Source of the DNA: Candidatus Thorarchaeota archaeon
GTDB taxonomy: Archaea > Asgardarchaeota > Heimdallarchaeia > Hodarchaeales > Hodarchaeaceae
Length of the DNA stretch: 32,000 bases
Assembly: GCA_048882505.1 (NCBI GenBank)
Contig: JBHLRO010000001.1
Coordinates: 210,001 to 242,000, forward strand
Direction: 5' to 3'
Part shown: positions 1 through 32,000 of the stretch, in pieces
Layout: the number at the start of each line of letters is the position of its first letter
How positions within the stretch are numbered: position 1 is the first letter of the stretch
Notes under the pieces: generated by a model
Database searches by the model: none
Seen by the model: the letters and a program-made list of their open reading frames with translations, nothing else
What the model was told of the DNA's origin: nothing
Program-made: the position numbers and the translations under genes

Positions 1-1
1 C

Positions 2-1885
2 TCCCAGATGGAAGAGCTTTTCCCCGTAAATAACTCTTATTTTCAAGTTCCAGTGGTTCCTGCCTATGGTAATTACTCATCTCGAATTACCAACGGCATT
101 GCCAATTCAAACAATGACGTTCGGCCCAATAATATCGGAAAAATGTTAAGAAAAACCCTGATCAAGAAAATAATGGATGCTACCCCTGATTTTGTACGTT
201 TTTATCAACAATCATGGATAGGGTCTAATAACTGGGTAGCGGGAAGTGTGAAATCAGCCGGAGACAAACCGATCTTGAGTAATGATATGCATCTAGGCAT
301 TAATCTTCCTCATATTTGGTATGAAGCCCACCTGGTCGTTTCATCTGAGAATATCAACAGTTACGGTTATACTCTCACGGGTACTCCCGTTATTGTAGTT
401 GGTACCAACACTCATGTTGCCTGGGGATTTACGAACGTTGCCAATGATGCTGTTGACTGGTACGAATACATCTGGAACGGTGACCGTTCTATGTACTGGA
501 GTGGAAAAGAAAACCAATGGAAGTCTCCAAGCAAAAGAAACGTCACCATCGCCGTGCGGGGCGAGCCTGATCATATAGAAACTATTCTTTACACTGAAGA
601 TGGAGTAGTAATGGGAGAAACTGAAGGAAAAACGATGATGGCCATGCGATGGGTGGCCACCGAAGCTCCCACATACGAAATGCTCGCACTGAATGGTGCT
701 GTTAAAGCGCAGAACTGGTCTGATTTCAATGCCTCATTTCAATATTGGTCTGATCCCAGTCAGAATGTGATCTTTGCGGATTCCAGCGGAAACATCGCTT
801 TACGTCCAAGTGGAAGATTCATTAAACGTAAATACTTCGGAGAAGGAAGATACGTAATCAATGGAAGTGATCCAATAATAAACAAGACCTGGGAATACAT
901 CCCTTATAATGAACTTCCTTACGCTCTCAATCCACCTCAAGGTTATCTTGCCTCTGCTAATCAAAAGAGTACGGGCCCAGATTATCCCTATTATATCTCA
1001 TCGAGGCAGAGTAACGGTTACAGAGGAAGAGCGATCAACTACCTTCTTAAAAACGCACCTTCGGGATCAGTAGACATCGAATGGATGAAGGATGCCCAGG
1101 CTGGACGTGGGGGAATCTTTGATACTCGAGCCCAAGCTTTTACTCCTTTCTTTATCTCAGCGATTGAGGTATCCGGCCAGATTCAAGCTGGTTCCACTTC
1201 GGATGATGTCTTACAAATCCTGAAACAATGGCAAACAAGTTCAGATCAATGGTTAATGAACAAAACATACGTTGCTCCGACAATTTTTTCCCAAACAATG
1301 ACCCGTTTTAAGGAATACGTGTGGAACGATGAATGGACGGCTCGTGGTGTCACCGCATCGAAGCCAGGCGATAACGTTCTGGAATTTTTGGTTAAAAATG
1401 AACCCGATTCCATCTGGTTTGATGACGTCTCAACCCCTAGTATAATAGAAAACCGAGACGAAATCATTGTTAAAGCATTCAAACAAGCAGTGATTGACTT
1501 GGTTGATGAGTTCAGTTCTGAAGTTAGCGATTGGGTTTATGGGGCATACCATAGAATGCACTTTGACCATCTGGGAGGCATACCTGCCTTCTCAAGGGGT
1601 GATTATCCACATGATGGATCAGGGGCTACTTTGCTCAACGCAGGGGGACGTGAAGTCCGTGGAGGGCCAAGCGAGAGAATGATTGTAGATTTCAACGATA
1701 TTGCAGGCAGTTTGTCTGTAATTCCCGCAGGGGTTAGCGGCAATCCCGTGAATCCTCATTATGCAGACCAAGCTCTTGAATTGTGGATAAAGGGGGAACT
1801 TCATCCAATGTGGATCCAGTATGGTTCCGTTGCTGTATTTCCGGAAGAAATTAGAGAGGTTTCGATTACGTTTAACCCATTTTGA
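2..1885 (+). CDS. Penicillin acylase family (Ntn-hydrolase) protein, 5'-truncated by the window edge
   Basis: The frame is open from position 2 (tcc cag atg). It contains the beta-subunit N-terminal nucleophile motif G-SNNW (Ser codon 224-226), plus ILSNDMHL, PHIWYE, HVAWGFTN, QNVIFAD, ASANQK, and C-terminal GPSERMIVD and GVSGNP..PHYADQ. Confidence 0.9.
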   Translation, partial: SQMEELFPVNNSYFQVPVVPAYGNYSSRITNGIANSNNDVRPNNIGKMLRKTLIKKIMDATPDFVRFYQQSWIGSNNWVAGSVKSAGDKPILSNDMHLGINLPHIWYEAHLVVSSENINSYGYTLTGTPVIVVGTNTHVAWGFTNVANDAVDWYEYIWNGDRSMYWSGKENQWKSPSKRNVTIAVRGEPDHIETILYTEDGVVMGETEGKTMMAMRWVATEAPTYEMLALNGAVKAQNWSDFNASFQYWSDPSQNVIFADSSGNIALRPSGRFIKRKYFGEGRYVINGSDPIINKTWEYIPYNELPYALNPPQGYLASANQKSTGPDYPYYISSRQSNGYRGRAINYLLKNAPSGSVDIEWMKDAQAGRGGIFDTRAQAFTPFFISAIEVSGQIQAGSTSDDVLQILKQWQTSSDQWLMNKTYVAPTIFSQTMTRFKEYVWNDEWTARGVTASKPGDNVLEFLVKNEPDSIWFDDVSTPSIIENRDEIIVKAFKQAVIDLVDEFSSEVSDWVYGAYHRMHFDHLGGIPAFSRGDYPHDGSGATLLNAGGREVRGGPSERMIVDFNDIAGSLSVIPAGVSGNPVNPHYADQALELWIKGELHPMWIQYGSVAVFPEEIREVSITFNPF

Positions 1886-1895
1886 GGAATTAAAT

Positions 1896-2354
1896 GTGAC
1901 AAATAACGAAATTCAAACGTATTCATTTCCGCAGTTTTTAAAAAATCGCAAGATCATGGGTTTTGCATTTTCAATCTTCGGAATACTTCTCATTGATCTT
2001 TTTTTGGCCTCACAATTGCCTTTCTGGCTGCATCCGATCATTATTGGAGCCATCGTCGGCATAATCATCGGTAACGTAACCGGAGCCATCGTGGCATTAG
2101 TCGGAGCATTGATAGGTCGATTTTCCTCAATAATTACAATTACACTGACCAGATCGGGTGTTTTCGAAACCGCTGACCTATTTCTTCAAGTTATTGGAGA
2201 AACTCTTGGCGTATCCTTGCCTGCAGGATCTATATTGATTACTATACTGTCCATGCTATTCTGTGGCCTCTTTGCATTCTTAGGGGGCCTAATCGGGGGT
2301 TCAACGACAAAGATAGTAATTGCTTCACTTGGAACTACAAATGAATCTGATTAG
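1896..2354 (+). CDS. Small polytopic membrane protein (about 4-5 TM, GxxxG-rich), unknown function
   Basis: The ORF track starts at 1821 inside the upstream gene. GTG at 1896 has GAGGA at 1884-1888 and lies 10 nt after the acylase stop. Hydrophobic segments include IIGAIVGIIIGNVTGAIVALVGALIG and LFAFLGGLIGG. Confidence 0.75.
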   Translation: MTNNEIQTYSFPQFLKNRKIMGFAFSIFGILLIDLFLASQLPFWLHPIIIGAIVGIIIGNVTGAIVALVGALIGRFSSIITITLTRSGVFETADLFLQVIGETLGVSLPAGSILITILSMLFCGLFAFLGGLIGGSTTKIVIASLGTTNESD

Positions 2355-2360
2355 GTTTCC

Positions 2361-2369
2361 TTTTTTTTT
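2361..2369 (+). terminator. Oligo(T) tract, candidate archaeal intrinsic terminator
   Basis: T9 run beginning 7 nt after the stop at 2354, in the gap between convergent genes. Confidence 0.45.
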
Positions 2370-2447
2370 GGAATCTGGGGTCCATTTTTGTTTAATCGCT
2401 GTGTTACAGAAAGGCTCAAGTGAAATGATGCCTATTTCTCAATAGCG

Positions 2448-3755
2448 CTAAGGCCCATTCCCATAGAGTTCAGGTAGTTTCTGCTCGAGGTCATGCAAAA
2501 CCTCTTCCTCATTAATAGTCAATACCCGACGATCGTACATCAATAATTGGCCATTAACAATTAAAGAATGCGTATCACTCCCATTGGCAGCATAGACAAG
2601 GTTTGAGATGACATTAGAACTGGGAATCAAATGCGGCTTATGAAAATCCATAATTACTAGATCAGCGACGGGTTGCGGATTCTTTTTGCCAATGAGCGTC
2701 CTGGGTTTCAATCGTTCTCTTAAAGCCCAACATGTGTCGTTTAAAGCTTGTTCAGCTGTATAAAGAGCAGGATCCCAACGGTGTGCAGAAATAACATTGG
2801 CAGCATTTCGCATCTCGCGCCATAGATCAAGGGTATTATTAGAAGCGGAACCATCTGTTCCAATGGCGACCGTCGCGTTTGCCTTAAGAAGTTCAGGGAT
2901 CGGTGTTACCCCCCCGTAGGCCAATTTTTGAGAAGAAACTGGACACCATCCAACAATGGATTCATGTTTTCCCAATATTTCCACTTCCCGTTGCGTTATC
3001 CAGGTACAATGGGCAAGAATCGCATCTACCTCGTCACGAAAGAATCCTAATTGATCTAATCTTTCCACGGGAGGTGCTTTGTGTTTCTCTTCAGATTCCA
3101 GAACTTCTTTACGAGTTTCTGACGCATGGATCATAATTGGTACAGAATGTTTCTCTGCCAAGTCTGCTGTCTTCAAGATCGTTTCGGCATCCACTGTCGA
3201 TTGGGAATGAGGGGCAATACTGGCTTCCAGCAATGGAGAGGTGTTGGCCAGGTCCAAAGCTCTACGAAATTCCATTAGTTGAAATTCAATCCCTCCCTGG
3301 TCTACGAAGGCACTAGGTAGCACACCACTACCCAACCATCCTCTTAATCCCGCTTGAGCCAATACAGCGCCAATTTTTGATTCATGAAAGTAAAAATCGG
3401 CCGCACCACCAGTTCCTGACTTAATCATTTCGAGAGCTGCGAGCTTGGTACCCATTGTAATCCAGCTGGCGTCGAATTTTCCTTCGATCTCCCAAACATC
3501 CTGAAGCCATGGAAATAATGGTTTATTATCTGAGTATCCTCTTAAGAGGGTCATAGGGAGATGTGTATGGCTGTTAATAGGTGGTGGGAGCACTATTAAT
3601 CTCCGACCCTGAATCTGAAATTCAGGATCTGGTAATTTGGCTCTGGGTGATATTTCAGTGATCATGTTATCCTCTATTACAATGTTTGTTTTTGTCTGTA
3701 ATTTGTCTATTCTTGGTTCTGGTAGAAACGAGACGCCCTGAAGAAGTAATTCCAT
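2448..3755 (-). CDS. Metal-dependent amidohydrolase, 5-methylthioadenosine/S-adenosylhomocysteine deaminase (MtaD)-like
   Basis: NSHTHLPM (HxH), APHS, IHASET, AHCTW, CPVSSQKL and GTDGSASNNTLD motifs, plus C-terminal ADLVI and SNLVYA. ATG at 3755 (TTG at 3758 is an alternative) follows AGGA. Confidence 0.85.
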   Translation of the reverse strand: MELLLQGVSFLPEPRIDKLQTKTNIVIEDNMITEISPRAKLPDPEFQIQGRRLIVLPPPINSHTHLPMTLLRGYSDNKPLFPWLQDVWEIEGKFDASWITMGTKLAALEMIKSGTGGAADFYFHESKIGAVLAQAGLRGWLGSGVLPSAFVDQGGIEFQLMEFRRALDLANTSPLLEASIAPHSQSTVDAETILKTADLAEKHSVPIMIHASETRKEVLESEEKHKAPPVERLDQLGFFRDEVDAILAHCTWITQREVEILGKHESIVGWCPVSSQKLAYGGVTPIPELLKANATVAIGTDGSASNNTLDLWREMRNAANVISAHRWDPALYTAEQALNDTCWALRERLKPRTLIGKKNPQPVADLVIMDFHKPHLIPSSNVISNLVYAANGSDTHSLIVNGQLLMYDRRVLTINEEEVLHDLEQKLPELYGNGP

Positions 3756-3915
3756 CAAAAAGCCATCCTACGGAGTTCAAAGGTAAATGTATTGACAGAA
3801 TAAAATGAAATATCCTGATTTCGTTGTCATAAGAAACATCTTTTTAAATAATGACCCGACGAAAATGTTTATTCTGGGATTAATATATCCTGAAACCATT
3901 TTTGAGTGGATCATA

Positions 3916-5412
3916 ATGGAAAGAGAAAACGCCCAACAGCAAGTAACATCAGTAGCCTTGAGAGGTAGACTCATAGACTTGAAAACAGCGGAAGAAGAAA
4001 CCAAGATAGAAGAATGGCAAACTCATGCCTTAGAAGAGCATATAAAAAAAGCTGGTATTAGAAAACGAGGTTTTGCGATGCCATTGGCGGAAGACGTCCG
4101 GAATATTACCAATACGACTGAAGCGATGAATGATGTGAAATCCTTCTTACCTGAGGTCCAATTATCAGGATGGGAACTTAGGGTTGAGCGGAACACTAGA
4201 GCTTGGGGGGGCAGTTATTATCGTGTCCTTGAAACAACCGATACTGACACCAAAGAGGATTTAAAATGCATTCAATGGATCTATGTGTGGACAAAACAAC
4301 GTGTTTTTATTAGTCTCTGGATGACCGTTCTTCCGTTATTTCTCTTGTCACTTGTAGGGACTCTGATCTATTCTTATTTATCCTTACAAGAAGCAGCAAT
4401 CTCTGTCGGTCTAATTGGATTAATCTTTTTCCTGCTTGGGATTTCGCAATTGCTCACAGCAGTTAGGGGTCTTAGCAAGGGGGCATTTTATTTTAGTAAT
4501 CAACAACTATTCCTGATATTCGGAGGGTTATTTTGGCTCTTATTACTTGAAATCTACTTCACTAAAGGATCGCAGAATAAAGAAATCATTTCAACCCAAG
4601 AAGTTTGGCATAAGATTCCAGGTCAAGAAATCATTGACAACCTTACAGAAAATCTAATTCATAAATCCCTTTCGCTATCATGGATTGCAGCCCTCTTTTT
4701 TATCTTAGGATTGGTAGCCCTAATCCTATGGCGGTTTCAAGATCGCATTCCCTCGTTTACACATGCTACGCACGATATGGATTACGCTCCCTTGTTTTTA
4801 TATCTAAGAAAAAGAAATAATTCTTGGAATCTGGAAAAAGTGCGGTACGATGCATTCCACTATCTCGCTGATACAAAATCCTACCAAGAACTGGAGGAAC
4901 TGGGTGCTTTAAGTGGTAATAAAAAAAGTGCCAAGTTAGAAATACCCAATTTTTGGCATTCCTTCTCTCCATTGACGGGACGTCTTCACGGATGGACGAT
5001 TGTTTTTTTTGGTATTCTCGTACTCATTGTTTCAATAACGATCGGAATTATTTCCTTTACTGCCTCTGAAGGTAGTTACTTGGGCAATGCAGTTTTCAGA
5101 TTCGTTGTATTCCCAGTTTCCTTATTCGTGGGTGTCTATCTAATTTCAGCAAAATGGCCACACCAACTTGTGCAAAAGAAAAAAACTGACCTAGCAAATG
5201 ATAAATTCCATTTGACTGACAATAGGTTGAATATTTTTTGGAATATTAAAGGAGAGGAGCCTGCGTTGAAGGTAAGGTCAAAACTACAAGATCCATGGAT
5301 GGATGACGAGCTTTTTACAACCTTTCGGGATGATTTAACCCAGATAGTCTTCTATTCCTTACTTCCGAGACTAGCTGCACTAGAACAAGAGAAATTCTTT
5401 CGTAGATTGTGA
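3916..5412 (+). CDS. Polytopic membrane protein (about 6-7 TM) with interleaved soluble domain, unknown function
   Basis: 535-codon ORF from 3805. ATG at 3916, preceded by GAGTGG, is the more plausible start. Four or five hydrophobic helices lie between QWIYVW and HDMDY, and two more follow FWHSF. Confidence 0.8.
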   Translation: MERENAQQQVTSVALRGRLIDLKTAEEETKIEEWQTHALEEHIKKAGIRKRGFAMPLAEDVRNITNTTEAMNDVKSFLPEVQLSGWELRVERNTRAWGGSYYRVLETTDTDTKEDLKCIQWIYVWTKQRVFISLWMTVLPLFLLSLVGTLIYSYLSLQEAAISVGLIGLIFFLLGISQLLTAVRGLSKGAFYFSNQQLFLIFGGLFWLLLLEIYFTKGSQNKEIISTQEVWHKIPGQEIIDNLTENLIHKSLSLSWIAALFFILGLVALILWRFQDRIPSFTHATHDMDYAPLFLYLRKRNNSWNLEKVRYDAFHYLADTKSYQELEELGALSGNKKSAKLEIPNFWHSFSPLTGRLHGWTIVFFGILVLIVSITIGIISFTASEGSYLGNAVFRFVVFPVSLFVGVYLISAKWPHQLVQKKKTDLANDKFHLTDNRLNIFWNIKGEEPALKVRSKLQDPWMDDELFTTFRDDLTQIVFYSLLPRLAALEQEKFFRRL

Positions 5413-5479
5413 AAGGATACGGGATTCCCCCCTCCCTTTTTTATCAGAAATTTACAAAGCAAATATCACGAACGCTTTA

Positions 5480-5866
5480 CTAGAGAAACTCAAATCGGTT
5501 TAACAAGAATGATATGAGTTCTCCTCTAGAGATAAGAGAAATTACAGTCGTTTGGTCAGCCAGGCGTTTTGCTGAGTACGAAAAGCCCATGCAGGAAATA
5601 ATAATTATCTTGGTTAACTTTGGACAGGCTTGGAGTAACTCTTCAGCCTTATGAACCTGACCTACTCCCACATTTCGCTTCCAATCCCGAATAATAACCC
5701 CTATAAGCTCATTCTGCGAATTTTGATGTGTTAAAACATAGGATAGGCGAGAATCAGCAATTGGATTATCAGTTATGAGAGCTGGATGGGTGAACTGAAA
5801 TCCCATCCCTTCGAATGCAGTGAGAAAAAGCTGTTCCAAGTTAAGAGTTTGATAGTCGATTGACAT
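5480..5866 (-). CDS. Stand-alone Mrr-like restriction-endonuclease-fold protein, catalytic residues degenerate
   Basis: The pattern LEQLF..AFEGMGF / IGVIIRDWKRNVGVGQV / KIIIISCMGFSYSAKRLA / ISLISRGEL follows the Mrr_cat consensus (FE..GY; VQcKry..vg; gifitts.Ft..A; i.Lidg.eL). Confidence 0.7.
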   Translation of the reverse strand: MSIDYQTLNLEQLFLTAFEGMGFQFTHPALITDNPIADSRLSYVLTHQNSQNELIGVIIRDWKRNVGVGQVHKAEELLQACPKLTKIIIISCMGFSYSAKRLADQTTVISLISRGELISFLLNRFEFL

Positions 5867-5945
5867 TTTAGACGGATCCTAAGGATTCGGTTCTAAGAGA
5901 AAACTAATTACAAAGCGTTGTAGGTTTGTTTTTTAATTTCTATAT

Positions 5946-5953
5946 TATATAAA
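5946..5953 (-). promoter_or_regulatory. Candidate TATA box (TTTATATA) with purine-rich BRE-like upstream sequence for the Mrr-like gene
   Basis: Minus strand reads AGAAGACTA-TTTATATA, about 80 nt upstream of the ATG at 5866. Confidence 0.35.
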
Positions 5954-6142
5954 TAGTCTTCTAATGATCTAGGGGGGAATGTTCCTAAAATAAAGACGAC
6001 TCAAACTCTTTAATCCATACATATACCGACAAAATGCAAGGAAGAAAGAAAATAGGCCCAAAGGGTACTCATGCTTTAAAACAAGAGGATAACTCTCTCT
6101 AATCACAAATTGCCAAATTACAATCGAATGTTACGTAGAAAG

Positions 6143-6149
6143 AAAAAAA
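6143..6149 (-). terminator. T-rich tract downstream of the histone gene, candidate terminator
   Basis: Minus strand reads ...TTCTTTTCATAATCTTTTTTTCTTTCT, with a T7 about 57 nt after the histone stop. Confidence 0.3.
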
Positions 6150-6206
6150 GATTATGAAAAGAACCGGAACGAGCTATAGGATATCAAAGATCACTTATTT
6201 GAAAAA

Positions 6207-6419
6207 TTATGAGGCCTTGGAGGCTGCAAGTTTAATATCCGATTCCTTCACTGTTTTACGACCCGAATGAGAGGCAATTTCGACTGCGTACCTAGCAATA
6301 TCGGTTGCTTTTGCACCTAAAACATCATCAAGTTCAAGGATTGCCTTTGCTGACACTCGAATTGCCCCAGATTCTTTGATCAACTTTTCTATTCTTGCTT
6401 TGCTAAACGACGTGGCCAT
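6207..6419 (-). CDS. Archaeal histone (HMf/HTk family), 70 aa
   Basis: Aligns by eye to HMfB: ARIEKLIKESGAIRVS, DIARYAVEIASHSGRKTVKESDIKLA (R-V-S, H..RKT and D-I conserved). A GGTG ribosome-binding site precedes the ATG. Confidence 0.95.
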   Translation of the reverse strand: MATSFSKARIEKLIKESGAIRVSAKAILELDDVLGAKATDIARYAVEIASHSGRKTVKESDIKLAASKAS

Positions 6420-6516
6420 CTATATACACCTGAGCTGTTTTACTCAAATAATTGCCCAACTTCGAATGAATTCCAAAAACTCGTCCGAAGTCTGGATCGG
6501 GCCTAGAAATTTTAGA

Positions 6517-6526
6517 TTTTATAAAA
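6517..6526 (-). promoter_or_regulatory. Candidate TATA box (palindromic TTTTATAAAA) upstream of the histone gene
   Basis: About 100 nt upstream of the histone ATG. The motif is palindromic, so its orientation is ambiguous. Confidence 0.3.
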
Positions 6527-7289
6527 TTAACGTTTCTTGTACCCCTATTTATACAAAGAGGAATGTATGATACCGTGAAATCATCTTAAGGTTCATTTTC
6601 GGATTATCCTCTTCTTTTAAGTCCACGTAGTTGATAGCTATATACCATCGAAATCTATCCTAGAGAACTGAAGTTGGCTCGTGATTTAAAACCCAGATGA
6701 AGGATTAATATGTGTAAATTGCGCGATCTTTCTGATCCTGCCAAAAACACTTTACGCTGTAGTTTTCAAGATAATTTTTTGGTTCAAATGCCAAAATATC
6801 AAATTAAATCGGTTTTTCATTTACTCTTGAGTTAAAACTATGGCAAAGGCACCTTTGATAGTCGATGGGAGTGGGGAGAATCTAAGGAACTAATACATTC
6901 TTCCCGTTCAGATCCTTTCTTTTTTTCTGAACTAGGTAAGGATAGTGACTCAAAGATCACAGGGGAAGGAAGGATCGAGCGATTGAACCACCGAATGATT
7001 ATCTCCTCACACAAAGAGATGAAGCCAAGGTGCCCAATCTGCCAATCCACGATTTTATGGATATTATTGGTTTCTACTCACAGTCACAACATTTGGATAA
7101 GTATTCGGAATTCATATGACCTACTTAATAATCCTTCAAGACCTCACTGGAATACGAGGTTCTAAAAGCTGCCAGAATCAGAATATGGCCTTATTTTCAT
7201 CAATGTTGCAGGGAATCTTATTTAAGTCGAAATGGACGCCTGTTATTGTCTATTATCAGATATCATTTGAATTCAATACGTGGTTCATC

Positions 7290-8096
7290 ATGGAAATTTC
7301 TTTAAGCAAAAAAATAAACAATGGGTTCTCCCCCCTTAAAGAAAAATCCATTCTTGTGGCGTTTTCTGGGGATATCAACTCATCATTGGTCGCCCGAATC
7401 ATAGAAGAACGGGCCTCCACCGCCTGCCTTGCAACGGTTATTTCCGTTTGGTTGGATGAAACAGAAATTCAAGATATTCGCGCGAGCGCCGCTCAATTCC
7501 ATTTGCCACATGTCTTTGAAACAATTCCAGCCTATACTCTAAGCCATACGTACTGGGGGGCATCAGATAGCTGCTTTTATTGCAAGATTCATATTTCCTC
7601 ACATCTTCTGGATTACGCAAAACGAATGGGGTATGATGTCGTAATTGATGGATCTGATGCATCAAGTAAGGATTATCTTCCTTATTTTTTTCCTATTTCG
7701 AAATTAGGAGTTTATTCTCCTCTAGCTATGGGAGAAATAACAAATGATGAGGTACAAGCGCTTTTTACTTATTATAGCTTGACAACTGACATACAGAATC
7801 TAAAAATTTGCCCCTCGGAACGATTCCCAGCAGGAAGGCCTATTAATCGGGAATCGATAGACCGGGTCTTAAAAGCTGAGTCATATTTGAAGAGCCTCGG
7901 CTTGTTTGACCGGATTAAGGTTAGTGATCATGAAAATCTATGTCGTATACTTGTGGACAGGGAATCTTTTAACAAGGCAGCCGTTAATTTGAGTCAAAAT
8001 CGGGCAAAAATAGTAAAATATCTAAAAGCGTTGGGTTATGCCTATATTGTCCTTGATCTAGAAGGCGAAAACCAATTTTTCCAGCCAGAACATTAA
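7290..8096 (+). CDS. LarE-like (PP-loop, TIGR00268-type) protein with degenerate ATP-binding motifs
   Basis: AFSGDINSS (PP-loop-like), CFYCK, DGSD, SPL, CPSERFP.G..I, AESYL..LG and LG(Y)AYIVLDLEG follow the LarE consensus order. ATG at 7290 is preferred to 7116 because the extension shows no homology. Confidence 0.8.
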   Translation: MEISLSKKINNGFSPLKEKSILVAFSGDINSSLVARIIEERASTACLATVISVWLDETEIQDIRASAAQFHLPHVFETIPAYTLSHTYWGASDSCFYCKIHISSHLLDYAKRMGYDVVIDGSDASSKDYLPYFFPISKLGVYSPLAMGEITNDEVQALFTYYSLTTDIQNLKICPSERFPAGRPINRESIDRVLKAESYLKSLGLFDRIKVSDHENLCRILVDRESFNKAAVNLSQNRAKIVKYLKALGYAYIVLDLEGENQFFQPEH

Positions 8097-8125
8097 TCCA
8101 ATGTACGAAACACCTGAAAACACAT

Positions 8126-8593
8126 GTGGATACAGTGTCAATTGATTATACTCAATTTCCGTTCAAGTGGATGCCACAAATCATTTCCCTTCTTCATACA
8201 ACAGATAAACAAGCGGCATTCGAATTAGCACGTAAAATTGGGGCGTGCGTACTTGATACTCGTGAAGTTATCCGAATGCTTTACTTTATCACCAATCAGG
8301 GGCGGTTGATTAGAGGAAATCAGAAAAATTCCGAGTGGAGACTTGTCCACGCAGCTAATCCTGAGAAAATGGGTTTTCGTACGAGGTTTATTCAGGACCT
8401 AATTAAACTATTAGATCTCCTGCATGAACAAAACGGTTTCTCAAAAGTAGAGGAATTAGCAGAACGGTTGAACTTTGAATATAATGAGGCTTCTCAGGCT
8501 TTGATCTTCTTAGAAACCATTACCAATCACGGTCGCCTGGAATACGAGGATATCGGAAGTAAACGTTGTTGGTATCTGCGAGAGTGGCCTTGA
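8126..8593 (+). CDS. Tandem winged-helix (two wHTH repeats) protein
   Basis: Internal duplication: LLH..ELARKIG..ITNQGRL..W-R-L and LLH..ELAERLN..ITNHGRL..W-Y-L. Starts 29 nt after the LarE-like stop. Confidence 0.75.
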   Translation: MDTVSIDYTQFPFKWMPQIISLLHTTDKQAAFELARKIGACVLDTREVIRMLYFITNQGRLIRGNQKNSEWRLVHAANPEKMGFRTRFIQDLIKLLDLLHEQNGFSKVEELAERLNFEYNEASQALIFLETITNHGRLEYEDIGSKRCWYLREWP

Positions 8594-8595
8594 CT

Positions 8596-10935
8596 TCAAA
8601 GAAGTTGTAGGTTGTTACCATCAAATGAAATCATACCTCGAATAGTGAGCATCTTTAAGAGAGGTACGATTTCAGTTTCTGATTTGTTAAGGAGGGCACA
8701 CAAGCGATCCTTGGTCATTCCACCGGGATTGAATTTTAGGATTGAAATAATAGCCTCAATGGCATTAACAGATTCTGAACTCGTAGTCGGAACCGTCTTA
8801 ATGACAGCTTCACTTCCTATCCCCCCCAGATGTGCGAATATTGACTTGAAAACCGTTATGCGATTTAGACATTCTTCGAATACATAGGTAATGGCCTGAT
8901 CTCGTGTGATTGTTTGGTCATCGAGTGTCAAATCACCAGAGCTCGCGAATTCAATTAATTTCTTTGTCGCAAGGAGAGCTTGATTACTATGGAAGTCTAT
9001 ATAGTATAATCCCCCATAATCAGTTAGTGATTCCGCCAGATCTAAAGATTTGGTCGCTGTTCTCTGCAAACTTAGCTCTTCATCCCTTAATATGAATGCG
9101 TTCCGTATATTTCCCTTGACAAGCTTCCTCAAACGTCTTAAGCTCTGAAAAACTGTTGACCCATGCTCGCTGTTGTTAATTTCAATGCCGACGCTGTTTG
9201 CTCCTCTGGGAGTCTGGTATGTAAAAACGAGATCAAGACCTTTGGTGTCTTGGGAATCTCTCAGTCTATCAATTCGGACATTAAGAATTGTTATCCCGTA
9301 AAAGGGACGTTTTTTTTCTATACTGGTATTCAAAAGATCATAAAGAACTCCTTTGCAGAAGTCACGTCTAACAGGATGAGGATATTCATAAATCTCTGTT
9401 TCAAATTCACGAGCATATTTCGCCCATTGGGCCTCAAGAAAATTGATAACCTTGTTTGATCGATCTTCCATAACGGGAGAGGCAGAAGAAACTTTCTCAA
9501 CGTGTGTATCGCTTCCTAGTACTGGGCCCTCCTTTTTTATGACACCCTCTGAAATCGTAGGATCAAGCTCTGCAAATAGTTCCGCTAGTGCGTGCTGCTC
9601 GTGTGGACGTAATTCAACTCTTGCAGACCCTTCAAGCTCTGATACGGACTCGGGAGAAACTGAGGAAGGGGTTGATACTATTTCATCAGGTGTCATTGGT
9701 GGTACTCCTTCGACTGCCTCCTTCTGAACAGTCAGTTGGATGTCGCTTTCGGATAGCGCTCTAATATAGCCTTGGTCTTTGAACTCGTTGATTCGATCGC
9801 GCAGATGCCGAAGAAACAAACGGGGATTCCCTTCGAAGTTTCTAACGCTCACAGAAATGAACTCCTCTGAAAATGGATAAGAAGGAAAAGGTGGTGAAAT
9901 CCCAGAATCTTTGAACAGTGTAGCGATGCGAGCTTCTGCCAACAAGGTTGCGGTCTCCGTGTTTAGCGGCTCAAGACTAGTGACATAATCTATTCTTTGC
10001 CTGGAATATTCTGGAACCTCTTTAACGATGGATTCCTTCCATACGACAGATTGAACCATGGCCAATACAAGGACATGCCGGCATTGATTGTACAGATTAG
10101 TCAGTGAGTCAAATAATAGTCCAATTCCATTATCTCGTTTAAATCTAATATAGATCGATTCTAGCTGGTCAAAACTAAGTAATAAAGGTTTTTTCGCAAG
10201 AATTGTGACTGTCTGTATGATAGATAAGGCGCGGTTTTCAGAAACAATGGAATCTGGAACATCCAGTTTTTCAAGGTCCTCCTCGGATACTTCAATGCCA
10301 GATAGCCACTTAAACGCAGCAGGCCTGGTTATTGGGTTCAGTGTATGGAATAAAACTTCAAGGAATCCAATATCAATATCGGGATGAACGGTTGCCAAAT
10401 AATTAATTGCCATTCGTCTTAGATTTGTGGAATAAAATTTCTCTGGTTTGAATTTAAAAATCTTCATTGGATCATTAGCAAATGATTGTGATAAACTACG
10501 AGCGACAGGATTATCTGGGAGTCCTTCTGATAGGGCTCGAGAAATAACATCGCCAATGAATTGTTCTAAAGGACTATACTCGGTGCCATCCATCTTCTTA
10601 CGTAAAGAAATCATAATTTCTTGAAGGATATGACCATAAATCCGTTGGAGATCACCTAAAGGGCGTACACTAACGAATAAAAAGTCTCTTTCAAGAGCAA
10701 TGCGTCTGAGGCGGGCAAGAATGTGTGTTTTTCCCACACCAGCATCACCAAGAATCATACACATCCCCGAACGACCAGTAGACCGAACTTCGTCCAGGGT
10801 CTCTAGCACAATCCGAGTTGCCTTTCTATTGAATTCAGGAACGTCAATGACTTCAGTCTGCCAGGGATCCCCGACACTAGTACTGCGAAAAGGATTGACC
10901 TTACCCAATATGATTGCATCGTATATTTCCGGCAA
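8596..10935 (-). CDS. AAA+/STAND-like P-loop ATPase fused to a putative REase-fold domain and a C-terminal wHTH
   Basis: Walker A GDAGVGKT, Walker B LLLSFDQLE, KWLSG, sensor-2-like GNPRLFLR, an S/P/E-rich linker (about aa 400-495), GLDLV...VGIEINN, and a terminal wHTH (MTKDRLCALLN..LLKMLTIRGMI). TTG start follows GAGGT. Confidence 0.85.
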   Translation of the reverse strand: MPEIYDAIILGKVNPFRSTSVGDPWQTEVIDVPEFNRKATRIVLETLDEVRSTGRSGMCMILGDAGVGKTHILARLRRIALERDFLFVSVRPLGDLQRIYGHILQEIMISLRKKMDGTEYSPLEQFIGDVISRALSEGLPDNPVARSLSQSFANDPMKIFKFKPEKFYSTNLRRMAINYLATVHPDIDIGFLEVLFHTLNPITRPAAFKWLSGIEVSEEDLEKLDVPDSIVSENRALSIIQTVTILAKKPLLLSFDQLESIYIRFKRDNGIGLLFDSLTNLYNQCRHVLVLAMVQSVVWKESIVKEVPEYSRQRIDYVTSLEPLNTETATLLAEARIATLFKDSGISPPFPSYPFSEEFISVSVRNFEGNPRLFLRHLRDRINEFKDQGYIRALSESDIQLTVQKEAVEGVPPMTPDEIVSTPSSVSPESVSELEGSARVELRPHEQHALAELFAELDPTISEGVIKKEGPVLGSDTHVEKVSSASPVMEDRSNKVINFLEAQWAKYAREFETEIYEYPHPVRRDFCKGVLYDLLNTSIEKKRPFYGITILNVRIDRLRDSQDTKGLDLVFTYQTPRGANSVGIEINNSEHGSTVFQSLRRLRKLVKGNIRNAFILRDEELSLQRTATKSLDLAESLTDYGGLYYIDFHSNQALLATKKLIEFASSGDLTLDDQTITRDQAITYVFEECLNRITVFKSIFAHLGGIGSEAVIKTVPTTSSESVNAIEAIISILKFNPGGMTKDRLCALLNKSETEIVPLLKMLTIRGMISFDGNNLQLL

Positions 10936-11126
10936 TTCTACCTCAACCGTGAATTATCACCAAAACCTGGCTTCTTCTGATAAATTTCAACTGATTAGTG
11001 CTAAATTTCTAGTAGGAAGTGTATTCGAGGAGGTTAAAAAACTATCTAATGTTGAATTCATAGATATTTGTATTTTCATGGTCCGTTAAGAGTTTCTAGC
11101 CAAACTGGTATTTGTTTTTTGAGCAG

Positions 11127-12230
11127 CTAATCAATCAGTTTATCTATTGTATCAAGATAGGTCTTTAGTTCGGAGAGTTTTCTATCGCCCATATGTGCTA
11201 TTCGAAAGTTTAAGTTTGCAAATTTGCCATATCCGGTTGCAAAGAAGTACCCAAGTTGTTTCAGGCTTTTTTTGAGAGAAGAAATATCAATTCCCTTGCT
11301 ATTAATACAAGTGACGGTATTAGATGCAACTGACTTTTCTGGAAACAGTGATAATCCTTTTCGTTCAGCCCATTCGCGCGTGTAATCCGCCATTTCTGTA
11401 TGTCGCCTCCACCGGCTTTCTATCCCCTCACTGTCTATAATCTTATGGAGTTGATGTTGTAGCTGGTAATAAATTGGGATAACGGGAGTTGCAGGTTGCA
11501 TTCCACCTCGATCATGATATTTCTTCAACGTGATAAAGTCAAAGTACCATCCACGGTTCGGGATGCTTTGCGCCTTTTCCATAGCCTCTTCAGAGACAGA
11601 CGCGACGGCCAGCCCAGGAGATAATCCCATACATTTTTGTAAACCAAAAAGGTAAACATCAATTTCCCAATCATCAATCCTAGTTTCGATCCCTCCCGCA
11701 GCCGAGACGCCGTCTACAAGGAACAAACAACCAGCATCCTTTATAATACGGGAAAGTTCTTTTAGAGGTGTTGTTACGCCCGTTGATGTTTCGTTATGAG
11801 TTACACAAACTGCATCATATGGTTTTTCATTTAGTTTCTCTTCTAGTTGACTAGGTACGACCGCTTTACCCCAATTCACGTCAAGAGAATCGGCATTCTT
11901 ACCATTCGCAAAAGCAATCTCATACCAACGTTCCGCAAAAGCTCCATTAATGACATTAAGTACCCCATTATCGGTTATCAAATTTCTTATCGCTCCCTCC
12001 ATAAATCCTGATGAACTAGATGTAGATAACAAGATGTCATTAGATGTAAACAGCACTTGTTGTAAATAATTCGTGATATCCTTATGTAGGGCTCCCATAC
12101 TGTCACTTCGATGCCCAATCATGGGAAGACTCAACACTTCCCTGCAATCTGGGGAGACATTAACAGGCCCAGGGATAAAGAGATCCAGAAAATCCTCTTC
12201 TCTAATCAAATTCAGATGCTCCATGTTCAT
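11127..12230 (-). CDS. Class V PLP-dependent aminotransferase (alanine-glyoxylate/serine-pyruvate family)
   Basis: FIPGPV, MIGHRS, HNETSTG, VDGVS, GLQK (PLP lysine), PPG-like SPGL, TP and FRIAHMG motifs. Confidence 0.92.
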   Translation of the reverse strand: MNMEHLNLIREEDFLDLFIPGPVNVSPDCREVLSLPMIGHRSDSMGALHKDITNYLQQVLFTSNDILLSTSSSSGFMEGAIRNLITDNGVLNVINGAFAERWYEIAFANGKNADSLDVNWGKAVVPSQLEEKLNEKPYDAVCVTHNETSTGVTTPLKELSRIIKDAGCLFLVDGVSAAGGIETRIDDWEIDVYLFGLQKCMGLSPGLAVASVSEEAMEKAQSIPNRGWYFDFITLKKYHDRGGMQPATPVIPIYYQLQHQLHKIIDSEGIESRWRRHTEMADYTREWAERKGLSLFPEKSVASNTVTCINSKGIDISSLKKSLKQLGYFFATGYGKFANLNFRIAHMGDRKLSELKTYLDTIDKLID

Positions 12231-12332
12231 TAATGCATTGAGCGGGAATTACTGAAAAGAAAAATATATGTTTGGATTAAAATTAGACTTTTTGTATGGG
12301 AACAACCTAGCAAGATAAACAGGTGTTAATGA

Positions 12333-13370
12333 GTGGAAGTAAAGGTTGCAGACCTTATTGATATAGAATGGCGATCTCAGCTCTTGATCCAAAAGTTTCC
12401 GCACATTGGACCATCCATAGAACCCTTGAAGGTATTAAGGTCGAAATTTCCTTCTAAAACACAAAATGAAAAGTTGGATCTTCTTGTCATGCAAGGATCT
12501 TTTGATCCCCCCACCCGGGCGCATATTGAGATAATTAGGCTAGCGATTCAAAATAAATTGGATTCAATCCCCCAAGATCAACTGAATCTTATGATTTTTT
12601 TATCACTCCAACATGTTGAAAAGCGGCTGAATGTGTTAGAAAGGTCTCTACTCGGGTTTAGAGTCGAAATGCTCTCAAATATTTTAAAAAAAACTATTCT
12701 TTCAATGTACACAATCCCTATAACAATTTTTATTTCGAACGTAGGACGGTATATCGATCTTACACCTGCAATAACAACCTTCTTCCCCTCAAAAGACTCT
12801 CTATCATATATCGTTGGCATTGATGTATTTAAGAAAATCCTAATGCAGAAATTTTATCAAAACCACATAAGCCATGTTCTATCTAAGGTTTTCCAAAACT
12901 ACTTTCTGGTTGCAGGAAGAAATGAAATTACCAGTAGAGAGGAATTGGACGCCCATGTGAGAAATATCACGGGAGCTGAGAACCACCTTACAACTGAGAT
13001 TTTAGATCATATTCGTTTTTTGGAAATCCCACCTGAATTTCAAAATATAAACGCCACGCAAATAAGGAAAACCATTTTTCATGGTGGAAAACCGTCGCCA
13101 CAACATTTATATCCATCTACGTATAATGAGCTAAGAAAATGGGATTTGTACAGCCCAAATCCAAAATTGTTTGCCCTTCAAGTCGGAATTCAGCAAGCAG
13201 TCTCTCTGTCTCTTAAAAATGGTCTCGTTTTGGCAGATGCCCGTTCAAGAATTGAAAGTATTGTGGATCTTCTCCTAAAAGATGAAAGCTTCCAAGAACG
13301 GGTAATTAAAGATTATAGGCAAGAACTAGATACGACATTACGTAAGAGGTGGTCAAAATTTCCCAAATAG
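12333..13370 (+). CDS. Nicotinamide/nicotinate mononucleotide adenylyltransferase-like nucleotidyltransferase (cytidylyltransferase superfamily)
   Basis: GSFDPPTRAH ((H/T)xxH motif), R.EM, YIVGID and INATQIRK (SxT.IR-like). GTG start follows AGGTG. There is an extra C-terminal helical extension. Confidence 0.75.
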   Translation: MEVKVADLIDIEWRSQLLIQKFPHIGPSIEPLKVLRSKFPSKTQNEKLDLLVMQGSFDPPTRAHIEIIRLAIQNKLDSIPQDQLNLMIFLSLQHVEKRLNVLERSLLGFRVEMLSNILKKTILSMYTIPITIFISNVGRYIDLTPAITTFFPSKDSLSYIVGIDVFKKILMQKFYQNHISHVLSKVFQNYFLVAGRNEITSREELDAHVRNITGAENHLTTEILDHIRFLEIPPEFQNINATQIRKTIFHGGKPSPQHLYPSTYNELRKWDLYSPNPKLFALQVGIQQAVSLSLKNGLVLADARSRIESIVDLLLKDESFQERVIKDYRQELDTTLRKRWSKFPK

Positions 13371-13963
13371 GCATATTGGGAGAATTTATCAATCGTTTTG
13401 ATTTAACACCTTCATCGGAGGCACCCTCAGAGCCATTAGGTAACGGTTACGCCATACTCCACCAAGGATGTGAGAAGTACGTCGTCCCGTTAATCCAAAG
13501 GAAAAAAAAGACCTTGGCGATAACCGAGCTTACAACCTGCGGCCTAATAAGCGACTTACTGACGGGGGTTAGTGGAGCATCTCAGTATTTCCTTCTAGGG
13601 GTAATTCCATATAGTACGGATGCAAAAATGGAGCTAGGGGTCTCATATTCACTCTTAACACATGAAGGGCCCGGTACTGTATCCCATGAAACTGCACAAG
13701 CGTTGGCAAACCGTGTTAGGCTTTTTTCCAGGGCAGATATCAGCCTTGCTGAAACGGGATTACTATCCTCTGCAAGCCTCGCCTTCAAACGCACAGCCAA
13801 AGCAGCCGGTACCGTCTTTCTATCTATTGTCTCACAAGGAAAAGTTCACAATGAGGTTCTTCGAGTTGATCCTGACCTGGATCGACGAATGATGCGTCTA
13901 GAGATAGCGGGATATGTCCTAATTTCTCTTTACACGTTTCTAGAGGGCATTAATGATCCTTAG
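13349..13963 (+). CDS. CinA C-terminal / PncC (NMN deamidase) family protein, catalytic Ser substituted
   Basis: TLAITELTTCGLISDLLTGVSGASQYF..G..PYSTDAK..LGV, G.VS.ETA..LA and ETG match the CinA fold. The gene overlaps the upstream stop by 22 nt. Confidence 0.8.
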   Translation: MVKISQIGILGEFINRFDLTPSSEAPSEPLGNGYAILHQGCEKYVVPLIQRKKKTLAITELTTCGLISDLLTGVSGASQYFLLGVIPYSTDAKMELGVSYSLLTHEGPGTVSHETAQALANRVRLFSRADISLAETGLLSSASLAFKRTAKAAGTVFLSIVSQGKVHNEVLRVDPDLDRRMMRLEIAGYVLISLYTFLEGINDP

Positions 13964-14055
13964 CACTATCCATTATTGAGAAGTCAATTTCTAAATTCGT
14001 AGAAAGTTCCTGATTAACAAAATTTTTATTGGAATTTATCCTATCGTGACAGGAG

Positions 14056-17000
14056 TTGGCCTTGGTGCAGTTAAATCCTAGTCAGAAATCCCTTCCACGT
14101 TTTTGGTTCTTAGTTTTACTTCTTGCTTTGCCATTTAGCAGTTTATTGTTCCCGTCTCCGCTTTCCTCAAATAATAAGATAGTGGAAAACATTCCTTTGA
14201 ATCCGGAGTCTGATGGAAAAGTCACCAACTTCCTTTTCACTTACGAAACATCAGAACGAGATCAGATCTTTGGTTTATTACGGAAGTATAATGCCAAGCA
14301 TGTTGAATTTTTCACACATCTTCCAATCGGAATGGTTTCATTCCCAGAGAATCTTTTTAGAGAACTCCAAGAAGATCACCCTGCTTTTGCATCCAAAATT
14401 AGACCTTCCTCCAAAAGCCAAGTAGTTCCTGATCTCGATCAGATTTTTACTGTATCACAAACATCTACTTACGTTCATCCATTTGAAATTATCAATGCCA
14501 CCCAGTTGTATCAGGATGGTGTTACGGGCGAAGGAGCTAAAATTGCCATCCTTGACACGGGCATAGATACTTCTCACTCAGCTTTTGCCAACCGAGTAAC
14601 ATTTCAGAAATCTTTCGTAACTAAATCGTTCGGGTTCTCTGATGACGAACCAGCGATAGACCTTCACGGCCATGGGACTCATGTTGCTGGACTAGCAGTT
14701 GGCTCGGGAACAGAATATCCAGGCATTGCTGTCTCGGCAGAAATTTTGAATCTGAAGGTTGCTGATGTGGCTGGGTTTTCGACTGAAGAAGCAGTAATCG
14801 CCGCCATCGATACAGCGATTAATAGCAGTGTAGACGTTATTTCTATGTCATTGGGATTTTCAACTGCTTCACCATGGGAAGAGGACGACCTGCTTTCTTT
14901 GGCCGTTGATGAAGCTGTTAAAAGTGGAATTTCAGTTGTTGTGTCAGCAGGGAATGATGGGCCAAATATCGCAAGTATTTCTAGTCCTGCTTCTGCAAGT
15001 CAGGCACTCACAGTAGGGGCAACGAACGGAAGCGATCAAGTCGTCGGGTTTTCTAGTAAAGGCCCATCCTACAAGTTCAGGGTCGATCCCGACATCGTGG
15101 CCCCAGGAACAGCCATCATTGGCCCCTTGGCTTCTCAGAGCGCATTAAAACTTGGGTATGACGCCATTATCGGAACATCGCCCTCAGACTATATCGCGCT
15201 TTCAGGGACAAGTATGGCGGCACCTATCGTGAGTGGAGCCGTTGCTTTGTTGAAACAAAAATTCCCGAAGGCCCCTCCGCAAGCCATACGGGCGGCCCTT
15301 CTGGAGACAGGTAATGATCTAGGGGAATCCGTGTTCCTGCAAGGGAATGGATTGATAGATGTGTCCTCAGCAGCCGAGGCTTTGCTAAGAACTTCACAAT
15401 CAAATCCACAGGAGTTTGGAATTTCGGCATCACTCCCTCGGACAGATCTTGAAAAACCTCTCGAGCTATCAGAACGAATTCGATTTCCTGGAGACAATAC
15501 CACATTAAAATTTTCGGTGATTACAGGGATGTCAGGAATTGTAACTTGGAATATTTCGACTACAATTGCGCCATTCGTCACTTTTGACTCATCGCCAGAT
15601 GTACTTTCTTCTGCTGACATCCTTGAAAAGAATTTGAGAATCTCTGTTCCTCTTGATATTGATCCGGGTGATTATGGTGGATTTATCTCCTATACATTTC
15701 GAGGAATTAAAAAGACCTTTCTTGTCCAATTTGAAATCGATCTGCCTAAGGCCAAAGCGATCTGGCCAATTAAACATACTGGGCGCGAGGATTCGCCATT
15801 CTTTAATTATCGTTTTATAGATGGCTTCTTAGCAGAAAATTTGTCTATTGATATAGATACTTACCCAGGCCCCTTGAACTGGAACTCTCTATCTCTCTAC
15901 AACTTGTTAATTCTAACCGATCTAGAACACCCATTGAGTCAGTACGAGATTTCAGCTATTAAAAAGTTCCATGACAACAATGGATCCATCATACTTGTCA
16001 CTTCTGCCTTTCCATACTTTAATCCAATTCCATACACCGATTTAGCGGAGAACCTCGGTCTAGGGATTGATTTCGAGGATCGATTGGATTTAATTTCTTG
16101 GTTGGATAATGGTAGAATCCGCAACATCGTATCTTTGTCTCCTTCTGAGTTGAATATCTCGTGGGAACCGTCTAACTCTATTTTTCAAAATATCACTACT
16201 CTTCCTAACCTGATAGGAACTGGGTTTCAGATTGAAGCTGGTGTACCTGGTATAAGGGATAGAGTATCCGTGGTAGACAATCAGCATTCGATATTTGCCG
16301 CAATAGAGTTGGAAAATTTAGGAAAAGTAGCAGTAATAGGTAGCGAACAATTTCTCTACACGGAGTTTTCTCAGAGCTCATCAGGTCAAACATTTGTAAA
16401 AAATCTGTTTAACTGGGTAATATCCAACGAAACGCATTCTATTAATGCAGAATTGAATCAAACAAGTAAACAGCTTACCATTGCAGCCTATAGTCGTAGT
16501 TATTCCCAAATGTGGATCGATCTATCCTTTAGCAACGGTACAGAAGTCAACAATGTTGAATTAATTGGCAATAATGGATCTTATGTGACAACCATCCCCT
16601 TGGGTTTATCGTTAGATAATCATATAATAACTGTTGGTTTAAAGAGCTCAATCTCGTCAGGTTACTTAAAGGAGTTTCCTATTTTTGATTTTCCGTCGGT
16701 TGTTGAAAACATATCCACCACAACCAATCATATTTCCTCCGAAACAATTCTAAAGCCTTCCTGGCTTGAAAATAGTTCAGTTCCTATAATAGATCGATCG
16801 ATAAATCTAACCCTCCAGCTTATCGGACTGGATGCGAATTTTACGGCCAAACCGACATTTCTAATTACGAAAGAATTAGAGGACACGCTGGATATCCTTG
16901 TACCTCCTCTTGATGAAATTGTCTATTTCAGTGATGAGGTCCCGTTTATAAACAAAACAACGACTCAACAAGAACTAAATTATTCTATCCCCTCTGATCT

Positions 17001-17796
17001 CTCTCCTGGGTATTATGTGTATGAAATACTGATATGGGTAGAGACTGAAAAACCTCTGAATTACACTTATATTATTTCGTATTCTTCGCAGGTTTTTACG
17101 ATTCCTGATACGGAACCTACCCTCTCAAAACAAAGCAGCATCGGAGGCTACTCGTTGGAGGTTTACCAAGATATAGAAACCTTCGCAGATATCCCTGTTT
17201 GGAGTGCAGGAGATTCAATCGAAATATTTCTAGTTCCAGAAGACCTTGAGAGCGGTGAATTTGTCATTTGGGGGCAAATTCTACATTATTACCTTTGGTT
17301 TGCAGATAGAACAGTCCTAGATTATTTTGAAGTACCTCAGTCGGATAATAACAACAGCGAGTATTTCGGGACCTACTCGGTGCCTACAAATGCGATTCCC
17401 GCTAAAGGGGAGCAATTCGCAGTCGCCACTACTGGTCAGATTTTTATTTTACTATTATTTATTCGGGATGATACCGGGAATTATGGAATTGAGGTGATTT
17501 TCTTTACCATTAGAGCAACCTCAATAATCGACCCGGGATTTTTGATTCTTGCAAGCGGGATAATAATTGGCATAGGGATTTTCGTATTTATCTTTTTATC
17601 GAAAAAATCTCTCCGAAAATCTGGATATAAGTACCCATACGGTTACCCCCCATATGAAACCCCGAAGGAGCCCCCCTCGTCACCTTGGAGCGGCGGTTTT
17701 AAATATTGCTTCAATTGTGGGAAACCAGTTTCACCCTACGCACTCTTCTGTCCATCATGCGGAAATAATCTTAAACCAAAGCCTGATGAAGATTGA
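14056..17796 (+). CDS. Membrane-anchored S8 subtilisin-like protease with prodomain, GATase-like (GIFT/DUF4350-type) domain, Ig-like domains, C-terminal TM and cytosolic zinc ribbon
   Basis: Triad ILDTG (D167), HGHGTHVAG (H206), SGTSMAAP (S386) and oxyanion SAGNDG (N300). N-terminal hydrophobic leader, C-terminal TM (FLILASGIIIGIGIFVFIFL), then CFNC...CPSC. AGGAG at 14051-14055 suggests the real start is TTG 14062 or GTG 14065. Confidence 0.92.
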   Translation: MALVQLNPSQKSLPRFWFLVLLLALPFSSLLFPSPLSSNNKIVENIPLNPESDGKVTNFLFTYETSERDQIFGLLRKYNAKHVEFFTHLPIGMVSFPENLFRELQEDHPAFASKIRPSSKSQVVPDLDQIFTVSQTSTYVHPFEIINATQLYQDGVTGEGAKIAILDTGIDTSHSAFANRVTFQKSFVTKSFGFSDDEPAIDLHGHGTHVAGLAVGSGTEYPGIAVSAEILNLKVADVAGFSTEEAVIAAIDTAINSSVDVISMSLGFSTASPWEEDDLLSLAVDEAVKSGISVVVSAGNDGPNIASISSPASASQALTVGATNGSDQVVGFSSKGPSYKFRVDPDIVAPGTAIIGPLASQSALKLGYDAIIGTSPSDYIALSGTSMAAPIVSGAVALLKQKFPKAPPQAIRAALLETGNDLGESVFLQGNGLIDVSSAAEALLRTSQSNPQEFGISASLPRTDLEKPLELSERIRFPGDNTTLKFSVITGMSGIVTWNISTTIAPFVTFDSSPDVLSSADILEKNLRISVPLDIDPGDYGGFISYTFRGIKKTFLVQFEIDLPKAKAIWPIKHTGREDSPFFNYRFIDGFLAENLSIDIDTYPGPLNWNSLSLYNLLILTDLEHPLSQYEISAIKKFHDNNGSIILVTSAFPYFNPIPYTDLAENLGLGIDFEDRLDLISWLDNGRIRNIVSLSPSELNISWEPSNSIFQNITTLPNLIGTGFQIEAGVPGIRDRVSVVDNQHSIFAAIELENLGKVAVIGSEQFLYTEFSQSSSGQTFVKNLFNWVISNETHSINAELNQTSKQLTIAAYSRSYSQMWIDLSFSNGTEVNNVELIGNNGSYVTTIPLGLSLDNHIITVGLKSSISSGYLKEFPIFDFPSVVENISTTTNHISSETILKPSWLENSSVPIIDRSINLTLQLIGLDANFTAKPTFLITKELEDTLDILVPPLDEIVYFSDEVPFINKTTTQQELNYSIPSDLSPGYYVYEILIWVETEKPLNYTYIISYSSQVFTIPDTEPTLSKQSSIGGYSLEVYQDIETFADIPVWSAGDSIEIFLVPEDLESGEFVIWGQILHYYLWFADRTVLDYFEVPQSDNNNSEYFGTYSVPTNAIPAKGEQFAVATTGQIFILLLFIRDDTGNYGIEVIFFTIRATSIIDPGFLILASGIIIGIGIFVFIFLSKKSLRKSGYKYPYGYPPYETPKEPPSSPWSGGFKYCFNCGKPVSPYALFCPSCGNNLKPKPDED

Positions 17797-17797
17797 A

Positions 17798-17818
17798 CCG
17801 CAAAACCGAGTTTTGTGG
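17798..17818 (+). terminator. Hairpin immediately after the protease stop codon
   Basis: CCGCAAAAC-CGA-GTTTTGTGG forms a 9-bp stem including one G-U pair, starting 2 nt after the TGA. Confidence 0.35.
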
Positions 17819-18104
17819 ATCATAAAGACTAGACAAGAATACCGTATGTCTCCCTCCTAGCAGAAGCATTTAACGCTCAGTTATCCTGACACTCGGGAAT
17901 ACTGGGTATCGTATCATTGCCGCACGAAAGGATCCAATTCATGAGTCGATGTTTCTTCTGGTTATTTGGATTTCCAAGGACTATATTATGGGATTCGTTG
18001 AAATGGAGTCCGAAACTGTTCTGTAACCCGATCGTATAATCGAACTTCCGATTGTCTTCCGTATTGACAGGTATTTCATTTCTGCTCTTTCTTGAAAGTT
18101 CTGC

Positions 18105-18114
18105 TATAATATAT
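18105..18114 (+). promoter_or_regulatory. Candidate TATA-like box for the nfeD-flotillin pair
   Basis: TATAATATAT about 50 nt upstream of ATG 18163, which supports that start over TTG 18052. Confidence 0.3.
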
Positions 18115-18162
18115 CTTTTAAAGTTTCGAGTGCAGGATTACCTGAATCTTACGGTATGGTTA

Positions 18163-18888
18163 ATGAGCGAACTGGAACTTATTCTACTTATTTTTCGACA
18201 GATTTGTTTCGGTAGCTTGATCTCAGGGTTTATTATCTTCTTTTTAACGCTCTTTCTCCAAGGATCCCACATATTTGACCACGATTATGACCTAAATCAT
18301 GATATTGATCATGATCTAACCGTAGAATCCGACCTTACCGTTGGTGTAGATAAAGATATCCACGTTGGGATTGATAAGGATATTAACGTCGGTGTAGATA
18401 AAGATTTGGACTTTCATGATCAGCAAATCGATGTTGATACACCAGCCCCTCTCATGCTCATACTGGGTACGTTCATGATAACCTTCGGGGGTACAGGTAC
18501 GTTTCTTCTAAATAATTCGTTCGTAAATCCCCTTCTTTCACTGTTAATAACCGTAGTATCACCTTTTCTAGTGACAATTGGAGTTGCCAAACTTTGGGCA
18601 CGAATCGCAGTTGAAGACACATATCAAACAGCATTAGAAACCATAAGAGTCGATGATGAGGTGAAAACATTGACCACCGTGGATAGCCAAGGCGGCCTTG
18701 TTCGTGTAGAGACCTCATCAATCCATGGACCTATTAAATTGGCTGCAAAGACCCGTTACGGCGCGATCCCTAAGGATATGCCTGCTTACGTCGTCGAGGT
18801 TAAAGGAACTATACTAATTATTGATGAATGGCCTACGCATGATGGGAAGGAGAAATCGATTCCAGAGGGGAAGATAACATGGGAATAA
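18163..18888 (+). CDS. NfeD-like (YqiJ/YuaF-type) membrane protein with C-terminal OB fold
   Basis: N-terminal TM, Asp/His-rich loop, two further TMs (FMITFGGTG), C-terminal GGLVRV...IKLAA....IPK...AYVVEVKGTILII. Located directly upstream of an SPFH gene. Confidence 0.8.
   Translation: MSELELILLIFRQICFGSLISGFIIFFLTLFLQGSHIFDHDYDLNHDIDHDLTVESDLTVGVDKDIHVGIDKDINVGVDKDLDFHDQQIDVDTPAPLMLILGTFMITFGGTGTFLLNNSFVNPLLSLLITVVSPFLVTIGVAKLWARIAVEDTYQTALETIRVDDEVKTLTTVDSQGGLVRVETSSIHGPIKLAAKTRYGAIPKDMPAYVVEVKGTILIIDEWPTHDGKEKSIPEGKITWE
18340..18411 (+). repeat. Three imperfect 24-nt tandem repeats encoding VG(V/I)DKD(I/L)x
   Basis: GTTGGTGTAGATAAAGATATCCAC / GTTGGGATTGATAAGGATATTAAC / GTCGGTGTAGATAAAGATTTGGAC, in frame within the NfeD-like gene. 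Confidence 0.85.
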
Positions 18889-18959
18889 GAGCTCCATTTG
18901 CGAGTTCCGCAGGTTATAAAGGTAATAACTTCCTAAATTTGAATATAGGTGAAAAATAA

Positions 18960-20195
18960 GTGAACACAGACTATTTTCTACAAGCAGATCTAGGACCTTT
19001 TCTCTTGGGAAACCTATGGTTGGTTTTTGTCTTTGGATTTGTGCTTTTCTTGTTGTTCGTTCTTTTTTACTTGTCTCGTTATCGAAAGTATAAAACCAAT
19101 GAATATGTAATCCATTTTAGAGCTGGCAAGGTTAAACGGGCTGGTACAGGTGGAACAGTCATTTTATGGCCAGTTATAGACGAGGTAGTTGTAATACCTA
19201 CCACTGTCCAGCAAACCCTCTTGGAAGCTCGGGAGAAAGTGGTTTCCTATGAGTATCAGGATGTTGCCATAACCGCATTCGTCTATTGGCGGGTTACGAA
19301 TCCCGAAGTTAGCTTTTCCAAAGTGAGTTGGAATCCCGTAAGAAGTGATTACGTGGAAAAAGCAATTAAAAACGCTACTGAGGCAATAATACGCACTACT
19401 TGTGCCAATATGCCTATTGAACAGATAATACGAAATAGGGCGGAGATTATCAAACAGGTTACGAGTGAATTACATAATCTGGCGGGAGACTGGGGCATTA
19501 CAGTCGAATCAGTGGAGATCCGAGACGTAGAGGTCGTTGATGAACGCCTAAAAGAGAATTTGGAAGCAGTCAAAAAAATCGCTGAGTCTCAAAACGCTCA
19601 ACTTCGTCAAGCAGAAATGGAGGAACTAGTGCAGCTCCGAAATCTCGAGGTCAGGAGAAAGACCGGTGAAAGCGATCAGGCAGTTAAACTGACAATAGAG
19701 CAGAAAGCCAAGGATCGTGAAATTAAAATCGCGCAATTGGAACAGCAACGCGCCGTAATCGCGGCGGAAACCGAACGCAAGCAAAAACAGATTAACGCCG
19801 AAGCTGAAAAATACCTTCGAGTAACCCAAGAAGTAGGGGTTGAAGCAGAACGAATCCGCCAGCAAGCCATTGCCCGCAAGGATCAATTACTGGCTGAAGC
19901 TGAAGGCGAGGCCGAAAAGATTCGAAAGACACAGATTGCCTTAGCAGAGGGAATTCTTGAACAATCAAAGGCTTTGAGTCAATCAGATGGTAAATACATC
20001 CAACTGAAGACGATAGACATGCTTCCAGAAGTTTTCAAGAATATTAATGTCGATCGGATGATCCTACTCGGCGAAGGTCAAGATGCATACAAAGGGATTG
20101 CCCAAATGATCCTTCCATTCATGGAGCTAGCTAAGGAAACAGGGATATTATCTTCAAAGGCAGACCAAAAACGGAAAAGGATTCCTGCGCAATAA
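18960..20195 (+). CDS. SPFH-domain flotillin-like protein (FloT/YqiK type)
   Basis: N-terminal TM, SPFH core (WPVID, FVYWRV, EAIIRTTCANMPIEQI, WGITVESVEIRDV), Ala/Glu-rich coiled coil (AEAE repeats), C-terminal NVDRMILLG. GTG start follows AGGTGA. Confidence 0.88.
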   Translation: MNTDYFLQADLGPFLLGNLWLVFVFGFVLFLLFVLFYLSRYRKYKTNEYVIHFRAGKVKRAGTGGTVILWPVIDEVVVIPTTVQQTLLEAREKVVSYEYQDVAITAFVYWRVTNPEVSFSKVSWNPVRSDYVEKAIKNATEAIIRTTCANMPIEQIIRNRAEIIKQVTSELHNLAGDWGITVESVEIRDVEVVDERLKENLEAVKKIAESQNAQLRQAEMEELVQLRNLEVRRKTGESDQAVKLTIEQKAKDREIKIAQLEQQRAVIAAETERKQKQINAEAEKYLRVTQEVGVEAERIRQQAIARKDQLLAEAEGEAEKIRKTQIALAEGILEQSKALSQSDGKYIQLKTIDMLPEVFKNINVDRMILLGEGQDAYKGIAQMILPFMELAKETGILSSKADQKRKRIPAQ

Positions 20196-20226
20196 CCAGG
20201 TTAACGAGCCTCTTAGTAGCAATTAA

Positions 20227-22503
20227 TCATGGGGTATCTAACAATAGCTTCACTAGTCTGAGTGCAATCTCTTTGTCTAAGGGGAAATTATCATTCCCGC
20301 ATTTTGGACTTTGAACACAGCTCGGACACCCGCCAGAACAGGCACAATCCCTGATTAATTCTTTAACACATACAAGAAGAGTCCTAATCTTAGAGTAAAG
20401 CATTTCAGTAATACCGATTCCTCCTGGGAAACCATCATAAATGAAGATTTTTACGCGCCCATCCATTGGATATTTTGGGTAGGAAACGCCCCCAATATCC
20501 CACCGATCACACATTGCAAACATAGGGGATAAAGCAATAGTTGCATGCTCCAATGCATGAATTCCTCCAGGGAGGTCTCCTCTGGATTCGATTATCTGGT
20601 TTACGATTTGGTCGGGGATATCAAACCACAACGCCTTAGTATCGAACTTAAGCGGTGGTAAATCTAAAGGAATTGTCTCTAGGACTTCCAATGGCGTTTG
20701 TTTGACATAAGAGTGATAAACTTCTGTTACTCGAACTTCCCCATAAGTTACTGGAAATCCAATTTTAACTTCTTTTAGAACAGACAGGATTTGAACATCA
20801 GAAGTGGATTTTGTCTCAGTGTAGTAGTCTACTTCGATCTTAGCCGCAAACGCTTTTCCTAAATCCCAATCCATTTTCTTAATAAGGTAGGTCTCGGCTT
20901 GATGGATTAGAATGGCTCCTTCATGGGCTTCACGATACGCCTGGGGAATTGTCATAGTTTCCAAGAGGGTACCGCTCTCCAATACCTCTATGGTGCTAGT
21001 GAAAGCGGAATTTAGGTGAACGATGGATGCCGGACGTTGATTTGAAGATGCTGTAATTCCACGGCGTGAGATATTCACCAATGATTCTTGGCGGAGTTCA
21101 TTGAATAACTGCTTCCCCATTTCGCCCCAGATACTCTCGATCTCCTCAATTTGTACAGGGATTTCTTTGGCAGCACATAGAAGATGGCCTTTGAGAATGT
21201 ATGGATTTTCAAGGTCAATAATGGCGTTTTCAGGGTTCCGATCTAGAAGGTATTTTGGATGATTTCCCAGAAATTGTTGATAGGCATCTGAAAAAAGAAC
21301 TAGGGTCGCAAATGAAGATCTGTCTGGATTTCTTCCTACTCTTCCAATTTGTTGCCACAGGGAAATTATAGTGCCAGGAAAACCTGACAAAATCACGGCA
21401 TCTAACTCGCCGATATCGATCCCTACCTCTAGGGCGTTAGTACTTGTGACAGCTTGAATTTCTCGCTTTCTAAGCTTTTCTTCAATCGCACGCCTTTCTC
21501 GTGGGCGGTAGCCAGCTCTATAGGACATTACTTGCTCTGGATTCTCTTGATCTGTTGCTAGATCGTGTTTTACCCACCTGGAAAGCAGTTCTGCCATGCG
21601 TCGGGATTGTGTAAAGCAAAGCGTTTGGAAACCTTGTCTTAGATGTTCGTACAAGAGCTCTCTCGTTTCTTGATGGGGAGAACGTCTAACAACATCATTG
21701 TCGGAAAGAAAAGGCGGATTCCACATAATAAAATGCTTTTCTCCGATGGCAGCCCCATTGTCTGCAACCACTTCTACTGGTTTCCCGATCAGCTTTGTAG
21801 TAAACTCCTTTGGATTATTGATTGTGGCAGAAGAAAGGATAACTTGCGGGGAGGAATTATATTGTCTAAGAATCCGAAAAAGCCGACGAAGCAATTGGGC
21901 CACATTTGACCCAAAAACACCACGATAAGTGTGGGCTTCGTCAATGATAAGGAACCTCAAGTTCCGAAAGAAGCGATCCCATTTTGGATGCCAGTCGAGG
22001 TACTGATGCAGGGCATATGGGTTTGAAATAATCACTTGCGCATAGTTACGAATAGCTGGCCTTTTTTCTGATGGTGTGTCTCCATCGTAGATAAAGGGCC
22101 GCAGTTTTCCCTCCAAGACAGAATCTAATTCCTCCAATTTTTTTAATTGGTCATTGGCAAGAGCTTTCATGGGATAAAGAAACAGGGCTGTTGTCCGTCT
22201 TTTCTCTGCAATTGCGTCTGCAACAGCAAGAGAGAAAATTAATGTTTTACCTGATGCAGTCGGGGTAGTAATCACAATATTCTTTTTCTGATGGATTAAA
22301 TTCAGAGCTTCGGCTTGATGACTGTATAATCGCAGTTTCTTTCTCCTAAGCCATTTTTCTAACGAGGGGCTAAGGGAAAAGTCCAGTGTTCCATAGACGG
22401 GGGATTTGGGAGCGAATTTCGTTTCAAAGATTATCTGTTCCTTATAACTTGGATCGGACTTTATGTTTGAATAGATATTGGATATCTCCACTGAAAATCC
22501 CAT
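20227..22503 (-). CDS. SF2 DEAH-box helicase with C-terminal DUF1998 (Hrq1/MrfA(YprA)/SftH family)
   Basis: LYSHQ, TPTASGKT, YPMKALANDQ, YDGDT, IDEAHTYRGVFGSNVA, SAT, YRAGY, TNALEVGIDIG, QQIGRVGR, HALEH, YDGFPGGIG, and the Cys cluster MCDR...CACSGGCPSCVQSPKC. Confidence 0.93.
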   Translation of the reverse strand: MGFSVEISNIYSNIKSDPSYKEQIIFETKFAPKSPVYGTLDFSLSPSLEKWLRRKKLRLYSHQAEALNLIHQKKNIVITTPTASGKTLIFSLAVADAIAEKRRTTALFLYPMKALANDQLKKLEELDSVLEGKLRPFIYDGDTPSEKRPAIRNYAQVIISNPYALHQYLDWHPKWDRFFRNLRFLIIDEAHTYRGVFGSNVAQLLRRLFRILRQYNSSPQVILSSATINNPKEFTTKLIGKPVEVVADNGAAIGEKHFIMWNPPFLSDNDVVRRSPHQETRELLYEHLRQGFQTLCFTQSRRMAELLSRWVKHDLATDQENPEQVMSYRAGYRPRERRAIEEKLRKREIQAVTSTNALEVGIDIGELDAVILSGFPGTIISLWQQIGRVGRNPDRSSFATLVLFSDAYQQFLGNHPKYLLDRNPENAIIDLENPYILKGHLLCAAKEIPVQIEEIESIWGEMGKQLFNELRQESLVNISRRGITASSNQRPASIVHLNSAFTSTIEVLESGTLLETMTIPQAYREAHEGAILIHQAETYLIKKMDWDLGKAFAAKIEVDYYTETKSTSDVQILSVLKEVKIGFPVTYGEVRVTEVYHSYVKQTPLEVLETIPLDLPPLKFDTKALWFDIPDQIVNQIIESRGDLPGGIHALEHATIALSPMFAMCDRWDIGGVSYPKYPMDGRVKIFIYDGFPGGIGITEMLYSKIRTLLVCVKELIRDCACSGGCPSCVQSPKCGNDNFPLDKEIALRLVKLLLDTP

Positions 22504-22505
22504 AA

Positions 22506-24860
22506 TTAAGATATATCTGATATGACTGAGTGACCATCTCTATTCCGGCTAATGTTTATAGAATATGGGAATTGATCCGCGATTTCAGTCAAGTGAGTTA
22601 TTAGGATTATTTTGAACTTATGAGATAGTTTGAACAGCTTATTAACGAAAGCTTGTTGAGCTTCCAATGAATCTAATGAGCCTAGGTCTCCCTCATCTAT
22701 AAAAAGAGTCTTTTTTATAGTGGAATCCTTAGGATGATTTTGACCCAGTTCAGAAAGCTGCTCACTAATTGCAAGGCGCAGGGCGGCATTGATCTGGGTC
22801 CGTTCCCCTCCTGAGAATGTCGCAACATCTCGAGCACCCGTGGGAGTATTGATTAGAATATTAAAACCAGTCGCTTTCTTTTCAGATGAGAGTTCTTCGA
22901 GCTGAAGGTTAGTCAACCTTTGATTGGTAAGTTCTCCAAGAATGTATGATGCTCTTCGTCCAATCAGGGGTAAAATCTTTTGAATCGCATAGAACGGAGC
23001 CCCTTTGGTATGAAATACATCTATTTTTAGACGTTCTAATATCGACTCTTTCTTTGCCAAATCTGCTAGCGCATTCTCTAGCTGTTCAATCTCAGGCTTG
23101 ATTTTAGTTAACTCATCTAGATTTCGCTCATATCCCTTTATTTTTTCATCAAGACGGGCGATGTTCTCATTGACAATCTCGCGTTCTGCCTTATAGTTCT
23201 CAATATCCTTTAGAAGAGAGGAGTATTCTGCTATAATATCGGGAGATCCGGATAAACTTATCTTGAATTCGGAAATAGATTTCCGTATTGATGTGATCTG
23301 CTTGTTTATGGAATCGATTGCACTTGTGGGATCTTTAACCTCCTCCAATTCCTTCTGTAATCTATTATACTCCTGCTTAATCTTTTTGATTTCCTTATTT
23401 TTCTTTAAGAGCTCCGCAAGTTTTGTTCCCTTCTCTGGTGAGAACCCAATTTCCTTTAGACGTGATTCTGCGTCTTTTAGCTCGAGTTCATGTCTGGCCA
23501 AATCTTCATCCAGTCGATCCATCATGGCCTTTTTCATGTTCTTAAAATCCGCAATTTTACTCTGGATCTCGCTGAGTACAAAAGAATCGGCATTAATTTT
23601 GTTTTTAACTTCTTCTAGGCTTGCAAGTTCAGTTCTTGCTTTCTGTTGTTCTTCTCCAAGTTCATTCAGAAGGAGTTCTCCCAAATTCCAAGTTTTTTCC
23701 AGGGAAATCCGTTGAATACGTTCTACAAGACGCCCTTCTTGTTTTAGCGTTTTAAAGGCTGTCTTTTGGTCGATATCCGTTGACAGGTTCTTGCTTCTAG
23801 TCTCTTCCTTTGAAATACGACTCTCAATTTGCGACTGCTCTAATGTCCCTTTTTCTTTTAAGCGATTCACCTGCTGAACCATTGCTTTTATCTGCTGTTT
23901 TACCGATTTACTTTCGTGTTGAAGACCAGTGAGAGTGAGAATTTGATCCTCATCATCCCTTATCAGATTTGTTTTATCTCTAAGATCATCTAATCGTTTT
24001 TTTAGTATATTAAATTCATCTAGTTGTTTATTTTGTGTTTTCAATTCTTCTGAGATGCGAACCAATTGGTTTTGGGCAGCCTCATACTGTGCTTGGATTC
24101 TACGATAGTGTTCAACCTCTTTTTGCCTGTCATTTTCCTTAGACCTTAACGAGGTTAGTTTATCTGAAATGGCCTTATTACGATTAATATTGTGGACTAA
24201 TTGAGGTTTTAATTCCTGAATATTATTCTGCATGGCGGTAATTCTTTCTATTTCTTTTTGTTTCTCTTCTAATATACCTGAAAGCCTATTCTTATCATTT
24301 AACACATTTTGTAGTCTTGATGTGGCATATTGTGAGGCTTTCTCAAAAATATCAAGTCGAAAAAGGTTTTGAAGTGTGGATAACCGTTCCGTTGACGTTT
24401 TTGAACCTAAAGCCTTCATCTCATCTTGTCGGATGATTGTGGCATGCTTGAATGCTTGATAGTTCATTCCAAGTAGGTTGGTTCTAAGCAACCTATTCAG
24501 ATCAGGGATTGTGCCTGGAACCGTCCTCCCATCAACTCGAACGTCCAAATAACTCCGCCCTTGCTTATTTCTACCACGTTCAACCCTTACTCTAGCTAAA
24601 TTCGTCCTAAAATGACAAACTACTTTACCATTTCTGCCACATATGTTCTCAATATTGACAGTTGGAAGTTCAGTTCTGGAACTTCGACCAAATAATGCAA
24701 AGGTTAATGCATCTAATATTGTGGTCTTCCCCGAACCTGTCGGGCCGGATATTACTAGATATGGAACCTTAAAATTGAGGGTAGTAGGGGATCTGTAGTT
24801 CATAAAATTGTAGAGCTTAATCCTTTGAAGGTCAAACCCGATCCCGATTGTCTCACCCAC
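22506..24860 (-). CDS. rad50: Rad50/SbcC-type SMC-family ATPase lacking the CXXC zinc hook
   Basis: Walker A GPTGSGKT, Q-loop IRQDE, coiled coil about aa 171-612, signature FSGGE, Walker B/D-loop LFIDEGDLGSLD, H-loop ITH. GTG start overlaps the upstream TAG by 1 nt. Confidence 0.9.
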   Translation of the reverse strand: MGETIGIGFDLQRIKLYNFMNYRSPTTLNFKVPYLVISGPTGSGKTTILDALTFALFGRSSRTELPTVNIENICGRNGKVVCHFRTNLARVRVERGRNKQGRSYLDVRVDGRTVPGTIPDLNRLLRTNLLGMNYQAFKHATIIRQDEMKALGSKTSTERLSTLQNLFRLDIFEKASQYATSRLQNVLNDKNRLSGILEEKQKEIERITAMQNNIQELKPQLVHNINRNKAISDKLTSLRSKENDRQKEVEHYRRIQAQYEAAQNQLVRISEELKTQNKQLDEFNILKKRLDDLRDKTNLIRDDEDQILTLTGLQHESKSVKQQIKAMVQQVNRLKEKGTLEQSQIESRISKEETRSKNLSTDIDQKTAFKTLKQEGRLVERIQRISLEKTWNLGELLLNELGEEQQKARTELASLEEVKNKINADSFVLSEIQSKIADFKNMKKAMMDRLDEDLARHELELKDAESRLKEIGFSPEKGTKLAELLKKNKEIKKIKQEYNRLQKELEEVKDPTSAIDSINKQITSIRKSISEFKISLSGSPDIIAEYSSLLKDIENYKAEREIVNENIARLDEKIKGYERNLDELTKIKPEIEQLENALADLAKKESILERLKIDVFHTKGAPFYAIQKILPLIGRRASYILGELTNQRLTNLQLEELSSEKKATGFNILINTPTGARDVATFSGGERTQINAALRLAISEQLSELGQNHPKDSTIKKTLFIDEGDLGSLDSLEAQQAFVNKLFKLSHKFKIILITHLTEIADQFPYSINISRNRDGHSVISDIS

Positions 24861-26080
24861 TACTCGTCCACCTCCAATAACGCCTCGTCGAGGATTTCCT
24901 TCCCCGTTTGTAACAGTTCCTTCTGGTATGGGAAATCCTTACATTGATCCTTTATGTAGTCGTCAAATAGATGACGGGGGTCAAGTGTAAAACTTTCAAG
25001 GATCGTAGGTTTGATATCCTCCATTCTTTGCCACAGGATCTCGTAGTGGAACGCTTTTTCCAGCTGGGCAATGAGTTTGGGCATATTGATTCGTTTTTTA
25101 ACCGAGGGAGAGATCGAAATGTCCAATCTCAATACAATGTCTTCAAGTGTATCGGGTAATTGTTTCAAAATCGTATTGGTTGGATCAGAACTGCCATCTG
25201 GAACCACAATTTGTGTTCTAGTTAGTCTCCTAGGTTTACTAGAATGAAAGGACAAGGTTTTGGATTCGGTGTCATAAATATAGAATCCCTTTTTCTCATT
25301 CACTTCCCCGAAGTCAACACGCTCTATGGAGCCTGGAATCAGGACTTTATCATGATAGATAGTCTGCGGAGTATGGATATGTCCAAACACTGCCAAATCG
25401 ATTTGATCTAGCGGCAGCATTTGCTTTTTAACCACGAATTCATGCGGCAATTGATCAGGGTATGGAATTTTCCCGATTTTCGACCCTGAAACGAAAAAAT
25501 GGCCCACGATAAACTTGGCTGAAGTATTAAGGGACTGGATTTGCCGTTTGATCCAAATCTCCATCCACTCTTGCATACGCAGTAAACGTTTATCTCTGGG
25601 AATTGTTTCTCCCATATTTCGTTCGATATGTTCTAGTAGCTGGGTAGGGGTCATATACGGTATTAGTATAAATCCGATTTCCTCTTCTGTTGATGGTACG
25701 TATATGGTTACCGATTTTGGCAGCCTTGTGACAAAACAATTGGAAAAATTAGTTAATTCCCCAAAAGGGGCTCCTTTTTCTGTGATTTGGGGAGAATCGT
25801 GATTTCCCCCAATTATGATTAATTGAATATTACTTGCTATGAATTTAGACCAGATTTTTTCACGGACTTGCCGGAGGAGTGTAGGACCGACATTTACTCT
25901 GTCAAAAAGGTCGCCTGCAATCACAAAGATATCTATCTTCTCATGAATGGCTTTTATGACGATTTTTTCCAAAGTTTCAACGAAATCCAAAGTTCGCTGA
26001 CTCAGTCCAGTCCTGTAGTCTATCTGATACGGGTAGCGAATCCCAATGTGGATATCAGCAACGAACAAAATCCTAGCCAT
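24860..26080 (-). CDS. mre11: Mre11/SbcD-type metallophosphoesterase nuclease
   Basis: Five phosphoesterase motifs: ADIHIG, AGDLFD, GGNHDS, VGHFF and FGHIH. Also PGSIERVDFGE..KGF. GAGGA ribosome-binding site. Confidence 0.93.
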   Translation of the reverse strand: MARILFVADIHIGIRYPYQIDYRTGLSQRTLDFVETLEKIVIKAIHEKIDIFVIAGDLFDRVNVGPTLLRQVREKIWSKFIASNIQLIIIGGNHDSPQITEKGAPFGELTNFSNCFVTRLPKSVTIYVPSTEEEIGFILIPYMTPTQLLEHIERNMGETIPRDKRLLRMQEWMEIWIKRQIQSLNTSAKFIVGHFFVSGSKIGKIPYPDQLPHEFVVKKQMLPLDQIDLAVFGHIHTPQTIYHDKVLIPGSIERVDFGEVNEKKGFYIYDTESKTLSFHSSKPRRLTRTQIVVPDGSSDPTNTILKQLPDTLEDIVLRLDISISPSVKKRINMPKLIAQLEKAFHYEILWQRMEDIKPTILESFTLDPRHLFDDYIKDQCKDFPYQKELLQTGKEILDEALLEVDE

Positions 26081-26102
26081 TCAAATGTCCTCTAATCTGG
26101 AA

Positions 26103-27755
26103 TCAAGGATCAAAGAAGTGTTCCATTTGTTCCTCAGACATACCTTCAAGTTTTTTCCGAAAATCCTCTCTTGAGGATCCCTCGACTTTCCACTTGGTAC
26201 TCATTGATAGTTCATTGTAATCCAAGACATCCATAGCCGTTGGTGCCTTTATAGCATCTCCAAACATAAGAACAGTCCTGACAGGCATGGCCTTTACAAT
26301 TGCCTTCCACGCTGCAGGATCAACTGGCCCTGTCAGGGCTCCCACAATATCCTTAGGATCAGTTAGGGAAAGGACGAATCGATTAGCCAACTGAGACAGG
26401 ATCTCAGTATCAATTTTCGAAGGACGCTGGTCAACCATCGCTAATACAAGGTTGAATTTTCGCATTTCACGAGCAAGACGATCAAAAATTGTATATCGTG
26501 CTACCGACGGTTCTAAGAATTTGTGAGCCTCTTCTAATAGTACTACTAAATGAGGAAGATCTGAAGCCTCATCAGATCGACTGTAAAGATTATACAGACG
26601 TCTAGATATAATATTGGCTACAAAAACGTAAGCAAAATGATCTCCACCATATTTACCAAAATCAATGACAATACTCTGATTGCTCTTTATATAACCGATA
26701 AGGTTATTGAGGGTTCCTCTACCGGATTCTACCACGAATTCTAGTCGATTAAGCCTTCCCATACGTCTAGCAAGTGCATTCAAGGTGTTGACGGTTGAAC
26801 TATACGGATTCTCCTCAAGGAGGGGTGCAGATCGAATAGCATCCACCAAAGATTGGTTCCCCGCTCTTTTTGAATCTATTTCGAAGATGGCATCTACCAT
26901 GGAGGGGGATAGATCTTGAAACACCACTAGTAGATCATCGGACGTAATTTCATCTTCCCCAATTAACAAATCCGCATCTCCCACTCTTGTTGCCACTGGA
27001 TCAAGTCTGATTAGCGTTACCTGATCTTCAAAGAAAAACTTCAACCCGGGGGATCGATCGGCTCTGGAACGCCAACCGTACTCCGACTGCATATCGAAGA
27101 CCAAAACCTGAGAAACACCAGTAAATAAAATGTTTCCTAATATTATTTTGTTTAAAAAGGTTTTTCCAGAGTGGGTTCGTCCAAATATACCAAATGGTAC
27201 TTCGATGAGCGTTTTAAAGTCAATAGGTATTTCAAACTTAGGAACCCCTCTCAGTGTGCCTATTGTCTGATGGAGTTCCGGTCTATCTGCAATATAAACT
27301 TGATTTACATCTTCCTCATTAGCTAAACGGCCCGAAGAGAAATAGGGTGGCAAAGTTTCAAACTGATATGTTTTTCCACTAGTTTTCTCTATCATTAAAA
27401 GGCATTGGAGCATTGCAGTACTAAAAAAAGTACGGCCCCTCGCTGTTTCAATCATACTACTGGGAATAGTACTTCGGAGTCTTTCAGCATTGGCCAGCAT
27501 GGTTACTGCATTGCTACCTGGGAAGCAAATGTCCGAAAGCATACAATAAAAATCAAATTTTTTTCCCTCGACCACAACTGGGTATCCTATTCTCACCTCT
27601 TCGCTGTCCTCTTTCAATTTAAGTTCAATTGCCCCACTGACGGCTCCTGAGATAACCTCTCCAAGAACAGCGTTTTCAGATGATTTAGGATCCGAACTAA
27701 TCATGTTTCCGTTTTCAATACTGTCGGATGAAGGGTCGCCTTTCAGAATATTCAC
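26103..27755 (-). CDS. herA: HerA-family ATPase/translocase with N-terminal HAS barrel
   Basis: N-terminal beta-barrel (LGEVISG..GYPVVVEG), IFGRTHSGKT, VFDMQSEYGW, Walker B VLLEEAHKF, arginine finger AREMRKF, DQRP, SQLAN, FGDAI. Confidence 0.9.
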   Translation of the reverse strand: MNILKGDPSSDSIENGNMISSDPKSSENAVLGEVISGAVSGAIELKLKEDSEEVRIGYPVVVEGKKFDFYCMLSDICFPGSNAVTMLANAERLRSTIPSSMIETARGRTFFSTAMLQCLLMIEKTSGKTYQFETLPPYFSSGRLANEEDVNQVYIADRPELHQTIGTLRGVPKFEIPIDFKTLIEVPFGIFGRTHSGKTFLNKIILGNILFTGVSQVLVFDMQSEYGWRSRADRSPGLKFFFEDQVTLIRLDPVATRVGDADLLIGEDEITSDDLLVVFQDLSPSMVDAIFEIDSKRAGNQSLVDAIRSAPLLEENPYSSTVNTLNALARRMGRLNRLEFVVESGRGTLNNLIGYIKSNQSIVIDFGKYGGDHFAYVFVANIISRRLYNLYSRSDEASDLPHLVVLLEEAHKFLEPSVARYTIFDRLAREMRKFNLVLAMVDQRPSKIDTEILSQLANRFVLSLTDPKDIVGALTGPVDPAAWKAIVKAMPVRTVLMFGDAIKAPTAMDVLDYNELSMSTKWKVEGSSREDFRKKLEGMSEEQMEHFFDP

Positions 27756-27762
27756 TGCCTTT

Positions 27763-28806
27763 TTACCGAGTTATGGTGTCTAAATGTCTATGAAATGGAT
27801 CTATCGTCATATTTTCATATGTAATGAGATTTTTGAAAAGGGCTTCTTCATTAACCCCCAACTGAAATCCTACTTCAACCAACTCATCATTGTACATCTC
27901 TGGAACTCGTCTTAGAAGAGTTGCTATATTATGTGCGTCAACGAGAGGAAATGGGTATCCTGGAATGCTGTCTACCTTTGAGTAGTATGCTAAATGAGAG
28001 AAAATATCATCCAGTTTTTCTTTACCAGTTATGGCTATGTCCACTCGAAAGACTTTGATAGGGTCTTCATGAAGCTTGGCTAGAAATCCCTTACCAAGAT
28101 TGGGATAAACCTGTTTCTTCTCTGGTACTTCCTCAATCCTAGTATAAACCATCCTAGGATCATCCTTTACCAGTTCCCGAAATACAGCTTCATCAGTTAA
28201 AGTGTTAGCAAATTTACGAGCAGTGCTTCTTTTCGAGATGCCAATTAAAACATGATTCTTGTTTTTACAGGTGGTTAACAGTTCTTCGGCGGCTTTTTTG
28301 ATTTCATCAACTTGAACATATGTTAATGCCCCGTCCATAGCCACGATTGCATCAGAGAACTTTTCGGCTGCTTGTGTTGCAGTATAGAACTCTTCGATGT
28401 TTCTCAGTTGGTTTAAGATGCCCAAGGACCTTTGTTTTCCCCCTAGTGTTCGAGAAATCTCTTGATGGAGAATCCGATAATCTTGGTCAAAATTTAGGAG
28501 ATCCGGGTTATTCGGAGCTATCAAGAAGGCTTTGTCATGAAATTGATGTTCGTCCAAAACGAGCATATCAGATACCGTATCATAATCATAAACCACCACA
28601 GCAGTTCTGACAACCGCGATCCGTACATCTAGGTCCGCATTATACCAAATCCATCTGTTTGAACCGTCAACCGCTATCATTTTTGGTGGTGGGTCTCCGT
28701 ATGTGAACTCATGAAACTCTTGAGGAGCGTTGCGCTTGATATCCTGATTTGCGGAATTCTGTGAGCTCTGGATATGGGAAAGAAAGAGCTCGAACTGTTT
28801 TCTCAT
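27763..28806 (-). CDS. nurA: NurA 5'-3' nuclease (RNase H fold)
   Basis: IAVDGS, R..EE, AMDGAL, IGISK and GYPFPLVDAHN motifs, with the catalytic Asp/Glu/His positions intact. Located immediately upstream of herA. Confidence 0.88.
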   Translation of the reverse strand: MRKQFELFLSHIQSSQNSANQDIKRNAPQEFHEFTYGDPPPKMIAVDGSNRWIWYNADLDVRIAVVRTAVVVYDYDTVSDMLVLDEHQFHDKAFLIAPNNPDLLNFDQDYRILHQEISRTLGGKQRSLGILNQLRNIEEFYTATQAAEKFSDAIVAMDGALTYVQVDEIKKAAEELLTTCKNKNHVLIGISKRSTARKFANTLTDEAVFRELVKDDPRMVYTRIEEVPEKKQVYPNLGKGFLAKLHEDPIKVFRVDIAITGKEKLDDIFSHLAYYSKVDSIPGYPFPLVDAHNIATLLRRVPEMYNDELVEVGFQLGVNEEALFKNLITYENMTIDPFHRHLDTITR

Positions 28807-28869
28807 GATTAAATCCCCTAATTATTGAGGGCAATTATTCTTTATCTTACCTAAAGCTTTCTCTGGATC

Positions 28870-28877
28870 TTATAAAA
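28870..28877 (-). promoter_or_regulatory. Candidate TATA box (TTTTATAA) for the nurA operon
   Basis: About 64 nt upstream of the nurA ATG, in the divergent intergenic region. Confidence 0.35.
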
Positions 28878-28940
28878 GTATGCTACAGTCTTTTCCAAAT
28901 TACGCTGGAGTAATTCTCAAAAAAAACGACGAATTAAGGA

Positions 28941-28980
28941 GTAATTAACCTTTATTTAGGTGTCTTAAATAAGGGATTAC
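28941..28980. repeat. Imperfect inverted repeat in the divergent nurA / dehydrogenase intergenic region
   Basis: CCTTTATTTAGG-TGT-CTTAAATAAGGG (28949-28975) gives 12 pairs, two of them G-U. It is flanked by GTAAT/ATTAC. Confidence 0.5.
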
Positions 28981-29230
28981 TCGTTTCATCATCCTATTAG
29001 AATAGGGCACAATTAGAGATAAAATCGATTGGATGCTAATTTAAATCATGGGATTTTCTGTTAATGCTCACCTCTTAATGAGGATACGGACTAGATCAAA
29101 GATGACACGAATATGATGGTCTAAAGCATTCCATCTGTTATCACTAAGAAAGGTGATACTTCAAATATCTGAAAGTTCAATCAAGTATGTCTTGTGAAAA
29201 ATCTGGTTACGGTACCCTGCTATTTATCTT

Positions 29231-30262
29231 GTGAATCAAAAAAGTAAATTGGTGATAACTCTGGTTATCAAGGTTCTACTTGCTTATGGGGTTCGGCCCG
29301 AGTTACTCGAACTTTATCGTAAGCGACTCCCATCAAATGTTGAATTGATTACTCCATCCGATCTGGATTCGAATTGTCTAGAGACCTATGCTTCCGAAAC
29401 AGACATTTTCGTGGGATACAGGGTAACAGAAGGATTTTTGAAAAAGGCCAAGAAGTTAAAACATATTCAAGTGCCATGGACTGGTTCAGAGCATTTAGAT
29501 TTTGACCTACTTAAGCAATATGAATCCATTACAGTTTCTAATTCGCATTCATATGCACTAGCCACTGCAGAACATGCAGTTGCTCTCTTCATGGCAGTAG
29601 CAAAACGAATCGCCATGATAGACGCTAGCATGCGAAGAGGAGATTGGTCTATTCGATATGACAGTGGTTCCAACCTTTGGCTGACCAATAAGGTCCTTGG
29701 AGTTCTAGGATTTGGTCGGATTGGACAGAATGTTGCTCGAATGATGTCTAATGGATTTGACATGCAAGTTCACGCCTTAAAACGCTATCCCGAGAGGATT
29801 CCAGCCGAAGCAATTTTTCATAGGATTTATGGGCCAGACGGTCTAGAAAAAATACTCGAAATATCTGATTATGTTCTAGTATCGTTGCCATTAACTAATG
29901 AGACACGCGGATTACTCGGCAAAGCTGAACTATCCCTAATGAAATCAACCTGTATATTGGTTAATGTTGCGCGAGGCCCAATTATAGAAGAAAAAGTTCT
30001 TTTCACTCTTTTGAAGGAAAATCGAATTGCGGGGGCAGGAATTGATGCATGGTGGGTGTATCCAAAAGACCGGAATCGACCCAAAGATAATTTCCAGAAT
30101 TTTCCATTCCACGAGCTTCCAAATGTCGTAATGACTCCTCATTTGGCTAACAAGACTCCAGATCGGATCAAAATTTCTCTGCGTGATACCATCGAAAATA
30201 TTCTTCGTGTCTCGAGAAATAGACCTCCAATAAATCAGCTTAATTTGGAACTTGGATATTAA
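29231..30262 (+). CDS. D-isomer-specific 2-hydroxyacid dehydrogenase (NAD-binding)
   Basis: PWTG, AEHA, VLGFGRIG (Rossmann), DYVLVSLPLTNETRG, LVNVARG, AGIDAW and MTPH motifs. The true start may be a few codons downstream. Confidence 0.92.
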   Translation: MNQKSKLVITLVIKVLLAYGVRPELLELYRKRLPSNVELITPSDLDSNCLETYASETDIFVGYRVTEGFLKKAKKLKHIQVPWTGSEHLDFDLLKQYESITVSNSHSYALATAEHAVALFMAVAKRIAMIDASMRRGDWSIRYDSGSNLWLTNKVLGVLGFGRIGQNVARMMSNGFDMQVHALKRYPERIPAEAIFHRIYGPDGLEKILEISDYVLVSLPLTNETRGLLGKAELSLMKSTCILVNVARGPIIEEKVLFTLLKENRIAGAGIDAWWVYPKDRNRPKDNFQNFPFHELPNVVMTPHLANKTPDRIKISLRDTIENILRVSRNRPPINQLNLELGY

Positions 30263-30405
30263 TGTGATATGAAATTGAAACGAAGGTGTTACATCAAGAT
30301 GATTGAACCTTTGCTCTTGGATAAGGTATAAAAGAAACTTCAAGAACACGAATGAAGAAGGGGAATATCTCTCCTTGACTCGGGTGAGATGGCTGTTGAT
30401 ACCAT

Positions 30406-30858
30406 CTAGATATTCAATTGGGGATTCTCTTTGAATACTCTGGCGATTACATGTGTATTTGTTCTTTCGACACCGTCTATGTTCATAATTCTTCTCAAAA
30501 TTCCATTGAATTCGTCTCTATCTTTTGCACGTGCGAGAATAAAGTAATCCACCGCCCCTAGGGCCCAATAAACCGCCCATACTCCATTTATTCGTGCAAT
30601 TTGAGAACCTAAATCCTCAAAGCTGGGTCCATGTTTAGCGTATACTTGTATTATTGCATGAAAATCCATATGGAGCTTGATCGGATTTAAAATTGCTGAA
30701 TATCCCTTGATTATACTCTCTTTTTCCAAACGTTTTACTCGATAATGAATAGTCGAGACTGGAGAACCGACCGAGTCGGCTAGCTCATGCAAGGAATGTC
30801 TGCAGTCATTTTGAAGCTCTCTTAGAATTTTAAAATCTAGAACATCGAGTTTGGTCAT
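30406..30858 (-). CDS. Lrp/AsnC-family transcriptional regulator
   Basis: LDFKILRELQNDCRHSLHELADSVG.PVSTIHYRVKRLEKESIIKGY HTH, followed by a RAM domain (GAVDY, GVERTNT). Confidence 0.93.
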   Translation of the reverse strand: MTKLDVLDFKILRELQNDCRHSLHELADSVGSPVSTIHYRVKRLEKESIIKGYSAILNPIKLHMDFHAIIQVYAKHGPSFEDLGSQIARINGVWAVYWALGAVDYFILARAKDRDEFNGILRRIMNIDGVERTNTHVIARVFKENPQLNI

Positions 30859-30970
30859 GTCTGGTTCACGCTCCTTATAAGTCTCCTGCTGATAAACTAT
30901 ATCTACGGGTTTAATGAACTTAAAATTTTTATTTTTCTTTGCACACTGGCGTCAGATTTGATAACAAGCA

Positions 30971-32000
30971 TTAGGACAGATTCGGTGACACATCGTGGAT
31001 AGATTTCGTTTCAAGCATCATTATTGAATGTACGAGTTCCTTCACTTTTCGCTTTGGAATGAATTGTGAACCTGTACGAAGTAAATTCTCTTTTACCGAA
31101 TCAATTGCCAATGAAGGAAATTCGTCACCCTCAATCTTATATTTGCTTCCATTCTTCATTACGATTTCAATTGAGTTTGCGAAGCCTTCCATTTTTTCAT
31201 TGGCTTCGAGGTTGATTTTGGAAGCTATCGCACCGACTCTCCTATCGTGATAGTGATTTACTGTTTGTGGGGAAACGTCCCTATATTTAAGAGCGATAGC
31301 GCCTGCGCATGGCAATGACTTATAGGCTTGGTTCTTATTTACAAACGGCCCTTTATCGGCAATGTTCGTTTTAAGAGGGCCATCGGTAACCCTGGGGCCA
31401 GCAACTATCCGTACACTGTTGATTTCCTCAAAATTTAGATCATTTTGATTTGCTAATTTTACTATATTATTAATGACAGGCAAAATAGTAGTAATCACAC
31501 TGTAGGGCTTCAGAATAACCTTTGTAGTGTCGTAATTTCTTCCCAGATTCTGGGTCAGTTCATCAAGACCCTCCGGATTAACGTCAAGATAAGCCCTGAA
31601 GAATCCCCTATCTCCTTCAAAGGATTTAAGCGCACCGCTGCTACCCTTTCTTGCAATCAGAGCAGCCATCACCCCATTCTGTGCGGCAAGTCCACTTGTA
31701 AAAAGCCACTCCGATGTACCTTCTAACCAACACTGCATCAATCCAGAAGCTAAATTTGTAGCTAACGCTAGAGCATCCATGGTTTCTTCCAAATTCAGCT
31801 TCAAGATTTTGGCTGATGCAGCCGCGGTCCCAATAATCCCATAGATAGTGGTTCCTCTCCAACCACGTGGCCCGCTATAAGGTGCACAAATGTTTCCGAG
31901 CTGTAGATTAACCTCATACCCAGCAGTAATTGAAGTCAAAATATCTTTACCGTGTCTTGATTCTTGCTCTGCTAGAGACAGAACGGCAGGTATAACATGA
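30971..32000 (-). CDS. MmgE/PrpD family protein (2-methylcitrate dehydratase-like), 5'-truncated by the window edge
   Basis: The frame stays open past 31939 to the edge (HVIPAVLSLAEQ..HGKDILTSITAGYEV). Contains RGWRGT, G.AAQNGV.AA..A..G, FEGDRGFF and LKPY motifs. Confidence 0.88.
   Translation of the reverse strand, partial: HVIPAVLSLAEQESRHGKDILTSITAGYEVNLQLGNICAPYSGPRGWRGTTIYGIIGTAAASAKILKLNLEETMDALALATNLASGLMQCWLEGTSEWLFTSGLAAQNGVMAALIARKGSSGALKSFEGDRGFFRAYLDVNPEGLDELTQNLGRNYDTTKVILKPYSVITTILPVINNIVKLANQNDLNFEEINSVRIVAGPRVTDGPLKTNIADKGPFVNKNQAYKSLPCAGAIALKYRDVSPQTVNHYHDRRVGAIASKINLEANEKMEGFANSIEIVMKNGSKYKIEGDEFPSLAIDSVKENLLRTGSQFIPKRKVKELVHSIMMLETKSIHDVSPNLS

Follow-up and report, generated by a model that had tools for sequence, protein, structure and literature searches.

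In archaea, the characterised DNA end-resection operon has the gene order herA-mre11-rad50-nurA and is known from Sulfolobus, Pyrococcus and Thermococcus. Helicases and nucleases are also paired for resection in RecQ-RecJ, in Sgs1/BLM-Dna2, and in RECQL4 or Hrq1 with MRN/Pso2. To our knowledge, helicases of the MrfA/YprA/Hrq1 type are widespread, but apart from MrfAB little has been defined of their mechanism and partners, and most of them lack a conserved gene context. MrfA, a 3'-5' helicase, binds MrfB and functions together with it (bioRxiv 10.1101/426304; PMC7797055), and Hrq1 has been paired with Pso2 (bioRxiv 10.1101/773267). Since many helicases of the repair branch of the YprA family have no conserved partner (“YprA only”; 10.1101/2025.09.15.676423), independent function is normal for this family.

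Here we analyzed a stretch of 32,000 nucleotides (the window) from a genome of the Hodarchaeales (Asgard), whose genus includes Ca. Hodarchaeum mangrovi. According to the ORF listing, five minus-strand open reading frames form one tight block comprising nurA, herA, mre11, rad50 and the gene of an MrfA/YprA-type DUF1998 helicase (Table 1). None of the literature searched mentions a nurA-herA-mre11-rad50-helicase linkage. The locus resembles the characterised archaeal operon in that the same four families are encoded together with conserved catalytic motifs, and a function in the processing of double-strand-break ends is presumed. It differs in its order (nurA-herA-mre11-rad50), in a Rad50 without zinc hook, in the SF2 helicase added as a fifth gene, and in that this genome possesses a second, more canonical-looking NurA-HerA pair elsewhere.

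Structure of the operon and its four nuclease and ATPase families

The ORF listing, the reading of the junctions and Pfam searches confirmed the five gene identities and the tight spacings of the original prediction, which had been made from the same sequence. The intergenic distances are 7 nt (nurA-herA), 22 nt (herA-mre11), −1 nt (mre11-rad50, a TAG/GTG overlap) and 2 nt (rad50-helicase), and the mre11-rad50 overlap is −4 in the genus orthologues. Because orthologues of HerA align only from residue 14–28, its start is uncertain by up to ~25 codons and may truly lie 14–28 codons downstream of the called GTG (27755); the nurA-herA gap may therefore exceed 7 nt.

In this archaeal host, a promoter was sought by aligning the upstream regions across the genus loci. 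The TTTATAA element upstream of nurA aligns with the motif CTTAWAAG, which is conserved in most of the 12 other aligned genus loci, and is a candidate for the operon promoter. At the place equivalent to the Shine-Dalgarno-like motif before rad50, GGAGG or GGAAG occurs in eight genus orthologues, whereas the helicase start has no such motif. A helicase start that lacks a Shine-Dalgarno motif and lies at most 9 nt from the rad50 stop is consistent with termination-reinitiation. The predicted co-expression of all five genes is well supported, because the tight co-oriented spacing is confirmed and recurs within the genus.

Table 1 Features of the five-gene block, with positions in the window
Feature	Position	Strand	Description
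nurA, first gene of the operon	27763..28806	-	347 aa; Pfam NurA PF09376
herA	26103..27755	-	550 aa as called; Pfam DUF87/HerA central domain
mre11/sbcD-type nuclease gene	24860..26080	-	406 aa; Pfam Metallophos
rad50-like SMC ATPase gene, without CxxC zinc hook	22506..24860	-	784 aa; Pfam AAA_23/SMC_N
MrfA/YprA/Hrq1-type SF2 helicase gene	20227..22503	-	758 aa; winged helix and Zn-binding MZB (DUF1998)
TATA-box-like element TTTATAA, candidate operon promoter	28870..28876	-	64–70 nt upstream of the nurA ATG
GGAGG, Shine-Dalgarno-like motif	24871..24875	-	within the mre11 3' end, 11–15 nt before the rad50 start

NurA was recognised by Pfam PF09376 over residues 42–295 (47.6 bits), and its residues D47, E139, D158, H292, H339 and D343 are invariant among 49 homologues; the orthologues within the genus share 46–57% identity. 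HerA matched the Pfam DUF87/HerA central domain with 54.1 bits, and the columns of its Walker A motif (G-R-T-G-x-G-K) and of Walker B/E408-E409 are invariant in 22 homologues. Its sequence identity is 66–70% within the genus, ~50% to sister Hodarchaeales and 41–49% to Thermoplasmata/Methanocellales, and its clade is patchily distributed in Asgard (24 of 301 genomes). Mre11 scored 58 bits against Pfam Metallophos, 74.7 bits against the NCBIfam sbcD subfamily (cut-off 77.65) and 30–50 bits against archaeal Mre11 models, and the phosphoesterase residues D9, H11, D57, N93-H94, H194, H234 and H236 are conserved in 49 homologues. The Rad50 translation carries Walker A, Q-loop, signature motif, Walker B and H-loop; it matched Pfam AAA_23 with 74.3 bits, and its best solved relatives are the archaeal Rad50 heads 5F3W and 3AUX. 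Scores against NCBIfam equivalog models were 24.8 for NurA_Sulf (cut-off 400), at most 63 for HerA (800–970), at most 50 for Mre11 (500–600) and at most 100 for Rad50 (700–1087). Judged by these profile scores, the four operon proteins are members of the respective families and not equivalogs of the characterised archaeal proteins. A “bacterial-type” origin of HerA, Mre11 and Rad50 was considered and rejected: of the 80 best HerA loci, 79 came from archaeal MAGs, and the relatives of Rad50 with the best-matching solved structures are archaeal proteins. Among these three proteins, only Mre11 leans to SbcD models.

The only cysteines of Rad50 are C74 and C82; none occurs across residues 83–784, and the CxxC of the zinc hook is thus absent. 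This was the sole Rad50-like gene detected in the genome. A zinc-hook family search for a hook-bearing Rad50 gave nothing above the cut-off in this genome or in a closed genome of the genus, with a control that was positive in only 4 of 14 reference genomes; at the same low sensitivity, three euryarchaeal genomes gave nothing above the cut-off either. The second NurA-HerA pair is located on contig 16 beside ribosomal protein genes and without Mre11 or Rad50, and its HerA2 reached 172 bits against NF040819, compared with 46 bits for the operon HerA. Apart from this pair, the genome contained neither a second Rad50 nor the second canonical herA-mre11-rad50-nurA locus that the original prediction had raised as a matter to be checked.

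Affiliation of the helicase and its nuclease partner

The helicase aligned with B. subtilis YprA/MrfA (PDB 6ZNP) over residues 26–732 of 758 (E 1.4e-144) and scored 706 bits over 36–740 of 742 against TIGR03817, which is below the curated cut-off of 874. Pfam detected DEAD (115.8 bits), Helicase_C (63.7 bits), the Hrq1-type winged helix WHD_HRQ1 (PF22982, 39.7 bits), which is a likeness to Hrq1, and MZB/DUF1998 (PF09369, 75.3 bits), the last over the whole model (1–80 of 80). Motif I (..TASGKT), DEAH, SAT and QxxGRxGR match those of MrfA in the 6ZNP alignment, and 40 homologues show no variation in them or in C665, C720, C722, C726, C729 and C735; the first five of these cysteines align with MrfA cysteines. 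The likeness to B. subtilis MrfAB (YprAB) and M. smegmatis SftH is a full-length MrfA alignment that includes the DExH core, the winged helix and the Cys-rich Zn-binding domain. The MrfA/Hrq1-type nature originally proposed for this protein is borne out by the matches to 6ZNP, TIGR03817 and the Pfam domains. With only partial matches to DrmA, DruE and Dpd models, the helicase is, by sequence, a member of the repair side of the MrfA/YprA family as set out in 10.1101/2025.09.15.676423, and not of its defence side. Membership in the MrfA group predicts 3'-5' DNA helicase activity.

In contrast to MrfAB, no MrfB-type DEDDh exonuclease is encoded next to this helicase, which is the last gene of an operon with two nucleases (Mre11, NurA) and two other ATPases. 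The window indeed contains no mrfB-like gene, as had been claimed, and no MrfB-like exonuclease was recognisable in the genome, where two weak PF13482 matches (28–29 bits) lie inside frames of 838–890 aa elsewhere. A PF13482 exonuclease stands directly upstream of related Asgard helicases in four lineages (G035, two f23 genomes and one f15) and on the P0191 contig. Because MrfB is absent, the helicase would have no dedicated nuclease unless its neighbours supply one.

Open frames of 1449–1555 aa in G007, G011 and G019 were considered as rad50-helicase fusions and rejected, as the DNA contains one in-frame stop between the two genes. Among 35 longer relatives, none was fused to Mre11, Rad50, NurA or HerA domains, which is weak evidence. 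These relatives comprise Hrq1-like proteins of eukaryotes as well as forms fused to NERD, DnaJ or other domains.

Linkage of the helicase to rad50 across the genus and beyond

The nurA-herA-mre11-rad50 cluster was found at 16 loci in the genus, at 3 loci in sister Hodarchaeales and at 46 complete loci in other archaea. The rad50-helicase linkage was seen only in the Hodarchaeum mangrovi genus, where every genome with sequence available upstream of the helicase shows these five genes in identical order. Co-oriented and tightly spaced, they have stayed together as a whole block throughout the genus. At each of the 10 genus loci that carry both genes, rad50 and the helicase gene lie −4 to +9 nt apart, at protein identities of ~65% for the helicase and ~49% for Rad50. 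The block is never interrupted in the genus loci, while genes were gained or lost on both flanks, with variable genes upstream of nurA and 0–3 variable genes followed by a conserved subtilase gene downstream of the helicase. The region is chromosomal and syntenic across the genus. Three genomes of the genus (71–87% complete) yielded no such block, which may therefore be dispensable.

The sister Hodarchaeales with the four-gene operon, including LC_3, lack the helicase at this place, and it was present in 0 of 64 related loci of other archaea. None of 20 sampled helicase loci from other Asgard genera was near nurA, herA, mre11 or rad50, and the four Asgard genomes outside the genus in which the helicase co-occurs with a HerA of this clade have them at unlinked positions. 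The genus helicases form one clade (SH-aLRT 100), which groups with stand-alone helicases of Heimdall/Hodarchaeales. From this tree, a single relocation of a resident helicase gene is probable, and it is the tree that argues for relocation over acquisition. The neighbourhood survey envisaged with the original prediction thus found that the linkage recurs, but in one genus only, and the near-confinement of the adjacency to close relatives counts against that prediction.

Cooperation, co-expression and other explanations

We moderately favour the reading that the locus is a genus-specific extension of the archaeal DNA-end-processing operon and that the helicase and the nucleases of the block share a pathway. 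A resident MrfA/YprA helicase gene of the repair type would have moved directly behind rad50 of a nurA-herA-mre11-rad50 operon in the common ancestor of the genus; a single promoter upstream of nurA would drive all five genes, and their translation would be coupled. The helicase, presumably an SF2 motor of 3'-5' polarity that carries a Zn-binding DUF1998 canopy and lacks the usual MrfB 3'-5' exonuclease, would begin at a 3' tail or a nick and unwind DNA ends that are broken, blocked or cross-linked. Displaced strands would be degraded by Mre11-Rad50 (3'-5' exo/endonuclease) and/or by NurA, in this scheme a 5'-3' nuclease driven by HerA, and Mre11-Rad50 and/or NurA may fill the role held by MrfB elsewhere. 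The arrangement suggests that two known repair modules work together, and it recalls the described resection pairs in that a predicted 3'-5' SF2 helicase is encoded, or may act, alongside end-processing nucleases. We infer functional or physical cooperation of the helicase with the other four proteins from one evolutionary event.

Alternatively, the helicase might have landed behind rad50 once and act on its own substrates outside the Mre11-Rad50/HerA-NurA machine, being co-expressed and kept by descent or by a convenient shared DNA-damage-responsive promoter. We tend to doubt this explanation but take it seriously. It fits the single origin in one genus, the genus-wide synteny, which implies little rearrangement that might have separated the genes, the mostly missing genomic context of repair-branch YprA helicases, and the lack of fusion proteins among the longer relatives. 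As the linkage arose once and in one genus, its persistence could also be plain inheritance in a syntenic region and not selection for coupling. However, the short junction was kept at all 10 loci despite gene gain and loss on both flanks, and the clade lacks the MrfB that relatives of the same class keep.

Cooperation could also be much closer, with the helicase as a genuine fifth subunit or obligate partner of the hookless Mre11-Rad50/HerA-NurA proteins, Mre11 or NurA replacing MrfB, and the SF2 motor and HerA feeding the same nucleases; we regard this as unlikely. A predicted complex of Mre11 1–330, NurA 20–347 and helicase 425–758, computed with alignments, scored 0.00 in a run of fragments without controls, a value that weighs neither for nor against binding. 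The “expanded two-motor resection machine” of the original prediction rests on one capture event and on tight coupling, because the helicase is adjacent in one genus only; neither independent recurrence nor fusion proteins were found. The parallel drawn with MRN-RECQL4 holds as an analogy only. Different from RECQL4/Hrq1-MRN, the present case involves a hookless Mre11-Rad50 clade that is patchy in Asgard (24/301), and is linked to the helicase in one genus; it could at most parallel what eukaryotes have and would not be ancestral to it.

That the five genes serve as a nuclease-helicase module against viruses or plasmids, as the example of DISARM, Druantia, Dpd, ARMADA or HerA systems might suggest, is very improbable. 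DUF1998 helicases and HerA ATPases are each known in defence systems, and DISARM DrmAB, Druantia DruE, Dpd and ARMADA share the SF2 core and the DUF1998 domain with this protein; the HerA clade is patchy, three genus members appear to lack the whole block, and a STAND-like ATPase is encoded 9 kb away in the same window. PADLOC also reported DruE (141 bits in four pieces of a 1776-position model), HerA (at most 78 bits) and LmuB (75 bits, for Rad50). However, these matches are partial and weak, the helicase matches the repair helicase MrfA and TIGR03817 from end to end, and it is small and undivided, with the 758 aa of a stand-alone MrfA as opposed to the 1095–2055 positions of the PADLOC defence models. 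Among the neighbours, PADLOC found no DrmB/DrmC, DruA-D/H or Dpd genes and no BrxHII-like helicase with PglX-like methylase, and Pfam and PADLOC revealed no methyltransferase, PLD nuclease, DrmB-type split or other defence gene adjacent to the block. The locus carries the only Rad50 detected in the genome, its chromosomal neighbourhood is conserved genus-wide, and the HerA profile had no relatives on IMG/VR viral contigs. The anti-plasmid/anti-virus alternative of the original prediction was consequently rejected after the PADLOC and NCBIfam tests.

Hardly credible is a helicase that offsets a tethering or processing defect of the hookless Rad50: the coiled-coil CxxC is absent from all 54 orthologues of the same operon type as well as from the Rad50 of the window, and the low-sensitivity search detected no hook-bearing substitute, but hookless Rad50 also occurs without a linked helicase in the 46 complete four-gene loci and in sister Hodarchaeales, so hooklessness does not call for a helicase.

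Implications for archaeal end processing

Hodarchaeales are the archaeal order placed closest to eukaryotes. The weight of the linkage is limited by its being a single event in one uncultured genus, and by an Mre11-Rad50 that is not of the eukaryote-like form. If the helicase were a genuine fifth subunit or obligate partner, the operon would for the first time define the partners of an MrfA helicase that lacks MrfB, and would be an independently evolved prokaryotic counterpart of Hrq1/RECQL4-MRN cooperation. The locus also indicates plasticity in the end-resection operon of mesophilic archaea: its gene order can flip, the Rad50 hook can be missing, and extra motors may be added. By placing an MrfB-less MrfA-type helicase beside the two best-known archaeal end-processing nucleases, the operon offers a testable hypothesis on which nuclease such a helicase may serve.

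Composition and predicted expression signals of the five-gene block

The five consecutive minus-strand ORFs of the block are listed below together with the other features discussed here. ORF coordinates, reading of the junctions and Pfam matches confirmed the genes, their identities and their spacings as described in the original prediction. nurA and herA are separated by 7 nt, herA and mre11 by 22 nt, and rad50 and the helicase gene by 2 nt (TAA-TT-ATG), while mre11 and rad50 overlap by 1 nt, as the final G of the mre11 TAG also begins the rad50 GTG. The figure of 7 nt between nurA and herA may be an underestimate, because HerA orthologues align only from residue 14–28 and the start of HerA is thus uncertain.

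Coordinates of the features discussed. Positions without a prefix refer to the window; G000:C5, C7 and C16 are contigs of the same genome, and L numbers are loci with their own local coordinates.
Feature	Position	Strand	Size	Remarks
nurA	27763-28806	minus	347 aa	Pfam NurA
herA	26103-27755	minus	550 aa as called	Pfam HerA/DUF87
mre11	24860-26080	minus	406 aa	Pfam Metallophos
rad50	22506-24860	minus	784 aa	Pfam AAA_23/SMC_N
helicase	20227-22503	minus	758 aa	Pfam DEAD + Helicase_C + WHD_HRQ1 + MZB (DUF1998)
TATA-like element TTTATAA	28870-28876			64-70 nt upstream of nurA; aligns with conserved CTTAWAAG of most other genus loci
Helicase-subtilase slot	18052-20195	plus		Also L020, L026, L033, L017
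AAA_16/AAA_22 ATPase	8596-10935	minus	779 aa	9 kb from operon
Second NurA-HerA pair	G000:C16:39963-42498 (L003 7961-10499)	minus
Orphan Mre11-like metallophosphoesterase	G000:C5:129253-130419	minus	389 aa
Second DUF1998 helicase	G000:C7:27093-29900 (L128 7094-9901)	plus	935 aa	N-terminal TPR
mrfB-like PF13482 exonuclease	L013 2913-4100	minus
mrfB-like PF13482 exonuclease	L109-L111
mrfB-like PF13482 exonuclease	L104 4835-6067

Expression signals were predicted from the sequence. The TATA-like element aligns with a CTTAWAAG motif that is conserved upstream of nurA in most other loci of the genus. A conserved GGAGG is located 11–15 nt ahead of the rad50 start. The helicase start lacks a GGAGG-like motif and lies at most 9 nt from the rad50 stop, which would fit translation by termination-reinitiation.

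Mre11 retains the phosphoesterase motifs, HerA the Walker A/B motifs, and NurA the conserved acidic and histidine residues, and Rad50 contains Walker A, Q-loop, signature motif, Walker B and H-loop. All four proteins fall far short of the NCBIfam equivalog thresholds set for their characterised counterparts from Sulfolobus, Pyrococcus and haloarchaea; they belong to the families but are not close equivalents. The coiled coil of the block Rad50 contains no cysteine, and the protein therefore lacks a zinc hook. A CxxC motif was also missing from the coiled coils of all 54 Rad50 orthologues of this operon type from Hodarchaeales, Thermoplasmata, Methanocellales, Methanomassiliicoccales and Bathyarchaeia (Rad50 ORFs in L019–L099), several of which had no cysteine at all. 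The entire Rad50 clade of this operon type is devoid of the CxxC zinc hook. A Pfam zinc-hook search of five genomes yielded nothing above the cut-off, with a control showing that the sensitivity of this search is low.

Distribution and origin of the helicase linkage

Orthologues of both the helicase (63–92% identity) and the block-type HerA were present in 18 of the 21 other species genomes of the Hodarchaeum-type genus, and the whole block was not found in three genus genomes (71–87% complete). Where HerA and the helicase shared a contig (10 genomes), their order was the same and the distance between them approximately 5.2 kb. rad50 preceded the helicase gene in every genus case with sequence upstream of the latter, with a gap of −4 to +9 nt in 10/10 loci, and mre11 and rad50 overlapped by 4 nt in nearly all loci. 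The neighbourhood is syntenic, running from a 2-hydroxyacid dehydrogenase gene through the five genes to a subtilase gene, and genes were gained or lost on both flanks of the block across the genus and never within it. There is good support for a single five-gene operon in this genus.

The slot separating the helicase gene from the conserved S8 subtilase gene varies in content: some species have nothing there, others have three small genes, and the window has a 278-aa ORF without Pfam match and an SPFH/Band-7 protein. In one single-contig MAG “chromosome” (G015, CP070760.1; 70% complete; L010 and L011/L021), the operon is split within rad50: one part, near 240 kb, comprises nurA-herA-mre11 and Rad50 residues 6–175, and the other, near 760 kb, comprises Rad50 residues 250–779 and the helicase. 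This break is either a real rearrangement disrupting rad50 or an assembly artefact.

The neighbourhood survey proposed with the original prediction showed that the linkage is confined to the genus. In sister Hodarchaeales (HerA ~50% identical), including Heimdallarchaeota LC_3, nurA-herA-mre11-rad50 is followed by unrelated genes. A HerA profile run over GTDB species genomes retrieved 64 loci outside the genus (Thermoplasmata, Methanomassiliicoccales, Methanocellales, Bathyarchaeia and one other Heimdallarchaeote), 46 of which contained all four genes and none of which had a helicase match within up to 10 kb. The order was mre11-rad50-nurA-herA in all 46 complete non-Hodarchaeales loci (among L034–L097); in Hodarchaeales it was nurA-herA-mre11-rad50, whether or not a helicase gene followed (L018–L033, L098–L100). 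In a few euryarchaeal loci (L064, L073), an opposite-strand gene of 620–640 aa lies between rad50 and nurA.

Helicase orthologues occurred in 93 of 301 sampled Asgard genomes. Among 20 helicase loci from other Asgard genera, none had a NurA, HerA, Mre11 or Rad50 homologue within ~8.5 kb, and three carried a PF13482 (MrfB-like) exonuclease gene directly upstream, as did genome G035 and an unassigned archaeal contig. Canonical mrfB-mrfA pairs are found in several Asgard lineages, one of them from the same class as the window genome. The block-type HerA clade is patchy in Asgard (24/301 genomes), and in the four genomes outside the genus with both this HerA clade and the helicase, the two genes lie on separate contigs or at a distance of 180 kb.

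The helicases of the genus formed one clade (SH-aLRT 100) in a maximum-likelihood tree. Stand-alone helicases from other Hodarchaeales/Heimdallarchaeia grouped with this clade at moderate support (91), and the neighbouring clade contained the Asgard helicases linked to MrfB. The simplest history is a single relocation of a resident helicase gene to the position behind rad50, with mrfB having been lost or never brought along.

Related genes elsewhere in the genome

Ribosomal proteins S3Ae, L32e and L19e mark the genome as archaeal; MAGs of Hodarchaeales/Heimdallarchaeota are its named relatives, and Ca. Hodarchaeum mangrovi belongs to the genus. No second canonical herA-mre11-rad50-nurA locus, a possibility raised with the original prediction, was detected. 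A second NurA-HerA pair on contig 16 adjoins a ribosomal protein cluster (S3Ae, L32e, L19e, L18, S5) and has neither Mre11 nor Rad50 alongside. Its HerA reached 172 bits against NF040819, compared to 46 bits for the block HerA, and is much nearer to the canonical archaeal HerA model. Two further HerA-like genes are present. The orphan Mre11-like gene on contig 5 lies between unrelated FtsX permease and PLP decarboxylase genes with no Rad50 nearby, and its product scored 60 bits with the Pyrococcus Mre11 model (block Mre11, 41 bits). Protein searches, tblastn and an archaeal Rad50 model revealed no second Rad50 in the genome, and therefore the block holds its only detectable Mre11-Rad50 pair.

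The second DUF1998 helicase on contig 7 shares ~30% identity with the block helicase. Almost every genome of the genus encodes this type, as do other Heimdallarchaeia; the 373-aa neighbour downstream of the contig 7 gene had no Pfam match. The absence of mrfB, previously noted for the window, extends to the 94.5%-complete assembly, which contains no convincing MrfB-type exonuclease.

The AAA_16/AAA_22 ATPase in the window, with faint BrxC/BrxD and PADLOC SngB matches, may be a STAND-type protein with a role in defence or surveillance; it is not conserved beside the operon elsewhere in the genus.

Role of the helicase

The helicase is related over its full length to Bacillus subtilis MrfA/YprA (PDB 6ZNP, E 1.4e-144, residues 26–732 aligned); motifs I, II (DEAH), III and VI are present, as are the Zn-binding-domain cysteines. 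It covers the whole TIGR03817 model at 706 bits, below the curated 874. The defence helicases DruE, DrmA and DpdJ/F gave only weak, partial matches. The YprA family comprises a repair branch (“YprA only”, MrfB-paired or MrfB-fused) and a defence branch (2025 preprint, 10.1101/2025.09.15.676423, which does not mention an association with Rad50, Mre11, HerA or NurA). On the basis of its size and similarity, the block helicase falls in the repair branch.

Among known systems, the block most resembles the archaeal herA-mre11-rad50-nurA operon, of which it has a divergent, hookless and re-ordered version, and the bacterial MrfAB pair, of which it has half, the helicase. Our literature search found no paper describing the four-gene end-processing operon together with an MrfA-type helicase. 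The resemblance to RECQL4/Hrq1 with MRN is one of analogy, and because the linkage occurs in one genus only and the Mre11-Rad50 clade is patchy in Asgard, the block is not evidence about the eukaryotic ancestor.

The main rival to a joint end-processing system, as originally proposed, is that the helicase has only its promoter in common with the repair operon and acts on its own, which most repair-branch YprA helicases appear to do. The case for cooperation comes from a single evolutionary event: the archaeal and Asgard surveys revealed no independent recurrence of the linkage, and no fusions of the helicase with block partners were seen among 35 longer relatives. The anti-plasmid or anti-virus role also suggested is unlikely, given the repair-type helicase, the presence of the genome's only Rad50 in the block, the stable chromosomal synteny, and the lack of adjacent defence partner genes and of HerA-profile matches on viral contigs.

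The five-gene block is a real feature, and it is reasonable to infer that its helicase works with the other four proteins, because the tight coupling persists at ~35% protein divergence, the usual nuclease partner is absent, and the biochemistry would match: a 3'-5' helicase beside a 3'-5' exo/endonuclease and a 5'-3' nuclease is reminiscent of RecQ-RecJ or Sgs1-Dna2.

Follow-up and report, generated by a model that had tools for sequence, protein, structure and literature searches.

A clade of archaeal Rad50 proteins with a conserved, predicted two-helix tip in place of the zinc hook

The only Rad50 of a Hodarchaeales archaeon lacks the zinc hook and carries a conserved apical module of 67 residues where the CxxC motif would be. 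On balance, we favour the reading that this module is a zinc-free substitute for the hook which would join the arms by self-association, and, jointly with it, that the gene encodes the functional Rad50 of this archaeon, which serves Mre11 as ATPase in a NurA-HerA-Mre11-Rad50 end-resection machine. Rad50/SbcC proteins are taken to be defined by the CxxC zinc hook at their apex. Reviews set 'CxxC SMCs' apart from 'hinge SMCs' among the SMC-like proteins (PMC12663957), and both the opening of the hook and a role of zinc other than simple dimerisation have long been under debate (PMC6969161). Our literature search for a hookless Rad50 turned up no account of this family.

The gene lies in a window of 32,000 nucleotides (Table 1). 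Translation of the open reading frame gives a protein of 784 aa whose best fold matches are Rad50 structures. As the earlier note on this DNA had claimed, the ATPase motifs are intact, and we found Walker A (GPTGSGKT, 39), the signature (SGGE, 683), Walker B (LFIDE, 719) and the H-loop (TH, 755). Among 78 aligned sequences, G39-T46, Q145, SGGE683, LFIDE719-723, D725-D730 and H756 are invariant or near-invariant. AlphaFold2 predicts a coiled coil of helices over aa 171-615, with arms of 218 and 221 residues, and places the chain reversal at the loop 389-394 (K-T-W-N-L-G). The note had set the coil midpoint at W391, the single Trp of the protein, which lies in this loop. The span singled out at that time (23586-23768, aa 365-425) is exactly the two tip helices of the model.

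Table 1. Features of the hookless rad50 gene and its operon; coordinates are positions in the window.
Feature	Coordinates	Strand	Details
rad50 (P0001)	22506..24860	-	Rad50/SbcC-family ATPase without zinc hook, 784 aa; GTG start
N-terminal ATPase head lobe	24351..24860	-	aa 1-170; Walker A G39-T46, Q-loop Q145, both Cys (C74, C82)
Ascending coiled-coil arm	23790..24350	-	aa 171-357; low-confidence break 294-302
Conserved apical module	23589..23789	-	aa 358-424, 67 residues, where the CxxC hook would be; T361-x-x-D364 cap loop, tip helix 1, W391 turn, tip helix 2, I422-N-x-D425 loop
Tip helix 1	23697..23768	-	aa 365-388; invariant F369, L372, G376, R384, I385, E388; near-invariant A368, E375, L378, E380, R381
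Tip turn	23679..23696	-	K-T-W-N-L-G, aa 389-394; W391 TGG 23688-23690
Tip helix 2	23604..23678	-	aa 395-419; near-invariant E404; small residue at 408 facing G376
Descending coiled-coil arm	23016..23588	-	aa 425-615; begins with conserved D425-S-F427-x-L-S-E431
C-terminal ATPase head lobe	22509..23015	-	aa 616-784; SGGE 683, Walker B/D-loop LFIDEGDLGSLD 719-730, H-loop H756
mre11 (P0002)	24860..26080	-	mre11/sbcD-type nuclease (Metallophos), 406 aa; translationally coupled to rad50
herA (P0004)	26103..27755	-	herA-type ATPase, 550 aa
nurA	27763..28806	-	nurA nuclease, 347 aa
DEAH helicase (P0003)	20227..22503	-	WHD_HRQ1 and MrfA Zn-binding domain, 758 aa; the operon's fifth gene in Hodarchaeales

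Translation bore out that only two Cys residues are present (C74 and C82), both in the head. The rest of the chain (aa 83-784), including the coil, has none. No His pair stands in for them, again as claimed: the His residues of the coil are H315 and H457 only. A search with the hook model PF04423 (Rad50_zn_hook) gave no match, and none appeared for the apex by itself at a threshold of E<=10. When the apex profile was compared by hhalign with one built from 40 hook regions, the probability was 1.4%. The SMC hinge, which the note had also reported missing, is indeed without a PF06470 match in Rad50, and the tip helices are separated by a turn of only 6 residues. CxxC was found in 0 of 241 hookless-family proteins, and a mid-protein CxxC is present in 117 of 120 homologs of a hooked Heimdall Rad50. 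Hook loss is clade-wide, and the absence of the hook is far beyond chance. The note had allowed for an assembly error or a degenerate singleton. We rejected both, since contigs from four runs in two studies cover the apex without indels, independent runs re-assembled it identically, and the whole family is hookless. Among the strain SNPs in the apex, 5 of 7 are synonymous.

The apex had been pictured as a bare turn of four residues. It is instead a conserved 67-aa capped module, for which the AlphaFold2 apex model (pLDDT 95.3) predicts two helices of about 25 residues and the W391 turn; conserved breaks in both strands mark off the module. The alignment (78 sequences, ~30-50% identity) shows a conservation island at aa 361-435 that matches the ATPase head, with 11 near-invariant residues and 7 invariant ones (F369, L372, G376, R384, I385, E388 and W391). 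An alternative apical interface, as suggested in the note, would fit this island. The conserved W-N-L-G turn held in part: W391 is invariant in 78 of 78 aligned members of the main clade, but N-L-G is variable and the consensus reads W-L-x-x. A Mre11-fused subclade keeps the joint motifs and has lost W391, which shows that the family can do without the Trp. Both tip helices are amphipathic and strongly charged, with charges at most non-seam positions and a net charge of about -1. A membrane-hairpin apex was rejected on this ground. Most conserved hydrophobics of the module can be explained inside one chain, by the hairpin seam and a junction mini-core.

A profile of the apex alone matched 49 clusters in 1.84 billion representatives; the full-length ones are all Rad50-like and the remainder are fragments. 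Foldseek of the apex model against the PDB gave no match at E<=0.001, and the best match in a wide VIA-align search (Z 11.8) was below the noise level for helical models. Because these searches returned generic helical hairpins only, no dimerising fold was recognised. The RecN-like interface offered by the note found no clear support in the fold searches; the RecN apex of D. radiodurans (PDB 4abx) came at Foldseek rank 48 amid generic hairpins (E 0.47, probability 0.20). The apex profile gave chance matches only against PDB sequences (E>0.2), an ESM Atlas feature search with the apex gave unnamed, low-overlap matches, and a Pfam search with the apex by itself yielded nothing beyond sub-threshold coiled-coil noise. 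Complex prediction with two copies of aa 310-470 and the family alignment scored 0.36, against a mark of 0.42 and controls at 0.00, an outcome that speaks neither for nor against self-association.

This Rad50 is genetically paired with an Mre11/SbcD phosphoesterase, its putative physical partner. The TAG stop of mre11 and the GTG start of rad50 overlap by 1 nt, the operon runs nurA-herA-mre11-rad50(-MrfA helicase), and relatives of 1192-1207 aa are Mre11-Rad50 fusions. The nurA-herA-mre11-rad50 cluster was also found in Methanocellales, in a Thermoplasmatota-like genome and in a closed Heimdall genome, and NurA and HerA stand beside every hookless-family member examined. In a Rad50 tree that took in no bacterial SbcC sequences, the hookless family formed one clade (SH-aLRT 100) among hooked archaeal Rad50s. 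Its members come from Hodarchaeales, Thermoplasmata/Methanomassiliicoccales, Methanocellales and Hydrothermarchaeota, all as MAGs. The family counts at least 479 sequence clusters and about 150 species-level genomes, and no cultured host is named among the 479 matches.

In the host genome, which is 94.5% complete, the hookless protein is the only Rad50. Two candidates for a second one were rejected: that on contig C19 is UvrA and that on C7 is an SMC which carries a PF06470 hinge. On the closed chromosomes of four relatives, the Rad50 model matched the hookless protein only, plus an SMC-sized protein of ~1200 aa in 2 of the 4. Our analysis shows that Hodarchaeales are without the hooked, LDEPT-type Rad50 of other Heimdall lineages.

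The hookless protein shares with canonical archaeal Rad50s (M. jannaschii, P. furiosus, Sulfolobus; PDB 5f3w/3aux, 3qku, hook 1L8D) an ABC-ATPase head whose lobes are separated by a long antiparallel coiled coil, the coupling to Mre11 and the place beside NurA and HerA. Among solved structures, M. jannaschii Rad50 is the closest in sequence (E 1e-16). Unlike these proteins, the family has neither CxxC nor PF04423, and its apex has no profile similarity to hook regions. The D-loop reads IDEGDLGSLD whereas the canonical one reads LDEPTxxLD, and the hookless proteins are about 780-830 aa long, compared with about 880-900. SbcE (YhaN)/SbcF proteins (PMC2811018) likewise pair a Rad50/SbcC-like ATPase with an Mre11-type nuclease and have another central element without CxxC. 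However, the SbcE/YhaN-type tip is described as a hydrophobic, membrane-type hairpin (PF13514, AAA_27), in contrast to the amphipathic and charged tip described here, and PF13514 gave no match in the hookless Rad50.

We propose that the tip module is a metal-free stand-in for the hook. In a Mre11(2)-Rad50(2) complex, each Rad50 chain would contribute its tip hairpin to a four-helix bundle, through the invariant exposed E380, R381, R384, E388 and W391 and the G376/A408 notch, and this bundle would close a ring or rod at the apex. In yeast, Rad50 still works when a MukB or Smc hinge takes the place of its hook, and therefore any stable dimeriser can fill the apical role (PMC6969161). These experiments show that the role of the hook is constitutive dimerisation, which another module can assume (Tatebe et al. 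2020, PMC6969161). The engineered proteins and the hookless family both have a metal-free protein module at the apex. However, the former are artificial chimeras with a globular hinge, while the latter is natural and clade-wide, with a two-helix tip that would dimerise.

The same module could be a stable cap and fixed joint on an open apex, with nothing but the Mre11/head end and the lateral zipping of the coils to keep the arms together. The conserved hydrophobics can be satisfied within a single chain, T361-x-x-D364 and N423-x-D425 resemble helix caps that define a built-in joint, and the Mre11-fused subclade retained these joint motifs and not W391. Nevertheless, conservation at the level of the ATPase, exposed charges included, is more than one would expect a hairpin cap to need, and yeast Rad50 with a dead hook (CC to GG) is non-functional and is rescued by any dimeriser (PMC6969161). 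We consider an open apex unlikely. The invariant exposed charges E380, R381, R384 and E388 would suit any protein interface, so the tip may also dock some other protein (HerA-NurA, Mre11 or an unknown factor), with the arms joined indirectly or not at all. Such an arrangement is seen in short Lamassu, where the LmuB apex touches LmuC and LmuA and LmuB has 0-2 CxxC motifs (PMC12663957), and the constant company of NurA and HerA would be in keeping with it. However, no family-specific partner candidate emerged: NurA, HerA and Mre11 accompany hooked Rad50s too, and the MrfA-type helicase occurs in Hodarchaeales only, whereas the conserved tip reaches beyond them. Docking is quite unlikely in our estimate.

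That the protein is a Rad50-like paralog from another system, such as Lamassu LmuB defence or the SMC-related proteins of archaea, or that its gene is decaying or was mis-assembled, is largely refuted, and we hold it to be very improbable. In its favour, the NCBIfam Rad50 equivalogs have cut-offs of 700-1087 and the hookless protein scores ~100 bits, far below all of them (100.4 bits with PRK03918, cut-off 700); TIGR00618 sbcC gave 99.6 bits, also below its cut-off of 478.5. There are also weak matches to HerA anti-phage models and a weak, partial match to the LmuB model (75 bits). LmuB is a relative of SbcC/Rad50 in which the number of CxxC motifs varies and may be zero, and its authors suggest divergent dimerisation strategies (PMC12663957). 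However, LmuB has short kinked coils and LmuA/LmuC effectors; at our locus no LmuA/LmuC-type neighbours are present, and the neighbours are the chromosomal Mre11, HerA, NurA and the MrfA-type helicase. The ASRP model of the archaea-specific SMC-related proteins ClsN/Sph (NF045487), most of which have a zinc hook (PMC9389158), gave 34.7 bits against a cut-off of 300, and the hookless Rad50 has no CxxC. Furthermore, the gene is the only Rad50-like one in the host and the four closed genomes, and it is coupled to mre11 or, in relatives, fused to it. Against decay or mis-assembly stand the intact frame and motifs and the identical apex in independent runs.

Returning to the metal-free tip dimer, we see an even balance for the wider claim that a natural apical dimerisation module replaced the zinc hook in the sole Mre11-Rad50 of Hodarchaeales and several euryarchaeal orders, and spread by transfer between these phyla as a whole operon. 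If true, the zinc hook would be no universal requirement of Mre11-Rad50, and the proposed hook opening or Zn-dependent regulation would be dispensable in nature. A compact, metal-independent coiled-coil tip could also serve as a part for protein engineering. The family is a natural experiment, a Mre11-Rad50-NurA-HerA machine with a Cys-free helical tip as the sole Rad50 of the cell. Among the Asgard groups, Hodarchaeales are often placed closest to eukaryotes, and their hookless Rad50 bears on inferences from their genomes about the repair toolkit that the archaeal ancestor of eukaryotes possessed.

The Rad50 of the window contains two cysteines, C74 and C82, and a single tryptophan, W391 (codon TGG, 23688-23690). 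This direct count agrees with the earlier note, which had described those two cysteines as the only ones, with none in the coil. The coil has histidines at 315 and 457 only, and the ATPase motifs that the note called intact were all found (Walker A at 39, SGGE at 683, LFIDE at 719 and TH at 755). Pfam matches of the protein were AAA_23, SMC_N and AAA_29. Rad50_zn_hook was not matched by the protein, and the apex alone gave no hit to it even at E<=10.

The note had raised the question of whether the loss of the hook is clade-wide, and it is. CxxC was absent from all 120 best homologs and from all 241 proteins of the hookless family (best homologs, apex-profile representatives and homologs of a Methanocellales member), whereas a mid-protein CxxC, mostly CPxC, was present in 117/120 homologs of a hooked control, the 942-aa Rad50 of a sister Heimdall family with CPTC at 499. 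Among full-length hookless-family proteins, 204 of 208 carry the mid-protein motif R-x3-I-x2-E-x2-W. A degenerate singleton allele is rejected by the count of 0/241. An assembly error is rejected as well: contigs of four sequencing runs from two studies span 23300-24000, and neither an indel nor a joint occurs in them there. Two of the four runs may represent the very sample that yielded the window DNA. The contigs differ at seven strain positions, five of them synonymous, and the other two (E395D and K366T) fall on variable columns. The absence of the hook is neither chance nor artefact.

The rad50 gene lies in a co-directional block, and one base is common to the mre11 TAG stop and the rad50 GTG start. 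The Mre11-Rad50-NurA-HerA neighbourhood is kept in closed-chromosome lineages and in Methanocellales. Four representatives of the family are Mre11-Rad50 fusions (Metallophos and AAA_23) with a divergent copy of the apex, and in at least one of the four the fusion gene is directly 3' of nurA and herA. In the window's own assembly (4.32 Mb, 94.5% complete) no protein matched the hook model over the cut-off. The sole matches of AAA_23 and of the Rad50 model NF003034 were this Rad50 and a protein of 1217 aa encoded on contig C7; the latter was rejected as a second Rad50 because it has an SMC hinge and is a true SMC. A candidate with internal CxxC pairs, found in a motif scan of the same assembly, proved to be UvrA and not a hooked Rad50. 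In four closed chromosomes with a family member (Heimdall, a 2.0-Mb euryarchaeon, Methanomassiliicoccales and Thermoplasmata) the Rad50 model matched only the hookless protein, plus an SMC-sized protein of ~1200 aa in two of the four. Defence-system models matched the 784-aa Rad50 weakly and partially. The operon, the fusions, the sole Rad50-like gene and the weak defence matches mean that the hookless protein is the repair Rad50 of the cell and not a paralog.

Features of the rad50 operon, predicted elements of the Rad50 apex, and Mre11-Rad50 fusions
Feature	Position	Strand	Remark
nurA	27763-28806	minus	first gene of co-directional block
herA	26103-27755	minus	after nurA
mre11	24860-26080	minus	before rad50
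rad50	22506-24860	minus	ORF, 784 residues
DEAH helicase (HRQ1 winged-helix and MrfA zinc-binding domains)	20227-22503	minus	after rad50
Stem helix	aa 304-357		AlphaFold2
Loop	aa 358-364		AlphaFold2
Tip helix 1	aa 365-388		AlphaFold2
Turn K-T-W-N-L-G	aa 389-394		AlphaFold2
Tip helix 2	aa 395-419		AlphaFold2
Loop	aa 420-423		AlphaFold2
Stem helix	aa 424-471		AlphaFold2
Fusion proteins P0151, P0154, P0156, P0157			1192-1207 aa
Fusion loci	L129:6001-9579; L130:4827-8405

The fifth gene of the operon, an MrfA/Hrq1-type DEAH helicase (DEAD, Helicase_C, WHD_HRQ1, MZB), starts 2 nt past rad50. The same helicase is found beside rad50 in the closed Heimdall genome CP070695.1 (L023:10377-12635), and none of the euryarchaeal operons examined has it. 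A Methanocellales mre11-rad50-nurA-herA operon (L022:3523-6446) adjoins the genes of both topoisomerase VI subunits and of an AsnC-type regulator. At both fusion loci the fusion gene is followed by a second ORF of 115 aa that has an SbcC Walker-B match, which points to a possible split or frameshift in the C-terminal head. L129 also has a Piwi gene upstream and an OLD-family gene downstream.

In an alignment of 78 sequences with 30-50% identity to the query, a mid-coil island is conserved as strongly as the ATPase head, while the rest of the coil is poorly conserved. F369, L372, G376, R384, I385, E388 and W391 are invariant, and R355, A368, E375, L378, E380, R381, E404, I422, D425, F427 and E431 nearly so. 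AlphaFold2 models of the whole protein (pLDDT 80.5) and of aa 303-472 (pLDDT 95.3, pTM 0.73) agree, and the span 23586-23768 (aa 365-425) that had been singled out corresponds to their two tip helices. The two coiled-coil arms have nearly the same length (218 and 221 residues), which puts W391 at the true chain reversal, where the earlier note had placed the coil midpoint. The W-N-L-G turn itself stood only in part: the tryptophan is invariant in the 78 sequences, but N-L-G is not conserved, and in the Mre11-fused subclade the Trp is replaced, with the junction motifs EAF..L...G and I-x-x-D-x-F kept.

The two flanking loops hold conserved motifs, T361-x-x-D364 and N423-x-D425-S, which are putative helix caps. 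With such loops on both sides, the tip hairpin is a delimited module and more than the place where an unbroken coil stops. A single hydrophobic stripe runs along tip helix 1 (371, 378, 382, 385, 389) and by helical periodicity would face tip helix 2 at 397/398, 401, 408, 412 and 415. The N-terminal patch A368, F369, L372 and G376 probably packs on L359, I363, I422 and F427; the invariant or near-invariant E380, R381, R384 and E388, on the remaining side, are predicted to face the solvent. With a net charge of about -1, the module resembles neither a membrane hairpin nor a pad for binding DNA.

The apex profile resembled neither the hook regions taken from 40 hooked Rad50s (hhalign probability 1.4%) nor any PDB sequence or Pfam family. 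Fold searches returned only generic antiparallel helical hairpins, including Smc and Rad50 coil segments, with scores within the noise of helical models. Among 1.84 billion representative proteins the profile found 49 clusters; the full-length ones are all Rad50-like and the rest are fragments. The closest solved sequence to the hookless Rad50 is nevertheless M. jannaschii Rad50. The D-loop reads IDEGDLGSLD in nearly all hookless heads, in contrast to LDEPTxxLD in hooked archaeal Rad50s, and presumably resembles the bacterial SbcC DEGFGxLD plus one extra residue.

The host is a Hodarchaeales-type Asgard archaeon (best matches, at 88% and ~50% identity, are Heimdallarchaeota/Hodarchaeales MAGs). 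Relatives occur in ~153 species-level genomes, all MAGs, of Hodarchaeales, Thermoplasmata/Methanomassiliicoccales, Methanocellales and Hydrothermarchaeota, plus stray bins otherwise labelled. Among 151 sampled Asgard genomes, carriers of the apex occur only in the window's own genus (5/6 others) and in one further family, and the Rad50-like proteins of sister Heimdall families have a hook. In a head-domain tree, rooted unreliably on one long SMC branch and leaving out bacterial SbcC, every one of the 34 hookless proteins sampled, the fusions too, falls in a single clade (SH-aLRT 100). This clade lies among archaeal proteins that have a hook and splits into Hodarchaeales (99) and euryarchaeal (98) subclades. 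We read the hookless design as having arisen once, after which the operon would have been transferred between phyla. Of the stray members, one on a 6-kb contig labelled Aminicenantes bacterium (L095, WVZL01000043.1) is likely mislabelled or mis-binned, and one on a 1.57-Mb contig labelled Bathyarchaeota (L082, CAVTBR010000001.1) is possibly a further horizontal transfer. Rad50-like proteins of another Heimdall family are 720 aa long and combine a CELC/CDVC hook in mid-protein with the D-loop LDEPLGSLD (G026:C1:400321-409561, L029 and L026, two copies ~5 kb apart; also genomes G074 and G003, L027, L028, L030 and L032). In the head-domain tree these are sister to the hookless clade with weak support (86) on a long branch.

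There is a strong experimental precedent: yeast Rad50 is functional with its hook swapped for a MukB or Smc hinge but fails once the hook cysteines are removed (PMC6969161). What the apex requires, then, is a stable dimeriser, whichever it may be. In SbcC-derived LmuB the CxxC is reported to be lost or multiplied (PMC12663957), and the central domain of SbcE is a different one (PMC2811018). From these precedents we propose a tip-tip four-helix bundle, in which two tip hairpins would pack with their invariant exposed faces together. In one arrangement that is self-complementary, R384 would pair with E388' and R381 with W391', and the G376/A408 notch would let the hairpins approach closely. Alternatively, the tip might be a docking site for some other protein, like the LmuB apex, or the apex might be open and the module serve as a structural cap and joint. 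Readings of the gene as a paralog, a pseudogene or an artefact are essentially excluded. A zinc-free stand-in for the hook is the best-supported reading of the apical module, and a literature search returned no description of a hookless Mre11-Rad50 with such a helical tip. Zinc-free apical joining, the central mechanistic claim, is a proposal; the hookless Rad50 itself is clearly real, extends across the family and matters for function.
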